A stretch of 64,000 nt of DNA from an uncultured Methanosarcinales archaeon. Lineage in GTDB: Archaea; Nanobdellota; Nanobdellia; Woesearchaeales; CAYPCY01. Of the stretch, positions 1 to 64,000 are shown in pieces. Location: the NCBI GenBank assembly GCA_964409385.1, contig CAYPCY010000002.1, forward strand, positions 79,941 to 143,940, in the 5' to 3' direction. Below the pieces are notes generated by a model that made no database searches, was not told the origin of the DNA, and worked only from the letters and a program-made list of their open reading frames with translations. Position 1 is the stretch's first letter, and each line of letters begins with the position of its first letter. The position numbers were made by a program, and so were the translations under genes.

Positions 1-479
1 TTTCCGGATGGGTCTGATATTTCTAGGGTTAAGTTTTCTCTTCCCCATAATACTTTGGATAATTTTTTTAATTGGTTTTTTGCTTTTTTTCTTTTTGTTG
101 GATCGTCTTCTGAGTCTCTAGTGTTTTCCAGAATTTCTTTTATTCTATTTAGTAATCCTTCTATGTTGCTTACGAATCCGTCACTTGCCACGCCGGGGTC
201 TATTGTTATCATTCTAGGAATTTTTACTGTCGCTTCTGAACTTTTCACTAGTCTAACATTCAGATCTTCTTCTTTTTCTATTGTGAATGTGTACTTTGCT
301 GGTTCTTGTTTTTCATCAAGATCAACGTCTGTTTTTTTGTATTTGCATTCTTCGCAGTACATGGTTAGTATGAATGCTTTTCCAAAGTATGGTATTTCTT
401 TTTCTATTTCAGAAAGTGTCAGTCCGTTCTTGCCGCAAATATGGCAGGGTTGGCCTTTTATTATGTTGTCTTCACTCAT
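1..479 (-). CDS. ZPR1-type zinc-finger protein (start at 479, runs off the window start; C-terminally partial)
   Basis: Minus-strand ATG at 479-477, translated by hand: MSEDNIIKGQPCHICGKNGLTLSEIEKEIPYFGKAFILTMYCEECKYKKTDV...KIPRMITIDPGVASDGFVSNIEG. Two CxxC pairs followed by a ZPR1-like A domain. Not in the ORF track because no stop lies inside the window. Confidence 0.5.
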   Translation of the reverse strand, partial: MSEDNIIKGQPCHICGKNGLTLSEIEKEIPYFGKAFILTMYCEECKYKKTDVDLDEKQEPAKYTFTIEKEEDLNVRLVKSSEATVKIPRMITIDPGVASDGFVSNIEGLLNRIKEILENTRDSEDDPTKRKKAKNQLKKLSKVLWGRENLTLEISDPSG

Positions 480-511
480 ATATTGCTTCAAAAACTATGA
501 GTTTAAAAATT

Positions 512-907
512 TTATTCTTCAAGATTGTTTGTTTGTTTGCTTCTGTAAATACTTGCAAATCCTGGAGTTACTACGATGTAATCTTCTCCAAATCCTGCAA
601 TATCTCCTTCTATAGCGTCGCAAGTTTTCTTAAGTTTATTAACTGCTCTTTTTAACTCAATCAAATCTTTTTCTTTTATTGGTTTAATATTAACAAGTGC
701 TATAGTGTATCCTTCTCTTATTGATTCTAGGATTTCTTTAACATCAGAAAAGTCTTCTATTACGAATGGTCTTACTGTGATTTTGGATTCTTTATCAAAT
801 CCTGTTTCGGTGTCTAATTCTACATATTCTTCTTCTACTGGCTCATCAAAATCTTCAGAATATTCCTCTCCGAATCTATTTTTGATTTGTGAAAATAAGT
901 TTCTCAT
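512..907 (-). CDS. sepF: Cell division protein SepF homolog
   Basis: C-terminal region VRPFVIEDFSDVKEILESIREGYTIALVNIKPIKEKDLIELKRAVNKLKKTCDAIEGDIAGFGEDYIVVTP aligns block by block with the bacterial SepF core (VVLFEP..EAQEIADELK..ATVLNL..AKRIVDFLSG..YAIGGDIQKVG..IFLCTP). Confidence 0.7.
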   Translation of the reverse strand: MRNLFSQIKNRFGEEYSEDFDEPVEEEYVELDTETGFDKESKITVRPFVIEDFSDVKEILESIREGYTIALVNIKPIKEKDLIELKRAVNKLKKTCDAIEGDIAGFGEDYIVVTPGFASIYRSKQTNNLEE

Positions 908-975
908 TTATGTCCCCTCCATTAACTATACTTGTGTAGTAATTATTCCGATATTTAAAACTATCGGATTTTTCT

Positions 976-1953
976 TTATAATTTCTTCTTAAATTCTTCA
1001 ATTACTGGTACTGGGCTTGGATCAAAATTTTGTTTAAATGCTAGTAGTAATGAAGTATAATCTCCAATAAATATGCTGGTGAACATTTTTGTTAGTTTTG
1101 AAGTTCCTGACATGTTTATTTGAGTATTTTCTATTCTTTTTTTAGTTAGTAATTCTTTAGTTAGTTTTATTCTTTTTTTAATTCTTACATGATCATCATC
1201 CTTGCTTAATATTATGCAGAGTAAGTCATTATTTTTATTGTATGCTTCTAATTCATTATGGTTTAATTCTGAAAATGTGTTGTTGAAAGCGAACATTTTA
1301 CTATTTTCATTAAATTGTGTTTTCCACCTATAAGCTACAGAACTCAAGTCTGGACTTCCATAAATCAATATTATTTTATCTAATAATTTGCTTGAGAGAT
1401 CATCAGCCATTTTTTGTAGTTTTGGATTACTTAATGATTTCAGTAAGGAGGGATATTCTTTCTTTCTATCCTTAACTAATCCACTATTAACTAAGACATT
1501 TAATACTGGAAAGAATAAGTATGGAAGGGCCATTCTAGGTTGTATGTTTCCAGGAATTTTTATTAAGTGGTCATTGTTAATTTTTGAAATTTCTTCTAGT
1601 TTGCCTCCTGAAGATATTAATAGTGTTTTGCATTTTAATCTTCTGGCATGCCTGTACATGTTTATTGTTTCTTCAGTATTTCCTGAATAGCTTATTGCGA
1701 AGACTAGTGTTTTTTCATTATTGTGTTCTGGAATTTCATAGTCTTTGACTGTTTCAATATTTACTTCAGTACCAACCAGATTTTTTAGTAGGTCTCCTGG
1801 TATTCCTGAACCTCCCATTCCACAAACTAATATTTTATCGACATCCTTAACTTTGACATTGTTTCCTATGTCCATGGCTTTAGTATAATGTTCGCTTATT
1901 TTATTTAGAAATCCTAAAGAGTTTTGAGAATCTAAATGTCCGTATTCTTCCAT
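976..1953 (-). CDS. Bifunctional phosphoglucose/phosphomannose isomerase (SIS domain)
   Basis: VCGMGGSGIPGDLL ... AISYSGNTEET motifs typical of the archaeal PGI/PMI SIS-domain family. Confidence 0.7.
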   Translation of the reverse strand: MEEYGHLDSQNSLGFLNKISEHYTKAMDIGNNVKVKDVDKILVCGMGGSGIPGDLLKNLVGTEVNIETVKDYEIPEHNNEKTLVFAISYSGNTEETINMYRHARRLKCKTLLISSGGKLEEISKINNDHLIKIPGNIQPRMALPYLFFPVLNVLVNSGLVKDRKKEYPSLLKSLSNPKLQKMADDLSSKLLDKIILIYGSPDLSSVAYRWKTQFNENSKMFAFNNTFSELNHNELEAYNKNNDLLCIILSKDDDHVRIKKRIKLTKELLTKKRIENTQINMSGTSKLTKMFTSIFIGDYTSLLLAFKQNFDPSPVPVIEEFKKKL

Positions 1954-2159
1954 GGAGAATTAATAATTTCTTATCTATTTAAAGTTTATTAAACCCGGGA
2001 CATGCTCCTAAGAGCATATTCCGGGAAAAAGAGGTGAGTATTAATAGAATAAAGAGAGATAAGCTAATATTTAAACTTTACTAGTTTTTACTATTATATA
2101 ATAGTTAAAAATTAAATATTTAGAAAATAATTAAAAGCTTTAAACAATTTCATAATATT

Positions 2160-2657
2160 ATGAACTGTTCATCCTGTAAGAAAAAGAGAGAATTAAAAAA
2201 ACTAAGTTATACTGAAAGGAAGTATTGTACTTCTTGCTTAGTTTCATTACTTGAAAGAAGAATAAAAAAATTATTTAGAGAAAAAGAAATTCCTAAACTA
2301 ACAATAAAAAAAGAAGATAGTTTAGAGTTTGACTTTGCACTATTCTTCCTAAAAAAATTATTTCCTAGAGAAGAAATAAAACTTGCTAATACTGGAGTAA
2401 AACCTTCTAGTTTGGATGAACAAGCATTTCTTCTTCTAGACTCCTTCATTAATAATAAAAATTTAAAAAAACAATCTTACTTTCCAGAAAACATACTAAT
2501 TGAAGAGATGGAATTGTTAAGAGATTACATAAAAAGCAAGAACAAACCTAAATTCAAAAACAATAAACTGCTAAATGAATTAAAAAAGAATTATCCTGAT
2601 GTTTTATTCTCAATTTTTCAGAGTAAATTATTTCTTGAGACCAAAAGCTTTTTATGA
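2160..2657 (+). CDS. Hypothetical protein with N-terminal C4 zinc ribbon
   Basis: CSSC...CTSC near the N-terminus; A-ending codon usage; no recognisable catalytic motif. Confidence 0.4.
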   Translation: MNCSSCKKKRELKKLSYTERKYCTSCLVSLLERRIKKLFREKEIPKLTIKKEDSLEFDFALFFLKKLFPREEIKLANTGVKPSSLDEQAFLLLDSFINNKNLKKQSYFPENILIEEMELLRDYIKSKNKPKFKNNKLLNELKKNYPDVLFSIFQSKLFLETKSFL

Positions 2658-2678
2658 TACTAATTTCTTCACACAATC

Positions 2679-3632
2679 ATGAACACTAAAAATTTAGAGA
2701 ATCTTGTTATTATAGGCTCTGGTCCTGCAGGTTGGACTGCAGCGATTTATGCTTCAAGAGCAGACTTGGATCCTTTAGTTATTGAAGGAGTAGAAGTTGG
2801 TGGTCAGTTAATGCTAACAACTTTAGTTGAGAATTATCCAGGCTTCAAAAAAGGAATTCAAGGTCCTGAATTAATGGATGAGATGAGATTACAAGCTAAA
2901 AATTTGGGTGTTAGAATAATAACCTCAAATGTTACTAATTTAGAAAAAGAAGGAAAACACTTCAAAATAGTATATTCTGAAAAAACAATTCTTGCAAAAT
3001 CAGTTATTATAACTACTGGAGCTTCTGCAAGGTGGTTGAATATTCCATCAGAAAAGAAATTTAAGGGAAGGGGAGTTTCAACATGTGCAACTTGTGATGG
3101 TTATTTCTTCAAAGGAAAAACTGTAGCTATTATAGGAGGCGGAGATTCTGCAATGGAAGAAGCACAATTTTTAGCCAAGATTTGTAAATCTGTAAAAATA
3201 ATTCATAGAAAACATTGTTTGAGAGCTTCAGAAGCAATGCAAAAAAAGGTTAAAATTCTCAAAAATGTAGAGTTTATATGGAATTCGGAAATTAAAGAAT
3301 TTTTAGGAGATAATATATTGACAGAAATTAAAGTTTTCAACAGCAAAACGAATAAAGAATCAGAAATTAAGGTTGATGGAGTCTTCCTTGCTATAGGACA
3401 TATTCCAAATGTTAATTTCATAAAGAAAGGATTAGTAGAACTAGACAAAATGAACTATATAATTACAGAAAACACCAAAACAAAAACTCCAGGATTATTT
3501 GCAGCAGGAGATGTTCAAGATTTCAAGTATAGACAAGCAGTTACTGCTGCAGGCACTGGTTGTATGGCCGCTTTAGAAGCAAATGCTTTTTTAGAAGGGC
3601 ATGTTTACGATAAAAAATTAAAAGAATGTTAG
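2679..3632 (+). CDS. trxB: Thioredoxin-disulfide reductase
   Basis: GSGPAGWTAAIYASRA (FAD site), redox-active CATCDG, GGGDSAMEEA (NADPH site), AAGDV. Confidence 0.85.
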   Translation: MNTKNLENLVIIGSGPAGWTAAIYASRADLDPLVIEGVEVGGQLMLTTLVENYPGFKKGIQGPELMDEMRLQAKNLGVRIITSNVTNLEKEGKHFKIVYSEKTILAKSVIITTGASARWLNIPSEKKFKGRGVSTCATCDGYFFKGKTVAIIGGGDSAMEEAQFLAKICKSVKIIHRKHCLRASEAMQKKVKILKNVEFIWNSEIKEFLGDNILTEIKVFNSKTNKESEIKVDGVFLAIGHIPNVNFIKKGLVELDKMNYIITENTKTKTPGLFAAGDVQDFKYRQAVTAAGTGCMAALEANAFLEGHVYDKKLKEC

Positions 3633-4348
3633 AAGGTAAAATTGCAATAGTTACGGGAGCTTCATCTGGTATTGGAAATGCTATTACTGAAGCTTTAGCT
3701 AAAGAAAAAGCGATTGTTGTAATGGCTGCCAGGAGTATTGATAAGATGAACTCCCAAGCCACAAACCTTAAAGAAAAATACGGTTCTGTTGTTGATGCTG
3801 TTAAGACGGATCTTACTAATGAGGAAGATATTAAGAATTTGTTTAAATACACCATTAAGAATTATGGAATTCCTAAAATTCTAGTAAATTCAGCAGGAGT
3901 TTTTACCTACAAAAGTTTAAAAGAAACAACCATGGAAGAACATAATAAGATTTTCCAATTAAATTATACTTCTGTCGTTCAAACAATAAAATGTGCTTTA
4001 GAAAGTATGAGTGAAGGAGTTATTATTAATATTTCTTCACAAGCGGGACTAGAAGGTTTTGATAATGAAACCGCATATTGCGCTTCAAAATTTGCATTGA
4101 ATGGATTCTCTCAATCTTTAGATAAAGAATTAGAAAATATTAGAGTTTATGCATTATGTCCTGGACTGGTTGACACTCCATTAGCTAGAAAGTCAAAGCT
4201 TCCTGAAATTCTTGGAATAAGTACTGAGGATGATTGGAAGAAACAATTGCAAGTTAGTGAAGTTTCTAATAAAACTTTAGAAATAATAAGTAATTACAAG
4301 ATATATTCCGATAATGCAATAATTCCGTTAAGTTCTGAAAGAGTTTGA
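3626..4348 (+). CDS. Short-chain dehydrogenase/reductase (SDR)
   Basis: KIAIVTGASSGIGNAI Rossmann motif; catalytic YCASKFAL (YxxxK) motif. Confidence 0.8.
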   Translation: MLEGKIAIVTGASSGIGNAITEALAKEKAIVVMAARSIDKMNSQATNLKEKYGSVVDAVKTDLTNEEDIKNLFKYTIKNYGIPKILVNSAGVFTYKSLKETTMEEHNKIFQLNYTSVVQTIKCALESMSEGVIINISSQAGLEGFDNETAYCASKFALNGFSQSLDKELENIRVYALCPGLVDTPLARKSKLPEILGISTEDDWKKQLQVSEVSNKTLEIISNYKIYSDNAIIPLSSERV

Positions 4349-4413
4349 TTTTTCTGAAAATTATTATTATTTAATGAAAGAACTATTTTATTAATTAAAA
4401 TTATTAACAAATT

Positions 4414-5244
4414 ATGAAATTAATATTCTTAATAATCCTCTTAACAGCATGTTCTATTCCTTCAGAAGAAGGTTCTATAGAGGTTGAATTCTGTCCTGGA
4501 TGTTATAATACCTTCATTAGTTTAATTAACAATTCTGAAAATATTTCTTGTGCTTTTTATGAAGTAGATAAGAAGATTATTTCCTTACTCGAAGAAAAGA
4601 AAGCTAACATATTCTTACATAATAAGACTTGGGGCCTGATGCACAACAAATATTGTGTTTTAAACAAAAAAACAGTAATTACAGGAAGTTTAAACCCTAC
4701 AAATAATGGCTTCACCAAAAACAGGAATAATATTGTAATAATAAATTCTTCAATACTAGCAAATAATTATTTATCAAAATTTAATAATTTAAAGTATGGA
4801 AGTAAAACTAAAATAATACACAAATTTAAGCTTTCAGGAATAATAATAGAAAATTATTTTTGCCCTGAAGATTCTTGCGAGGAGAAAGTAATTAATATTT
4901 TAGAGAAAGAAAAAAACATTAAATTTATGTTATTCACAATCACTTCAGATAGTATTGGAAATTTATTAAAAGAAAGAAACGCCTCAGGAATTATAGATCC
5001 TTTACAAAAGAACATTAAAGGTTCTGAATATAAAAAATTAAACACTGAAGTTTACAATTGCAAAGGAAAATTACATCATAAAGTTTTCTTTACCGATAAT
5101 ATTGTAATTACCGGAAGTTACAATCCTACAAATGCAGGAAACACAATTAATGATGAGAATATAATAATAATTCACAATAAAAAAATAGTAAACAAATTCA
5201 AGAAAGAATTCTCACTCCTTCAACATTGCACTTTCTCTGATTAG
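4414..5244 (+). CDS. Secreted/lipoprotein phospholipase-D-family (Nuc-like) nuclease with two HKD motifs
   Basis: N-terminal signal peptide with lipobox LLTAC|S. Two HxK(x4)D(x6)G motifs: MHNKYCVLNKKTVITGSLNPT and LHHKVFFTDNIVITGSYNPT. Confidence 0.7.
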   Translation: MKLIFLIILLTACSIPSEEGSIEVEFCPGCYNTFISLINNSENISCAFYEVDKKIISLLEEKKANIFLHNKTWGLMHNKYCVLNKKTVITGSLNPTNNGFTKNRNNIVIINSSILANNYLSKFNNLKYGSKTKIIHKFKLSGIIIENYFCPEDSCEEKVINILEKEKNIKFMLFTITSDSIGNLLKERNASGIIDPLQKNIKGSEYKKLNTEVYNCKGKLHHKVFFTDNIVITGSYNPTNAGNTINDENIIIIHNKKIVNKFKKEFSLLQHCTFSD

Positions 5245-5592
5245 CAATCTAGGAATATTATTTTTAATAATATTTATTCTTTTTTCGGTTAGTTTCGATT
5301 CTAAAAATTCTTCTCTTTCAAGCCTTCTAATGAGTGTCTCCAATAATCTAATATCTTCAACTTCTTCTCTTTGAAGGTCAACAAGTTTTGACTTTCCAGT
5401 TTTTTTTATGAGATTAGATTTTTTATTTTCTACCTTTCTAATTATTCTTAATCCATTGATTATTTTAGCATATAATTTTTCATCAGCACTACCATGTCTT
5501 TTTACATCTTCAAGTATATCAATAAATCTAGAAATACTTTCAAATGCTGAGATAATACCTTCGATTAATTCTTCTATTCTTTTGTAAATCAT
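5212..5592 (-). CDS. Hypothetical protein
   Basis: 126-aa ORF co-oriented and 4-bp overlapping with the upstream membrane-protein gene; no recognisable motif. Confidence 0.35.
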   Translation of the reverse strand: MIYKRIEELIEGIISAFESISRFIDILEDVKRHGSADEKLYAKIINGLRIIRKVENKKSNLIKKTGKSKLVDLQREEVEDIRLLETLIRRLEREEFLESKLTEKRINIIKNNIPRLLIRESAMLKE

Positions 5593-6200
5593 TCGCTCTT
5601 ACCTATCAAGTCTGCAGTACAAGCTCCCAAGACTGCAAGTATACTAATTGCAGCAACGCTTTTATATATTTCTTCAAACTGAGTTTCTAAATTTGCAAAT
5701 CCGAATAAAAATAAGACAAATACAACAACTGATAAGGCAGTAATATAAACAGTTAATATCCTTAAAGGAATAAACTTTAATGATTTGCTCTCTTTAATTT
5801 CTCTATAGCCACTATAGTAAATAAACATACTTCCAATAAGAAAAGAAACCAAGTAAAGTAATGAAGCTCTCATCATAGAAATTTCATGAGCTATCTTAAT
5901 ACCATAAAAGAAAGCAAAATGACCCATTATTCCAATAAACGCACCTATAATACTCTTACTAATATCTCGTAATGTGACTCTTTTCAAAGGACTAGATTTT
6001 AATTCTTTCTTAATATCCTTTTCTAAATTTTTTAATTCTTCAAGATCCTCTAATTCTTCCTTTTCAGCCTTCAAAAGTTTCTGATCTGAAGCCAAATCTT
6101 TCTCTTCTGCATCTTGAAGAATTTTTTGATTTTTCAAGACTTTTTGCTGATTCTTAAGAATTTTCTTATTAAGAGTTATTATTTCGTCTAACTTACTCAT
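5589..6200 (-). CDS. Membrane protein with N-terminal coiled coil (DUF2391-like)
   Basis: Charged coiled-coil N-terminus followed by about four TM helices. Confidence 0.5.
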   Translation of the reverse strand: MSKLDEIITLNKKILKNQQKVLKNQKILQDAEEKDLASDQKLLKAEKEELEDLEELKNLEKDIKKELKSSPLKRVTLRDISKSIIGAFIGIMGHFAFFYGIKIAHEISMMRASLLYLVSFLIGSMFIYYSGYREIKESKSLKFIPLRILTVYITALSVVVFVLFLFGFANLETQFEEIYKSVAAISILAVLGACTADLIGKSE

Positions 6201-6235
6201 TCAACAATTAGAACTGGTTTAGGATTTAAATCTTT

Positions 6236-7258
6236 CTACTGGTTATTATATGCTTCTACTTCTTCATATAATACAGTAAGTTTAATCCCTGCTTGCTTCA
6301 ATAATTTTCTGCTTTCTTGAGCCGCATGATATTGTTTTTCACAAATAACTTCCGTAATTCCAGAATTTATAATCATTTTAGCACAGGCTGGGCAAGGTTC
6401 CATTTTTACATAGATGGATGATCCATCAATACAAATACCATGTTTTGAAGCTTGAACTATTGCATTCTGTTCCGCATGTGTTGTTCTAACACAATGTTTC
6501 CTTTCTACACCGTCAGAATGAATTGTTGATTCCATTTGATGACCTGCCTCGTCACAATGTGGTAAATGTGTCGGCGCTCCAGCATATCCTGTAGATAATA
6601 TTCTTTTATCTTTTACTATAACACAACCTGCCTTACCCCTATTACAAGTTCCTCTAGATCCTACCGATTTCATTATTGAAATGAAATATTCTTCCCAAGA
6701 GGGTCTTAATTTAAATTTTAAGTCTTTCAAGACTTTATCAACCTTATTATGTACTTTTTTTAATGAAGAATCATTTATTACTACTATATTAGCTGCTTTC
6801 TTAATCTTATTATGTGCCCTAAAATGACTTCCTCCCCCCTTACTTTCTAATTCTTCCATTATTTTGAATTCTTCAAAAGTTTTAGGATCTTTTTCTCTGT
6901 TTCTAGCAAGTAACCTTTCAAATCTTAATGTTTGAGGGGCATCTACAAATACTAAATTAAAATCTTCTCTTTGTTTAAGAACTTCAACTTCTCCTTCAGT
7001 ACCTATTGAGCTAATAATATAATTTTGATTCTGATCTAATTTTATTAATGTCTTCCAAGCTAGAATTCCAGGACCATACTCTGTTCTTAACTCATTTCCT
7101 AAGATTTGTAAATTCTTCCTTGTAATTTCTTTATTTTCTTTCCCTAAATCTTCCCTAAGAATATTAGATAGTGAATAGTGAATGAATCCTTTTCCTTGCA
7201 AATAATTTGCAACAGTGTCTTTTCCAGAAGCATAGCTTCCCCCCAAGCCTATAATCAT
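6236..7258 (-). CDS. Fusion protein: T4-type dNMP kinase-like N-domain + dCMP deaminase C-domain
   Basis: N-terminus: GLGGSYASGKDT P-loop and IVVINDSSLKKVHNKV, resembling phage T4 gp1 dNMP kinase (SGVKRSGKDT...LVITNDGSLEEL). C-terminus: HAEQNAI...PCPACAKMI cytidine/dCMP deaminase zinc-binding signature. Confidence 0.7.
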   Translation of the reverse strand: MIIGLGGSYASGKDTVANYLQGKGFIHYSLSNILREDLGKENKEITRKNLQILGNELRTEYGPGILAWKTLIKLDQNQNYIISSIGTEGEVEVLKQREDFNLVFVDAPQTLRFERLLARNREKDPKTFEEFKIMEELESKGGGSHFRAHNKIKKAANIVVINDSSLKKVHNKVDKVLKDLKFKLRPSWEEYFISIMKSVGSRGTCNRGKAGCVIVKDKRILSTGYAGAPTHLPHCDEAGHQMESTIHSDGVERKHCVRTTHAEQNAIVQASKHGICIDGSSIYVKMEPCPACAKMIINSGITEVICEKQYHAAQESRKLLKQAGIKLTVLYEEVEAYNNQ

Positions 7259-7366
7259 ATATTTTCTATATTTAACATTCTTTAAATCATTTACTATTCT
7301 AAAATGAAAAGTTTCCGGAGTAAACTTTATAAACGATACAAAATTCAGTTTTTTTGGTGATATATT

Positions 7367-7774
7367 ATGTCAGTAATTGGTTTTAACATAGCAAAGATTG
7401 ATGCGGAAAAAAAGAATTCTCCGAAAGGAAAAGTTAATGTGGAAAGTAATGTTGCCATAAAAAAAGTTGAAGTTTCTGATGTTTCGTTAGGAAAGGATGA
7501 TGAGAAAGTATTAGATTTTAATTTTGAATTTAAAACTAATTATTCTCCTGACGTAGGCCATATTCTTATTGCAGGAAATTTACTGTTTTTAACAAAGAGT
7601 GAAGAAGCTACTAAAATAGCTGATGAATGGAATAAAACTAAAAAATTAGAGAAGGATGTCATGAGACCAATCTTTAATACAGTTCTTGCAAGAGGAAATA
7701 TTCAAGCTATGATTATTAGTAAGGATTTAAACCTTCCAGCACCTATTCAGCTACCTAGAATGAAGGATAATTAA
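7367..7774 (+). CDS. Hypothetical protein upstream of CDC48
   Basis: 135-aa ORF, co-oriented, 30 bp upstream of cdc48; no motif recognised. Confidence 0.4.
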
Positions 7775-7808
7775 GTTTATAAATATAATTTCTTTCTTTT
7801 TTTTGAAA

Positions 7809-10085
7809 ATGACAGAAGAAGTAAAGCTTAAAGTTGCAGAAGCAATCCAGGATGATGTCAATAAAGGTATTGTTAGGATTGACTCTTCATACATGCACAA
7901 GATAGGTTTGAGACCTGGAGATATTGTAGAAATTGCAGGGCAGAGATCTACAGTTGCTATTGCGGATCGTTCCTACCCAGGAGATATAGGACTTGATATT
8001 ATAAGAATGGATGGTCTTGTAAGAAGAAATGCAAAGGCAGGAATTGGCGAAATAATTTCTATTCGTAAGGTTGAAGTTCACAAAGCAAAAAAAGTAATTA
8101 TAGCACCTGCAAGAAAGGGAATAATGATAAGGGCAAATCCTGAAATTTTTAAGAATGGATTGTTAGGAAGGGCTGTTAAAAAAGGAGATTTAGTATCATT
8201 AGGAGGTGCTAGAAGAAGAAAATCTTCAATGTCAGCAAATCCTTTATTCGAAGAATTCTTTTCAACCCTAGACGAAAACATGCTTAATTTTGGATTGGGA
8301 GACTTAAAATTTGTCATACTTAATGCCACACCAAAAGATGTTGTTATTATTACTGAAGAAACTCAAGTAGAATTCAAGCCTGAAGCTGTTGATTTGAAAG
8401 AAGAAGTAATTTCTGAAGTTGTTTATGAAGACATTGGCGGTTTGGATGAAGAAATAAAGAAAGTTAGAGAACTTGTTGAATTACCTCTAAAACATCCTGA
8501 AGTTTTTGAAAGGTTAGGTATTGAACCACCTAAGGGAATTTTACTTCATGGTCCTCCAGGGACTGGTAAAACATTATTGGCAAAGGCAGTAGCTAGTGAG
8601 ACAAATTCACATTTTATATTAATTAATGGTCCTGAAATAATGAGTAAGTATTATGGACAGAGTGAAGAAAATTTAAGAAAAAAGTTTGAAGAGGCTGAAG
8701 AAAACTCTCCAAGTATTATTTTCATTGATGAAATAGACGCTATAGCTTCCAAGAGGGAAGAAGCTCGTGGTGAAGTGGAAAGAAGAGTTGTTGCACAACT
8801 TCTTTCCTTAATGGACGGTCTTACATCAAGAGGGAAAGTTGTTGTTATTGCAGCCACTAATATTCCAAATTCTTTAGATCCTGCATTAAGAAGGCCTGGA
8901 AGGTTTGACAGGGAGTTAGAGATTGGAGTTCCTTCAAAGAAAGGAAGAGAAGTTATATTGAAAATTCATACTAGGAATATGCCATTAACTAAATCAATTA
9001 ATTTATCAAAGATTGCAGAGATAACTCATGGTTTTGTAGGCGCTGATTTATCCTCTCTAGCTAAAGAAGCAGCAATGATTGTTTTACGAAGATTACTTCC
9101 TGAAATGAGTCTTGATAAGGAAGAACAAATTCCTCAAGAAGTTCTCGAAAAGATCATTATTAGTCAAAAAGATTTTCTTGATGCTTTAAAGTTTGTAAGA
9201 CCTTCTGCAATGAGAGAAGTTCTAATCGAAATCCCAAATATTAAATGGAAAGATATTGGAGGTTTGAAAGAGGCTAAACAAGAATTAATTGAAGCTGTAG
9301 AATGGCCTTTGAAAAATGCATCTTCATTCAAAAATTTAGGGGTTAAACCACCTAAAGGAGTTTTATTATATGGTCCTCCTGGGACTGGTAAAACCTTATT
9401 GGCAAAGGCAGTAGCTAACGAGTCAGAAGCTAATTTCATTCTTGTAAAAGGTCCTGAACTACTTAGTAAATGGATGGGCGAGTCAGAAAAGGCAGTTAGG
9501 AAAATTTTTGAAAAAGCAAGACAAACAGCCCCAACAATTATCTTCTTTGACGAAATAGATAGTTTAGCACCTAATAGAAGTGCAGGAGATGATAATAAAG
9601 TTACTGAAAGGGTCGTTAATCAACTACTTACCGAGATTGACGGAATGCAAGATTTAGAGAATATTGTTATTATTGGCGCCACTAATAGACCAGACATTAT
9701 GGATACTGCATTATTAAGACCTGGAAGGTTTGATAGAATTTTATTAATTGGTTCTCCTGATATAAAAGCAAGAGAAGAAATTTTAAAGGTTCACACTAAA
9801 GAAATGCCTTTGGACAAGGATGTTTCGATTAATGAACTTGCAAAATCTTCAGAAGGTTATGCTGGTGCAGATATTGAATCAATATGTAGAGAGGCAGCTA
9901 TTAACTCATTAAGGGAAGATATGAAAGCTAAAAATGTTAAAATGAAACATTTTAAAGCTGCATTAAAAAAAGTAAATCCTTCATTAACTAAAGAGATTAT
10001 TGATGCTTATGCTGAATTACAAAATAAGTTTTCTCAAGCTAAAGCTAGAGAATTACAGCTTAACAAACCAAGTTATTTCGGTTAG
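7809..10085 (+). CDS. cdc48: AAA+ ATPase CDC48/VCP
   Basis: Two AAA modules, each with Walker A GPPGTGKT, Walker B DEID and second region of homology. The track starts at TTG 7803; ATG at 7809 is preferred. Confidence 0.9.
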
Positions 10086-10116
10086 ATTTAAATAATACTT
10101 TTGTGTTTTTTATAAT

Positions 10117-11019
10117 ATGAAATTTTTTATTATATTGTTAATATTATTGTTGGTTCCTTTTAGTTTTGCACATGTTGATTATTTTGAATCAACAAATCCT
10201 GGTTTAACAATTGATAATCCTGTATATTTTATTGATACTATTTCTGAAAAATTAATAATTTACTCAACATTTAGTAATTCTAGGAAGGCAATTCAAGAAT
10301 TAAAGTTTGCTTCTGAAAAATTGAGCGAAGCAAAAAAAGTTTCTAATATTGAAAATTTTGAAAAAACAATTAATTTATACACTAAATATATTGAAAGTTC
10401 AAGATCAAGACTTGAAAAGTCTGAAATTAAAACTTTAGATTTTGCTGATTTATTATATGAGTTAACAAATTATGAGTATGAACTTCTCACTTTAAGAGAA
10501 TCCTTAATTTTAGAAAGTAAAATTCCTGCAACAAAAAGGGATGAATACAGAAAAGAATTAGGAAATTCATTCTCTGATTTCACTATCATTTTAGTATCTA
10601 AAACACCTACCATAATTATGATTAATGGTTTAAGTCCTGAAGATACAATAGAATTTAGTCATAGAATGGAAAGTATTCAGGATCGGGAAAAAGCAAGAGC
10701 AGAAATGAAAATTACTAAAACTAAAATGACTATTGATTTAATAAAAGAAAAATTAACTTCTAAAAATTTTTCAGATTTAGAAGCTGATGTAATTGTTGAT
10801 ATTTCTGACAATATTGACTCAGTAAATTTAAATCCTATTCCAGAATTGCCAGTTAGTGCAACAACTTTCGATTTTAACAGTTTTGAAGATTATTTTAAAA
10901 AGGCAGTTTTGGAATTAAGATCTTCTGAAGATTATTTTAATAAGAAAGACTACAAAAGATCTTATTATTCGTCTAGTTTCGCATCAGAACTAATTAATTC
11001 CATAGTAACTTTTATATAG
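10117..11019 (+). CDS. Secreted hypothetical protein
   Basis: N-terminal signal peptide MKFFIILLILLLVPFSFA; no catalytic motifs. Confidence 0.5.
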   Translation: MKFFIILLILLLVPFSFAHVDYFESTNPGLTIDNPVYFIDTISEKLIIYSTFSNSRKAIQELKFASEKLSEAKKVSNIENFEKTINLYTKYIESSRSRLEKSEIKTLDFADLLYELTNYEYELLTLRESLILESKIPATKRDEYRKELGNSFSDFTIILVSKTPTIIMINGLSPEDTIEFSHRMESIQDREKARAEMKITKTKMTIDLIKEKLTSKNFSDLEADVIVDISDNIDSVNLNPIPELPVSATTFDFNSFEDYFKKAVLELRSSEDYFNKKDYKRSYYSSSFASELINSIVTFI

Positions 11020-11064
11020 TATCTATTGATAATTTATATTAAAAAATCAAGAGGTGTTTTTACA

Positions 11065-11367
11065 ATGGGTAAAAAAAGTTTTATAACAAAAATAATTATT
11101 GGGTTAATAACAGGAGTTTTAGCTTACTTCGGACTTATAGAAGCTAAGAGAAGAGGATATGGTAGAACTGCAAAAAAATCTGTTAAAACAGCTCAAAAAA
11201 GAGCTTGTGTTTTAGAAAGAAAGGCCCAAAGAAAAATGAAAAAAGTTGCAAGAAAAGCAACTAAAAAAGCAGGAAAGGCAGTAAAAAAAGCAGAAAAAAA
11301 ATTAGCTCCTAAAAAAGCCAGGAGAAAACCTGCAAAGAAAAAAACTATTAGAAAAAAGAAGAAATAA
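11065..11367 (+). CDS. Membrane-anchored lysine/alanine-rich basic protein (histone H1-like tail)
   Basis: GAGGTG ribosome-binding site 8 nt upstream of ATG 11065. One TM helix, then AKKA/KKAxK repeats (KKATKKAGKAVKKAEKKLAPKKARRKPAKKK). Confidence 0.5.
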   Translation: MGKKSFITKIIIGLITGVLAYFGLIEAKRRGYGRTAKKSVKTAQKRACVLERKAQRKMKKVARKATKKAGKAVKKAEKKLAPKKARRKPAKKKTIRKKKK

Positions 11368-12609
11368 ATGCCAAATGCAGGAGACTTTGTTAGAGTTGTA
11401 TTAAAAGATGAAACCTTGGACGGTATTGTAATGCCGTCTGAGGATAATTATTTAGTTCTTAAACTAGCTTCGGGTTATAACATTGGTTTAGAAAATAAAA
11501 AAGTAAAAAAAATAACTGTTTTAAAAAAATCTGTTTCTTCAAGAACAAAAAAAGAAAAACAACCTGTAAAGGCAGATATCACAATATTGCATACTGGTGG
11601 GACTATAGCTTCTAAAATTGATTATTCTACTGGTGCAGTTTCTGCAAAGTTCTCTCCTAGTGAACTTAAAACTTTATTTCCCGAATTAAAAAAGTTTGGA
11701 AAGATAAGGAGTATATTAATAGGTAATTTTCTTAGTGAGAATATTAGGTTTGAACATTATAATAAACTAGTAAAGACTATAAAAAAAGAAATTGATAATA
11801 CTCAAGGTATTATTATAACTCATGGTACTGACACTTTACATTATACTAGTGCCGCACTTAGTTTCATGCTACAAGGTCTTAATAAACCAGTTGTCTTGGT
11901 TGGTGCTCAAAGAAGTTCCGACAGGGGGAGTTCTGACGCTTCATTAAACCTTGTTTCAGCTGCTAAATTCATTAAAGAGAAAATTCCAGGTGTTTTTGTT
12001 TGCATGCACAATTCTGAAAATGATGATTCTGCAATTATTATGAATGGGGCAAATTGTAAAAAGTTACATTCTAGTAGGAGGGATGCTTTCAAACCAATTA
12101 ATATAGAACCGGTAGCTTTAATTTCTGAAAAAATAAAGTGGATTGAAAAGCCTAAAAAAACAGTTGAAAAATTAAAAGTTTATTATTTGAAAAATTTAAA
12201 AATTGGAATTTTAAAGGCACATCCTCAAATGTTTGTTGAGGAAATAAAGACTTTTGAAAACTTTGATGGTTTGATTATTGAAGGAACTGGCCTTGGTCAC
12301 TTACCCGTTGAAAAATTCGATTCTTCAACTTTAGAGAATGAAAGAATATTCAAGGAACTTTCAAGACTAACAAAGAAAATACCTGTATTTATGACTTCCC
12401 AAACTATTAGTGGAAGGGTTAATATGGAAGTTTATTCTCCAGGAAGAAAATTGAAAAAACTTGGAGTTTTAGGAAATTATAGTACTATGACTTCAGAAAC
12501 TGCTTTTGTAAAACTTGCGTGGGCATTAAGTAATTTTAAGAATGTTGAAGAAGTTATGATGACTAATTTTTTCGGAGAGAATTCTGACAGGTTGAAAGAT
12601 GGATTTTAA
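11368..12609 (+). CDS. gatD: Glu-tRNA(Gln) amidotransferase subunit D
   Basis: Asparaginase-like TILHTGGTIAS...HGTDT motifs. Followed directly by gatE with an 11-bp overlap. Confidence 0.85.
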   Translation: MPNAGDFVRVVLKDETLDGIVMPSEDNYLVLKLASGYNIGLENKKVKKITVLKKSVSSRTKKEKQPVKADITILHTGGTIASKIDYSTGAVSAKFSPSELKTLFPELKKFGKIRSILIGNFLSENIRFEHYNKLVKTIKKEIDNTQGIIITHGTDTLHYTSAALSFMLQGLNKPVVLVGAQRSSDRGSSDASLNLVSAAKFIKEKIPGVFVCMHNSENDDSAIIMNGANCKKLHSSRRDAFKPINIEPVALISEKIKWIEKPKKTVEKLKVYYLKNLKIGILKAHPQMFVEEIKTFENFDGLIIEGTGLGHLPVEKFDSSTLENERIFKELSRLTKKIPVFMTSQTISGRVNMEVYSPGRKLKKLGVLGNYSTMTSETAFVKLAWALSNFKNVEEVMMTNFFGENSDRLKDGF

Positions 12610-13996
12610 GAAGATTGGTTTTAAGTCAGGTTTGGAAATTCATCAACAATTGGATAGTTCTAAACTTTTTTGTTCTTGTCCTAGTTTGTTAAGGTATGAT
12701 AAGCCTGATTTTGTCATTAAAAGAAATTTAAGAGCGGTTGCTGGAGAGAAGGGCGAGATTGATGTTGCTGCTTTTTATGAACAATTGAAAGGGAAGTATT
12801 TTTTTTATGAGGGTTATGATGATACTACTTGCTTGGTTGAATTGGATGAGGAACCACCTCATAAAATAAATAAGGATGCTTTGAAGATTGCATTTTTAGT
12901 GTCTAAAATGATGCATTGTGATATTCCTAAACAAGTTCAGGTTATGAGAAAGACTGTTGTTGACGGGAGTAATACTTCTGCATTTCAAAGGACTGTATTG
13001 ATTGGTAGGAATGGTTGGATTAAAGTTGGTAGTAAGAAGGTTGGTATTAATTATTTAATTCTTGAAGAGGATGCTGCTAGAAGAGTTGCTGAAACTAAAA
13101 ATTCAGTAACTTATCGATTGGATAGGTTGGGGATTCCATTATTAGAAATTGTTACCGCTCCAGATTTAAAAACGCCTGAAGAAGTTAAAAAAGCAGCAGA
13201 GACTATTGGAATGATATTAAGATCCACAGGAAAGGTTAGGAGGGGTATTGGAACTGTCAGACAAGATATTAACATTTCTATAAGGGGACATTCAAGGGTT
13301 GAAATGAAAGGTGTTCAGGATTTAAAATTCATGATTAAGTATATTGAGGAGGAAGTTAAAAGACAGAAGAAAACAAAGGGAAAAGAAAAAGCTCATGTTA
13401 GGAATGTAAAATCAGATTTCACTTCCAAATTTTTAAGGCCTCTTCCAGGTGCTGCTAGGATGTATCCTGAAACTGATATTCCTTTGGTAAATCCTCAGCT
13501 TAAGAAGATTAAACTTCCTGAATTAATTAATGATAGAAAAAAAAGATTTGAAAAACTTGGTTTGTCTTCACAACTTGCAGAGCAGCTTTCTAAGTCTAAT
13601 AGAAGTTCTTTATTTGAAAAATTAGTAAAATTCGCTCCGGCAAGATTTGTTGCTGACTTGCTCATTAATGGTTTGAAGGATATGAAAACAAGACTTAATG
13701 CAAATACTTCTAAACTTTCAGATTCTGATTTTGTTAAGGTTTTTGAAGAATTTTCTAAAAAGAAAATTCCTAAAGATGCTGTTTATGAGATTCTTTCAAA
13801 AAAGGCACTTGGTAAAAAATTAGTGATTAAAAGTTTTAAGACTGATTCTTCTAAAGTGGAAAAAGATATTAAAACAATTGTTAAGAAATTTCCTGGTCTT
13901 TCTGAAAAGGCTTTAATGGGAGAAGTAATGAAGAAGTTCCGTGGTAAGATTGATGGAAAACTAGCTATGCAATTAATTCTTAAGTTTAAGAAGTGA
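12599..13996 (+). CDS. gatE: Glu-tRNA(Gln) amidotransferase subunit E
   Basis: N-terminal GLEIHQQL and CSCP GatB/E family motif. At 465 aa it is shorter than typical GatE (~620 aa). Confidence 0.8.
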   Translation: MDFKKIGFKSGLEIHQQLDSSKLFCSCPSLLRYDKPDFVIKRNLRAVAGEKGEIDVAAFYEQLKGKYFFYEGYDDTTCLVELDEEPPHKINKDALKIAFLVSKMMHCDIPKQVQVMRKTVVDGSNTSAFQRTVLIGRNGWIKVGSKKVGINYLILEEDAARRVAETKNSVTYRLDRLGIPLLEIVTAPDLKTPEEVKKAAETIGMILRSTGKVRRGIGTVRQDINISIRGHSRVEMKGVQDLKFMIKYIEEEVKRQKKTKGKEKAHVRNVKSDFTSKFLRPLPGAARMYPETDIPLVNPQLKKIKLPELINDRKKRFEKLGLSSQLAEQLSKSNRSSLFEKLVKFAPARFVADLLINGLKDMKTRLNANTSKLSDSDFVKVFEEFSKKKIPKDAVYEILSKKALGKKLVIKSFKTDSSKVEKDIKTIVKKFPGLSEKALMGEVMKKFRGKIDGKLAMQLILKFKK

Positions 13997-14959
13997 TTTT
14001 TTATTAATATGGAATGTTCCGAAGTATGCTGTTATTATTATTCCTATTATTACCCATAGTAAATCTTTAGCTCTTACTACTAGACTAACTGCAAGTCCTA
14101 TTGCAGAGCTTAATCCTGTTATTGCTGCAGCACCTACTTGTCCTGCTTCTAATGTTCCTATTGCGAAGGGCATAGGTAGTGTGTAGGCTATTCCAATAAA
14201 TATTATGAACATGAATACTTGGGCTAAGTTAGCATTAGTTCCTAACATTAGCAATAATGACTTATATTCTATGAACATGATAATCCATGCTAGTAATGAA
14301 ATAAATATTGTTTTTACAAAGATTTTCTTGTTTTCCTTGTGAAATTTCACTAGTTCAAATTCAAATTCTTCAATTTTTTTATAGAATTTTTTATGTGATA
14401 ATTTTTTGAAGATTCGTTTCAGGACTCCTTTTTCATTAATTATTCCTTCATAAATCCAAATAATTAATGCAAAAAATAATAATGCTGAAGTTACTAGTGT
14501 ATAATTCCAGGTTGTTGATAATTCTTCAGAACTTACTAAGAAAAATACTCCTACTATGAAGAAGAATGCTGATGTTGTAAGGTCTAATATTGTATCTATC
14601 ATTACACTGGATGCTGCGTGTTTCATTGGAATCTTATCTTTTGTTAACATTACTACTCTTAATCCTTCACCTCCAACTCTTGGGATTGGTGTTACATAAC
14701 TTGCCATGAACCCTGCAATTCTGTAACTGAATAGTTTTAGAAAACCAATTTCTACTTTTTGACCTTTTAGTATGGTATGCCATCTCCATGTTAATACAAG
14801 CATTATTCCAATGATTGCTGCTAAATAAGTTAAGAATGTTGGAATTGTTATATTATTTAGTGTTTGGAATGCTTCTCTAATTCCGAACTTTTGAAAAATA
14901 TACTTTGCTGCTATTACTCCAATTATAAAAGATATTATTATTGAAAGTAGTTTCTTCAT
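13973..14959 (-). CDS. UPF0104/flippase-like (lysylphosphatidylglycerol synthase TM-region family) membrane protein
   Basis: Multi-TM protein whose N-terminal half resembles the UPF0104 TM region. True start is MKKLLS at 14959, because the track ORF extends over the tRNA locus. Confidence 0.6.
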   Translation of the reverse strand: MKKLLSIIISFIIGVIAAKYIFQKFGIREAFQTLNNITIPTFLTYLAAIIGIMLVLTWRWHTILKGQKVEIGFLKLFSYRIAGFMASYVTPIPRVGGEGLRVVMLTKDKIPMKHAASSVMIDTILDLTTSAFFFIVGVFFLVSSEELSTTWNYTLVTSALLFFALIIWIYEGIINEKGVLKRIFKKLSHKKFYKKIEEFEFELVKFHKENKKIFVKTIFISLLAWIIMFIEYKSLLLMLGTNANLAQVFMFIIFIGIAYTLPMPFAIGTLEAGQVGAAAITGLSSAIGLAVSLVVRAKDLLWVIIGIIITAYFGTFHINKKSLLKLKN

Positions 14960-15171
14960 TTCCTTCTTGAGATGGCTTGTTTGTTTTAAATATTTTTCTT
15001 TAGAAAGAAGGCGAGCACGGGAGGATTTATAACGCAACCTTATCAGGTTGCATCGGGATATGAGGGTATAAGCTCTGCTTAACCCAACTAGAAACAAAAT
15101 AGTATTCTTGAGCGTGAGCGAAAAATACTTCGGTAAAAGGTAGACGAAAATACCTTGCAGAAAATGTATAA

Positions 15172-15379
15172 CGAGCACGGGAGGATTTGAACCCCCGACC
15201 TACAGCTCACTCCAAACCTGATAAGTTACAGAACTAAGATTCTGAACTTCAAAATGGTCAAACATTTTGTAAGGCTTGTAGGAGGCTGTCGTTCTATTTA
15301 CCTAACCATTATGCAGCTTTATGTTGTATGCTTTTGATCAAGCTTTTCGCAAAAGGTTGCCAGGCTAAACTACGTGCTC
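15172..15379 (-). tRNA. tRNA-Arg(CCU) interrupted by two introns (about 63 nt in the D-loop at 20/21 and about 71 nt at 37/38); mature length 74 nt
   Basis: Hand-folded on the minus strand. Acceptor GAGCACG/CGTGCTC is a perfect 7 bp. D-stem GTTT (exon 1) pairs with GAAC (exon 2). D-loop AGCCTGG|TA. Anticodon stem ACAGC/GCTGT is a perfect 5 bp. Loop CTCCTAA has U33 and A37. Variable loop AGGTC. T-arm GGGGG-TTCAAAT-CCTCC. Discriminator G. Exons approximately 15379-15360, 15296-15279 and 15207-15172. Confidence 0.6.
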
Positions 15380-15436
15380 GTGGGATTGAGAAGTTTTAAA
15401 TGCTTTAAATTATTTACTTTTAGTGGTTTAATTAAG

Positions 15437-16333
15437 ATGATTAAGGAAAAACCTGAGGATTTTGTTGTTGAGGAGGTTCCTTTAGAGTTTTCAAAGGAGG
15501 GAAATTATTTAATTTACAAACTTGTTAAGAATAATTTGTCTTTGCATAATTGTTTGGATATTATTACTAAACTAACTAGGATTTCTTCGAAGAATATCGG
15601 TTATGCGGGTATTAAGGATAAGAAGGCAGTCACTACTCAATACTTGAGTTTTCCTAAGAAAATAAGAGATTTAAAAGAAAGAAATTTCTCTTTAACTTTC
15701 ACAACTAGAAATGAGGATAGGCTTAATCTTGGTTGTTTGAAAGGTAATAAATTTAAAATTTTATTAAGAAATTATTTCGGTAAAATTAACAAGCAATCTT
15801 TAATTCCTAATTATTTTGATGAGCAGAGGTTTTCAGAACATAATTATGAGGTGGGTTTGGCAATATTAAGGAGGGATTTCAAAAAAGCATGTTCTTTAAT
15901 TGGTTTAAAACCTGAAAATAATAATTTTATTGGAGAGTTAAGAACCTTGCCTGATAGGATTTTAAGATTGTATATTCATTCTGTTCAATCTAAGATTTTT
16001 AATGATTTGTTGGCTGATAGTTTAAAATCTTCAAAGCATAAGCTTGTTAAGTATTCTCTTGGAGAGTTTGTATTTCCATATAATTTAAAGATGGAGAATT
16101 TTCAGATTCCTCTTCCTGGTTTTGATTATGATGGAGAACTACCTGAAAAACTTAAACCTAGAGATTTTATTATTAGGGAGATTCCTAGACTTTCTAGTGA
16201 GGGTGCTTCAAGAAATGCATTTTTACAAATTAAGAATTTCAAAACTTCTAAAAGAAAGGAGGGAACTTTGGTTTCTTTTGAATTGGGGAAGGGTAGTTAT
16301 GCTACTATTGTGTTAAAATCTTGTATAGAGTAA
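15437..16333 (+). CDS. truD: tRNA pseudouridine(13) synthase TruD
   Basis: KPEDFVVEEV and GYAGIKDKKAVTTQ TruD signatures. ATG at 15437 lies inside the longer GTG-started track ORF. Confidence 0.8.
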   Translation: MIKEKPEDFVVEEVPLEFSKEGNYLIYKLVKNNLSLHNCLDIITKLTRISSKNIGYAGIKDKKAVTTQYLSFPKKIRDLKERNFSLTFTTRNEDRLNLGCLKGNKFKILLRNYFGKINKQSLIPNYFDEQRFSEHNYEVGLAILRRDFKKACSLIGLKPENNNFIGELRTLPDRILRLYIHSVQSKIFNDLLADSLKSSKHKLVKYSLGEFVFPYNLKMENFQIPLPGFDYDGELPEKLKPRDFIIREIPRLSSEGASRNAFLQIKNFKTSKRKEGTLVSFELGKGSYATIVLKSCIE

Positions 16334-17248
16334 TACTAAAAATAATGTATATACTGCTAAGTACATGTATCCTTCATTTCTTGTCATTATTTTGTCTTTG
16401 AATGTTTGGTAAAATATTAATGTGGATATTATGAAGAATGGTATTCCTAAGAATATTATGTTGTCTGGTATTACTAACGTGGTTATTAGTGCGGGTAGAC
16501 TCATTATTAGTAATGAGTTAAAAATATTGCTTCCAACTACATTTCCTAGGGCTAGACTTAGTTTGTTTTTCTTTGCTGCTGCTACTGATACCATTACTTC
16601 TGGTAGGCTAGTGCCTAATGCTATTGCTGATGCGGCTAATACTTCTGTTCCTATGTTTAATAGTTTTGATAATTCTATTACTGAGGTTATTGTATATTCT
16701 GCTGAGAAGTATATTGCTATTATACTAGCAGTAAACATTGGAAGTGTTTTTTTCTCTAGTTTTTTATGGTGATTTGTTAAATCTACCGTTTCTAGATTTC
16801 TATCGTGACTTCTTTTTACTCTTATTACGTATATTATGAATAGGATAATTCCTGTAATTCCATCCGTTAGTGTGAATTGTCCGTCTATTGTGGTTATTAT
16901 TAGGAAGAGACTTGCTATTATTAGCATGGTAGTATCTCCTACTGATCCTTTTATTCTGAATCTTTTGGTTAGGAATACTGCGATGCCCATTACAAAGAGT
17001 ATGTTTGCTATATTGCTTCCTATTACGTTGCCGATTATTATTTCAGTGCTGTTTTTGAAGACTGCGAATAATGATGTTATTAGTTCGGGTAGGCTTGTTC
17101 CAAATGCTAGGATTGTTGTTCCTATTATTATTGGGCTTAGTCTAAAATAATATCCTATTTTTTCAGCGCTTATTACTAGATAGTCTGAACTTTTTACTAG
17201 GAAGTAGAGGCTTGTTATTAAGATTAAGAGCCAGAATAATAGTTCCAT
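16313..17248 (-). CDS. CaCA-family Na+/Ca2+ exchanger
   Basis: Two alpha-repeat motifs (GTSLPEL... and GNVIGSNI/GNVVGSNIFN) in a roughly 10-TM protein. Confidence 0.8.
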   Translation of the reverse strand: MELLFWLLILITSLYFLVKSSDYLVISAEKIGYYFRLSPIIIGTTILAFGTSLPELITSLFAVFKNSTEIIIGNVIGSNIANILFVMGIAVFLTKRFRIKGSVGDTTMLIIASLFLIITTIDGQFTLTDGITGIILFIIYVIRVKRSHDRNLETVDLTNHHKKLEKKTLPMFTASIIAIYFSAEYTITSVIELSKLLNIGTEVLAASAIALGTSLPEVMVSVAAAKKNKLSLALGNVVGSNIFNSLLIMSLPALITTLVIPDNIIFLGIPFFIISTLIFYQTFKDKIMTRNEGYMYLAVYTLFLVLLYTRF

Positions 17249-17271
17249 GCACTAGTTTTATTAGAATTTGT

Positions 17272-17862
17272 TTAAATATTTTCTTTTTTCTTGCTCATAT
17301 GTATTACTAGTCCGTTATTTTTTGATTTGAAGTATTTTACTTTGTCGAAGTATGTGTGGATCATGAAGGTTCCTGCTCCTAGGTTTGGTTCTTTTTTTTC
17401 TTTTCCTGACCAGTTGTAGTAGTTTATGAATCCGTTTTTTACATGGTCTCCTTGGTGGTGTCTCATTAGGAAGGTGTAGAATTCTGGTTCTAGTATTCCT
17501 CCTTCGTCGATTACTGCAAATCTTGCTTTTTCATCGTCTATTTTGTAGGATAGTTTTATTTTTTTTTCTAGGTTGAATTTGTTTCCGTGTTGGTGGGCAT
17601 TTAGTATTGCGTCTAATAATCCTGATTCTACTTTTCCGAATCCTTTTATTGCTGAGAGTCTATTGTATTGTTGTGATATTTCTACTGCTTTTTTTTGATA
17701 GTTTCCTGTTAGGTCTAGACTGTCTGTTTTGAATCCTTTTCTTGATTTGTATGTTTCTATGTTTAGGTCTTTTAGGTGTATTGGTCCTCCTTGTTCTATT
17801 CTTGTTCTAAGAAATGAATTTTTATCATCTTCTAGTTTTACTTTTAGAATGTTTCTTGCCAT
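17272..17862 (-). CDS. RsbW/SpoIIAB-like GHKL serine kinase / ATPase (orphan)
   Basis: N-box LLDAILNAHQHG, G1 box VIDEGGI and G2 box GAGTFMI match SpoIIAB (EAVTNAIIHG / IRDEGLGI / GMGFTIM). Confidence 0.55.
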   Translation of the reverse strand: MARNILKVKLEDDKNSFLRTRIEQGGPIHLKDLNIETYKSRKGFKTDSLDLTGNYQKKAVEISQQYNRLSAIKGFGKVESGLLDAILNAHQHGNKFNLEKKIKLSYKIDDEKARFAVIDEGGILEPEFYTFLMRHHQGDHVKNGFINYYNWSGKEKKEPNLGAGTFMIHTYFDKVKYFKSKNNGLVIHMSKKKENI

Positions 17863-17924
17863 TTTCTTTTTAATTCAATTTGAATTTATAAATCTTTCTA
17901 TTTTCACTACTTGTAAGTCATAAC

Positions 17925-18995
17925 TTATTTCATATGTAGTTCTAAAACATCCTCATCCTTCAAAATATGCATTAAACCAAGCTTTTGATTAGCAAATTTA
18001 GAACTAGGACCAGAAACCTTACAAAACTTAAAATTCTTAACAAAATCCTTATGTAACTTTTCACAAACACGCTTAACACTATCTCCTTCTATCATAATAA
18101 GAGGCTCTTCCAAATCAGCATCCTTACCAGGCTCTTTCATATAAACCCTAATAAAACTTAAAGATTTGAATATTAACTCTTTCAACTCTTCAATATTCTT
18201 CTTCTTTAACGCTGAAGTTTTAAGATCGGGTTTTATCTTATTAAGTTTCTCCAAGTTTTTACAAGTATCAATCTTATTAGCCACTATAATCCCAGGCAAA
18301 TACTTCTTATTAGCCTCAATACAATCAATAAACTGATCAATACCTATTTTACTCCTAATAAGAACATCACCATTATTAATTTTGAAAGTCTTCAAAACAT
18401 CCTTAACAGTCTCCTCAGTAAGTTCCAACTTTACAGTTGTAGAAATTCTAATACCATTCTTTGAAGTTTTTACAATCTTAACATCAGGCTTTTTCTCATT
18501 AGGCCTCAACCCCGCCTTCCTAACCTCACGAAGAATTAATTCATACTGTTCAGGCTTATTACAATCAATCAAAAACAATAACAAGTCAGCATTTCTCATA
18601 ACAGAAAGAATTTCCTTACCCTTACCCTTACCAGAAGCAGCCCCTTCAATAATTCCAGGAACATCCAAAACCTGAATTTTAGCATGCTTATAATTTAACA
18701 AGCCAGGAATAACAGTCAAAGTAGTAAATTCATACTGTCCAATTTCAGAATCAGCATTAGTTAACAAATTAAGCAAACTACTCTTACCAACAGAAGGAAA
18801 ACCGACCATAACAACAGTCGCATCACCAGTTCTCCTAACAGAATAACCCTCACCCTTACCACCAGAACTAGAACTTACTTTTTCATTAAGAACAGCAAGC
18901 TTAGCCTTTATTAATCCAATATGATGCTGAGTCTTCTTATTATACTTAGTTTTAGAAAGTTCCTTCTGTAATTCCTCAATCTTTTCCAAAGACAT
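17925..18995 (-). CDS. DRG/Obg-family GTPase with C-terminal TGS domain
   Basis: GFPSVGKSSLLN (G1), DVPG (G3), NKID (G4). Confidence 0.8.
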   Translation of the reverse strand: MSLEKIEELQKELSKTKYNKKTQHHIGLIKAKLAVLNEKVSSSSGGKGEGYSVRRTGDATVVMVGFPSVGKSSLLNLLTNADSEIGQYEFTTLTVIPGLLNYKHAKIQVLDVPGIIEGAASGKGKGKEILSVMRNADLLLFLIDCNKPEQYELILREVRKAGLRPNEKKPDVKIVKTSKNGIRISTTVKLELTEETVKDVLKTFKINNGDVLIRSKIGIDQFIDCIEANKKYLPGIIVANKIDTCKNLEKLNKIKPDLKTSALKKKNIEELKELIFKSLSFIRVYMKEPGKDADLEEPLIMIEGDSVKRVCEKLHKDFVKNFKFCKVSGPSSKFANQKLGLMHILKDEDVLELHMK

Positions 18996-19074
18996 ACCTA
19001 AGAATTAAACTAAATTGTTTAAATAATTATCTCAAAACAAAACATATTTAACAAAAGAAAATTTAATATAAAAT

Positions 19075-19638
19075 ATGAATCACTTAAACATTGAAATAAA
19101 AGCAAAATGCAATAACAAAAACAAAATTAGAGAAATACTAAATTCTAAAAATGCTGTTTTCAAAGGAACAGATCATCAAATAGATACTTACTTCAAAATA
19201 AACAATGGAAGAATGAAATTAAGAGAAGGAAACATAGAGAATTACTTAATACATTACGAAAGAGAAAACAAGAAAGGACCTAAACAATCAAAGGTAATAT
19301 TATACAAGTCAAATCCAAATTCTTCATTGAAAAAACTCTTAAAAAAAGCATTAGGAATATTAATCATAATAGATAAAGAAAGAGAAATATACTTCATAGA
19401 CAATGTAAAATTTCATATAGACACGGTAAAAGAATTAGGAGATTTTGTCGAGATTGAAGCCATTGATGAAGAAGGAAACATAACCAAAGAAGAATTATTA
19501 AAACAAAAGAATACGAATTATTCTGAGATTCAAAATCAAAGACTTTTGAAACAATGCAATCAATACTTAGAATTATTTAATATTAAAGAAGAAGATTTAA
19601 TCCCAATATCCTATAGTGATTTATTATTAAAAAAATAA
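19075..19638 (+). CDS. CYTH-domain protein (CyaB/thiamine-triphosphatase-like)
   Basis: N-terminal EIKAK and central VEIEAI motifs typical of the CYTH fold. Confidence 0.55.
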   Translation: MNHLNIEIKAKCNNKNKIREILNSKNAVFKGTDHQIDTYFKINNGRMKLREGNIENYLIHYERENKKGPKQSKVILYKSNPNSSLKKLLKKALGILIIIDKEREIYFIDNVKFHIDTVKELGDFVEIEAIDEEGNITKEELLKQKNTNYSEIQNQRLLKQCNQYLELFNIKEEDLIPISYSDLLLKK

Positions 19639-19674
19639 TAAAATATTTATATTTAAGAAAAGAAAATAATTATA

Positions 19675-20271
19675 ATGGAAGGAATCTTAATCTTCAGTGA
19701 TAGTATAGGTTTTGGCAGGGGAGAATCTCCAAATATTGGATGGGTTGGAAGACTAAAAAAAGATTTTGAACCTAAAGGAAGTCATAATTGTCTATTCAAC
19801 CTAAGCATTCCAGGAGATACTTCAACAAGTCTTCTAAAAAGATTAAATACTGAATGTAAAGCAAGAATAAAATACAAACGTAAAGAAGACAAGTTCACAA
19901 TAATAATATCCATAGGAATGAATGATTCAAAAGGAATAAATAATAAGAATAATATTAAAACATCATTACCAACATTCAAAAAAAACATTTCAAGAATAAT
20001 AAATACAACAAAAAAATACACAAAAGAAATTATTATAATAGGATTAACACCAGCAAGTGAAGAACCATTCGAAAATACTTATTTCACAAATAAACAAATA
20101 GAAACATTCAACAATATTCTAAAAGAATCCGCAAAGAAAGAAAACCTAGAATTCATAAACACATTAAAAGAATTCAAAAAATTAGATTATGCCTCTTTAC
20201 TATCTGATGGTCTTCATCCCAGCAAGAAAGGATATGACGAATTATATAAAATAATAAAAAAGAAGTTTTAA
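19675..20271 (+). CDS. SGNH/GDSL hydrolase
   Basis: Block I FSDSIG, block III GMNDS, block V DGLHPS. Confidence 0.7.
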   Translation: MEGILIFSDSIGFGRGESPNIGWVGRLKKDFEPKGSHNCLFNLSIPGDTSTSLLKRLNTECKARIKYKRKEDKFTIIISIGMNDSKGINNKNNIKTSLPTFKKNISRIINTTKKYTKEIIIIGLTPASEEPFENTYFTNKQIETFNNILKESAKKENLEFINTLKEFKKLDYASLLSDGLHPSKKGYDELYKIIKKKF

Positions 20272-20296
20272 ATATGAACCAATAAATTATTAATTA

Positions 20297-21364
20297 ATGC
20301 ATGATAAAGAAGCAATAGACTGGTTAAAAAATAAAGAGTTCTCAAAGTATGCAGAAGATAAAAAAGACTTAATGATTAAAACATTACAACAATGCATACT
20401 ACCAAATAATGAAAAAGTATTAATTCTTGGAGATACAGGTTTTGAAAATAAAAGATTAGCTGCAATCTTAGCATACTCATACTATCTAGCATGTAAAGAA
20501 TTAAATTTAGAAACAGAAATAGTATTACAAACCCCAAAAGAAAATAGAGAATTTGCAAATGAAAATTTCGAAAAGAAACTTTTAGAACTTCCAGACAAAA
20601 GCATACTACTAATTGCATTAACTAACAAGTTAGGAAAGATGCGTTTTGAAAAAAGTTATAGAACATACTGTAATAAACATTTACACAGGTTCTTATCAAC
20701 ACCAAGCTTGGGAGGTTTACCAACAGAAAAAGCAAACAATTTATTCAATGCTTTTGACATTAATTATACAGAATTACAAAATAAACACGCTAAATTAAAA
20801 GAAATATTAGACAAGACTGACGAACTAAAAATAATAACAGAAGCAGGAACTAACCTAACATTAAACATTAAAGATATTAAAGCAATATCTGCAGCAGGAG
20901 TATACACCACACCAGGCACAGGCGGAAACCTACCAGGAGGAGAAGTATATTTACACCCTACAAAAGAAGGAGCTAATGGAAAAGTAGTGATTGATGTTTG
21001 CTTAAGAACTAAAGAAAGAACCATGCTTGTAGAAACACCATTCACTATAAAAGTTGAAGAAGGAAAAGTAATTAGTATAGAAGGAGCTCAAGAAGCAGAA
21101 GACTTAAAATACACTCTAGACTGGGCAAAAGCAAACGCTAAATATCCTGAAAATGTTTCATTCCTTTGTGAATTAGGAATTGGAACCAATCAACATGCAA
21201 TCCCATCAGGAGTCACAATAATAGATGAAAAACTACCAAATACTGCACATGTTGCAATAGGTAGTAATTACTGGTTTGGTGGTCCTATAAGAACAATAAT
21301 TCATCTTGATCAAGTATTCAAAAACCCCAAAATTTATGCAGATAATGAACTAATAATATTATAA
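20297..21364 (+). CDS. M29-family aminopeptidase (AmpS/PepS-like)
   Basis: ELGIGTN...AHVAIGSNY C-terminal signature resembling aminopeptidase T. Confidence 0.55.
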   Translation: MHDKEAIDWLKNKEFSKYAEDKKDLMIKTLQQCILPNNEKVLILGDTGFENKRLAAILAYSYYLACKELNLETEIVLQTPKENREFANENFEKKLLELPDKSILLIALTNKLGKMRFEKSYRTYCNKHLHRFLSTPSLGGLPTEKANNLFNAFDINYTELQNKHAKLKEILDKTDELKIITEAGTNLTLNIKDIKAISAAGVYTTPGTGGNLPGGEVYLHPTKEGANGKVVIDVCLRTKERTMLVETPFTIKVEEGKVISIEGAQEAEDLKYTLDWAKANAKYPENVSFLCELGIGTNQHAIPSGVTIIDEKLPNTAHVAIGSNYWFGGPIRTIIHLDQVFKNPKIYADNELIIL

Positions 21365-21445
21365 ATATAATTTTATTTAGAAAATATTTAAATATTGTTT
21401 CAACAATAAAAATAAATTAATACATAAAAAATAGGAGGGTAGATA

Positions 21446-21568
21446 ATGGGACATCATCCAATAACACAAACAACTAGTTCGGCAGGAATTCAGCCCTTAA
21501 CAATAGGCCTTATAATAATAGGTTTGGTAATATTAGCATATATTTTATACAAATTTTTTAAGGATTAA
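21446..21568 (+). CDS. 40-aa single-TM micro-protein with strong Shine-Dalgarno
   Basis: AGGAGGGT lies 7 nt upstream of the ATG. Protein MGHHPITQTTSSAGIQPLTIGLIIIGLVILAYILYKFFKD. Below the ORF-track size cut-off. Confidence 0.45.
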   Translation: MGHHPITQTTSSAGIQPLTIGLIIIGLVILAYILYKFFKD

Positions 21569-21611
21569 ACTGTAACAACCTTTTTATATAATTCTCTTTT
21601 CAACTTAAAAA

Positions 21612-23735
21612 ATGGAGCTTATAATTACTGAAAAACCATCCGCAGCTAAGATGATAGCGAGTGCATTGTCAGATTCTACACCAGCACAAGTAAAAAATGG
21701 CAAAGTAACAAATTATGAAATTACACATAACAAAAAAAAAATCATAGTCTCTTCAGCAGCAGGACATTTATACGGTCTTGAAGAAAAAGAGAAAACATTC
21801 GAATATCCCCGTTTTGATATTGAATGGAAACCAACACACAAAACTTCTAAAAATGCAAGATTTACAAAAGCATTCCTTGACAACCTAACAAAAATAGCTA
21901 AACAATCAGACTCTTTCACAGTAGCTTGCGATTATGACGTTGAAGGAGAAGTTATAGGATTAAACTGTGTGAGATTCGCTTGTAAGCAAAAGGATGCTTC
22001 AAGAATGAAATTCTCAACATTAACAAAGTCTGAAATTCAAGAATCTTACAATAACAAAGCAAAAACATTAAACTGGGGACAGGCAAGGGCAGGAGAAACA
22101 AGACATTTTCTTGATTGGATGTACGGTATAAATCTAAGCAGAGCATTAATGTCCTCACTAAAAAAGGCAGGAACTTTCAAAGTATTAAGTACTGGAAGAG
22201 TTCAAGCTCCAGCATTAAAAATAGTTGTTGATAGAGAGTTAGAAATTAGGGATTTCAAACCAGAAACGTTTTGGCAATTAAGAATTCAAACTAATAAATT
22301 AGATGCACAACACGAAAAAGACAAGTTTAACAAGAAAGAAGAAGCAGAAACTGCAAAAAACAACACTTCAAAAGAAGCTATAGTAAAAGAATTAATTTCA
22401 ACAACAAAAAAACAATTTCCATATCCAGCATTTGACCTGGGGTCTTTACAAGTAGAAGCACATTCTAATTTCAGATATACTCCAAAAAGTACATTAAGCA
22501 TTGCCCAAAAATTATATTTGGCAGGATTAATATCATACCCAAGAACTTCCAGTCAGAAACTACCAGCAAAATTAGGACTTAATAAAATACTAAAAAAACT
22601 TGCAGAATTCTATAAAGAAGCTGAAGAACTACAAGGAAAAAATCCAGTTCAAGGAAAGAAAGACGATCCTGCACACCCAGCAATATTCCCTACAGGACAA
22701 AAACCCAAAAAATTAGCAGAACAAGAAAAGAAAGTTTATGATTTAATAACCAGAAGGTTTCTTTCAGCATTCGGAACACCCGCAGAGAGGGAACATTCAA
22801 CCATAAAATTAAAATCAAATACTGAGAATTATATTGCAAAAGGAGTTAGAACATTAAAACAAGGATGGTTTGAAATATACAAGCCATACGTGAAACTTAA
22901 AGAAGTTGAACTCCCAGAACTAAAAAAAGAAGAAAAACTAACAATAACAAAAAAATTACTTGATGAGAAAGAAACTCAACCTCCAAGAAGGTATACTCAA
23001 GCGTCGCTAGTTTCAGCACTTGAAAAGAGAGGATTAGGAACTAAAGCAACAAGAGCAGAAATCGTAGACACTTTATTCTCAAGAGGATATATTGATGGTA
23101 AGTCTTTAGTAGCTTCAGACTTAGGAATTGATATTATTGCTATACTGAAAAAGTTCGTTCCTGAAATTGTAGATGTAGAATTAACTAGAGAAGTAGAAGA
23201 AGACATGCAACAAATTAGAGAAGGAAAAACAACCGAAGAAACAATTTTAAAAAAGGCAAAGCCAAAACTAATTAAAATTCTTACTAAGTTCAAATCACAA
23301 GAGCTTGAAATAGGAAATGAATTAAAAAAAGCTTATTCAGAAACATTAAGGAAAGATTCAGAATTAGGGAATTGTTCTTGTGGCGGAAAATTAAAAATTA
23401 AGTTTTCAAAAAAGAAACAAAGATTTGTTGGTTGTGATAAGTATCCAGATTGTACAAACACATTCCCCTTACCAAAGACTGGAAAAATAATACCAACAGA
23501 AAAAGCATGCGAAACTTGTTCAACACCAATAATACAAATCGGAAGAAGAACAGTATGTATAAATCCTGACTGTAAGAGCAAGAAAACCAATGGTACAGTT
23601 AAAGAAAAACCATGTCCTAAATGTGACGGTAAGTTAATATTAAGAAAAAGTGTTTATGGAGAATTTCTAGGTTGTAGTAATTATCCAAAATGCAAACAGA
23701 CAGAAAAAATTCTAAATTCCAAAAGCAGCTCTTAA
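21612..23735 (+). CDS. topA: DNA topoisomerase I (type IA) with C-terminal zinc ribbons
   Basis: Toprim N-terminus (ITEKPSAAK...DYDVEGE), catalytic tyrosine region (LISYPRTSS), several Cx2C...Cx2C ribbons at the C-terminus. Confidence 0.9.
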   Translation: MELIITEKPSAAKMIASALSDSTPAQVKNGKVTNYEITHNKKKIIVSSAAGHLYGLEEKEKTFEYPRFDIEWKPTHKTSKNARFTKAFLDNLTKIAKQSDSFTVACDYDVEGEVIGLNCVRFACKQKDASRMKFSTLTKSEIQESYNNKAKTLNWGQARAGETRHFLDWMYGINLSRALMSSLKKAGTFKVLSTGRVQAPALKIVVDRELEIRDFKPETFWQLRIQTNKLDAQHEKDKFNKKEEAETAKNNTSKEAIVKELISTTKKQFPYPAFDLGSLQVEAHSNFRYTPKSTLSIAQKLYLAGLISYPRTSSQKLPAKLGLNKILKKLAEFYKEAEELQGKNPVQGKKDDPAHPAIFPTGQKPKKLAEQEKKVYDLITRRFLSAFGTPAEREHSTIKLKSNTENYIAKGVRTLKQGWFEIYKPYVKLKEVELPELKKEEKLTITKKLLDEKETQPPRRYTQASLVSALEKRGLGTKATRAEIVDTLFSRGYIDGKSLVASDLGIDIIAILKKFVPEIVDVELTREVEEDMQQIREGKTTEETILKKAKPKLIKILTKFKSQELEIGNELKKAYSETLRKDSELGNCSCGGKLKIKFSKKKQRFVGCDKYPDCTNTFPLPKTGKIIPTEKACETCSTPIIQIGRRTVCINPDCKSKKTNGTVKEKPCPKCDGKLILRKSVYGEFLGCSNYPKCKQTEKILNSKSSS

Positions 23736-24002
23736 TTCTTCACTAGGATTCCATAATGGATCAAAAGTAATATCTATCTTAACATCCTCAACACCCTTAA
23801 TCTTTCTAATTTCAGAATCAATAGCTTCAATTAACATACCACCAAAAGGACAAGTTGGACTAGTAAAAGTCATTAAAATACTAACAATATCCTTTTCTAT
23901 CTTAATATCATAAATTAATTCTAAAGTATAAACATCAATTCCTAATTCAGGATCTTCAACTTTTTTCAAGACATTAATAATTTCTTTCTTACCAACCATC
24001 AT
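23712..24002 (-). CDS. DUF59/MIP18-family Fe-S assembly protein
   Basis: LGIDVYTLELIY...TFTSPTCPF motif. Confidence 0.6.
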   Translation of the reverse strand: MMVGKKEIINVLKKVEDPELGIDVYTLELIYDIKIEKDIVSILMTFTSPTCPFGGMLIEAIDSEIRKIKGVEDVKIDITFDPLWNPSEELRAAFGI

Positions 24003-24131
24003 AATATAGTTTTTGATTTGTTTTTATATAGTTTTTCTAGTTTCCCCTTTAAAAATCCGAAGGTTTTATTAACTGGTTCTTTTTCTTCAAGGATATTCAG
24101 GCATAGTCTGAAGAAAACACGAGGTAAAAAA

Positions 24132-24323
24132 ATGAAAGGAACAGTAAAATTTTTCGACTCCACGAAACACTTTGGTTTCATCACTGGAGAAGACGAAAAG
24201 GATTACTTTGTCCATGCTTCCCAAGTTGAAAATGAGGAAGTCCTTGCAGAAAATGACGAAGTTGAGTTTGAACCTGCAGAAGGAGACAGAGGAGCCCTAG
24301 CTAAAGACGTTAAGAGATTATAG
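24132..24323 (+). CDS. csp: Cold-shock protein (CspA family)
   Basis: MKGTVKFFDSTKHFGFITGEDEKDYFVHASQV carries RNP1/RNP2 motifs. GAGGT ribosome-binding site upstream. Unusually C-ending codons. A T-run follows the stop. Confidence 0.8.
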   Translation: MKGTVKFFDSTKHFGFITGEDEKDYFVHASQVENEEVLAENDEVEFEPAEGDRGALAKDVKRL

Positions 24324-24381
24324 ATAAAGAATTCTTAGTAGGATCATGAAGTAATGACAGAATTCAAAGTATAATAACTTA

Positions 24382-24409
24382 TTTTTTCTTTTTTTCTTTT
24401 TTTCTTTTT
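24382..24409 (+). terminator. Oligo-T archaeal-type terminator after csp
   Basis: tttttctttttttctttttttcttttta T-tracts immediately downstream of the csp stop. Confidence 0.4.
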
Positions 24410-24450
24410 ATAGTAACTTTTTTAAATTGATTATTGTTCTAATTTTTAAT

Positions 24451-24525
24451 AGCGGGATGGGGCAGGCAGGAGTGCCCGTCGGGCTCATAACCCGGAGGTC
24501 GAAGGTTCAAATCCTTCTCCCGCTA
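24451..24525 (+). tRNA. Initiator tRNA-Met (CAU)
   Basis: Cloverleaf folded by hand. A1:U72 with discriminator A73. Three G-C pairs closing the anticodon stem (TCGGG/CCCGG). Loop CTCATAA. T-arm GAAGG-TTCAAAT-CCTTC. TATA-like tttaaatt about 25 nt upstream. Confidence 0.85.
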
Positions 24526-24635
24526 TCCTTTTCAAAGGATAGAACCCAAAGTATGTGTTTCCCTACGGTCAAGCACATTATTTTATAGTACTATCAAGTT
24601 GTTTTTGCGAGATATTTTTCATTTTATTCAAGCCC

Positions 24636-24950
24636 ATGAGAGAATTCGTTAATAAACTAAAAAAAAGGATTGAAAGTATTAAAGGAATACAACAATATAC
24701 TGATAATTACAATAATTGGTGTTATGGAACTTCTAAACAAAAGCATATTGTTCATCTACATCCTTACAACACACACGCGGATATTGAAATTAACAATCCT
24801 GAAATGTTCAGAAAATTTCTTAACAAGTTCGAGTCAAGACCTCATGAGTGGAATCCTCAAAACTGGTTGATTATTGATCTAATATCAAAAGAAAATTATA
24901 ATGCTGCTAAGGAAGTTATTAATGAAGTAGTTAAATTTATTAGTTCTTAA
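24636..24950 (+). CDS. Hypothetical protein
   Basis: ORF downstream of tRNAi-Met with start MREFVNKL; no motif recognised. Confidence 0.35.
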   Translation: MREFVNKLKKRIESIKGIQQYTDNYNNWCYGTSKQKHIVHLHPYNTHADIEINNPEMFRKFLNKFESRPHEWNPQNWLIIDLISKENYNAAKEVINEVVKFISS

Positions 24951-24964
24951 CATTTTATACTATT

Positions 24965-25576
24965 ATGATTGCAGGTGTAGATGAGGCAGGAAGAGGTTCT
25001 GTTATTGGTCCTTTAGTTATTGCTCTTGCTGAAATTCCAGAGTCTAAACTTTCTTTACTAACTGAAATAGGTGTTAAAGATTCTAAACTTTTGAAAAGAA
25101 ATAAACGAAAAGAAATTCTTGAGAAAGTGAATAATATTGCAAAATTCTACTATAAAATTTTTGATGCTCATGAAATAGTTAATTTCATGAAGTTAAAATC
25201 TTTGAATCAGTTAGAACTTGGGGGAATGGTTAATCTTTCTAATAGTGCAAGATCTGAGAAGATAATTATTGACTGTCCTTCAGCAGGTATTACTTCCTTC
25301 TCGAAAGATATTAATTGTTTATTGAATAATCCTAAAACTTTAATTATTGAGCATAAGGCTGATTTGAATCATTCAATAGTCGCGTTAGCTTCTATTGCTG
25401 CTAAAGAGAAAAGAGAAGATTTAATTGATGTTTTAAAAGAAAAATTTGGAGATTTTGGTAGTGGATATCCTGCAGATCCAAAAGCAAAAGCTTATTTAAC
25501 AGATAATCCTGAAATTAGTATTGTGAGAACTAACTGGAGTACTTGGAAGAATAGGGTCCAAACTAGATTAATATGA
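24965..25576 (+). CDS. rnhB: Ribonuclease HII
   Basis: MIAGVDEAGRGSVIGPLVIA catalytic motif; GVKDSKLL; GSGYP. Confidence 0.85.
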   Translation: MIAGVDEAGRGSVIGPLVIALAEIPESKLSLLTEIGVKDSKLLKRNKRKEILEKVNNIAKFYYKIFDAHEIVNFMKLKSLNQLELGGMVNLSNSARSEKIIIDCPSAGITSFSKDINCLLNNPKTLIIEHKADLNHSIVALASIAAKEKREDLIDVLKEKFGDFGSGYPADPKAKAYLTDNPEISIVRTNWSTWKNRVQTRLI

Positions 25577-26361
25577 ATATTTCAATAAATTATGAAGAGG
25601 GAATGATTAAGAAACTTAGAAAGCTAGGATTTAGAGATATTCCCAAAAAAACACCTTTTGAAAAATTAAGATTAGAAAAGAATTGTTTAGTAGTACTATA
25701 TAATACTGGAAAATTATTGCTTCAAGGTTCTGACTCTGGAGTATTGCACACTTTAAGTGATTTAAGAGGTAAGAAAAAACAAAATAAATTAGATTCTGAA
25801 GAGGAAATTATTGGTAGTGATGAAACTTTGAAGGGAGATACTTTTGGCGGATTAATAGTCAGTGGTTTTAAGGGAAATTCTAGAATTAGATCTAGACTTA
25901 TGTCTTTAGGAGTTAAGGATTCTAAACTACTTTCAGAACAACAAATTTTGAGGATTGCTGAAGCGTTAGAGAAAGAGTTTCCAAATAGAATTTGTATTAT
26001 TGAATTATCTCCGGAAAATTACAATCACAAAATGTCATATACTAGTGTTACAGGATTACTGAATCAAATGCATCAAGATGTTTATAATACTCTAAAGCCA
26101 GGAAAACATGTTGTTGATAAATATCCTGGTTGCAAGATTGGTGATGAAATTCTTGAGAAGGCAGAATCTAAATATTTAGAGGTTGCTGCCGCATCTATTG
26201 TTGCTAGAAAAAGAGCTTTAGATCAGTTTGATAGACTTAGTGAAAAAATCGGATTTACACTTCCTAAAGGAAGCACTCATGTTAGTGATGCTTTAAGAAA
26301 GTTAGAAATTAAAGGATTGAATAAAGCAAGATTTGTCAAGACCCATTTTAGGAATGTTTAA
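25573..26361 (+). CDS. rnhC: Ribonuclease HIII-like (TBP-like N-domain + type-2 RNase H domain)
   Basis: N-domain VVLYNTGKLLLQGSDSG resembles B. subtilis RnhC ITAYKSGKVLFQGKNAG. Catalytic IGSDETLKGDTFGGLIV matches the HIII signature IGSDEVGKGDYFGPLVV. The start overlaps the rnhB stop (ATGA). Confidence 0.7.
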   Translation: MNISINYEEGMIKKLRKLGFRDIPKKTPFEKLRLEKNCLVVLYNTGKLLLQGSDSGVLHTLSDLRGKKKQNKLDSEEEIIGSDETLKGDTFGGLIVSGFKGNSRIRSRLMSLGVKDSKLLSEQQILRIAEALEKEFPNRICIIELSPENYNHKMSYTSVTGLLNQMHQDVYNTLKPGKHVVDKYPGCKIGDEILEKAESKYLEVAAASIVARKRALDQFDRLSEKIGFTLPKGSTHVSDALRKLEIKGLNKARFVKTHFRNV

Positions 26362-26373
26362 TTTTTAACTTCA

Positions 26374-26390
26374 AAATCTCTTTGAGATTT
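26374..26390 (+). promoter_or_regulatory. Intergenic palindrome aaatctc-ttt-gagattt (TCAAA-hairpin family) between rnhC and smc
   Basis: Perfect 7-bp inverted repeat preceded by TTCAAAA and followed by ttttaaat (TATA-like). Confidence 0.4.
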
Positions 26391-26439
26391 AGTAAGTTTT
26401 AAATACTATTCTCGTTCCTTTTCGAGTGAGGATATAGTA

Positions 26440-29400
26440 ATGACTAGAATAACAAAACTTGCAATGCATGGTTTCAAGTCTTTTGGGAAAAAGACGGATA
26501 TTTTACTTGGTAATTCTTTCAATTGTATTTTGGGTCCGAACGGTTCTGGAAAGAGCAATGTTTTGGATGGTTTATGTTTTGTTCTTGGAAAAGCTGGCTC
26601 TAAAGGGTTAAGGGCTGAAAAGACTAGTAATTTAATTTACAATGGTGGAAAGTCTAAAAATCCGTATAAAGAAGGAACTGTACAAATATATTTTTCTAAT
26701 GAGAATAATGAGTTTCCTATTCAAGAAAAAGAATTAAAACTTTCAAGAACTGTAAAAAGTAATGGCACTAGTGTTTATAGAATTAATGATCAAACAGTAA
26801 CAAGAACTCAAGTTTTAGATGTTTTAAATGCTGCAAGGATTAATCCAGACGGGTACAATATTATTTTGCAAGGAGATATTGTAAAACTTGTTGAAATGTC
26901 TTCAATAGAAAGGAGGGGAATTATTGAGGAAATCTCAGGAATTTCAGTTTATGAAGAAAAAAAGAACAGGGCATTAAGAGAATTAGGGAAGGTTGAAGAA
27001 ACCTTGAATGAAGCAGATATTATATTAGCAGAAAGAAAATCTTATATTAAGGATTTGAAGAAAGATAGGGATCAAGCTCAAAAGTTTAAGGATTTAGATG
27101 ATAAAATAAAAAGAAACAAAGTAACTTCTTTAACTTTAAGAAAGAACAAGAAGTCTAAAGAACATTCGAATTTTGATTCTAAAATAAAAGTAGAAAGAGA
27201 AAAAGTTTCTAAATTAGAAAATAAAATTTCTCAGTTAAAAAAGCAAGTAGATTCTAAAAAAGAAGAGGTTGAGCTTATTAATAAGCAAGTTGAAGAGTCT
27301 GGAGAAACTACACAGGTTGATATGCACAAACAACTTGACCAGTTAAAAGTTAATTTTGCATTGAACAAACAAAAATTAGAAAACTTAAATTCTGAAATTC
27401 TTAAAATTCAAGAAAGAAAAAAACAATTATCTCAAGACTTAGATAATTACAGAAATAAATCTTCAGGTTTCATCAAGAAAAAAGAAGATTTAGGAAAAGA
27501 AATTTTAATGAAAGAAAAATTAATTTCAGAAATTGAAAATAAAATTAAAAATTTTAAAGAAAATAACAAAATTGATGAGAATATTGACAAAGAACTAGAA
27601 ATTATAGATTCAGAAAACGAAAAGAAACAAGAGAGTATTGAAAGTTTAAGAGTAGAACATCAAAATATGATTAGAGAAAAAGACAAATTAGAATTTAGTC
27701 TTAATTCTATTGATGAAAAAATAGATAAGGTTTTAGAAGTTGAAAAAGAGAATAAGGATCAGATTATAATATTAAGAGAGCTTAAACAAAAATTTAAGCA
27801 AGTAACTATTGAATTAACATCTATATTGAATGAAGAATCAAAGATTTCTTCAGAACTTTCTACGGCAAGGTCAAGACTTATTAGCAAGAAGGAAGATTTT
27901 GCAAAACTTAATGCTAAAAATTCATTGATTTTAGAAAGAAGACATGCAAACGCTGCAGTTAAGAACATTATTGATAATAAAAAAAACTTTCCTGGAGTTA
28001 TTGGAATAGTTTCTGATTTAGGAAGTGTTAATCAAAAGTTTTCAGTTGCTTTAGAAATTGCTGCAGGAAATAAAATAAGAAGTATAGTTACTGAGTCTGA
28101 TGAGTCTGCATCTTCTTGTATTAGATACTTAAAAGAAAAAAGGTTAGGAGTTGCTGCTTTTTTCCCATTGAATAAATTAAAACCAATATTGATACGTTCA
28201 GAATTAAGAAGTTTAAAAGGTCCTGGGATTTTTGGTTTGGCAATAGATCTTGTAGATTTTCAAACTAAATATGATAAAGTTTTTCAACAAGTTTTTGGAA
28301 ATACTTTAGTTGTTGAAAATATTCCTGCAGCAAGGCGTTTAGGAATAGGAAAGACTAGGATGGTAACTCTTGAAGGAGATATTATTGAGGGTTCTGGAGT
28401 TATGATTGGTGGTTTTAGAGGAAGGGCAGTAGGCGGCTTTAAAGAAAAAGAAGTTTCAAAAAATTTAGATTCTTTAAGTGTTGACATTGCAGATTTAGAA
28501 GCTGTAGTTTCAAAACTAGAGAGTGAAAAAGAATCATTAAATTCAAGGATTGAAAGTTTAAGGATTCAAAAGTCAGAATTTGAAGGAGAAATAATAAAAT
28601 TAGAAAAATCATTACATGTTGATTCTGAAGATATTGAAGCATCTCAAGAATTAAAACAAAAAATAAGTAAGGAAATCAATGAGATAGAATCAAAACTTGA
28701 ATCTGGAGAAAGAAGTATTAGAAATATAACTAGAGACTTAACACAATTAAAGATAAAAAAACAGGAAATCAGAAATAAAATTAATGAATTAAGAAATCCT
28801 GCAGTATTGGCAGAACTAAATTCTTTCGAGGAGAAAAGACAAGAATTAAAAGATGAACTTTCAAATCTTAAAGCTGAAATTAAAGCTCAAGAACTCCAAG
28901 AAGAGAGTGTTATGGGTCCAGAAATAAAGAATATTGAAAGAATATTAAAACAACAAGAAAAAGAAGAAGAAGAATTTAAGAATGAAGCAGAACAATTAAA
29001 GAATTCAATCTCATCTGAAAAGAAAAATCTTGAATTTAAGGAGAAAAAACAAAAGGAATTCTATAATAAGTTCAAAGATTTATTTAATAAAAGACAAAAT
29101 ATTAGTGATGAGATTGGGAAGATAGAAGGAGATATTATTCAAAAAGAGGAAAGAATAAGATCTTTAGAAACAAGAGTTAATTCGTTATCTTTAGAAGTTG
29201 CAAGGCTTAATGCAGAAATTTCAGGAATTGATGAAGAACTTTCTCAATTTAAGAATGTGAAGCCTTTCAAAAACAAATCTGAAGAAACTATTGAAAAGGA
29301 AATTCGTGATTTTGAGAATTTAATAAATAATATTGGTTCTGTTAATATGAGATCATTAGAAATTTTTGATCAGGCAGAAACTGAATATTTAGCATTACAA

Positions 29401-29925
29401 GATAAGAAGACAAACTTAACTAAAGAAAGGGAAGATGTTCTTATAATGATTAATCAAATAGAAGATAAAAAGAAAGAATTATTCAGTAAAACCTTCAGGG
29501 CTTTAGAAAATAATTTCAAGGGAATTTTTGAAAGATTAACCACTAAATCTGCAAAGGCGGAATTAGTTCTTGAAGATAAGAATAATCCGTTTAATGGAGG
29601 TCTTGAAATAAAAGTTAAACTTTCTGGTAATAAATTTTTGGATTTAAGAAGTCTTTCTGGAGGGGAGAAAACACTTACTGCTTTAGCATTCTTGTTTGCT
29701 GTCCAAGAGTATCAACCAGCTTCTTTCTATTGTTTGGACGAAGTAGATGCTGCTCTTGATAAAAGAAATTCTGAAAAATTAGCATCTCTAGTTAGAAGTT
29801 ATTCAAACAATGCACAGTATATAATAATAAGTCATAATGATGCAGTTATTAGCGAGGCAGATAATTTATATGGAGTTTCAATGGCAGAAGATGGAATTAG
29901 TAAAGTAACTAGTCTAAAAATCTGA
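26440..29925 (+). CDS. smc: Chromosome segregation protein SMC
   Basis: N-terminal Walker A GPNGSGKSN, long coiled coils, hinge, C-terminal LSGGEK signature plus Walker B DEVDAALD. Confidence 0.9.
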   Translation: MTRITKLAMHGFKSFGKKTDILLGNSFNCILGPNGSGKSNVLDGLCFVLGKAGSKGLRAEKTSNLIYNGGKSKNPYKEGTVQIYFSNENNEFPIQEKELKLSRTVKSNGTSVYRINDQTVTRTQVLDVLNAARINPDGYNIILQGDIVKLVEMSSIERRGIIEEISGISVYEEKKNRALRELGKVEETLNEADIILAERKSYIKDLKKDRDQAQKFKDLDDKIKRNKVTSLTLRKNKKSKEHSNFDSKIKVEREKVSKLENKISQLKKQVDSKKEEVELINKQVEESGETTQVDMHKQLDQLKVNFALNKQKLENLNSEILKIQERKKQLSQDLDNYRNKSSGFIKKKEDLGKEILMKEKLISEIENKIKNFKENNKIDENIDKELEIIDSENEKKQESIESLRVEHQNMIREKDKLEFSLNSIDEKIDKVLEVEKENKDQIIILRELKQKFKQVTIELTSILNEESKISSELSTARSRLISKKEDFAKLNAKNSLILERRHANAAVKNIIDNKKNFPGVIGIVSDLGSVNQKFSVALEIAAGNKIRSIVTESDESASSCIRYLKEKRLGVAAFFPLNKLKPILIRSELRSLKGPGIFGLAIDLVDFQTKYDKVFQQVFGNTLVVENIPAARRLGIGKTRMVTLEGDIIEGSGVMIGGFRGRAVGGFKEKEVSKNLDSLSVDIADLEAVVSKLESEKESLNSRIESLRIQKSEFEGEIIKLEKSLHVDSEDIEASQELKQKISKEINEIESKLESGERSIRNITRDLTQLKIKKQEIRNKINELRNPAVLAELNSFEEKRQELKDELSNLKAEIKAQELQEESVMGPEIKNIERILKQQEKEEEEFKNEAEQLKNSISSEKKNLEFKEKKQKEFYNKFKDLFNKRQNISDEIGKIEGDIIQKEERIRSLETRVNSLSLEVARLNAEISGIDEELSQFKNVKPFKNKSEETIEKEIRDFENLINNIGSVNMRSLEIFDQAETEYLALQDKKTNLTKEREDVLIMINQIEDKKKELFSKTFRALENNFKGIFERLTTKSAKAELVLEDKNNPFNGGLEIKVKLSGNKFLDLRSLSGGEKTLTALAFLFAVQEYQPASFYCLDEVDAALDKRNSEKLASLVRSYSNNAQYIIISHNDAVISEADNLYGVSMAEDGISKVTSLKI

Positions 29926-31020
29926 GAATTCTTTTATTGTCTCAACAATTTCTTTCTTTGTATTTTCAAATTCAAATTTGGTAAGTATTGTTCTTCTTGC
30001 ATTAGTTCCTATTTTTTCTCTTAATTTGTAATTTTTTAATTCTTTAAGTTTTCTGTACAGAAAGAAAGAGTTTTTGAACGGGAAGAAAAAACTATTTTTT
30101 CCATCTTCTATATAATCATTAACAAAACCTACAGGAGTACTAATTACAGGAAGAGAACAAGACATTGCTTCCATAACTGCTAAGCAACTAGTTTCTGTCA
30201 AACTTGGCATTACATAAACATCCATAGAATTCAAGTAAGGGATAACATTATTTTGTTTTCCAACTAAAATAATATTTTTTCTTTCTAGTTTGTCTTTTAA
30301 TTCTTCTAAACCATCCCCAACTATTAATAATCTAGAATTTTTATCATTTAATCTTCTGAATGCCCTAAGAAGAGTTAAAAGATCTTTTTCCCTGGCTATT
30401 CTTCCATGATATCCTATAACATATTTTCCTTCTAATCCTAATTTCTTTTTTAGTTCTCCCTTATTAAGTGCTGGTTTGAATTTTTTAGTATTTACGCCCA
30501 TATGAATTATTTTTTTCTTTGTTTTGAACCCATTCCATTCTAATTTATCAGCAAGATTTTGGGAGGGCAATATTAACAAGTCAGTCTTGTTATAAATCCA
30601 CCTGCTTATTTTTTTGACTAATAATTTGCTGATTATTTTTAGTAGTGATGTCTTTAATGCTTTTGAAGAAAGTTCCCATTCAATAGTGTGAATGTATGAT
30701 ATTATTTTCTTTCCTTGTTTTTTAGCTGCTAGTATTGATAAAAAACCAACCGGTCCTATTGATTGATTAAATATAAAGTCTGATTTAGAAACTTCTTGTT
30801 TTATTGTTTTCCTATCAAATTTTGCAAATTGTATATCTCCAAAGTTTTTTTTAATTGTTTTTATTCTTTTAATATTAAATTTTTTCTCTAATTTTCCGAA
30901 GTCAGGAGCTAATATTTTAACTTGAAATTCTTTTTCTAAACTGGGAAGTATATCCATTAAAAATCTGACTATTCCATCCCAACGAGGTAGGAAACAATCA
31001 GTTGTTATAAGTAATTTCAT
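29914..31020 (-). CDS. Glycosyltransferase family 4
   Basis: GT-B fold with C-terminal E-x7-E-like region. Confidence 0.7.
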   Translation of the reverse strand: MKLLITTDCFLPRWDGIVRFLMDILPSLEKEFQVKILAPDFGKLEKKFNIKRIKTIKKNFGDIQFAKFDRKTIKQEVSKSDFIFNQSIGPVGFLSILAAKKQGKKIISYIHTIEWELSSKALKTSLLKIISKLLVKKISRWIYNKTDLLILPSQNLADKLEWNGFKTKKKIIHMGVNTKKFKPALNKGELKKKLGLEGKYVIGYHGRIAREKDLLTLLRAFRRLNDKNSRLLIVGDGLEELKDKLERKNIILVGKQNNVIPYLNSMDVYVMPSLTETSCLAVMEAMSCSLPVISTPVGFVNDYIEDGKNSFFFPFKNSFFLYRKLKELKNYKLREKIGTNARRTILTKFEFENTKKEIVETIKEFSDF

Positions 31021-31652
31021 CTTACTCTATAGAATACCTCTGCCATTATTCCTTTGTTTGTTATTCCGTTTAGAAAAGACAATAAATAAACATTCCATAA
31101 AAGTCCTAATAAAGAAATTTTTTGACTTTTGAAACAAGATAACGCTTTCTTTTTTATTTCAAAAGTTTTACTTATATCAACAACAAATTTAGGAAAATTT
31201 CTTTTAATATTCACTAAATTCCAAATTCTGAAGGAATAAACTTCACTTTTCACTTTTAATTCATCATAAGCATTTAGAACTTGTTTTTGAACTGCTCTAT
31301 GGTCAGGATGAGGATCGTTTATAGAATGTGTGAATATTTTTTCTGGAGTTTCTTTAAGAATTATTGTTTTTATTGTTTTTATTGTTTTTTCTTTTTTCCT
31401 ATTAAATTTTCCTTCTTCAAGATTGAAAAATTCTACTCCATATCCACCAATTATCTTATCTGCCTTTTCTGCTTCTTTAATTCTCAAATTTCCTATGTAT
31501 GATTCTTTAAGCCAAGGGTTTGCTAATACTCCTTGAGAAAAAATAAATGTCTTAATTTTATAGTTTTTTTGTGCATATTTTGCAAGGGTTCCGCCAGGTC
31601 CTATTATTTGATCGTCTGAATGAGCGCAAAAAACTAATATTGTTTTTTTCAT
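31017..31652 (-). CDS. PIG-L/LmbE-family N-acetylglucosaminyl deacetylase
   Basis: ILVFCAHSDDQIIGPGGT (HxDD motif) and HPDHR motifs. Overlaps the upstream GT4 gene by 4 bp. Confidence 0.6.
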   Translation of the reverse strand: MKKTILVFCAHSDDQIIGPGGTLAKYAQKNYKIKTFIFSQGVLANPWLKESYIGNLRIKEAEKADKIIGGYGVEFFNLEEGKFNRKKEKTIKTIKTIILKETPEKIFTHSINDPHPDHRAVQKQVLNAYDELKVKSEVYSFRIWNLVNIKRNFPKFVVDISKTFEIKKKALSCFKSQKISLLGLLWNVYLLSFLNGITNKGIMAEVFYRVR

Positions 31653-31665
31653 TGCTTTTCTTCTA

Positions 31666-32379
31666 TTATGAAGATTTATATAATTTTGGAATTATTTTAC
31701 TAGTTTCCTGAACTATTAATACACTGACTATCATAGAGAATAATAATAATTGGAGAGCGAGAATTATTAATAATAAATAGTACGAAATATTGTTGGTTCT
31801 AGTAATAAAAACTCCTAAATATGCTGTTGAAAAAATATAAGGAATTAACCCAAAACTTGTTGCTGTTAAAAATGTCGAATATTTCATTTTTGAAAATCCT
31901 GCTATATAACTTAAAGCGTCAACACTAGTAAATGGGTTAAGCCTTAAGAAGAATAAAATAGTTCCTCCGTGTTTTTGTGTTACTCTATCAAATTTAATGA
32001 GTTTTTCATGAGAAATATATCTTTTTAATTTATCTCTTCCTAATTTTTTAGAGATGAAAAAAACTGCTGTTGAAGCCATAATATTTCCAACTAAGGCAAT
32101 TATAAATCCTGTTATTCCACCAAATAATGCTCCAGCAGACGCGTAAATTATGAAGCCAGGCATTGAAAGGAAAACTTCTACAAAAATAAATCCTATGAAT
32201 GGAATTATTGCTAAAATACCATAATTTTCCAAACTTGATTGTAACGCACTAGGATCTTCATTTAATAATACATGAACAAATCCTTCAGATTGATAATTCC
32301 AAAATAGCAAACTTGAAAGTAGTAAGAAAGTTATTATTGTAGTTAATAGATTTTCTCTCAAGAATTTTTCCCACTTCAT
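31666..32379 (-). CDS. DedA/TVP38 family membrane protein
   Basis: Conserved DedA core (GxxxxxG...FxxRxxxxxR-like), multi-TM. Confidence 0.65.
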   Translation of the reverse strand: MKWEKFLRENLLTTIITFLLLSSLLFWNYQSEGFVHVLLNEDPSALQSSLENYGILAIIPFIGFIFVEVFLSMPGFIIYASAGALFGGITGFIIALVGNIMASTAVFFISKKLGRDKLKRYISHEKLIKFDRVTQKHGGTILFFLRLNPFTSVDALSYIAGFSKMKYSTFLTATSFGLIPYIFSTAYLGVFITRTNNISYYLLLIILALQLLLFSMIVSVLIVQETSKIIPKLYKSS

Positions 32380-32454
32380 TACCTTTTTTTGAAATTATTA
32401 ACTATAAAAATCTATTCCCTAAAATTATTAAATGATTACTATTATATACTTTTA

Positions 32455-32931
32455 ATGAAATTCCCTCTTTCGGTTGCTATTGCTGCTTTAATTCATAATA
32501 ATAAAATTTTGATGATTAAAAGAGCTAAAGGTTCTTATTCTGGATTGTGGGGGTTTCCTGGCGGCAAGATAGAATTTGATGAGCATGTTTCTGAAGCTGC
32601 TCTTAGAGAAATTTTTGAAGAGACAGGTATCGAATCGGAATTTAAGAGACATGTAGGATTTGTTTCTGAACATTTAATGGAGAATAAAGAAATAATTAGA
32701 CATTTTTTGCTTCACATTTGTGAATTAACTCCTAAGAATACTAAATTCGTTGAAGGTCGTGAAGGAGAACTTGCCTGGTTTGATCTTGATAATATTAGCA
32801 GGGTGAAAGAACATCTTATTCCCAGTGACTTCCTGATTATTAATAATCTTATTAAAAATGCTGGAAGTACTTATTATAATTGTGTTATTGAAAAATCTGG
32901 AGAGTTTCACGTTCTGAAAAAGTTTGAATGA
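32455..32931 (+). CDS. NUDIX hydrolase
   Basis: Nudix box GFPGGKIEFDEHVSEAALREIFEETGI. Confidence 0.75.
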   Translation: MKFPLSVAIAALIHNNKILMIKRAKGSYSGLWGFPGGKIEFDEHVSEAALREIFEETGIESEFKRHVGFVSEHLMENKEIIRHFLLHICELTPKNTKFVEGREGELAWFDLDNISRVKEHLIPSDFLIINNLIKNAGSTYYNCVIEKSGEFHVLKKFE

Positions 32932-32979
32932 TAATTATTTTGGAAAAACAATGCCTCCAATAAAATCCACTCTGTAAAT

Positions 32980-33399
32980 TTATTTATTGTCTTGCTTTAT
33001 TATTTCCTTTCCAGTAAAGTATTCTAGACTTCCTTGAACTTTGCAGGAATATTTGAATTTTTTTATATTAAAAGTTTCAGGTCCCCTGAACGGGTATTCT
33101 TCAGTTACTTTCATTAATGCTTCTTTTAAGAATGAGTAAGTTTTTTTTGCTTTGCTATGTTGTTTTGGTTTCATTCCTCCAGCGTAGGACATTGTCCAGA
33201 TTGGTTTGTTTTTGTACTTTATTATTGAGATTCCTGGGAATGTGTAAAAACCAGTGTATAATTCTATATACTCGTAATTTCCTTCCTTGAATATTAATTC
33301 TTTAAACCCATCTATTGATGCTTCTACTTCCTTGCCTCCTGCAGCATAAGTGTTTTTATTAGCTTTTACTATGAATTCAGCCAGTTCTTCTAAGTTCAT
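32980..33399 (-). CDS. Hypothetical protein
   Basis: 139-aa ORF with A-ending codon usage; no motif recognised. Confidence 0.4.
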   Translation of the reverse strand: MNLEELAEFIVKANKNTYAAGGKEVEASIDGFKELIFKEGNYEYIELYTGFYTFPGISIIKYKNKPIWTMSYAGGMKPKQHSKAKKTYSFLKEALMKVTEEYPFRGPETFNIKKFKYSCKVQGSLEYFTGKEIIKQDNK

Positions 33400-33483
33400 A
33401 AATTGTTTTTGTTTTCTTCATTTTTTAATCTTCTTTATTTTTCTTCGGAAATTTTTATATATTACCTTCTCATTTCTTACTTA

Positions 33484-35214
33484 ATGGTGAAGTGGGATTT
33501 AAAGAAACTGATTCCTGAAGGTTCTGAAAAGTTAATTTCTGAACTAAAGTATAAGGTTGAAAAATTCAAGAAATATAGAGGGAACATAAATCTTGATAAT
33601 TTCTTTACTATTATGAAAGAGAGTGAAGAAATTAGTGGTTTGGCAAAGAGACTTAATGGTTATTCTTCATTATGGCTTTCTGAAAACACTTCTTCTTCAG
33701 AAAGAAATTCTTATAATTTGAAAGTTTCTCAATTATTAACTGATGTTGAAAATGAATTATTATTCTTTAGTTTATGGTTTAAATCATTGTCTGACAGGGA
33801 GGCGAAAAAGTTTATTGATATTTCTGAAGAGTACTATTATCATTTGGAGTCTATTAGGTTGTTTAAAGATCATACTCTGAAAGAGAAGGAAGAACAAATT
33901 CTTAATTTGAAAGATATTACTGGTGTAGAAGCAATTACTAGATTGTATGATATTATTACTAACAAGTTCAAGTTTTATTGGGATGGTAAAGAAATCACTC
34001 AGTCTGACCTTACTGTTTTTGTCAGGTCTTCAGATCCTAAGATTAGGGAGAAAGCATACAAAACACTATTTGGACCATATTATCGAGAGGAAATGGCTCT
34101 TGGTGAAGTGTATAAAACTATAGTGTTAGATTGGTATAATGAAAATTTGAAATTAAGAAGTTTTAAGACACCCATTTCTGTTAGGAATTTAGCAAATGAT
34201 GTTCCTGACGAGGCTGTTGATGCGTTATTAAATGTTGTCAGGAAAAATACAGGAATATTTCAGGAGTATTTTAAAATTAAAGCTGAACTTTTGGGGATGA
34301 AGAAATTATCCAGGTTTCATTTATACGCGCCAGTTTCTGACTTTGACAAGTCTTACTCTTTCGAAGAGTCTAAAAAGATTGTTTTAGAAACTTACAAGAA
34401 TTTTTCTGAAAAAGCATATTCTTACGCTAAGGAAATTTTCGATCTTGATAATGTTCATTCTGAAATTTCTCTAGGAAAACAGTCTGGCGCTTTTTGTTAT
34501 ACTGTAGTTAAGGATATTGCCCCATTCATATTATTGAATTTTGTGGGTAAACTTAATGATGTTTCTACTATGATGCACGAGTTTGGTCATGGAATTCATG
34601 GTAGGGCTGCAAGAGAACAAACACAATTTACTTTTCATTCGGCATTACCTATGGCTGAGACTGCTTCAATATTTGGGGAAACTTTATTGGAGAATAGGTT
34701 ATTAAAAGAATCTTCTGATAAGGATAAGATTAATTTATTAGTTAATACTATGGATGGTTTTTATGCTTCTATTGTTAGGCAGGTTTTCTTTGTTATTTTT
34801 GAAAAGGAAGCGCATGAGATGATTGCTAATAATGCTACTATTGAAGAATTGAATTCTGCCTACTTGAAAAATTTAAAGGAACAATTTGGTTCGGCCATGG
34901 ACATTCCTGATGATTTCAAGCATGAGTGGAAATACATTCCTCACATTTATCACACTCCTTTCTATTGTTATGCTTATGCTTTTGGTAATCTGTTAGGGTT
35001 GTCCTTGTATAAAATGTATGATCGTGAAGGTAGTGATTTTGCTGAAAAATATATGAGACTATTATCTTATGGTGGTGGTAATTCTCCTGGTAAGATTCTT
35101 AAGGAAATAATGGATGTTGATATTACTTCTGAAAAATTCTGGCAGGATGGTTTTGATATTATTAAGGAAAATCTTGAGGAGTTGAAAAGGCTTGGAAGAA
35201 TTAAAAAAGCTTAA
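33484..35214 (+). CDS. pepF: Oligoendopeptidase F (M3B)
   Basis: HEFGHGIH zinc-binding HExxH motif plus downstream E; length about 576 aa. Confidence 0.8.
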   Translation: MVKWDLKKLIPEGSEKLISELKYKVEKFKKYRGNINLDNFFTIMKESEEISGLAKRLNGYSSLWLSENTSSSERNSYNLKVSQLLTDVENELLFFSLWFKSLSDREAKKFIDISEEYYYHLESIRLFKDHTLKEKEEQILNLKDITGVEAITRLYDIITNKFKFYWDGKEITQSDLTVFVRSSDPKIREKAYKTLFGPYYREEMALGEVYKTIVLDWYNENLKLRSFKTPISVRNLANDVPDEAVDALLNVVRKNTGIFQEYFKIKAELLGMKKLSRFHLYAPVSDFDKSYSFEESKKIVLETYKNFSEKAYSYAKEIFDLDNVHSEISLGKQSGAFCYTVVKDIAPFILLNFVGKLNDVSTMMHEFGHGIHGRAAREQTQFTFHSALPMAETASIFGETLLENRLLKESSDKDKINLLVNTMDGFYASIVRQVFFVIFEKEAHEMIANNATIEELNSAYLKNLKEQFGSAMDIPDDFKHEWKYIPHIYHTPFYCYAYAFGNLLGLSLYKMYDREGSDFAEKYMRLLSYGGGNSPGKILKEIMDVDITSEKFWQDGFDIIKENLEELKRLGRIKKA

Positions 35215-35770
35215 AGAAGAGTATAATGATTGTGAAAGATGTCCATTACTTGTAAAGAATAGAAATAATGTTGTTTTTGGTACGGGGGATAGTTCTAGAG
35301 TTTTAATTATTGGCGAAGCTCCTGGTATGCAGGAGGATTTGAGGAATGAACCTTTTGTTGGAAGGTCTGGTGAAGTTTTGAATTCTTTGCTTGCTGATAT
35401 TGGACTTTCGAGGAGTGATGTGTATATTACTAATACTATTCTTTGTAGGCCTCCTGATAATAGGAATCCTTCTTCTGAAGAGTTAAGGAATTGTAAGTCT
35501 AGGCTTGATAGGCATGTTGAAATTTTAGATCCTGAAGTTATTATTACTCTTGGAAATTTCGCTACAAAGTACATTTTAGGTACTAGTAAGGGTATTACTA
35601 CTATTCATGGTAGAGTTTTCGATATAGGGGGTAGGAAGGTAGTTCCTATGTATCATCCTGCTGTATTGCTTTATTCAGGTAATAATCCTGATAAGAGAAA
35701 AGAGTTACTTAATGATTTCATGACTGTAAAGACTTTGCTTGGTGGGACTGATTTAAGGAGTTTTTTATAA
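35192..35770 (+). CDS. udg: Uracil-DNA glycosylase family 4
   Basis: CERCPL 4Fe-4S cysteines; GEAPG...EPFVGRSG motif. Confidence 0.75.
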   Translation: MEELKKLKEEYNDCERCPLLVKNRNNVVFGTGDSSRVLIIGEAPGMQEDLRNEPFVGRSGEVLNSLLADIGLSRSDVYITNTILCRPPDNRNPSSEELRNCKSRLDRHVEILDPEVIITLGNFATKYILGTSKGITTIHGRVFDIGGRKVVPMYHPAVLLYSGNNPDKRKELLNDFMTVKTLLGGTDLRSFL

Positions 35771-35808
35771 TTCTAAATATTTTTAATTAGGAAGTAAATC
35801 CTAATAGT

Positions 35809-36189
35809 ATGATTAGAATATTCCTGGATACTATGTTCTTAATGATGCCTTTCCAGTTCAATGTAGATATATTTTCAGAATTGAATAGGTTGTTTGGAGA
35901 TTATGAAGCTTGCATTTCTAGCATTACATTTAAAGAATTAGACAATATTGAGAGTAAAGAATCTAAAGGTTCAGATAAATTAATTGTTAAGGCGGTAAGA
36001 AAGCTTATTGAACAAAAGAATTTGACAATTATTGAGTCTAATGAGCGTTTGGTTGATGATTTCCTTGTTGAAAACGCGGAAGATTTTGACTTTGTAGCTA
36101 CTCAAGATAAGGAATTAAAGAAAAAACTTAAAAACAGAACCAAATTCATTGTTTTGAGATCAGGTAAATATTTAGAAAATGTTTTATAA
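35809..36189 (+). CDS. PIN-domain protein (upstream of rpoE)
   Basis: Acidic residues in IFLDTMFLM and ATQDKEL; its position ahead of rpoE-spt4 is typical of archaea. Confidence 0.55.
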   Translation: MIRIFLDTMFLMMPFQFNVDIFSELNRLFGDYEACISSITFKELDNIESKESKGSDKLIVKAVRKLIEQKNLTIIESNERLVDDFLVENAEDFDFVATQDKELKKKLKNRTKFIVLRSGKYLENVL

Positions 36190-36748
36190 AGTTAAGGTTA
36201 AGGATCATATAAGATTTCCTCCTGAAAGGTTTTCGGGGGATGTTACTGAAGGCATTCTTAATGAAATTAGAAAATCTTATGAAGGCTATACTTCTAAAGA
36301 TCTTGGTTTGGTAATGGATGTAACTGAAGTTTTTAATATTGGTGAAGGAATTATTGTTCCTGGTGATGGTGCTAGTTATTATGAAACTGAATTTGAACTT
36401 GTTAGTTTCAAGCCTGAATTGCATGAGGTTGTTATTGGTAGAATTAAGGATATTGCTGACTTTGGCGCTTTCTTGAATTTTGGTCCTGCGGACGGTATGA
36501 TTCATGTTAGTCAAACAATGAATGATTTTGTTTCTTTCAGTAAGGATAAGGTATTAACAGGTAAGGACACTAAAAGATTACTAAAAGTTGGAGATGTGTG
36601 TAAGGCTAAGATGATTGCAATTTCTTTTAAGGATAATTCGCCTAAGATTGGTCTTACAATGAGACAAGTTGGTCTTGGAAGGCAAGAGTGGATTGATGAG
36701 GATTTAGCTCCTAAAAAAACTATTACTAAAAAAGAGGTTAAAAAATAA
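36179..36748 (+). CDS. rpoE: DNA-directed RNA polymerase subunit E (Rpo7)
   Basis: Rpb7-like N-domain plus S1 domain (VVIGRIKDIADFGAFLNFGP). Confidence 0.85.
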   Translation: MFYKVKVKDHIRFPPERFSGDVTEGILNEIRKSYEGYTSKDLGLVMDVTEVFNIGEGIIVPGDGASYYETEFELVSFKPELHEVVIGRIKDIADFGAFLNFGPADGMIHVSQTMNDFVSFSKDKVLTGKDTKRLLKVGDVCKAKMIAISFKDNSPKIGLTMRQVGLGRQEWIDEDLAPKKTITKKEVKK

Positions 36749-36749
36749 A

Positions 36750-36938
36750 ATGAAAAAGGACAAAGTTTGTAAGTCTTGCAAATTATTTGTTGATGGTAAT
36801 GTATGTCCTGTTTGTAAGAAAAATTTATTTTCTACAAATTGGCAGGGGAAGATTTACATGTTAGACACTAAAAATTCTAAAATTGCTAATGAGATTGGAA
36901 TTAAAGAAAAAGGAGAATATGCTATTAAAGTAAGTTGA
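36750..36938 (+). CDS. spt4: Transcription elongation factor Spt4 (RpoE2)
   Basis: 62 aa, CKSC...CPVC zinc ribbon, conserved position after rpoE. Confidence 0.8.
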   Translation: MKKDKVCKSCKLFVDGNVCPVCKKNLFSTNWQGKIYMLDTKNSKIANEIGIKEKGEYAIKVS

Positions 36939-37372
36939 AAATGAAATTATTAACTCAAGAAAAAAATGATGTGTTTGGAAGGGAAGATTCTGTATTTCGG
37001 ATTTCTTATTCCGGAGCTACTCCTGATAGGAATTCTTTAAAGGAAGATATTGCTAAACAATTGAAGATAAAGTCTGATTCTTTAGTAATTAGAAAGATAG
37101 AACCAAAATTTGGTAAGAGTGAATCTTTAGTTTATGTTACTTCATATAAGAATAAGAAAGATTTAGAGACTTTAGAACTTAAACATTTAATTTCTAAGAA
37201 TAATAAGGAAGTTAAGAAGAAAGAAGAACCTAAAGAAGAAGTGGTTGAAGAATCTAAGGAAGAAAAGTCTGAAGAGGATTCTACTAATGAAACTAAAGAA
37301 GAAATAGTTGAAGAAAGTAAAGAAGAAGAACCTTCTGAAGAGAAAAAAGAAGCGGTAGAGGAGTCAGAATGA
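36935..37372 (+). CDS. rps24e: Ribosomal protein S24e with acidic C-terminal extension
   Basis: S24e core (LLTQEKNDVFGREDSVFRISYSGATPDRNSLKE) followed by a long E/K-rich tail. Confidence 0.8.
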   Translation: MKMKLLTQEKNDVFGREDSVFRISYSGATPDRNSLKEDIAKQLKIKSDSLVIRKIEPKFGKSESLVYVTSYKNKKDLETLELKHLISKNNKEVKKKEEPKEEVVEESKEEKSEEDSTNETKEEIVEESKEEEPSEEKKEAVEESE

Positions 37373-37530
37373 CTGAAGAAACAAAGAAAAAATCTTCAAA
37401 AAAGTGGGAAGCTTACAAGGATGGCAAAAAATTAAAGAGGGAATGCTTAAAGTGTGGCCCTGGAGTTTTTTTAGCTGAACATAACAATCGGTTTGCATGT
37501 GGCAAGTGTGGTTTTATGGAGAAAAAATAA
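37369..37530 (+). CDS. rps27ae: Ribosomal protein S27ae
   Basis: 53 aa. CLKCGPGVFLAEHNNRFACGKCG zinc ribbon. Start overlaps the rps24e stop. Below the ORF-track cut-off. Confidence 0.7.
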   Translation: MTEETKKKSSKKWEAYKDGKKLKRECLKCGPGVFLAEHNNRFACGKCGFMEKK

Positions 37531-37567
37531 GAAAGTATTAAATAATTAATTTCTCTTTTCTTTGATT

Positions 37568-38713
37568 ATGGATTTTAAAGACGATATTAATTCTGCCTGT
37601 AAGGCTTTAAAGATTAATGCAGTTTGTATAATTGGTGGTTCTTTTGCTAAAGGAACTAATTTAGATGATGATTTTGATATTGATTTCTTCCTAAAATTTT
37701 CTAAAAAATACAAGAATGAAGAAATTTCAAACTTGACAGAGAAAGTTCTAAAAAAATCTAAAATAAAATACTTAAGAATTCATGGTAGTAGAGATTATTT
37801 TCATTTTGAAAGAGAGACTAAGCATTATGAGGTAGTTCCAGTTTTTAATATTAAGAAACCTTCTGAAGCAATTAATATTACTGATGTTTCTCCATTACAT
37901 GTTGATTATGTTAAGAAAAAACTAAAAAAACCAGGTGATGTAAAACTTGTCAAGAGATTCTGCAAGGCTGGAAGAGTTTATGGAGCTGAATCTTATATTA
38001 ATGGATTTTCAGGTCATGTTATTGAATTATTAATAATTCATTATGGAAGTTTTAAGAATTTATTAAAGAAAGCTACTTCTTGGAATCCTAAAGTTATTAT
38101 TGATATTGAAAAAAAGGTTAAAAATCCATTAGTAAACTTGAATTCATCTAAAACAATAGGTCCTTTAATACTTCTTGATCCAGTTCAACCTGCAAGGAAT
38201 GCTGCTGCTTCATTGTCTTTGGAAAAATTCAATAAATTTAAGGATTTGGCTAATAATTATTTAAAGAAACCTTCTAACTCTTTTTTTAAGAAGAAAAAAT
38301 TAGATTTTTCTAAATTTAAGAAAAATAATCCTGCTTTGAAAATAGTTTTAAAACCTGTTGATTCTAGTAAGGACATTTCCGGAACTAAAGCATTCAAAGC
38401 ACTAAAATTTTTATTAAGATGTTTAGAAGAGAATAATTTTAAGATTAATTATGATTGGGAGTTTGATAAGAAGTTCATTATTTTTATTTCTGGAAAGTTA
38501 AAGTCTGATACTGTTATTGTTATTGGTCCACCCTTAAATAAAAAGGAGGATTGTAATAAATTTTTGAAGAAGAGAAAAAACACTTATAAAAAAAGTGGTA
38601 GGTTATTTTCTAAGGAGAAAGTCAAATTTAAAACTTTGAAATCTTGCTTAAATTTTTATTTGAAAGATTCTTATGTAACTTCTAGGATTAAGAGGGTTGA
38701 GAGTGTTATCTAG
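37568..38713 (+). CDS. cca: CCA-adding enzyme (class I archaeal nucleotidyltransferase)
   Basis: GGSFAKGTNLDDDFDIDFF resembles the archaeal Cca GSxARGTxL..SDIDxF Pol-beta NTase signature. At 382 aa it is on the short side. Confidence 0.55.
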   Translation: MDFKDDINSACKALKINAVCIIGGSFAKGTNLDDDFDIDFFLKFSKKYKNEEISNLTEKVLKKSKIKYLRIHGSRDYFHFERETKHYEVVPVFNIKKPSEAINITDVSPLHVDYVKKKLKKPGDVKLVKRFCKAGRVYGAESYINGFSGHVIELLIIHYGSFKNLLKKATSWNPKVIIDIEKKVKNPLVNLNSSKTIGPLILLDPVQPARNAAASLSLEKFNKFKDLANNYLKKPSNSFFKKKKLDFSKFKKNNPALKIVLKPVDSSKDISGTKAFKALKFLLRCLEENNFKINYDWEFDKKFIIFISGKLKSDTVIVIGPPLNKKEDCNKFLKKRKNTYKKSGRLFSKEKVKFKTLKSCLNFYLKDSYVTSRIKRVESVI

Positions 38714-39287
38714 TTTTTATTTTTCATTAAAATCTTGGACTTTGGAAACTTTTGCACCTTATGGATTTTCAGGCTTGTTTTTACTTGCTTTTATAGAATC
38801 TTCCTTCTTTCCAATACCTCCTGATATTTTATTAATAATATTAGCACTTGCATCTCCAGAACAGGCTTATTTTTTGGCATTAATTGCTACTATCGGTTCT
38901 GTTTTAGGAGGTATTCTAGGTTATTATATTGGTTTTGCTGGTGAGAAATTAATTCTTGAAAAGATTTTTGCAAAGAACAAATTAAGAAAAATGCATAATT
39001 TATTTAACAAATATGAAACGATGGCCGTTTTTATTGGGGGGTTTACTCCATTACCTTACAAACTCTTCACTATCGCAGCCGGAGTTTTCTATCTTGATTT
39101 CAAAAAATTTGTTATTGCTTCAATATTGAGTAGGGGATTGCGTTTTTTCCTTGTTGCATCCTTAATTAGTTTTTTCCATGAGGGTATTGAAACTTTCATT
39201 CTGGAGTATGTTAATGTTCTAAGTATTGTCTTTGGAGTTTTAATTATTGGATATTTTGTTTTTAAGTTTTGGAGGAAGAAGAAATGA
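38697..39287 (+). CDS. DedA/YqaA-family membrane protein
   Basis: Conserved DedA-like segment (LLAFIESSFFPIPPD ... GYYIGFAGEK). Confidence 0.6.
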   Translation: MRVLSSFYFSLKSWTLETFAPYGFSGLFLLAFIESSFFPIPPDILLIILALASPEQAYFLALIATIGSVLGGILGYYIGFAGEKLILEKIFAKNKLRKMHNLFNKYETMAVFIGGFTPLPYKLFTIAAGVFYLDFKKFVIASILSRGLRFFLVASLISFFHEGIETFILEYVNVLSIVFGVLIIGYFVFKFWRKKK

Positions 39288-39790
39288 TTAATATTATTTT
39301 ATTACTTTTAGTTAGTTTCTTCTTGGATTCTATCTTTTTAGATATTTTTACTAACCTTCAATTTTTAGGATTAACTGGATTTTTTGAAATCTTTTCAATT
39401 TTTAATATTTTAATAGTGTTATTTATATTTACAGGTCTTGTTTTTTATGTTGTAAAGCCTAGTTTTAAAAGTTTAAAATCATTATATACTGGTTTATTAC
39501 TTACTTTTTTAGTGGTTGGTTTTCTGAAGATGATTATTGCAAGGCCTCGTCCTTTTGAAGGGTTTGAATCTGCCTTTTACAGTTTTCCTTCAGGTCATGC
39601 TGCCATTGCTTTTTCTAGTATTCCAGCATTTAAGAATTTTCCAAAGCCACTATTTTATTCTTTGATTGCATTCGCTGTTTTTGTTGCAGTCAGTAGGTTA
39701 TATTTGCAAGTTCATTACTTTAGTGATGTTGTTTTTGGAAGTGTTATTGGTTATTTTCTTGGAAGACTAGGAGGCTTGCTAAATGAATGA
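39269..39790 (+). CDS. PAP2-family lipid phosphatase
   Basis: KxxxxxxRP (KMIIARPRP), PSGH (SFPSGHA), SRxxxxxHxxxD (SRLYLQVHYFSD). Confidence 0.75.
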   Translation: MEEEEMINIILLLLVSFFLDSIFLDIFTNLQFLGLTGFFEIFSIFNILIVLFIFTGLVFYVVKPSFKSLKSLYTGLLLTFLVVGFLKMIIARPRPFEGFESAFYSFPSGHAAIAFSSIPAFKNFPKPLFYSLIAFAVFVAVSRLYLQVHYFSDVVFGSVIGYFLGRLGGLLNE

Positions 39791-40337
39791 ACTTTTTAGA
39801 CAATTATTTCATATTCTTTTAGGACTTTCAATAATAATTTCAGTAATTTTAGGTTTTGGTATTCCTTTCATTGTTTGTTTACTTATTCTTGGATTAATTA
39901 TTTTGTTATTAGTTAGGTTTAACTATTTTGGATCAATTACTGAAGTCGTTTCTGACATGACTAGGGATCATGAGAATATTCCTGGACTTGGAGGGTTTAC
40001 TTTAGTTCTTGGTTGTTTGATTCCATTATTGTTTTTTGATTATAGGATTGCATTGGTCGGGATTTCTGTATTAACTTTTGGGGATGCTGCAAGTACTGTG
40101 TTTTCTAGATTTGTTAAGACTAAAAAACTACCTTATTCTAGTAAGACTTATGGTGGTACTATTGCTGGTTTTACATTTGGTTTCTTAGGAGCATTACCTT
40201 TTATTAATTTACTAGGTGCTTTTCTTGCTGGTTTTGTAGGCAGTATTACAGAATCTTTTGATGAGTTTTTCGATGATAATTTAATAATTCCAGTTATCGT
40301 CTCATTATTTGTTTATTTCATTAGTCCTACCTTATAG
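39783..40337 (+). CDS. Cytidylyltransferase-superfamily membrane protein (CDP-archaeol synthase CarS / dolichol-kinase-like)
   Basis: C-terminal FGDAAST...KTYGGTIAGFTFGFLG resembles the CTP-transferase/dolichol kinase/CarS motif. About 5 TM helices. Confidence 0.45.
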   Translation: MNELFRQLFHILLGLSIIISVILGFGIPFIVCLLILGLIILLLVRFNYFGSITEVVSDMTRDHENIPGLGGFTLVLGCLIPLLFFDYRIALVGISVLTFGDAASTVFSRFVKTKKLPYSSKTYGGTIAGFTFGFLGALPFINLLGAFLAGFVGSITESFDEFFDDNLIIPVIVSLFVYFISPTL

Positions 40338-40509
40338 AAAATATTAAATAGTTAAACCTTCCAGAATTGATTATGAGCAAACAGATCACAATCAAAACTG
40401 ATTGGATGAAGCATTTGATTGATGATGAACATCAAAGAAAGATTTTTTCATTAACTTTAATTGGTCTGGGAGTTTTATTATTGGTTATTGGAGTGTTAAT
40501 GTTATAAAA

Positions 40510-40701
40510 ATGGGACAGCAAGAAATTTATGATTTTTTAAAGGCTAATAAGGGCCAATGGTTTACTAGTAAGGAAATTTCTGAAAAATTAGGTGTTTCTA
40601 TAGGTTCTGTTACTATGTCTTTGAAAAAGCTTAGAAAGACTAACATGATTAAGTATAAGAATACTGGCAAGCGTGGAACATATAATTATTCTGTTTCTTA
40701 A
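40510..40701 (+). CDS. Small winged-helix DNA-binding protein
   Basis: 63 aa; FTSKEISEKLGVSIGSVTMSLKKL is an HTH recognition-helix pattern. Confidence 0.5.
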   Translation: MGQQEIYDFLKANKGQWFTSKEISEKLGVSIGSVTMSLKKLRKTNMIKYKNTGKRGTYNYSVS

Positions 40702-40710
40702 CTTACTAAA

Positions 40711-40753
40711 TTCAAAATGAATTTTGAAGTTCAAAACATTCCATGTTTTGTAA
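40711..40753 (+). terminator. Two tandem palindromes (ttcaaaat-ga-attttgaa and caaaacat-tcc-atgttttg) followed by a T-run after the wHTH gene
   Basis: Perfect 8-bp inverted repeats directly after the stop codon at 40701, then tttttt. Confidence 0.4.
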
Positions 40754-40802
40754 CTTTTTTCTTAGAAAACTTTAATAAGTTAAACTTTCCTTTCCTTCAA
40801 CA

Positions 40803-42719
40803 ATGATTATTACTTTTCCGGATAGATCAAAGAAGAAGTTTAAGAAAGGAATTACTTCTTTGGAAGTTGCAGAGAGTATTGGCTCTAGACTAGCTAATGA
40901 TGCTATTGCTGCAAAAGTAGATGGTGTATTGGTTGATTTGTCCAAGAAGATCAGTAAGGATTCTAAACTAGAGATATTAACTGGTTCTTCTCCTGAGGGT
41001 GTTGATGTGTTGAGACATTCTTGTGCTCATTTATTATCTCATGCTGTTAAGAGATTATTTCCTAAAGCATTACCTACTATTGGGCCTGTTATTGAGAATG
41101 GTTTTTATTATGATTTTGACTCTTCCCCTTTTTCAGACGAGGATTTAGAAAAGATTGGGTCAGAAATGAAAAAAATTGTTAAGGAGAAAATTCTTGTTGA
41201 AAGGTTTGAACTTTCTAAGAAGGATGCTTTGAAAATGTTTAGTAAGAATAAGTACAAGAAAGAATTAATTAATGAGTCTAAAGGTAAACTTTCTTATTAT
41301 AAACAAGCGGATTTTAAGGATTTGTGTACTGGTCCTCATGTTATTAATACATCTCGGCTTAAAGCGTTTAAGATTACTAAGAGTTCTGGTAGTTATTGGA
41401 GGGGGGATTCTAAGAATAAACAATTACAAAGAATTTATGGTGTTTGTTTTTCTGATAAGAAAACTTTAAACTTGCATTTGCAGATGATGGAAGAGGCTTT
41501 GAAAAGGGATCATAAGTTGCTTGCTGAAGGAAAACTCTATATGATTTCTGATCTTGTCGGTAAGGGTCTTCCTATTTGGCTTCCTAAGGGAGAAATTGTT
41601 AAGAAGGAAATTGAAAATTATGCTGTTGAGATTGAGGATGAGGCTGGTTTTGAAAGAGTTTCAACCCCTCATATTGCCAAGGAAGAATTATTCCTGGCTT
41701 CTGGACATTTACCTCATTATGAGGATGATATGTTTCCTAAAATGAAGATGGATGATGGAACTTATTATTTGAAGGCTATGAATTGTCCTTTACATCATAT
41801 TATTTTTGGTCATGGAGTTAGGAGTTATAGAGAATTGCCTTTAAGACTTGCAGAGTATGGTACTGTTTATAGGAATGAAATGTCCGGTGTTCTTTCTGGA
41901 CTTTTAAGGGTTCGTATGCTTTCTATGAACGATGCTCATATTTATTGCAGTAAGGAACAAATAGGTCCTGAAATTAAGAATGTTATTTCTATGATTAATG
42001 ATTATTACAAAACTTTTGGTTTTAAGAATTATTATTTTAGGCTTTCGTTATGGGATCCTAAGAATAAGGAGAAGTATATTAGTGAACCTGCTAATTGGAA
42101 GTATTCAGAGGCGCAGTTGAGGAAGGTTTTAAAAGAGTTAAAAGTAGATTTTATTGAGGTTGAGGATGAAGCTGCATTTTATGGTCCTAAGATTGATATT
42201 CAGTTTAAGACGGTTACTGGTAGGGAAGAAACTTTATCTACTATTCAATTAGATTTTGCTGCTAAGAAAAGGTTTGGTTTAAAATATATTGATAAGAAGG
42301 GTAAGGTAAATAATGATGTTTTTGTTATTCATCGTGCTCCTCTTTCTGTTCATGAGAGGTTTATTGCTTTTTTGATAGAGCATTATGGAGGTAATTTTCC
42401 TTTATGGCTTTCTCCTGTTCAGGTTAGAATTTTACCTATTAGTGACAAGTTTAATTCTTATGCTAATTCTTTGAAGAAAGAGCTTCCTTTCAGGGTGGAG
42501 GTTGATTCTAGGGCTGAATCGATTAATAAAAAGGTTAGAAATGCTCAGTTGGAGAAGATTCCAGTCATGGTTATTATTGGTGGGAAGGAAATGGTGGGTA
42601 AGACTGTTTCTGTTAGGACTTTGGATGGTAATGTTAAATTTGGTATTAAAAAATCTGTTTTTATTAAGAAAATTACTGAGTTTATAAGTTCTAGATCTAG
42701 ACAGGTTAGTTTCAAATGA
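40803..42719 (+). CDS. thrS: Threonyl-tRNA synthetase
   Basis: TGS N-domain, class II aaRS motifs, zinc-binding residues, C-terminal anticodon-binding domain. Confidence 0.9.
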   Translation: MIITFPDRSKKKFKKGITSLEVAESIGSRLANDAIAAKVDGVLVDLSKKISKDSKLEILTGSSPEGVDVLRHSCAHLLSHAVKRLFPKALPTIGPVIENGFYYDFDSSPFSDEDLEKIGSEMKKIVKEKILVERFELSKKDALKMFSKNKYKKELINESKGKLSYYKQADFKDLCTGPHVINTSRLKAFKITKSSGSYWRGDSKNKQLQRIYGVCFSDKKTLNLHLQMMEEALKRDHKLLAEGKLYMISDLVGKGLPIWLPKGEIVKKEIENYAVEIEDEAGFERVSTPHIAKEELFLASGHLPHYEDDMFPKMKMDDGTYYLKAMNCPLHHIIFGHGVRSYRELPLRLAEYGTVYRNEMSGVLSGLLRVRMLSMNDAHIYCSKEQIGPEIKNVISMINDYYKTFGFKNYYFRLSLWDPKNKEKYISEPANWKYSEAQLRKVLKELKVDFIEVEDEAAFYGPKIDIQFKTVTGREETLSTIQLDFAAKKRFGLKYIDKKGKVNNDVFVIHRAPLSVHERFIAFLIEHYGGNFPLWLSPVQVRILPISDKFNSYANSLKKELPFRVEVDSRAESINKKVRNAQLEKIPVMVIIGGKEMVGKTVSVRTLDGNVKFGIKKSVFIKKITEFISSRSRQVSFK

Positions 42720-44341
42720 GGTTCTTAATTATTTTGCTATTGTTACTGCCTTCTGTCTTAGCCGTGGAATCTCATATGACTTTACTTACTATTTCTGAAT
42801 CTGGAGAGTTTGGTGGGACTGCGGATTTGTATTTGAGGATTGAGGCTGGTAACGGTCAGGTTTTTATTGATACTATGCCTTTGACGAAGATGGATACTCA
42901 AATTACTATGAGGTTTGCTAAGGAGTTTGCTTGTTCTTTTACTAATACTGATTGTTCTAGGCTTGATTTTTTTTATACTATTAGGGCGTCTGCTTCTATA
43001 GTTGGTGGTCCTAGTGCTGGTGCTCCTGCTACTTTACTTACTATTTCTGCTTTGGATGGTGTTTCTTTAGATTCTTCTGCTGTTGTCACAGGCACTATTA
43101 ATTCTGGGGGTATTATAGGTCCTGTTGGGGGTATTAATGAGAAGATTATTGCTGCTAGACATGAGGGATTTGCTAAGGTTTTAATTCCTAAATGGGCTTT
43201 TGCTAATGATACTAACCTTTCAATTTTCACTTCTGGTATTGAGGTTGTTAAGGTTGTTACTGTTGATGAGGCTTTAACTATTCTTACGGGAGTGGATTAT
43301 TTGTATGATAATGGTGAGATTATTGTTGATGAAGAATATACTGAAAAAATGATTGAAACATCTAATGAAATGTGTAATAGAACTTTTAAATTAATTAATG
43401 AAACTGGTATTGTTCCCGCATCTTATAATTTGAGTTTGATTTCTTTGGAGGATGAGAATTATTATTCTGCTGCTAGTTTTTGTTTTTCTTCTAATATTCA
43501 GTTGAGAAAGAGTATTTTGGAGAATTCTAGTATTGATTTTATTGTTCTTGGGTTGGAGAGGTTGGGGGAGCAGATTGTTTCGTTTAATGAGTTTCTTGAT
43601 AATAAGGAGTTAAGGACTATTACTGACTTTCAAACTTTTATTATTGTTAAGGAGCGTTTGTTAGAGTCTGAGCGTCTTTTGGATTCTTTTTGGAATTTGA
43701 GTCTTAATGATTCTTCAATTTATTATACTGCAGCCTTGGCTTCTGAGAGATTTTATAGTGCTGTTGTCTGGAGTGGTTTTTTTGATTTGAGTGGTGAAGT
43801 TTATGATTTGGATTCTTCTCATTTGAGAGAGACTTGTTTTAGGAAGTTGGAGGAGGCAGATCAAACTATTAGTTATGTTAAGTATTACCTACCTAGTTTT
43901 ACTAGGGAGAGTAAGAAGACTTTAGATAAGGCTAGGGATAAAAGACTTTTGGGAGAGTATGAACTTTGTATTTTTGAGGCTTCCAAGGCAAAGGCGGAGG
44001 CGGGAATTATTGCTACGGCTTTGGGTATTAGTAGTGATTCTATTGATGATCTTGTTAATGAAAAGTTGAAGATTGCTTCACGAGCTATTTCTAGAGAGCA
44101 GGATTCTGGAATTTTCCCTATTCTTGCTTATTCTTATTATGAGTATGCTAGTTCGTTGAGAGAGTCTGATCCTTATTCTGCTTTACTTTATGCCGAGTAT
44201 GCTTTGGAGTTGTCTAATGTTAGGATGTATTTTGAGAAGGAAAGTTTTGATTTTAGGGTTCCTAAGTTGGATATTCTTTTTGCTTTGATTATAGGAATAT
44301 TTATAGGTTCTTTCATTACTTACTTTAATGTTCGAAAATGA
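42716..44341 (+). CDS. Secreted, C-terminally membrane-anchored Lon-like S16 serine protease without an ATPase domain (COG1750-type)
   Basis: Signal peptide. Lon proteolytic-domain catalytic Ser motif GGPSAG and downstream Lys (INEKIIAARHEG). About 300 aa of unknown C-terminal domain plus a final TM helix. Confidence 0.65.
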   Translation: MRFLIILLLLLPSVLAVESHMTLLTISESGEFGGTADLYLRIEAGNGQVFIDTMPLTKMDTQITMRFAKEFACSFTNTDCSRLDFFYTIRASASIVGGPSAGAPATLLTISALDGVSLDSSAVVTGTINSGGIIGPVGGINEKIIAARHEGFAKVLIPKWAFANDTNLSIFTSGIEVVKVVTVDEALTILTGVDYLYDNGEIIVDEEYTEKMIETSNEMCNRTFKLINETGIVPASYNLSLISLEDENYYSAASFCFSSNIQLRKSILENSSIDFIVLGLERLGEQIVSFNEFLDNKELRTITDFQTFIIVKERLLESERLLDSFWNLSLNDSSIYYTAALASERFYSAVVWSGFFDLSGEVYDLDSSHLRETCFRKLEEADQTISYVKYYLPSFTRESKKTLDKARDKRLLGEYELCIFEASKAKAEAGIIATALGISSDSIDDLVNEKLKIASRAISREQDSGIFPILAYSYYEYASSLRESDPYSALLYAEYALELSNVRMYFEKESFDFRVPKLDILFALIIGIFIGSFITYFNVRK

Positions 44342-45564
44342 AATTATTTAAGGCTTATGATGTTAGGGGTGTTTATCCTAGTGAGATTAATAAGGAGTTT
44401 GTTTATAATTTTGCATTGGCTTTTTGTGAGTGTTTCAGGCTAAAAAATGTTGTTATTGGTTATGATGCTAGGAGTTCTTCGAAGGAGTTGTTGAAGGCTT
44501 TGATTATGGGATTGTCTGTTGGGGGTGTTAAGATTACTAATGCAGGTCTTGTTTCTACGCCTATGTTGAATTTTATTAGTTCTGGTTTTGATTATGGTCT
44601 TATGATTACTGCTTCTCATGATCCTAAGGAGTATAATGGGATTAAGGTTTGTAAGAAGTCTGTTCCTTTAGGTTATGATGAGTTGGTGGGTGTTGAGAAG
44701 CGGATTAAGTCATTTCCAATTATTGATTCTAAGGTTGATATTGTTAAGAAGGATTTTGTTGATGAGTATGTTAAGGAGTTTACTCCTTTTATGGGTGGTG
44801 GTTTATTGATTGATTGTAGTCATGGTTCTACTGGTGAGGTGGTTGGGAGGTTGTTTCCTAATGCTACTGTGTTGAATTCTATTCCTGATGGTAGTTTTCC
44901 TGTGCATGGTCCTAATCCTTCTGATAAGAATTCTCAAGAGTATTTTATGAAGGAGTTTGTTAAGGGCGGGTTTGATTTTGGGTTTATGCTTGATGGTGAT
45001 GGGGATAGGGTATTATTCTTTAATTCTGATGGTGTTATTTCTTCGTCTAAGGTTGCTTGTGTTTTTATTGAAAAGTTTAAGTTTAATGTGGTTAAGGATG
45101 TTACTTGTAGTATGATTATTGATGATGTTGCTTCTGTTAAGGGGGTGGAGGTGTTTTCTTCTAAGGTTGGCAGGGTTAATATTCCTTTTATGATGAGGAG
45201 GGTGGGGGCTGATTTTGGTGTTGAGAATTCTGCCCATTTTTATTTTAAGGATTTTAATTATTTGGATTCGGGTGTTTATACTGCCTTGAAATTATTGTCC
45301 CTTGATAAGGTGGATTTTAGTAAGTATGATAAGTATTTTGAGGATTTGATTAATATTGAGTCTTCTGACCAGGATGGTACTATTAAGAAATTGATTTCTA
45401 AGCTTCCTAAGCCTTTGAAGACTGAGAGTATTGATGGTAAGAGTTTTTATTTTAAGGATTTCTGGATTAATATTAGGAAGAGTAATACTGAACCTGTGGT
45501 TAGGGTTAAGATTGAGGCTGTTTCTGAGAATATTCTTGAACATACTATAAACTTATTGAATTAA
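44338..45564 (+). CDS. Phosphohexomutase (phosphoglucosamine/phosphomannomutase family)
   Basis: Active-site ITASHDP (Ser-His-[N/D]-P) and metal-binding LDGDGDR. Confidence 0.8.
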   Translation: MKLFKAYDVRGVYPSEINKEFVYNFALAFCECFRLKNVVIGYDARSSSKELLKALIMGLSVGGVKITNAGLVSTPMLNFISSGFDYGLMITASHDPKEYNGIKVCKKSVPLGYDELVGVEKRIKSFPIIDSKVDIVKKDFVDEYVKEFTPFMGGGLLIDCSHGSTGEVVGRLFPNATVLNSIPDGSFPVHGPNPSDKNSQEYFMKEFVKGGFDFGFMLDGDGDRVLFFNSDGVISSSKVACVFIEKFKFNVVKDVTCSMIIDDVASVKGVEVFSSKVGRVNIPFMMRRVGADFGVENSAHFYFKDFNYLDSGVYTALKLLSLDKVDFSKYDKYFEDLINIESSDQDGTIKKLISKLPKPLKTESIDGKSFYFKDFWINIRKSNTEPVVRVKIEAVSENILEHTINLLN

Positions 45565-45581
45565 AATAATTCAGAAGTTCA

Positions 45582-45598
45582 AAATTTCTTTGAAATTT
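45582..45598 (+). promoter_or_regulatory. Intergenic palindrome aaatttc-ttt-gaaattt (TCAAA-hairpin family) before pop5
   Basis: Same architecture as the 26374-26390 element, with compensatory c/t and g/a changes that preserve pairing. Preceded by GTTCAAAA and followed by ttttataaatt. Confidence 0.4.
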
Positions 45599-45653
45599 AG
45601 AAACTTTTATAAATTAAACTTCTATCCTTTGTCGTTGAGAGAGACGTAAAAGT

Positions 45654-45959
45654 ATGAAATTAACTTCTTCGTTAAGGGAAAAGAAAAGATATGTCAAATT
45701 TTCTGTTGATGGAAATTTTTCAAGTTCACAAGTTAAAGCAGCTATTGAAGGTTCTTTTAAAGACTTACATGGTAGTTTTGGATTAGCTGAGGCTGGATTA
45801 CAGTTTGTTAAGATTAATAAGGAGACTGGTGTTGTTAGGGTTAATAATAAGACTGTTGATAAGTTAAAGAGTGCTTTTACGTTCATTGATAAAATTAATG
45901 AAAAACCAGCTAGAATTTCTAGTTTAAAAACGAGTGGAATACTCAAGAGGGTGATATAA
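45654..45959 (+). CDS. pop5: RNase P protein subunit Pop5/Rpp14
   Basis: N-terminal LREKKRYVKFSV pattern; conserved position ahead of psmA. Confidence 0.7.
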   Translation: MKLTSSLREKKRYVKFSVDGNFSSSQVKAAIEGSFKDLHGSFGLAEAGLQFVKINKETGVVRVNNKTVDKLKSAFTFIDKINEKPARISSLKTSGILKRVI

Positions 45960-46673
45960 ATGCAAGCAATGCCTCATCAATTAATGGGTTATGATAGAGC
46001 AATTACAATGTTTTCTCCTGATGGGAGATTGTTACAGGTTGAATATGCTAAGAAGACTGTTAAGCAGGGTAGTACTGCTATTGGAATGGTTTGTAAGGAT
46101 GGTGTTATTTTAGTTACTGATAAGAGACTGGTTGATAAACTGGTTGTTCCTGAGGGTATTGAGAAGATTTGGCAGATTGACGAGCATATTGGTGCTACTG
46201 CGTCTGGTATTATTAGTGACGCGCATGTTTTGATTGAGAAGTCTAGAGGGACTGCTCAGCAGCATCAGGTAACTTATGATTCTCCTGCTGATATTCTTAC
46301 GATTGTTAAGGATGTTTCTAGTCTTAAACAAATTTGTACTCAGTCTGGTGGTCTTAGGCCTTTTGGTGTTTCTTTACTGATTGCGGGTGTTGATAATGGT
46401 GATTGTAAACTTTATGAGACTGATCCTACTGGTATTTATTTCCAGTATAAAGCTACTGTTATTGGTGAGGGGGAGAACGATATTGAGAAAATTCTTCATA
46501 AGGAGTATAGTGACAATTTAAGTATGGAGGCGGGTTTGAAACTTTGTCTTTCTGCTATGAAGAAAGTTTTGGATGATACTTTTAATGCGGATAGGGTTGA
46601 TGCGGCGTTTATTTCATTAAAGGATAAGAAGTTTAAGAAATTCTCTTTAGAGAGTATTAAGAAAGCATTATGA
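45960..46673 (+). CDS. psmA: Proteasome alpha subunit
   Basis: GYDRAITMFSPDGRLLQVEYA N-terminal signature. Confidence 0.9.
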   Translation: MQAMPHQLMGYDRAITMFSPDGRLLQVEYAKKTVKQGSTAIGMVCKDGVILVTDKRLVDKLVVPEGIEKIWQIDEHIGATASGIISDAHVLIEKSRGTAQQHQVTYDSPADILTIVKDVSSLKQICTQSGGLRPFGVSLLIAGVDNGDCKLYETDPTGIYFQYKATVIGEGENDIEKILHKEYSDNLSMEAGLKLCLSAMKKVLDDTFNADRVDAAFISLKDKKFKKFSLESIKKAL

Positions 46674-47377
46674 GACAAACATTTGATAAGGAAAAAGTAA
46701 GTTTTAACTTTGCAAGGTTAAATAAGGAAGGCAAGATTTTTGAAGTGGTTGTTGATCCTGACCTTGCTATTAAGTTTAGGAGGGAGAAACCTGGTGATAT
46801 TTCTGAAGCTCTTCATAGTCAGGATATTTTTAAGGATGCGAATAGGGGCGAGTTGGCTAATGAGCATGAGTTGAATGATTATTTTAAGACTGATAATAAG
46901 TTGGAGATTTGTAAGAGAATCTTGTTTGAGGGTGAAATTCAACTTTCTCAGGAGTATAGGGAGAAGCTTCGTGAGGAGAAAAGGAATAGGATTATTGAGT
47001 TAATCCATCAGACTGCTTTTGATCCTAGGACTAATACGGTTCATCCTAGGCAAAGGATTGAAAATGCTTTTGGTGAGGCTAAGATTCGTGTGGATGAGCA
47101 TTTGTCTGCTAAGAATCAGCTTCCTGATATTATAAAAAAATTAAGGCCGATATTGCCTATTAGTTTCGAACAAAAAATTGTTGAACTAATAATTCCAGCT
47201 GATAATGCTGGTAAGTGTTATTCTCAAATCAAGCAAAATTATGATCCTGATTCTGAAGAGTGGCTTTCGGATGGTTCTTTGAAAATGACCATTAAGTCTC
47301 CTTTGGGTTTGGTGAATGATTTGTTGGATCTTGTGAATTCTATAACTCATGGTAGTGCGGATATTAAAGTAAAATAG
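46670..47377 (+). CDS. sdo1: Ribosome maturation protein SBDS/Sdo1
   Basis: SBDS family N-terminal FYSH-domain pattern; canonical position in the superoperon. Confidence 0.8.
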   Translation: MRQTFDKEKVSFNFARLNKEGKIFEVVVDPDLAIKFRREKPGDISEALHSQDIFKDANRGELANEHELNDYFKTDNKLEICKRILFEGEIQLSQEYREKLREEKRNRIIELIHQTAFDPRTNTVHPRQRIENAFGEAKIRVDEHLSAKNQLPDIIKKLRPILPISFEQKIVELIIPADNAGKCYSQIKQNYDPDSEEWLSDGSLKMTIKSPLGLVNDLLDLVNSITHGSADIKVK

Positions 47378-48085
47378 GTGAAAAATAAAATGTTAAAATG
47401 TAAAAATAAGGAAATAGTTGTTCCGGGAGAAATATTATGTGAAGGTATGGATTTCCTGCCTAGCTACGGAACGTATAGGGATGATAAAGTAATTAGATCA
47501 TCTATAGTGGGTCTTGTTAATGTTGACGGTAAGGTCATTAAGATAATGCCTACTTCTGGAAGGTATTTTCCTAGACGGGGAGATACTATTATTGGAAGAG
47601 TTTTTGATATTACAATGAATGGGTGGAGATTGAATATTAACAGTCCATACTCTGCTTTTTTGACTATGATGGAGGCTTCTTCTCAGTTTATTAAGAAGGG
47701 TTCTGACTTGAGTAGGATTCTTCCTATGGAGGGTTACATGGTTGGTAAGATAACTAATGTTACTGGTCAGAATTTGATTGATTTGACTATGAAAGGTCCT
47801 GGTTTGAGAAAACTTGATGGGGGAGTTATTGTTAATGTTAGTTCTTCTAAAGTGCCTAGGATTATTGGCAGGCAGGGTTCTATGATTAAGTTAATCAAGG
47901 AAGCTACTGGTTGTTTTATAACGGTTGGTCAGAATGGTCTTGTTTGGCTGTCTGGTGAGGCTAAGAATGAAGCGGTTGCTATTAAGGCGATTGAATTGAT
48001 TAATGAGAATGGTCATAAGAAGGGTTTGACTGATGAAGTCAAGAAGTTTCTGGAGAAGGAAACTGGTAAGAAATTAGAGGTTTAA
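47378..48085 (+). CDS. rrp4: Exosome subunit Rrp4 (S1 + KH)
   Basis: VVPGEIL N-terminus, S1 domain, KH motif GRQGSMIKLI. Confidence 0.85.
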   Translation: MKNKMLKCKNKEIVVPGEILCEGMDFLPSYGTYRDDKVIRSSIVGLVNVDGKVIKIMPTSGRYFPRRGDTIIGRVFDITMNGWRLNINSPYSAFLTMMEASSQFIKKGSDLSRILPMEGYMVGKITNVTGQNLIDLTMKGPGLRKLDGGVIVNVSSSKVPRIIGRQGSMIKLIKEATGCFITVGQNGLVWLSGEAKNEAVAIKAIELINENGHKKGLTDEVKKFLEKETGKKLEV

Positions 48086-48086
48086 A

Positions 48087-48779
48087 ATGTATAAGAAAAG
48101 ATTAGACGGTAGAAAACCATCTGAATTTAGGAAGGCAAGTGCTGAAGTTGGTGTTGTTAAGAATGCTGTAGGCTCTGCTCGTTTTCAGATTGGTAAGACT
48201 TCGGCTTATGCTGCAGTTTATGGTCCTAGGGAGATTATTCCTAGGCATAAAATGTCTGCGAAGTCTGGAGTTTTAAGATGTAATTATAATATGATGCCAT
48301 TTTCTGGTATGGGTGACAGGGTTAGACCTGGTAATAATAGGAGATCAACTGAAATTTCTTATGTTACGGAGAATTCTTTACTTCCTGTGTTGGATTTGAA
48401 GAAATTCCCTAATACGGGAGTTGATGTTTTTATTGAGTTGGATCAGACTGACGCTGGTTCTAGATGTGCAGGTATTACTGCTGCGTCTTTGGCTTTGGCT
48501 GATGCTGGTTTTGCAATGAAGGATTTGGTAGTTGCAGTGGCTGTTGGTAGTGTTGATGGAACTTTAGTTGTTGATTTGAGTTATGAAGAGGAAGATTTTG
48601 ATGCTCCTGTAGCGGATATTCCTTTTGCTATAATTCCTAGTACTGGCGAGGTTACTTTATTACAGATGGATGGTAAACTTTCTCAAGAGACTTTGATGAA
48701 AGCTTATGATATGGCTAAGAAGGCTGCGGATGAGATTTATGATATTATGAAGTCTGCATTAAAGAAAAGGTATGATTAA
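48087..48779 (+). CDS. rrp41: Exosome subunit Rrp41 (RNase PH)
   Basis: RLDGRKPSEFR and GSAR RNase PH motifs. Confidence 0.85.
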   Translation: MYKKRLDGRKPSEFRKASAEVGVVKNAVGSARFQIGKTSAYAAVYGPREIIPRHKMSAKSGVLRCNYNMMPFSGMGDRVRPGNNRRSTEISYVTENSLLPVLDLKKFPNTGVDVFIELDQTDAGSRCAGITAASLALADAGFAMKDLVVAVAVGSVDGTLVVDLSYEEEDFDAPVADIPFAIIPSTGEVTLLQMDGKLSQETLMKAYDMAKKAADEIYDIMKSALKKRYD

Positions 48780-49548
48780 AATGAATGAGACTATGAAGAA
48801 ACATTTACAAAATTCCATTTCTAATGGTATTAGATTGGATGGTAGGAAGCTTGAAGAGTTTAGAAAGTTGGAAGTTGAGACTGGCGTTGTTGCTACTGCT
48901 GAAGGTTCTGCTAGGGTTAAACTTGGTAATACTGAATTGATTGCTGGGGTTAAGATGGCTGTTATGTCGCCTTATTCTGACAGGCCTGATGAGGGGACTT
49001 TAATGGTTAATGCTGAATTGACTGCTATGAGTCATGAAAAGTATAAATTAGGACCTCCTGAGGCTGATGCTATTGAAATAGCAAGAGTGGTTGATAGGGG
49101 TATTAGAGAAAGTCATGCTATTGATGTTGGAAAACTTTGTATTACTAAGGGCGAAAAGGTTTGGATGGTTGGTATTGATATTGTTACTATTAATACTGAT
49201 GGTAATTTGATTGATGCTGCGGGTATTGCTACTTTGGCTGCTATTAAGGATGCGTTCTTTCCTGAATATGATGGTGAGAATGTTGATTATAAGAAGAAGA
49301 CTAAGAATAAAGTCCCTTTGAATTCTGAACCTTTACCAGTTACTGTTTTTAAGATTGGTAAGGATTTGGTTTTAGATCCTACTTTTAGTGAAGAGGAGGC
49401 TGCTGATGCTAGAATTACAGTTACTATTTTGGCTGATGGTACTTTGTGTTCTTTACAAAAGGGTGGTAATGCTACTTTCACGAGGGATGAATTGGATAAG
49501 GCTACTAAATTAGCTGTTAAGATGAGGAAGAAATTAAAATGGAATTAA
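48772..49548 (+). CDS. rrp42: Exosome subunit Rrp42
   Basis: IRLDGRKLEEFR...EGSARV inactive RNase PH-like fold. Confidence 0.85.
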   Translation: MIKMNETMKKHLQNSISNGIRLDGRKLEEFRKLEVETGVVATAEGSARVKLGNTELIAGVKMAVMSPYSDRPDEGTLMVNAELTAMSHEKYKLGPPEADAIEIARVVDRGIRESHAIDVGKLCITKGEKVWMVGIDIVTINTDGNLIDAAGIATLAAIKDAFFPEYDGENVDYKKKTKNKVPLNSEPLPVTVFKIGKDLVLDPTFSEEEAADARITVTILADGTLCSLQKGGNATFTRDELDKATKLAVKMRKKLKWN

Positions 49549-49745
49549 GAGATGATACTAAGTATGAGAAGGCTAGGATGATTGGTTCTAGATCTTTGCA
49601 ATTATCTATGGGTGCTCCTTTCCTGATTAAATTAAGTAAGAAGGAGCTTGAGGGGATGAAGTTTAATCCTATTGAGATTGCTAGGAGAGAGTATGATTCT
49701 GAGGCTATTCCTATAACTATTAAAAGGCCATTACCTGGCCAATAG
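49539..49745 (+). CDS. rpoK: RNA polymerase subunit Rpo6/RpoK
   Basis: TKYEKARMIGSRSLQLSMGAP Rpb6 signature. Confidence 0.75.
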   Translation: MELRDDTKYEKARMIGSRSLQLSMGAPFLIKLSKKELEGMKFNPIEIARREYDSEAIPITIKRPLPGQ

Positions 49746-49835
49746 TTTTTCTTTTTCGTTACTTTTTCATTTTTTCTACAGATTTACCGAGATTTTATTG
49801 CGAATTTTTTTTAAACTATTTTATTAGTTTATTTT

Positions 49836-50141
49836 GTGAAGGATTTTATAGATATACTTAGAAAATATGAGGAAGAAGATATTATAATAACCAATCATGC
49901 TAGGAAGCAAGCATTATTCAGAGGAATTAATATTGAGGAGATAAAAGAAAACATTATAAATCCTAAATTGCTAAAGTTTGTTAAGAAACAAGAAGCTTTG
50001 AAACCTAATGAAGAAAAGTTTGATTGTTATTTTGGCTATAGCAAGACTAAGTGTCACAGGCATATTTTGGTTTTGAACAAGAAATGCATTTTTTGTACCG
50101 TAATAAAAATTAATAGGAGATGGCAAAGAATAATAAAATGA
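49836..50141 (+). CDS. DUF4258-family putative toxin
   Basis: ITNHARKQALFRGINIEEIKENI matches the DUF4258 consensus. Confidence 0.55.
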   Translation: MKDFIDILRKYEEEDIIITNHARKQALFRGINIEEIKENIINPKLLKFVKKQEALKPNEEKFDCYFGYSKTKCHRHILVLNKKCIFCTVIKINRRWQRIIK

Positions 50142-50470
50142 ATTTTAGTTATGATAGAGAGAGTGATGATTTGTTCTTGTACAGTTCAAAATCTAAAGGA
50201 AGTATTGAAATTGGAGATTTTATTCTTGATTTTAATAACAGGAAGGAACTTGTTGGTTTAGAATTAATGAATGCTTCCAGGGTTCTTGAGGATATTACTG
50301 GTGAGAATGTTAATAAATTATTAAATAATCTTAAGAGTTGTTCAGTAAATATTAAGTCTTGTGGTAGTTTGTTAATAATTCAAATTCATTTAATTAGTGA
50401 GTCTAAAGAATTAAATCCTGTTATTTCATTCCCTTCTATTACTAAAAGTCCTTTTTTGGCTTTTGCTTGA
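50138..50470 (+). CDS. DUF2283-family putative antitoxin (with C-terminal extension)
   Basis: MNFSYDRESDDLFLY...GDFILDFNNRKELVGLEL matches DUF2283. Start overlaps the toxin stop (ATGA). Confidence 0.55.
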   Translation: MNFSYDRESDDLFLYSSKSKGSIEIGDFILDFNNRKELVGLELMNASRVLEDITGENVNKLLNNLKSCSVNIKSCGSLLIIQIHLISESKELNPVISFPSITKSPFLAFA

Positions 50471-50518
50471 AAGATTTAAAGTAGAACACTTAAAAACTAG
50501 TTCTTATTCTTTCTTTTA

Positions 50519-50731
50519 ATGAGTGGTTATTATCGTGAGTGGTATTTGAGGAATAAAGAGAAGAAGATACTGTATAATAGAGCTTATTATAATGAGAATA
50601 AGGATAGGATTAGGCAGAAGCAGAAGGAATATTATGATAGGGAAAAGCATGTTATAAACACTCAAAGAAAAGTCAGGAGAGACGAAGCTAGGATTAAAAG
50701 AAATATGGAAAGGTTAGAAGATTTACTTTAG
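50519..50731 (+). CDS. Small highly basic Tyr/Arg/Lys-rich hypothetical protein
   Basis: 70-aa ORF with no motif; located in the TA-rich island. Confidence 0.3.
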   Translation: MSGYYREWYLRNKEKKILYNRAYYNENKDRIRQKQKEYYDREKHVINTQRKVRRDEARIKRNMERLEDLL

Positions 50732-50823
50732 GTTTTTGAATGTTCTTTCAAAATTTTATAACGAAAAGGATTTATTTTAACTAATTCTAGTTTTTCATAA
50801 ATGAGTTGGTTTTATTATGTACA

Positions 50824-51063
50824 TTAACGTTTTAACTTTCTGAACAATTCTTTTTCAGTTCCGTAAAGATTTTTTTCTTCACTTATCTTAATTAGTTTAT
50901 TCAATAGTTTTTTTTCTTCAAACAATTTTTCTCTTAAAGTTTCTTTAATGAATTCTTGCACTGTACCAAATCCGTTTTTTTCAGCATAGTCTTTAGCTGA
51001 AACTAACATTTTTTCAGATAAGCGAACATTCACTTGTTTATTCATACTATCAATAGATACCAT
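50824..51063 (-). CDS. Ribbon-helix-helix (CopG/ParD-like) protein
   Basis: NVRLSEKMLVSAKDYAEKNGFGTVQEFIKETLREKL is a beta-strand followed by two helices, typical of RHH. Start taken at MVSIDS (51063). Confidence 0.5.
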   Translation of the reverse strand: MVSIDSMNKQVNVRLSEKMLVSAKDYAEKNGFGTVQEFIKETLREKLFEEKKLLNKLIKISEEKNLYGTEKELFRKLKR

Positions 51064-51187
51064 TAGATATTTAAACTTTTCGGATAAAAAGTCAACCTCC
51101 AACTAAACTAATAAAAGACTAATTAATAAAATCAAACCTTTAATTCTCGGAAAAAACTTTTTATACTAGAACTATTAAAGAATCATT

Positions 51188-51394
51188 ATGTGCGATTTCA
51201 AAAACTGGGACAAGAAAGTTAAAAAACTTAACATTTTTGACATTGGTTTGATTAAACTTTCAGTTTTAGCATTTACTTTATTCTTGTTAGCAATACTTCC
51301 TAAACTTAATGAGTTTCTAATGAGTATTCATTGGGGTTGGTATTTAGCTATTGCTATTATAGTTTCTTACAAGCCTTCAAAGAAGTTTTTCTAA
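51188..51394 (+). CDS. Small two-TM hypothetical protein
   Basis: 68-aa hydrophobic ORF. Confidence 0.3.
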   Translation: MCDFKNWDKKVKKLNIFDIGLIKLSVLAFTLFLLAILPKLNEFLMSIHWGWYLAIAIIVSYKPSKKFF

Positions 51395-52593
51395 TGTCTT
51401 CTAGTTCTTCTTTTATAGAATGGTTTTCCCCTATTATTCCTTTTGCTCTTAAAATCGGATTTTACTTGGACTGTTTTTATCCTTTCAAGAACTGGAGTTT
51501 CTACCTTATCAATTCTAAATTTAGAGTATGCATTTAACACTTTTGAAAAGTTGTCATAATCCACGTCACTTATTAGGTTGATTGCTTCTCCTTCTTCTCC
51601 TGCTCTTGCTGTTCTTCCTATCCTGTGAACATAGTCTTTTGCATCCATTGGAATTCCATAATTGTATACATGTGATACATTGTCTATATGTAATCCTCTT
51701 GCTGCAACGTCTGTACATACTAGAACAGCTACTGCCTTGTCATCGAATGTTTTCATCATTCTCATTCTTTTATTCTGTGTCAATCCACCGTGAATAGCCA
51801 CTGCTTTAACACCATTAACTTTCAGGTTCTTAGCAACAAAATCAGTTGTTTTCCTAGTATTGCAAAATACCATTGCTTGTTCTACACTTTCGTGTCTTAA
51901 CAATTGAACTAGCAAGCTTAATTTTTTATTTCTAGAAATATCATAATAGATTTGTTTTAGCTTGCTTGGATCTACATGTTGAACTGCGGATATTTTCACT
52001 GCATTATTCATGTACTTGTTAGATAATCTTCTAATCTCGTGTGAGATAGTTGCTGAAAAGAATAATGTTTGTTGTCTAGAATGACATTTTTTTATTATTT
52101 TCTCTACATCATCTATGAATCCCATATCTAACATTCTGTCTGCTTCATCTAGTACTAAGATTTTAACTTTGGACAAGTTTATAGTTCCCCTTTGTAAATG
52201 ATCTAACATTCTTCCAGGAGTTGCTACTACAACGTCCGTCTTTCTTAAATCATTAATTTGCGGATTTATAGATACTCCTCCATAAATTGCTGTTGTTCTC
52301 AAATGTTTTGAGTAAGAAAGTTGTTTTAAAGAATTCTTTACTTGCTCTGCCAATTCTCTTGTTGGTGTTAATACTATTGCTTGTATTCCCTTTCCAGGAA
52401 AGGAATTCTCTACAATTCCACAACCAAAAGCAAGTGTTTTTCCAGAACCAGTTGCTGATTCTCCAATAACATCCTTTCCTTTAATGATGTGTGGTATTGA
52501 TTTTTCTTGTATTTCTGTAGGTTTTGTGAACTTTAATTGCTCTATAACAGCAAATAAGTCTTTACTTAAACCTAAATTTTTAAATAAATTCAT
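51391..52593 (-). CDS. DEAD-box RNA helicase
   Basis: Q motif, Walker A ATGSGKT, PTRELA, DEAD, SAT, HRIGRTARAG. Confidence 0.85.
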   Translation of the reverse strand: MNLFKNLGLSKDLFAVIEQLKFTKPTEIQEKSIPHIIKGKDVIGESATGSGKTLAFGCGIVENSFPGKGIQAIVLTPTRELAEQVKNSLKQLSYSKHLRTTAIYGGVSINPQINDLRKTDVVVATPGRMLDHLQRGTINLSKVKILVLDEADRMLDMGFIDDVEKIIKKCHSRQQTLFFSATISHEIRRLSNKYMNNAVKISAVQHVDPSKLKQIYYDISRNKKLSLLVQLLRHESVEQAMVFCNTRKTTDFVAKNLKVNGVKAVAIHGGLTQNKRMRMMKTFDDKAVAVLVCTDVAARGLHIDNVSHVYNYGIPMDAKDYVHRIGRTARAGEEGEAINLISDVDYDNFSKVLNAYSKFRIDKVETPVLERIKTVQVKSDFKSKRNNRGKPFYKRRTRRH

Positions 52594-53314
52594 TTGTTTA
52601 CCTCTTGTAATATTTACTTAGAAAAAGCGAAGTGATTGTTCAAGTGCTTTCTCCCTTCGAATAAATAGTACTTTTACCTTAGAAATTGCATTTCTTTTTT
52701 AAAGCTTCTTGTTTTCGTTACATTTTTTTGAAAAAGTTATGATAAACAGAATGTTTTTAGTTAAGTTTTTATATTCCTAAATTATCTAAAGTATTATGTT
52801 AATGATAATAAAAGAGATTATATTTTATTTGCTTTTAATTGATAGTGTAGGTGCTAACCTTGGCGCATGGTTTTTTCCAAAATGGTATACAAAAAATTTC
52901 AAATGGTTTGCTAAAAGATTTCCTTTAATAAAAAGCTGGTGCATATTATATTTGTTACTGGTTTTATGGATTGGTTATCTAGTATATTTTTAATGATTAT
53001 GGGTGGGGGAGAAATAAATATTTTTAAGAGGTTCAAAAATAAAGAATTTGATAATCTGGAATATTTGATTCTGAAAGATAATAATATAAGTTGTATTTCT
53101 TCTGATTTGAATAATCTTGTAAAGAGTATATCTAAGATTTCTAAAGAGGATAGTATTAATAAGATTGTCTATAATCAAAAGATACCGGAAGGGATGAATA
53201 GTGGATATTTCTATGGATGTTTAAGCATTGATGAAACGAGAGAGATAGATAAATATATTGATAAAACAAAAATTTTTAGTTAGTTTTTTATATTATATAA
53301 TCAAACTTAATTGA

Positions 53315-53905
53315 ATGTTTGTTTTTGATTTTGATGGTGTGATTGCAGATTCTTTCCAGCAAGTTACTAATATATTCCATAAGGTAGGTAAAGAATATGG
53401 AGTAATAGTTAATTCTGAGGATGACTTGGCAAGACTTTATGAAAATAATATTTTTGATTCTTTAAGAAAGAGGGGATTGTCAGAGAATGAAATTCAAGAG
53501 ATGATTCTTAAGATTAGGACTGAACAAGAAAAGTTAGAAATTAAATTGTTTCCTGGAATGAAAACTTTCCTTAAAAAAATTGATTTTATTGTAATAACTT
53601 CTAACATTGGTAGTATTGTTAAAAAATATTTAAACGAACATGGTATAAAACCTATTAGTGTTATTGGTGCAGAGCATGAAACTAGTAAGGTGAAGAAACT
53701 TCTTAAAATTAAAAACAACAAAACATTTTATATTGGAGATACTGTTGGGGATATTAAGGAAGGGAAGTTAGCAAAGGTTAAGACTATTGCAGTAACTTGG
53801 GGTTTTCATAATAAAACAGTCTTAAAAAAGGAAAATCCTGATTTTGTGACAGATTCTATTAAGGATTTAGAAAATATTTATATAAGAGAAAATAAGAAAT
53901 TTTAG
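53315..53905 (+). CDS. HAD-superfamily hydrolase
   Basis: Motif I FVFDFDGVIAD; motif IV GDTVGD. Confidence 0.7.
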   Translation: MFVFDFDGVIADSFQQVTNIFHKVGKEYGVIVNSEDDLARLYENNIFDSLRKRGLSENEIQEMILKIRTEQEKLEIKLFPGMKTFLKKIDFIVITSNIGSIVKKYLNEHGIKPISVIGAEHETSKVKKLLKIKNNKTFYIGDTVGDIKEGKLAKVKTIAVTWGFHNKTVLKKENPDFVTDSIKDLENIYIRENKKF

Positions 53906-53907
53906 TA

Positions 53908-54594
53908 ATGGCAGATCTTAAATCATGGATTGATGAACAAAAAGCGAAGGGTTTTACTGAAGATCAATTAAAGGAACATCTTAAAAAGAATGGTTATGAT
54001 GATGCTAAGATTAATGAAGCGTTCACTCCAGAACCTCCAAGTCCTCAATTAAGTACTGCTGAACAACCAACTCCAAATCCTGTTCCTGAACAAACAACAA
54101 TTCCTGAAGGTTCTTTACCTAAAAAATCAAAATCTATAAATTTTATTATTATTGGTGTTATTGCAGTTTTAGCAATTGCATTCATTGTTTATTTGAACAT
54201 GGGTCCTACTAATTGTCCTGATGAGGCTTGTTTTACAGAAAATTTGAAAAAGTGTGAAAAGGCAGTTTTTGTTTCTGAAGGGAATGATGGAAAGATAAGA
54301 CAAACAATTACTAGTGGTAGAAGTTTAGACGAGCAAGGTAATATTGAGTGGTGTAATGTTAAGACTGAAGTTCTCACATCACCAATTCAGGAAGTTGTTG
54401 GTTTGAGTATGGTTTGTAAGATGCCTATTAGTAGTATTTCTATTCCTGAATGTAATGGTGAATTGTGGGAGTACACTCAAGCTCAAATGCAGGCGGCATT
54501 GGATGCCATGGGTGATTTAATAAGTAATACTACAAGTGGGGGAATGCCTGATGTTGATTTACCTGATGGTTTTCCAAGCCTTGACTTTCCATAA
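53908..54594 (+). CDS. Membrane-anchored hypothetical protein with Cys-rich extracytoplasmic domain
   Basis: Cytoplasmic N-domain, Pro-rich linker, one TM helix, C-domain with 8 Cys. Confidence 0.45.
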   Translation: MADLKSWIDEQKAKGFTEDQLKEHLKKNGYDDAKINEAFTPEPPSPQLSTAEQPTPNPVPEQTTIPEGSLPKKSKSINFIIIGVIAVLAIAFIVYLNMGPTNCPDEACFTENLKKCEKAVFVSEGNDGKIRQTITSGRSLDEQGNIEWCNVKTEVLTSPIQEVVGLSMVCKMPISSISIPECNGELWEYTQAQMQAALDAMGDLISNTTSGGMPDVDLPDGFPSLDFP

Positions 54595-55332
54595 CCAGTA
54601 AATACTTATTATTATCATTATTAGATTTAGCCATTGTCCAACTCCTAAATTAAAATAAAGCGTTTCTTCTTTGTAAAAGTCTATTATGAACCTTCCTAGA
54701 GCGTATAAGAAAACAAATGAATAAAACACAACTCCTGGCTTTAATTTCTTAAATAAATAAAGAGGTAGTAAAATAACAAACACAGTAAGATTCTTTAACG
54801 AAGCATAAAGTTGGTATGCGTGTCTGTAAACTAATTCGCCATTGGAAGTTTCATTATTGAAATTAACTCCTAAGGAAGAATCAGTAATTTTGCCAACTAA
54901 TTCTGAATTAATATAATTTGCAATTCTTCCTAGGAACAAGAAGAAGCTTAAGGGCAGCATTAACAAATCGGCTAATTTATAGAAATTAATTTGTTCCTTC
55001 TTACAAAAGAAGTATGAATAAACAACCCCGCCTAATAAACCACCGTGAAAACTAAGGCCTCCCTTCCATATTTTAATTATTTCTATTGGATTACTTAAGT
55101 AGTATCCTGGACTCCATACTAAAACTTCAAAAATTCTAGCTCCTAAAATACTAAAGACCATCACATAAAAAATATAATCATCTATCTTCCCTACAGGAAA
55201 TTTCATCTTACGACTTAATTTCTTAATTAGATAATAACTAAATAAGAAACCGATTAAATAAACTAGTCCGTAATACCTAATCTGCAATCCTAGAATTTCA
55301 AAAGCGACAGGATCTATATTGTTGATGAACAT
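54559..55332 (-). CDS. lgt: Prolipoprotein diacylglyceryl transferase (bacterial type)
   Basis: Aligns along its full length with E. coli Lgt: DPVAFEILG..YYGLVYLIGFLF; signature WKGGLSFHGGLLGGVV; GRIANYINSELVGK; RHAYQLYAS; LYALGRFIIDFYKE. Confidence 0.8.
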   Translation of the reverse strand: MFINNIDPVAFEILGLQIRYYGLVYLIGFLFSYYLIKKLSRKMKFPVGKIDDYIFYVMVFSILGARIFEVLVWSPGYYLSNPIEIIKIWKGGLSFHGGLLGGVVYSYFFCKKEQINFYKLADLLMLPLSFFLFLGRIANYINSELVGKITDSSLGVNFNNETSNGELVYRHAYQLYASLKNLTVFVILLPLYLFKKLKPGVVFYSFVFLYALGRFIIDFYKEETLYFNLGVGQWLNLIMIIISIYWLWKVKAWKTIR

Positions 55333-55417
55333 ATAAATTAAAAAAGCAATTAATTATTTAATATTATCGCAACCTTAATATACTTCTTATAACAACTTTT
55401 AACTAAAGGGGTGTATT

Positions 55418-56599
55418 ATGGAAGTTTTGAGTTTGTTTTTAATTCTTTTGGGATTGTCTTTCATACTTTCAGAGTTTTTCGAATCTAAAAGAATTCCTAA
55501 ATTCCTCGGTCCCTTGCTAGTAGGTATTATTTTTGGATTACCATTATTAAAACCTTTAATTGTTGATTCTTTAGATTTTATTAAGGTCTTTGCAGATTTG
55601 GGTTTATTATTCTTAATGTTTTATACTGGATTGCAGATTGACTTGAATGTTTTCAGAAAGAAGAATCATGAGCCTATAGTGCATGGATTCTTAACTTTCT
55701 TACTGCCTTTCGTACTAGGTTTCTTCACAACTTTATACTTTGGATTTCCTTTAATTGTAGCATTAATTGTGGGTATTGCATTATCTGTAACTTCCGAGGC
55801 TATTGCAGTTAGTATTCTTGAAGAGTTCAATCTTAAAAGAAGAAAGATTGGAAGAACAGTATTAGCTTCTGGATTGGTGGATGATATTATTGGTATTGTA
55901 TTACTTTCTGTAATTGTTAGTTTCATTACTTTTTCTAACGAGCTCATGAGTCTTGGTTTTTTCTTTCTTGAAATTTTGGCTTTCATAATTGTTTTAATTA
56001 TTACTAGGTTTTTGTTAATTCCTAAACTATTAAAATTTGTTAATAATAAGTCCGAGTCGGAACTCCTAGTTTCCATGATTCTTTTAGCAGTATTGATGGC
56101 TTTAGCTGCTGATTATTTGGGGTTGAGTTCTATTATTGGTGCTGTAATTGCGGGTATTCTTATTAGACATGTCCTTAACCTCACAAGAAAACATTATGAG
56201 GAGGCTAAGATTGAAAAGTTAATTAGGATTGTTTCTTTCGAATTCTTAACTGTATTCTTTTATATTTGGGTGGGATTTCATGCGGATTTTTCATTAATTA
56301 ATCCTTTACTAGCAATATCACTAATTATTATTGCATTCTTAGGGAAGATTTTGGGAAGTACAATTTCAGGATTTTTCTATAAGAGATCTTTCAAATTTTC
56401 TCACTTGGTAGGTTGGGGTTTAAGTCCTAGGGGTGCTTTAGAACTTGCAATCTTGGAGATTGCTAGACAGTTTAATCTGATTCCTTTAGAATTATATTCT
56501 GCCATTGTTTTCATGGCTGTTACTACTATTGTTATTTCTCCTTTGGTATTCACTTTCTTAATTCGGAAAAATCATGCTCTACTTAAGGATAAGTTTTAA
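55418..56599 (+). CDS. CPA2-family cation:proton antiporter (Kef/NapA-like membrane domain)
   Basis: About 12 TM helices with the CPA motif region (GLVDDIIGIV). Confidence 0.75.
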   Translation: MEVLSLFLILLGLSFILSEFFESKRIPKFLGPLLVGIIFGLPLLKPLIVDSLDFIKVFADLGLLFLMFYTGLQIDLNVFRKKNHEPIVHGFLTFLLPFVLGFFTTLYFGFPLIVALIVGIALSVTSEAIAVSILEEFNLKRRKIGRTVLASGLVDDIIGIVLLSVIVSFITFSNELMSLGFFFLEILAFIIVLIITRFLLIPKLLKFVNNKSESELLVSMILLAVLMALAADYLGLSSIIGAVIAGILIRHVLNLTRKHYEEAKIEKLIRIVSFEFLTVFFYIWVGFHADFSLINPLLAISLIIIAFLGKILGSTISGFFYKRSFKFSHLVGWGLSPRGALELAILEIARQFNLIPLELYSAIVFMAVTTIVISPLVFTFLIRKNHALLKDKF

Positions 56600-56709
56600 A
56601 TAGTAGTTTTCTACTTCTTTGACTATGTTACAAACTTTAGTAGCTTCTATGATTATTATTTAGCTACGGCAGTTTTTTTAACTGCTAATTATAAAATGCT
56701 TAGTGTAAA

Positions 56710-59700
56710 ATGTACAATTTTAAAAAAACAGAAAGGGAAATTGAAAAGTTTTGGAAGACTGTAAAGTCTAGAAAGAATAAGGGAAAACCTTATTTCTTAC
56801 TTGATGGTCCTCCATATGCTAATTTTGTTCCTCATGTTGGTCATGTTAGGAATACTGTATACAAGGATTTCTATATTAGGTGGGCTTTCATGAAAGGATA
56901 TAATGTTTTATTCCAGCCTGGTTTTGACACTCATGGCCTGCCTATAGAGAATGCTGTGGAGAAAAAGTTAAAGCTTAAATCAAAGTCTGATATTGAAAGG
57001 TTAGGAATTTCTAAATTTGTTAAGTTGTGTAAAGAATCTGCAACTAATAATAAGGATTTGTGGCTGGATATTTACAGAAGATTAGGTTCTCATTATGCTT
57101 CAAAAACTCCTTATATTACTTATGAGAATAATTATTTAGAGTCTGCATGGTGGGCTTTTAAGCAATTGTGGGATAAGAATTTGGCTTATGAAGGTAAGCG
57201 TCCTGTTTTTTGGTGTCCTACTTGTGAAACTGCACTGGCTGGTTATGAAGTTACTGATTCTTACAAGAATGTTACTGACCCTTCAATTTATGTTAAGTTT
57301 AAAGTAAAAAATAAAAACGAATTCTTACTTGTTTACACTACTACTCCTTGGACTCTACCTTCTAATGTTGCCATTGTTGTAAGTTCTGAGGCTGATTATG
57401 TTAAGGTAAAGACTGAAAAGGGCGTTTTAATAATTGCTAAGAATAGACTTTCTTTATTGAAAGAGTTAAAACTAAAATATGAACTTCTTAAGACTTTCAA
57501 GGGGAAGAAACTAAAAGGTTTAGAGTATGAATCAATATTGGACATTCCGTTACAGAAGGAATTAGCAAAAAATCCTAATGCGTTAAAGGTTTATTTGTCA
57601 ATTCCTATATTGAAAGAACGAGTCGCTTCTAAAGTTGCCGCTAAGAAGAATATTTCTTCAGGGGATGTTTTTGAAGAGTTTGTTACTGTTGAGAGTGGTT
57701 CTGGACTGGTTCATACTGCTCCTGGTCATGGAAAGTCTGATAATGAGGTTGGTAAGGTTTACAAATTACCAAGTCCTAGTCCTTTGGATGATTCTTGCAA
57801 GTTCACTGATGATGCGGGAGTGTTTCAGGGAGAGTTTGTTAAGGATGCAGACCATGCAATTTTAGATGTTTTACATAAAACTGATAGATTATTAAATTAT
57901 GATAAGATTGAACATAGTTATCCTTTATGTTGGCGTTGTAAGGCTCCTTTGATTTTTAGGATGAGTAATCAGTGGTTTTTGAAGGTTGATCCTTTAAAGA
58001 AGAAAATGCTTCAGTCTAATGAAAGGGTTGATTGGCAGCCTGACTTTGCCAAGGATAGGTTTAGAAACTGGGTTGCTAATGCTGAAGATTGGAATTTTTC
58101 CAGACAGAGATATTGGGGTATTCCAATTCCTATTTGGAAGTGCGAATGTGGTAATATTAAGGTGGTTGGTAGTGTTAAAGATTTAGAAAAGAATTCGAAA
58201 AAACTTCCTAAGAATTTTGATTTACATACTGTTTCAAACATTAAATTAAATTGTTCTTGTAAGAAAAAAATGTCTAGGATTAATGATATTTTTGATGTTT
58301 GGTTTGATTCTGGATGTGCGCCTTTCGCTGCGTTTCATTATCCTTTCGAAAATAAGAAATTGTTTGAGTCTCACTTTCCGGTTAGTAGGATTAATGAGGC
58401 TCAAGATCAGATTAGGGGTTGGTTTTATAGTTTGATGTTTGTTGGAATGGGAGTGTTTAATAAGGCACCTTATAAGACTGTTTCAATGCCTGGCTGGGTG
58501 TTAGATCCTAACGGGGATAAAATGTCTAAATCTCTTGGTAATGTTGTTTGGGCGAAAGATGCGTTGAAAGATTATGGTTCTGATGCTGTAAGGTTTTATT
58601 ATTTTTGGGATATTGATCCTGTCAGTACTCAAAAGTTTAATCTTGCAGGTAATAAGTTGGAAGTTTTCAAATTTTTTAATATTCTTTGGAATCTTCATTT
58701 GTTAGTGTTGGAAGAAAATAAATTACCACAACCAAAATTTTCTAGAGTAGAAGATAAGTGGATTCTTTCTAGGACGAATACTGTATTGAAAAATTTGTAT
58801 GATTCGTATGATAATTTTAAGTTACATAGTGGAACTAGGGATTTATATGATTTTGTTGTTGAGGATATTAGTAGGACTTATGTTCAAATGACTAGGGAGA
58901 GGATGGCTGATGATAAGGAGCCGCTTGCAGTATTGAATCATGTTTTATTAAGGGTTGTTAGGGCATTATGTTCTGTTAGTCCTTTTATTACTGAAAAGAT
59001 TTATCAAAACTTAAAAAAACTGAATAAATTAAAGGATTCAGTGCATAATGATTCTTTACCTGGACTTGGAGATTCTAATAAGAAGTTAGAGGATGAGTTT
59101 AGTTTGGCTTCTGAAATTATTGCTTCTGGTCTTGCTTGTAGGGATAGGGCGAGAGTTGGTGTTAGGTGGCCTTTGAAAGAATTGGTTATTGATTCTAAGC
59201 CTTTGAAGAAGTTAGAACCTTTGATAAAACAACAATTGAATATTAAGAATGTAGTTTTTAAAAAGCCAAAGTTTGATATTAAGACAAAACCTAACTTTAG
59301 AAGTTTGGGGAAGAGTTTTGGGACTGAAACTGCTGATGTTCTTGAACTTATTAAGAAGAGGGAGATTAAGAAATTTCCTTTAAAGCTTGGAAAGTTCAAA
59401 TTGGGGAGGGAACATTTTATTGTTGAGAAGATTTCTCCAGATGGTTTTGTTGTTTCAGAATTTAAGAATGGTTTAGTAATGCTTAATTTAGAAACTAATG
59501 ATGAACTTGAAAATGAAGGTTTTGCTAGGGAAATTGTTAGAAGGTTGCAACAATTAAGGAAGGAGTCTGATTTGAAGAAGTCTGACTTGGTTAATATTTA
59601 TGTTTTTGGTGCGGATAATTTAAAGAAATATTTGGAGAGTTATAAGAAGAAAATTGGTGCTAAAAAATTAGAGTATAAAAATATTAAAGGGTCTGTTAGT

Positions 59701-59745
59701 TTTGAAGTTAAGAATAGAACTTTTAGGATTGGTTTGAAAAAATAA
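56710..59745 (+). CDS. ileS: Isoleucyl-tRNA synthetase
   Basis: HIGH-type PHVGHVRN; KMSKS; editing domain; zinc knuckles. Confidence 0.9.
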   Translation: MYNFKKTEREIEKFWKTVKSRKNKGKPYFLLDGPPYANFVPHVGHVRNTVYKDFYIRWAFMKGYNVLFQPGFDTHGLPIENAVEKKLKLKSKSDIERLGISKFVKLCKESATNNKDLWLDIYRRLGSHYASKTPYITYENNYLESAWWAFKQLWDKNLAYEGKRPVFWCPTCETALAGYEVTDSYKNVTDPSIYVKFKVKNKNEFLLVYTTTPWTLPSNVAIVVSSEADYVKVKTEKGVLIIAKNRLSLLKELKLKYELLKTFKGKKLKGLEYESILDIPLQKELAKNPNALKVYLSIPILKERVASKVAAKKNISSGDVFEEFVTVESGSGLVHTAPGHGKSDNEVGKVYKLPSPSPLDDSCKFTDDAGVFQGEFVKDADHAILDVLHKTDRLLNYDKIEHSYPLCWRCKAPLIFRMSNQWFLKVDPLKKKMLQSNERVDWQPDFAKDRFRNWVANAEDWNFSRQRYWGIPIPIWKCECGNIKVVGSVKDLEKNSKKLPKNFDLHTVSNIKLNCSCKKKMSRINDIFDVWFDSGCAPFAAFHYPFENKKLFESHFPVSRINEAQDQIRGWFYSLMFVGMGVFNKAPYKTVSMPGWVLDPNGDKMSKSLGNVVWAKDALKDYGSDAVRFYYFWDIDPVSTQKFNLAGNKLEVFKFFNILWNLHLLVLEENKLPQPKFSRVEDKWILSRTNTVLKNLYDSYDNFKLHSGTRDLYDFVVEDISRTYVQMTRERMADDKEPLAVLNHVLLRVVRALCSVSPFITEKIYQNLKKLNKLKDSVHNDSLPGLGDSNKKLEDEFSLASEIIASGLACRDRARVGVRWPLKELVIDSKPLKKLEPLIKQQLNIKNVVFKKPKFDIKTKPNFRSLGKSFGTETADVLELIKKREIKKFPLKLGKFKLGREHFIVEKISPDGFVVSEFKNGLVMLNLETNDELENEGFAREIVRRLQQLRKESDLKKSDLVNIYVFGADNLKKYLESYKKKIGAKKLEYKNIKGSVSFEVKNRTFRIGLKK

Positions 59746-59835
59746 GTTTTTTTCTCGCGTTAATCACAATATTTAAGAAATATTTCTATAGATTAGTATT
59801 AAACTCTTATTAAGTATTTTTTAATTTAGTTTTTA

Positions 59836-60111
59836 ATGAAAAGAAAAACTATAAAAGTAAGTAGATACATAGATATACTAAATAAACTTGAAAAACAGGT
59901 TTTTATAACTCCTCACGCTATAAAACAAGCTAGAAAAAGAAATATTTTTCCTAACATGATATTTGCAACAATGTGCGGAGGAAGAATAAAAAATTATGGC
60001 AAGAATTATTTGAAAATAAATAAGAGATACAAACAAGGAATAGTAACTTGTGTTTGTGAAAAAGTTAATGAAAATATAATAATAAAAACTGTGACTTGGA
60101 GGAAATTATAA
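59836..60111 (+). CDS. DUF4258-like putative toxin (second copy)
   Basis: ITPHAIKQARKRNIFPNMI resembles the 49836 gene and the DUF4258 core; A-ending codon usage. Confidence 0.45.
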   Translation: MKRKTIKVSRYIDILNKLEKQVFITPHAIKQARKRNIFPNMIFATMCGGRIKNYGKNYLKINKRYKQGIVTCVCEKVNENIIIKTVTWRKL

Positions 60112-60112
60112 A

Positions 60113-60418
60113 ATGAAATGTCCATATTGCAACGGAATAATGAAAAAGTCAAGTGATAAAATTAAAGAAGATAATATTATTTTTGAAATTCATAAATGTG
60201 AAGAATGCAAAGAAGAAATTTTAGATATGAACCAATTAAAAAAACTAGCAAAAAAATATAGAACTTTAAAATTAGCTAGAGAAGTTACTTTTTCACAATG
60301 GGGAAATTCGCTTGCAGTTAGAGTTTCTAAACAATTAACTAATGATCTTAATATAAAACAAGGTGATAAGGGAATTATATACAAGGAAGGAGAAAGTTTG
60401 AAAATAATTAAAGCTTGA
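60113..60418 (+). CDS. Zinc-ribbon + SpoVT/AbrB-like (MazE-type) putative antitoxin
   Basis: CPYCNG...CEEC ribbon, then swapped-hairpin segment SQWGNSLAVRVSKQLTNDLNIKQGDK. Confidence 0.5.
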   Translation: MKCPYCNGIMKKSSDKIKEDNIIFEIHKCEECKEEILDMNQLKKLAKKYRTLKLAREVTFSQWGNSLAVRVSKQLTNDLNIKQGDKGIIYKEGESLKIIKA

Positions 60419-60458
60419 AGAAGTAAGTTTTATATACTATCCAACAACAATAATTCTT

Positions 60459-60911
60459 ATGAGAAAAGTAAGTACTGACATTCCATTGAGTGAGATTACT
60501 TTGAGAAAGTATGAACCTCCTTCAAATCTTGAAGAGAGAGAACTAATAAAAAAATTATGTTTGTCTATTGGTTTATTACAACCTGGAGATTCCAGAGATG
60601 TAATTGTAGACATTTTGCACGTTCTAATTTCTTCTAAGGAATTAACAACTAAGGAGATTGAAAGATTAACTATTGAGAATCGAGAAAAGTATAATTTGCC
60701 TATTTTAGGAGTTGCACCTTCTAATGTTAGAAGGCAATTATTAAGACTGAAGGATTCTTTCCTGATTGAAAAATTCAATAACCAATATCGTTTTAGGGAA
60801 AACCAATCCTTAGATGAAATATTCAATGAACATATTGAACAGTATTTCTTAAAATCAATAATTTCTAGAGTGAAAGAGCATGTTTCTGAAGTTGAAAAGT
60901 TAAGAAAATGA
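60459..60911 (+). CDS. Hypothetical protein, possible winged helix
   Basis: Chosen over the overlapping minus-strand ORF because its stop overlaps the start of the downstream mtq2-like gene. Confidence 0.4.
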   Translation: MRKVSTDIPLSEITLRKYEPPSNLEERELIKKLCLSIGLLQPGDSRDVIVDILHVLISSKELTTKEIERLTIENREKYNLPILGVAPSNVRRQLLRLKDSFLIEKFNNQYRFRENQSLDEIFNEHIEQYFLKSIISRVKEHVSEVEKLRK

Positions 60912-61948
60912 TGTACGAACCTTGTGAAGATTCTTTCCTTCTTCAAAAGTCAGTAAGGAAATATTCCGGAAGTAAAGCTTTAGACATGGGTACTGGTTCT
61001 GGAATTATTGCAAAAACTTTGGACAAGCATTTTAAGAGGGTTGTTGGTGTTGATATTAATCCTGAAGCCATTAAATATTGTAAAAGTAAATACGAAGGTA
61101 TAACTTTCAAAAATTCTAATTTATTCTCTAATGTTATTGGAAAGTTTGATTTAATAAGTTTTAATGCTCCCTACCTGCCTAATGACCCTAGAGTTAAAGA
61201 TATTGCTTTAGATGGTGGTAAGAAAGGTAATGAGTTAATAATCAAATTCTTAAAAAAAGCAATTCATTTTCTTAAGAATGATGGAAAAATAATTTTGTTA
61301 TTTAGTTCATTATCTCATCCAAGAAATATTTTTGAAACAGCAGATAATCTTTTTCTAAAATATAAATTATTAAATTCTGAAAAGTTAGATTTTGAAGAAT
61401 TATTTGTTTACGAGTTTTCATCAAAGATTATTGGGAAGGGAAAGAGAGGATTAGTTTATCAAGAAGGAGATTATGCTGTTAAAATAATTAATTCTAAAAC
61501 AGACACTTTAAAATTTGAAGCGGACATTCTAAAAAAAATTAATAAGAAAGGAATAGGTCCCAAATTATATTCTTTCAAGAATAATAAGTTAAAGATCGAA
61601 TTAGTAAAAGGAGAAAGAATTTTAGATTTCTTAAAGAATGCCACTAAACAAAAGAAAGTAAAGATGTTAAAAGAAGTTTTTAGGCAATTGAGAATTCTTG
61701 ACTTAATGAATATTAACAAGTCTGAAATGAAAAATCCTTACAAGCATATTATAATTGGTAAAATGCCTGTATTGATAGATTTTGAAAGGGCTCGTTATTC
61801 AGAAAATCCGCAAAATATTACTCAATTCTGTAGTTTTTTAGAAAATAACAAAATAGTTTCCTTCAAGGATCTTCCAAAAAACTACAAGAAAAATCCGTCT
61901 GAAGAAAACTTTAAAAAATTAGAATTTTCTCTTCTTGCTACTGATTAA
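60908..61948 (+). CDS. Fusion protein: Mtq2/PrmC-type glutamine N5-methyltransferase + Bud32/RIO-like atypical kinase-like domain
   Basis: N-domain YEPCEDSFL, LDMGTGSG, FNAPYLP, LDGGKKG match yeast Mtq2 (YEPAEDSFL, FNPPYVP, LLGGKDG). C-domain has Gly-rich loop GKGKRGLVY, Lys strand YAVKI and LIDFERA in place of DFG, but no canonical HGDL catalytic loop. Confidence 0.6.
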   Translation: MMYEPCEDSFLLQKSVRKYSGSKALDMGTGSGIIAKTLDKHFKRVVGVDINPEAIKYCKSKYEGITFKNSNLFSNVIGKFDLISFNAPYLPNDPRVKDIALDGGKKGNELIIKFLKKAIHFLKNDGKIILLFSSLSHPRNIFETADNLFLKYKLLNSEKLDFEELFVYEFSSKIIGKGKRGLVYQEGDYAVKIINSKTDTLKFEADILKKINKKGIGPKLYSFKNNKLKIELVKGERILDFLKNATKQKKVKMLKEVFRQLRILDLMNINKSEMKNPYKHIIIGKMPVLIDFERARYSENPQNITQFCSFLENNKIVSFKDLPKNYKKNPSEENFKKLEFSLLATD

Positions 61949-62866
61949 TTCTTCTTCCAAAGATAATTCTATTAACAGTTCTTTATACCTGTTTCTTATG
62001 GTGACTTCTGTAACTCCTGCAACATCAGCGACTTCTCTTTGCGTTCTTTTTTCTCCATTGATTAATGCTGCAACATATAATGAAGCTGCAGCAATTCCTG
62101 TAGGTCCTCTTCCTGAAGTTAATTCTGCTTCTTGACAGAGTTCAATAATCTCTATTGATTTTGATTGGGTTTCAGGACTTAATTCTAGGCTTGAAGAGAA
62201 TCTTGGAATGTAATCTACTGGATTACTAGGTAGTACTGTAACTTGTAATTCCCTAGTTATGAACCTGTAGGTTCTTCCAATTTCTTTCTTTTCAATACCT
62301 GAAACTTCTCCCAATTCATCTAATGTTCTTGGAATATCATGTCTTCTACAAGCAGCGTATAAGGAGCCTGTAACTACTGATTCCATACTTCTTCCCCTAA
62401 CTAGGCCTTTCTGTACTGCCATAGTGTAAATCCTTGCTGCTTCTTCCTCTACTGATTTAGGAAGTTTTAGGCAGGATGATATTCTTTTTAATTCTGCAAG
62501 TGCTAATTTCAAGTTTCTTTCTATAGCTGTTGATATTCTGTACTGCCACTTTCTTAATCTGAAGAATTTGTTTTTGTCTTTTCCTCTAAGTCCGTAAAGG
62601 TCTGCTTTTCTTCCAACTTCAGTTCCTAGTCCTTGGTCGTATTGTGTGTAGCTCATTGGAGCTCCAGTTCTTCTTCTTTTATCTGCAGTTTCCGAATCGA
62701 AACCTCTGAATCTATCGTCAGAATCAACCATTTTATCTTCAAGAACTAATCCGCATTCTTTACAGATAACTTCGCCACGTTCATTATTCCAAGAAAGATC
62801 TTCGCCCTTACATTCAGGACACTGCTTTAACATAGTCTGATACATAATAACACCCCGTAACCTCAC
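61919..62866 (-). CDS. tfb: Transcription initiation factor IIB
   Basis: N-terminal zinc ribbon CPECKGEDLSWNNERGEVICKECG; two cyclin-fold repeats. Confidence 0.9.
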   Translation of the reverse strand: MRLRGVIMYQTMLKQCPECKGEDLSWNNERGEVICKECGLVLEDKMVDSDDRFRGFDSETADKRRRTGAPMSYTQYDQGLGTEVGRKADLYGLRGKDKNKFFRLRKWQYRISTAIERNLKLALAELKRISSCLKLPKSVEEEAARIYTMAVQKGLVRGRSMESVVTGSLYAACRRHDIPRTLDELGEVSGIEKKEIGRTYRFITRELQVTVLPSNPVDYIPRFSSSLELSPETQSKSIEIIELCQEAELTSGRGPTGIAAASLYVAALINGEKRTQREVADVAGVTEVTIRNRYKELLIELSLEEELISSKKRKF

Positions 62867-63128
62867 TTATATTGTGTACAATAACAATATTTATAAAGAA
62901 AAAGTAGAACTAATATTTAAGACTTTCTATTTTTTTGTGTGTTTTAAGTTCAATATTAAAAAATCAAACACTATTCGTAGTGTTGACAATAATTCTCACT
63001 TATTTGTTAAAATTAGCAAAAGTTTTTAATAAGCTTTTTGTTTTTGAAAAAACATGCCACGATCGCATACTTAACACTTGACGTGTTGGTCGCGATAGTA
63101 GCATTTCATTCACTTGCGTTCATTTCAT

Positions 63129-63211
63129 GCCACGATCGCATAATCTGGTATTGCGCTGGTCTTGAAAACCAGTCCCGTATGGGATTCCCGGTTCAAATCC
63201 GGGTCGTGGCG
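63129..63211 (+). tRNA. tRNA-Ser (UGA)
   Basis: Acceptor GCCACGA/TCGTGGC, discriminator G. Anticodon arm CTGGT-CTTGAAA-ACCAG. Long variable arm TCCCGTATGGGATT. T-arm CCCGG-TTCAAAT-CCGGG. Confidence 0.8.
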
Positions 63212-63417
63212 CTCCTTTTCTTTCCGCCCGTCTTGTAAACCCTGTATTTTCTTTTGGCTTTCTTATCAGCTTTGGTTTTTCTTCTTTCTTTAGGATCTTC
63301 CATATTGTTTGTTTCAGGTTTAAATTATATAAATTCTCTCAAAAAACTGCAAAATCTTCACTAATAAGTCATAACATCCAATACTTTTTTAAAATTGTCT
63401 TGTTTTCTATAAGAGAA

Positions 63418-64000
63418 TGGCCAGAAAACAGCGTAGAGTTCTTAAAACTAGTAAGAAAGAAAGAAAGAGTTTTAACAGGTTAAAGAATGAATTAATTTTT
63501 AATGAAAGAAAATTATTCAATAGTAAAATCTTTAATTTATTGAGTTTTCAAGATTCTAAGCAGAATCAACCTGAAGACTTGGATGAAAAACTTGAAGATT
63601 CCGAATTAATAATGTCTGGTCTTTCTCCTAGTTATAGGTATAAAATTGATTTGTCTGAATTCAGTTTTTTAATAACGGGGAATAAAGGTAGGAATTATGG
63701 TAAGAACAAACAAGAATTGTTAAGAAATGCAATTAAGCTTGGTTTAAAATATCATAATGATTCTTTAAGGAAGGGTAGGAGATTCTATTATTTTGTGCAT
63801 CCAATTCAAGTTGCAAGACATATTTCAAGATTAAACCTTGGGTTTACAACTACTGTTGCAGGGATTATTCATGATGTCCCTGAAGATATTTATGCTCAAA
63901 ATCCTAAAAGAAGAATTTCGCTTGGCAAGATTATGGATGGAATAAAGAGTGATTTAAATCCAAACAGGAATAATAATATTACTGATTATGTTAATGAAAT
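63418..64000 (+). CDS. HD-domain phosphohydrolase (RelA/SpoT-type (p)ppGpp-hydrolase-like), 3'-partial
   Basis: HPIQVARHISRLNLGFTTTVAGIIHDVPED matches the HD motif of SpoT/Mesh1-type hydrolases. Basic N-terminal 60 aa. ORF continues past the window end. Confidence 0.5.

Follow-up and report, generated by a model that had tools for sequence, protein, structure and literature searches.

A single gene in the archaeal DNA examined here (the window, a stretch of 64,000 nucleotides) encodes an Mtq2-type methyltransferase joined in one chain to a kinase domain that belongs to the ArkI/Ark1 (AQ578/COG2112) family of archaeal RNA kinases, and not to the Bud32/RIO group to which it had initially been compared. 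We consider, with moderate confidence, that the protein is bifunctional, combining Mtq2 with an ArkI-type RNA 2'-OH kinase so as to modify components of the translation machinery. This reading is built on domain identities, folds, residue conservation and gene linkage, all of which were observed; from these we infer both of the substrates and whether the two activities influence each other. The host is probably a non-thermophilic archaeon of the Woesearchaeota type (DPANN).

The fusion gene

The open reading frame runs uninterrupted on the plus strand with exactly the coordinates first reported for it and encodes 346 aa (Table 1). The junction between the domains (...LFVYEFSSKIIGKGKRG...) reads as one unbroken frame, and the start codon, ATG, shares nucleotides with the stop codon of the ORF before it (AAAATGATG). 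All of the motifs quoted in the preliminary description are present, namely YEPCEDSFL (aa 3–11), FNAPYLP (85–91), YAVKI (189–193, within which K192 sits) and LIDFERA (289–295), and the Gly-rich loop that it mentioned corresponds to GKGKRG.

Gene calls on three contigs, drawn from two JGI metagenomes, and on a 208-kb NCBI/ENA contig give the identical protein, and proteins of 345–346 aa that are 82–86% identical are known from other sources. Among the best 120 of 931 homologues, query coverage was 82–100% and nearly always at least 89%. Given the identical protein on independent contigs and the homologues that cover most or all of it, the fusion is not an artefact of assembly or sequencing. Both halves are recognised far above chance, the N-terminal half by TIGR00537 (E 6.8e-39) and the C-terminal half by its match to PDB 8yv4 (E 2.5e-16).

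Table 1. Positions of the fusion gene, its domains and motifs, and other features of the window; percentages are conservation in 121 fusion proteins.
Feature	Position	Strand	Remarks
Conserved upstream ORF, 150 aa	60459..60911	+	No Pfam match; stop overlaps fusion start codon
Mtq2-ArkI fusion protein, complete ORF	60908..61948	+	346 aa plus stop, uninterrupted
HemK2/Mtq2-type class I SAM methyltransferase domain, aa 1-172	60908..61423	+	TIGR00537, NF011529, Pfam MTS, Foldseek
YEPxEDSFL motif, aa 3-11	60914..60940	+	Y3 98%, P5 95%, E7 97%, D8 98%, S9 94%
SAM-binding motif I, D-M-G-T-G-S-G, aa 26-32	60983..61003	+	G28 98%, G30 100%, G32 98%
Motif IV, N-A-P-Y, aa 86-89	61163..61174	+	Variant of NPPY substrate-amide/amine motif; N86 99%, P88 100%, Y89 100%
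ArkI/Ark1-type minimal kinase domain, aa 173-346	61424..61945	+	Sequence, profile, AF2, Foldseek
Gly-rich P-loop, G-K-G-K-R-G, aa 176-181	61433..61450	+	G178 100%, R180 98%, G181 98%
beta3 K192, VAIK Lys equivalent (TkArkI K51)	61481..61483	+	100%; by alignment
alphaC E204 (TkArkI E65)	61517..61519	+	100%; by alignment
Variant catalytic loop, K271-S-E273-M-K-N-P277-Y-K279-H280	61718..61747	+	Conserved in the 121 fusion proteins
Metal-binding loop, D291-F-E-R294 ('DFE' for DFG)	61778..61789	+	D291 and R294 100%, F292 99%, E293 98%
Subdomain IX, N303-I-T305-Q306-F307	61814..61828	+	N303 and Q306 100%, T305 93%
Y326-K-K, counterpart of ArkI alpha7 'YKR' RNA-binding motif	61883..61891	+	Y326 98%
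TFIIB gene, convergent	61919..62866	-	30-nt overlap with fusion 3' end; part of conserved synteny
tRNA-Met(CAT)	24450..24528	+	5-nt variable loop AGGUC (U47-C48); lies apart from the gene, listed as a candidate substrate

The C-terminal half is an ArkI/Ark1-type kinase domain

The T. kodakarensis enzyme ArkI (TkArkI; PDB 7vnx) is an archaeal RNA 2'-OH kinase (Ohira et al. 2022, PMC9095486) and gives its name to a family that puts a 2'-phosphate on tRNA. No enzyme that gives RNA a stable internal phosphate was known before ArkI, which was described in 2022 as mainly an enzyme of thermophiles. Up47 does occur in mesophiles. The single sequence of the C-terminal half was sufficient for phmmer to detect 8yv4, the Ark1 of G. 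acetivorans, and a profile of this half matches 8yv4 with an E-value of about 2e-50 (2.3e-50) and TkArkI with an E-value of 1e-22, the latter over the whole domain (profile positions 6–204 against ArkI residues 22–218). The next-best kinases in the same search reached 1e-7, and neither Bud32 nor RIO was among its top 60 matches.

Structure prediction and a Foldseek search, as proposed in the preliminary description, returned a kinase-like bilobal fold and bore out the layout of Gly-rich loop, beta3 Lys and DFG-like Asp that it had recognised. The AlphaFold (AF2) model of this half (pLDDT 95.7) is a minimal two-lobe kinase composed of five N-lobe strands, alphaC and a short helical C-lobe. Foldseek ranked 8yv5/8yv4 first (TM 0.84–0.86, rmsd about 2 Å) and TkArkI second (TM 0.73/0.61). 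The entries 8yv5/8yv4 bear the title 'G. acetivorans RNA kinase Ark1', and in one of the two the protein was crystallised with ATP; the functional label of this closest relative is that of the PDB title only, and literature searches on 8YV4, Geoglobus Ark1 and Mtq2-kinase fusions found no paper on any of them.

The C-terminal half shares with ArkI/Ark1 the minimal ePK-like bilobal fold with no activation segment (subdomains VIII and X are absent), the K-G of the P-loop, the beta3 Lys, the alphaC Glu, the 'DFE' metal loop, the K-H that ends the catalytic loop, the N-x-T of subdomain IX and the Y-K-(K/R) of the last helix, and its length matches that of GaArk1, at about 175 aa. It is, however, only 22–29% identical to the solved ArkI/Ark1 proteins (about 22–28% for TkArkI) and, unlike them, is covalently fused to Mtq2 and found in a DPANN host that is probably non-thermophilic.

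Our conservation figures refer to 121 fusion proteins that are about 40% identical overall. Across these, K192, E204, K271, E273, D291, R294, N303 and Q306 are invariant. Mutations at K32, G33, K51, E65, H130, Q132, K137, D149, N160, T162 and K201 cripple TkArkI (PMC9095486), and each of these positions aligns with a site that is 93–100% conserved in the fusion proteins. K177-G178 falls on K32-G33 of TkArkI, D291 is the counterpart of D149, which is essential, and N303/T305 align with N160/T162, the mutation of which lowers activity (PMC9095486). At the C-terminal end, Y326-K-K is aligned with 'EYKK' of 8yv4 and 'HYKR' of TkArkI.

The catalytic loop requires closer consideration. The domain had been said to lack HGDL, and the HGD/HRD triplet is indeed absent. 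The loop that replaces it is strictly conserved (K271, E273 and P277 100%; H280 99%; M274 and K279 98%) and aligns with the functional loop of TkArkI, H130-G-Q132-I-Q-G-G-K137-H138, such that K137-H138 are kept as K279-H280, with invariant K271 and E273 replacing H130 and Q132. The loop is a subfamily variant shared with G. acetivorans Ark1 (K-x-E-M..P.[KR]-H): the pattern is K-x-E-M-x-x-P-x-K-H in the C-terminal half and GaArk1 compared with H-G-Q-x-x-x-x-K-H in TkArkI. Since K-x-E takes the place of H-G-Q, and identity to TkArkI is so low, the substrate specificity may differ. With its ATP and metal ligands invariant, and with its closest solved relative crystallised with ATP, the C-terminal half does not look like a pseudokinase. 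We also considered whether the 'HPD' of 8yv4 might be an HxD triplet, which would make the corresponding 'NPY' a dead site, and rejected this: the position is variable (Y/V/L/I/F in the 121 proteins), and the invariant K271/E273/K279/H280 are the residues that align with the ArkI functional loop.

ArkI acts on tRNAs that have a 5-nt variable loop with U47-C48 (PMC10622864, PMC10159004). The tRNA-Met(CAT) of the window has UC at positions 47–48, as do two of three further class I tRNAs from related loci. A tblastn match to the C-terminal domain at 38129–38311 (E 0.024) lies in the Lys-rich tail of a CCA-adding enzyme and was treated as chance.

Gene linkage and distribution

Relatives of the kinase are encoded in 399 GTDB species representatives, and linkage was counted in the best 80 of these 399 species hits, from the locus and its flanks of 6 kb. 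Fusion to Mtq2 accounts for 29 of the 80; the kinase lies immediately downstream of an Mtq2 gene in 25, often with an ATGA overlap, and has one nearby in a further 2; it is unlinked in 17 and cut by a contig end in 7. Of the 73 species that are informative, 54 have the two fused or directly adjacent. The fused, adjacent and unlinked states are interleaved in the kinase-domain tree, and the clade that includes the fusion is separate from TkArkI. That the orthologous kinase may be fused, adjacent or unlinked from one species to another suggests that the fusion serves the co-expression or co-localisation of separable activities.

Other neighbours are also recurrent. A PF01035 (MGMT-like) domain often adjoins the kinase or is fused to it among the same 80 species, and kinases fused to PF01035 without Mtq2 were found as well; no PF01035 gene lies within the window. 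Stand-alone homologues in Archaeoglobales have no adjacent Mtq2 gene and their contexts are not conserved. The genes beside the unlinked kinases, among them a convergent one of about 430 aa and others for large secreted or small basic proteins, offered no hint of function. Within 6 kb on each side, a homologue of the upstream ORF precedes the gene in 30 of the 80 related loci, and TFIIB occurs in 32 of them, nearly always downstream and convergent. An apparent 220-aa N-terminal extension in L085 proved to be an artefact of stop-to-stop ORF calling, and an Rfam search of a GC-rich spacer element found nothing.

The linkage data bear on a reading in which the kinase is active on something other than tRNA U47 (aRF1, aRF3/aEF1A, Mtq2 itself or another RNA) and is coupled to the methyltransferase, for example through phosphorylation that gates GGQ methylation or through docking of the tRNA-shaped aRF1 by the ArkI domain. 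Fusion or tight adjacency in those 54 species, with the translational coupling that accompanies it, would fit such an arrangement, as would the full-length model, in which a pTM of 0.80 and an almost complete lack of linker suggest that the domains are fixed relative to each other. The Glu that occupies the HRD-Asp position, where ArkI has Gln, could likewise reflect a different chemistry or substrate, and the clade is distinct from that of TkArkI. However, the 17 species with an unlinked gene, the stand-alone Archaeoglobales homologues and the alternative fusion to PF01035 indicate that the kinase does not depend on Mtq2. The RNA-binding features of ArkI (N-x-T and Y-K-K/R) are conserved, and the depositors of the closest relative named it an RNA kinase. 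We regard this coupled reading as possible but unlikely.

The N-terminal half is an Mtq2/HemK2-type methyltransferase

The N-terminal half had been described as matching the eRF1/aRF1 glutamine methyltransferase Mtq2, and this identification is upheld by both profile and structure searches. It passes the cut-off of TIGR00537 (HemK2/MTQ2; 133.4 bits against 87), falls just below that of NF011529 (158.2 bits against 162) and is matched by Pfam MTS. The top structural matches to its model in Foldseek were Mtq2-Trm112 (3q87_B, TMt 0.87) and N6AMT1-TRMT112, with N6AMT1/KMT9 structures at TMt 0.71–0.79 (6kmr_B, 0.76). The fold, the SAM motifs, the (N/D)PPY-type motif and the YEPxED motif are all held in common with the Mtq2/HemK2/N6AMT1(KMT9)-Trm112 enzymes (3q87, 6kmr, 6h1d; HvoMtq2), from which the fusion differs in its additional C-terminal kinase domain, in its N-A-P-Y and in the absence of a Trm112 gene from the window. 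D49, the acidic residue after beta2, is 100% conserved in the 121 fusion proteins, and position 87, the second of motif IV, is Pro in 90% of this family and Ala here and in this lineage.

A search for Trm112 in the window gave a single apparent match, the zinc ribbon of TFIIB, and the matching contig has no Trm112 gene in the next 10 kb downstream either; a 51-aa Trm112 gene does lie 1.4–5 kb from the fusion in four related loci (L008, L009, L035 and L042). There is no aRF1 gene within the window. The Mtq2 of H. volcanii methylates the GGQ glutamine of aRF1 (PMC6144793), and since Mtq2 orthologues are reported from all archaeal phyla (PMC6144793), the N-terminal half is most simply the organism's own Mtq2.

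Methyltransferases with NPPY motifs also include the Trm112-dependent tRNA m2G10 enzymes (PMC6144793), and one could therefore envisage both domains acting on tRNA, with the methyltransferase recruited as an RNA enzyme of the m2G/m6A type and the ArkI domain binding tRNA on its behalf, in the manner of THUMP in Trm11. The origin of the partner domain in a tRNA kinase family would be in keeping with this, as would the lack of any other RNA- or protein-binding domain in the fusion. Passage of the curated Mtq2-family threshold, best superposition on Mtq2/HemK2 rather than on RNA methyltransferases, and conservation of the Mtq2-specific N-terminal YEPxEDS motif all argue against it, and we find it very doubtful.

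Comparison with Bud32 and RIO kinases

The proposed kinship with Bud32 and RIO proved to be a distant one, at the level of the superfamily, with ArkI/Ark1 far closer in both sequence and structure. In the HMM searches that had been suggested, Pfam Pkinase, RIO1 and Kdo gave no match to the protein (RIO1 none even at E 10), and the NCBIfam Bud32 models gave 13–25 bits on the C-terminal half against cut-offs of 174–372, or about a tenth of what is required, the best being 24.6 bits (cut-off 246, E 1.7e-5). Foldseek matched RIO structures with TM 0.57–0.69 and rmsd 4–8 Å and Bud32 structures with TM 0.64, the E-values for RIO1/RIO2/Bud32 being about 1e-6. Bud32 (of KEOPS) and RIO1/RIO2 resemble the C-terminal half as small atypical kinases of the same superfamily with no activation segment (TM about 0.6), but the latter is without the HGD...N catalytic loop and without the RIO-specific N-terminal wHTH/flexible loop, and has no Kae1 partner nearby. 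No Kae1 (Peptidase_M22), Bud32 or RIO gene is present among window ORFs of at least 250 aa, and the analysis gave no link between the protein and the KEOPS/RIO machinery to which a tether had been suggested.

That the C-terminal half might be a Bud32/RIO-like pseudokinase, regulating Mtq2 or tethering it to KEOPS or to RIO ribosome-biogenesis machinery without phosphotransfer, is a reading to which the missing HGD/HRD triplet, the sub-threshold Bud32 scores and the Foldseek matches to RIO1/RIO2/Bud32 lend something, but we think it extremely improbable in view of those same Bud32 and Pfam results, the absence of the partner genes nearby, the far better match to the ArkI family (1e-22 to 2e-50; TM 0.84 against about 0.6) and the retention of ligands and replacement loop at 98–100% in proteins about 40% identical, which would be unexpected for a pseudokinase.

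Proposed mechanism and significance

In the bifunctional Mtq2-ArkI protein that we favour, the N-terminal domain would bind SAM through GxGxG and D49, and the N-A-P-Y pocket would direct N5-methylation of the GGQ glutamine of aRF1, probably with the assistance of a Trm112 encoded elsewhere in the genome. ATP would be held between the lobes of the kinase domain by the Gly-rich loop and the K192-E204 pair, with D291 of the DFER loop serving Mg2+, and the K271/E273/K279/H280 loop may then move the gamma-phosphate onto a ribose 2'-OH. The likeliest target of the kinase would be the variable-loop nucleotide U47 of class I tRNAs, and the basic C-lobe, including N303/T305 and Y326-K-K, would grip the tRNA. 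The fusion most likely arose when a stop/start overlap was lost in an ancestral, translationally coupled mtq2-arkI operon.

The kinase represents an ArkI-type sister clade, present in about 400 GTDB species of Woesearchaeota/Nanoarchaeota, that has its own strictly conserved catalytic loop and has repeatedly become fused to, or translationally coupled with, Mtq2, an architecture not mentioned in the papers searched. Its DPANN hosts are mostly non-thermophiles, in contrast with the description of ArkI as a thermophile enzyme, and should the domain be a tRNA kinase, DPANN archaea would come within the known range of RNA 2'-phosphorylation. Coupling of the two activities, if it exists, would tie tRNA modification to the maturation of a termination factor. 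The assignment also corrects database annotation, in which these proteins carry no label other than methyltransferase or 'Ser/Thr kinase'.

A more ambitious proposal is that RNA 2'-phosphorylation is widespread in the mostly non-thermophilic DPANN and that the kinase is physically coupled there to Mtq2, and often to an MGMT-like PCHR domain as well, in a coordinated reaction, which we view as rather unlikely. Such a reaction could take one of two forms: the ArkI domain might dock or phosphorylate the tRNA-shaped aRF1, or its tRNA partner, and so gate GGQ methylation, or the same tRNA might be modified by both domains. Either form, if true, would connect tRNA modification with translation termination in a new way.

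Among the Foldseek matches, WbdD, from E. coli O9a O-antigen chain termination (4azs, 4ax8), is alone in matching both halves; its single chain similarly places a class I methyltransferase before an ePK-like kinase. WbdD first phosphorylates a sugar phosphate and next methylates it, and there is no sign of such chemistry in the fusion. Both of its domain subfamilies are unrelated to those of the fusion, and the arrangement of the domains does not superpose, with an rmsd of about 13 Å and a TM of 0.3–0.4.

Results

The fusion of a methyltransferase to a kinase is not an artefact. Both halves are joined in one continuous frame at the junction, an identical protein is annotated on three contigs of two JGI metagenomes and also on a 208-kb NCBI/ENA contig, and the best 120 of 931 homologs give query coverages of 82-100%, nearly all at least 89%. 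The start ATG shares bases with the stop of the 150-aa ORF upstream (AAAATGATG) and a convergent TFIIB gene overlaps the 3' end by 30 nt. The window is ordinary archaeal chromosome (G+C about 31%) with genes for Cdc48, GatD/GatE, TruD, a topoisomerase, SMC, a CCA-adding enzyme, ThrRS, an exosome subunit, IleRS and TFIIB, and the named homologs come from Woesearchaeota/Nanoarchaeota. All of the motifs quoted in the preliminary description are present, namely YEPCEDSFL (aa 3-11), FNAPYLP (85-91), GKGKRG (176-181), YAVKI (189-193) and LIDFERA (289-295), and the HGD/HRD triplet is indeed absent from the protein.

Features of the window and of related loci (L handles) in other genomes
Feature	Position	Strand	Remarks
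Mtq2-kinase fusion ORF	60908..61948	+	346 aa, uninterrupted
HemK2/MTQ2 methyltransferase half	aa 1-172		TIGR00537 133.4 bits, cut-off 87
ArkI/Ark1-type kinase domain	aa 173-346		PDB-sequence, profile and Foldseek matches
150-aa ORF	60459-60911	+	no Pfam match; stop overlaps fusion start codon (ATGA)
Zinc-ribbon ORF (CxxC...CxxC)	60113-60418	+	101 aa
DUF4258 ORF	59836-60111	+	91 aa
Prolipoprotein diacylglyceryl transferase (LGT)	54562-55353	-	PF01790, 210 bits, strong match
Archaeal CCA-adding enzyme (tRNA_NucTransf2)	37562-38713	+	
PF01035 gene	L008:7131-7427, L009:7404-7697		
GC-rich element	L015:5884-5990, L040:5870-5985, L043:2390-2480		between Mtq2 and kinase
GC-rich element	L028:9549-9568	-	3 kb from stand-alone kinase gene

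The N-terminal half passes TIGR00537, with an NF011529 score just short of the cut-off, and superposes best on Mtq2-Trm112 from E. cuniculi (TMt 0.87) and on human N6AMT1/HemK2/KMT9-TRMT112 (AlphaFold model). YEPxEDS, GxGxG, D49 and N-x-P-Y are conserved in 94-100% of 121 fusion proteins, position 87 being Ala here compared with Pro in 90% of the family. Given this score, superposition and motif conservation, the original assignment to Mtq2 stands. Orthologs of Mtq2 are reported from all archaeal phyla (PMC6144793), and no second copy of either Mtq2 or ArkI lies within the window.

The C-terminal half had been described as a divergent Bud32/RIO-like (pseudo)kinase, of which the kinase-like fold is retained, whereas the family is ArkI. 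AlphaFold predicts a minimal two-lobe kinase (pLDDT 95.7, pTM 0.91). Its best Foldseek matches in the PDB are 8yv5/8yv4 (TM 0.84-0.86, rmsd about 2 Å), entries titled 'G. acetivorans RNA kinase Ark1', one with ATP bound; T. kodakarensis ArkI (TkArkI) follows at TM 0.73, and then RIO1/RIO2/Bud32 at 0.57-0.69. A Pfam search of aa 173-346 returned nothing significant and the NCBIfam Bud32 matches were all sub-threshold (best 24.6 bits, cut-off 246). Among PDB sequences, the 174-aa protein of 8yv4/8yv5 is matched end to end (E 2.5e-16). A profile built from 28 fusion C-domains and eight stand-alone Archaeoglobales proteins matched 8yv4 at 2e-50 and TkArkI (7vnx) at 1e-22 across the whole domain, with canonical protein kinases ranking after the ArkI proteins at 1e-7 and neither Bud32 nor RIO in its top 60 matches. 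Nor is the suggested tether to KEOPS machinery supported: no Bud32 or Kae1 was found among window ORFs of at least 250 aa.

TkArkI has HGQ in place of HRD and DFE in place of DFG, and its activity is lowered or abolished by mutating K32, G33, K51, E65, H130, Q132, K137, D149, N160, T162 or K201 (PMC9095486). In the profile alignment these correspond to K177-G178 (K32-G33), K192, E204, K271, E273, K279, D291, N303, T305 and Y326-K327 (K201) of the window protein, positions that are 93-100% conserved. Whilst overall identity among the 121 fusion proteins is only about 40%, G178, K192, E204, K271, E273, P277, D291, R294, N303 and Q306 are present in all of them and M274, K279, H280, E293 and Y326 in 98-99%; adding Archaeoglobales proteins leaves the same residues invariant. 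The loop K-x-E-M-x-x-P-x-K-H is thus a conserved variant of the ArkI H-G-Q-x-x-x-x-K-H, in which Glu occupies the HRD-Asp position where ArkI has Gln. The residue pattern thus argues against a pseudokinase. The 'HPD' of 8yv4 was considered as an HxD triplet and rejected, this position being variable across the family.

Compared with the family alignment (A1), the fusion is shortened in the window's lineage (homologs P0001-P0006, 345-352 aa), where two segments are missing. One is a helix of about 15-20 aa between methyltransferase and kinase P-loop, the counterpart of the ArkI N-terminal helix; the other is an insert of about 12 aa that precedes the Y-K motif in most fusion proteins (370-390 aa). 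The kinase domain of this lineage is therefore as small as G. acetivorans Ark1.

An exhaustive HMM search recovered 594 cluster representatives at E <= 1e-30, with top matches comprising Mtq2-kinase (79), kinase alone (54) and kinase-PF01035 (8) architectures; three-domain Mtq2-kinase-PF01035 proteins (460-470 aa) also occur. Relatives are encoded at 399 loci in GTDB species representatives. The best 80 of these are all from DPANN-type MAGs: 29 carry the fusion, in 25 an Mtq2 gene sits directly upstream on the same strand, in two Mtq2 is within 2.5 kb, 17 are unlinked and seven are truncated at a contig end. Split pairs consist of genuine separate genes, the Mtq2 ORF terminating in ...FEELYVYKI* and the kinase ORF having its own ATG, often in an ATGA overlap. 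Mtq2 was never found beside stand-alone Archaeoglobales kinase genes. A rough NJ tree places the DPANN kinases in a single clade whose sister is the Archaeoglobales Ark1 group. Fused, adjacent and unlinked states are mixed within the DPANN clade, implying repeated fusion and fission inside one orthologous group.

Discussion

Mtq2-ArkI joins two known enzyme families in a previously undescribed domain architecture that is widespread across Woesearchaeota-type DPANN archaea. The evidence best fits a bifunctional protein whose two activities are separable. The N-domain would catalyse SAM-dependent N5-methylation of the aRF1 GGQ glutamine, the target of archaeal Mtq2 (PMC6144793), and would presumably depend on Trm112, for which no gene was found within the window. 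The C-domain would phosphorylate an RNA 2'-OH using ATP, most likely at U47 of class I tRNAs. ArkI (COG2112, formerly the AQ578 family) writes 2'-phosphouridine at tRNA position 47 (PMC9095486). A 5-nt variable loop with U47-C48 is the reported rule for Up47 (PMC10622864, PMC10159004). The window's tRNA-Met(CAT) has such a 5-nt loop (AGGUC), and of four class I tRNAs with 5-nt loops, taken from the window and related loci together, three have U47-C48 at the end of the loop, making them candidate substrates. With its variant catalytic loop and low identity to TkArkI, the kinase domain may also act on another substrate. A literature search found no published biochemistry on any member of this kinase clade, and DPANN homologs and fusions go unmentioned in the ArkI paper (PMC9095486). 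The two activities may conceivably be coupled; the near-linkerless junction and the full-length AlphaFold model (pLDDT 93.7, pTM 0.80) hint at a fixed domain geometry.

The wider synteny comprises IleRS, the 150-aa ORF, Mtq2(-)kinase, PF01035, convergent TFIIB and Trm112. With a homolog upstream in 30 of 80 related loci (6 kb fetched each side), the 150-aa ORF is a conserved operon partner. The DUF4258 and zinc-ribbon ORFs are inserted as a pair between IleRS and this ORF; L009, a syntenic locus, does not have them, and they resemble a small insertion of the toxin-antitoxin type. LGT, typically a bacterial enzyme, is here encoded in an archaeal genome. The CCA-adding enzyme gene, which in S. 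tokodaii belongs to the same operon as arkI (PMC9095486), is unlinked in the window, 22 kb from the fusion. In Ferroglobus placidus (L003:6917-8857) an NFACT/RqcH-type ribosome quality-control gene lies 400 bp from a stand-alone Ark1 homolog, a neighbourhood not kept in Geoglobus or A. veneficus and so probably coincidental.

A PF01035 gene (MGMT C-terminal, DNA_binding_1; about 97 aa), absent from the window, is the gene immediately following the kinase in 26 of the 80 related loci. It is at times fused to the kinase, with Mtq2 (P0015, P0019, P0037; 460-470 aa) or without it (P0242, P0257, P0295; about 295 aa), and 35 of 43 copies carry the active-site cysteine motif [VI]PCHR[VI], the exceptions shown reading TPCHR. 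Three genomes share a GC-rich element, conserved and about 100 nt long (core GGGGGA[AC]GCCCCAT[AC]CGGGG), between their separate Mtq2 and kinase genes; the window does not have it. Rfam returned no match for this element, its two predicted small hairpins show almost no covariation in only three sequences, and it may be a small RNA gene.
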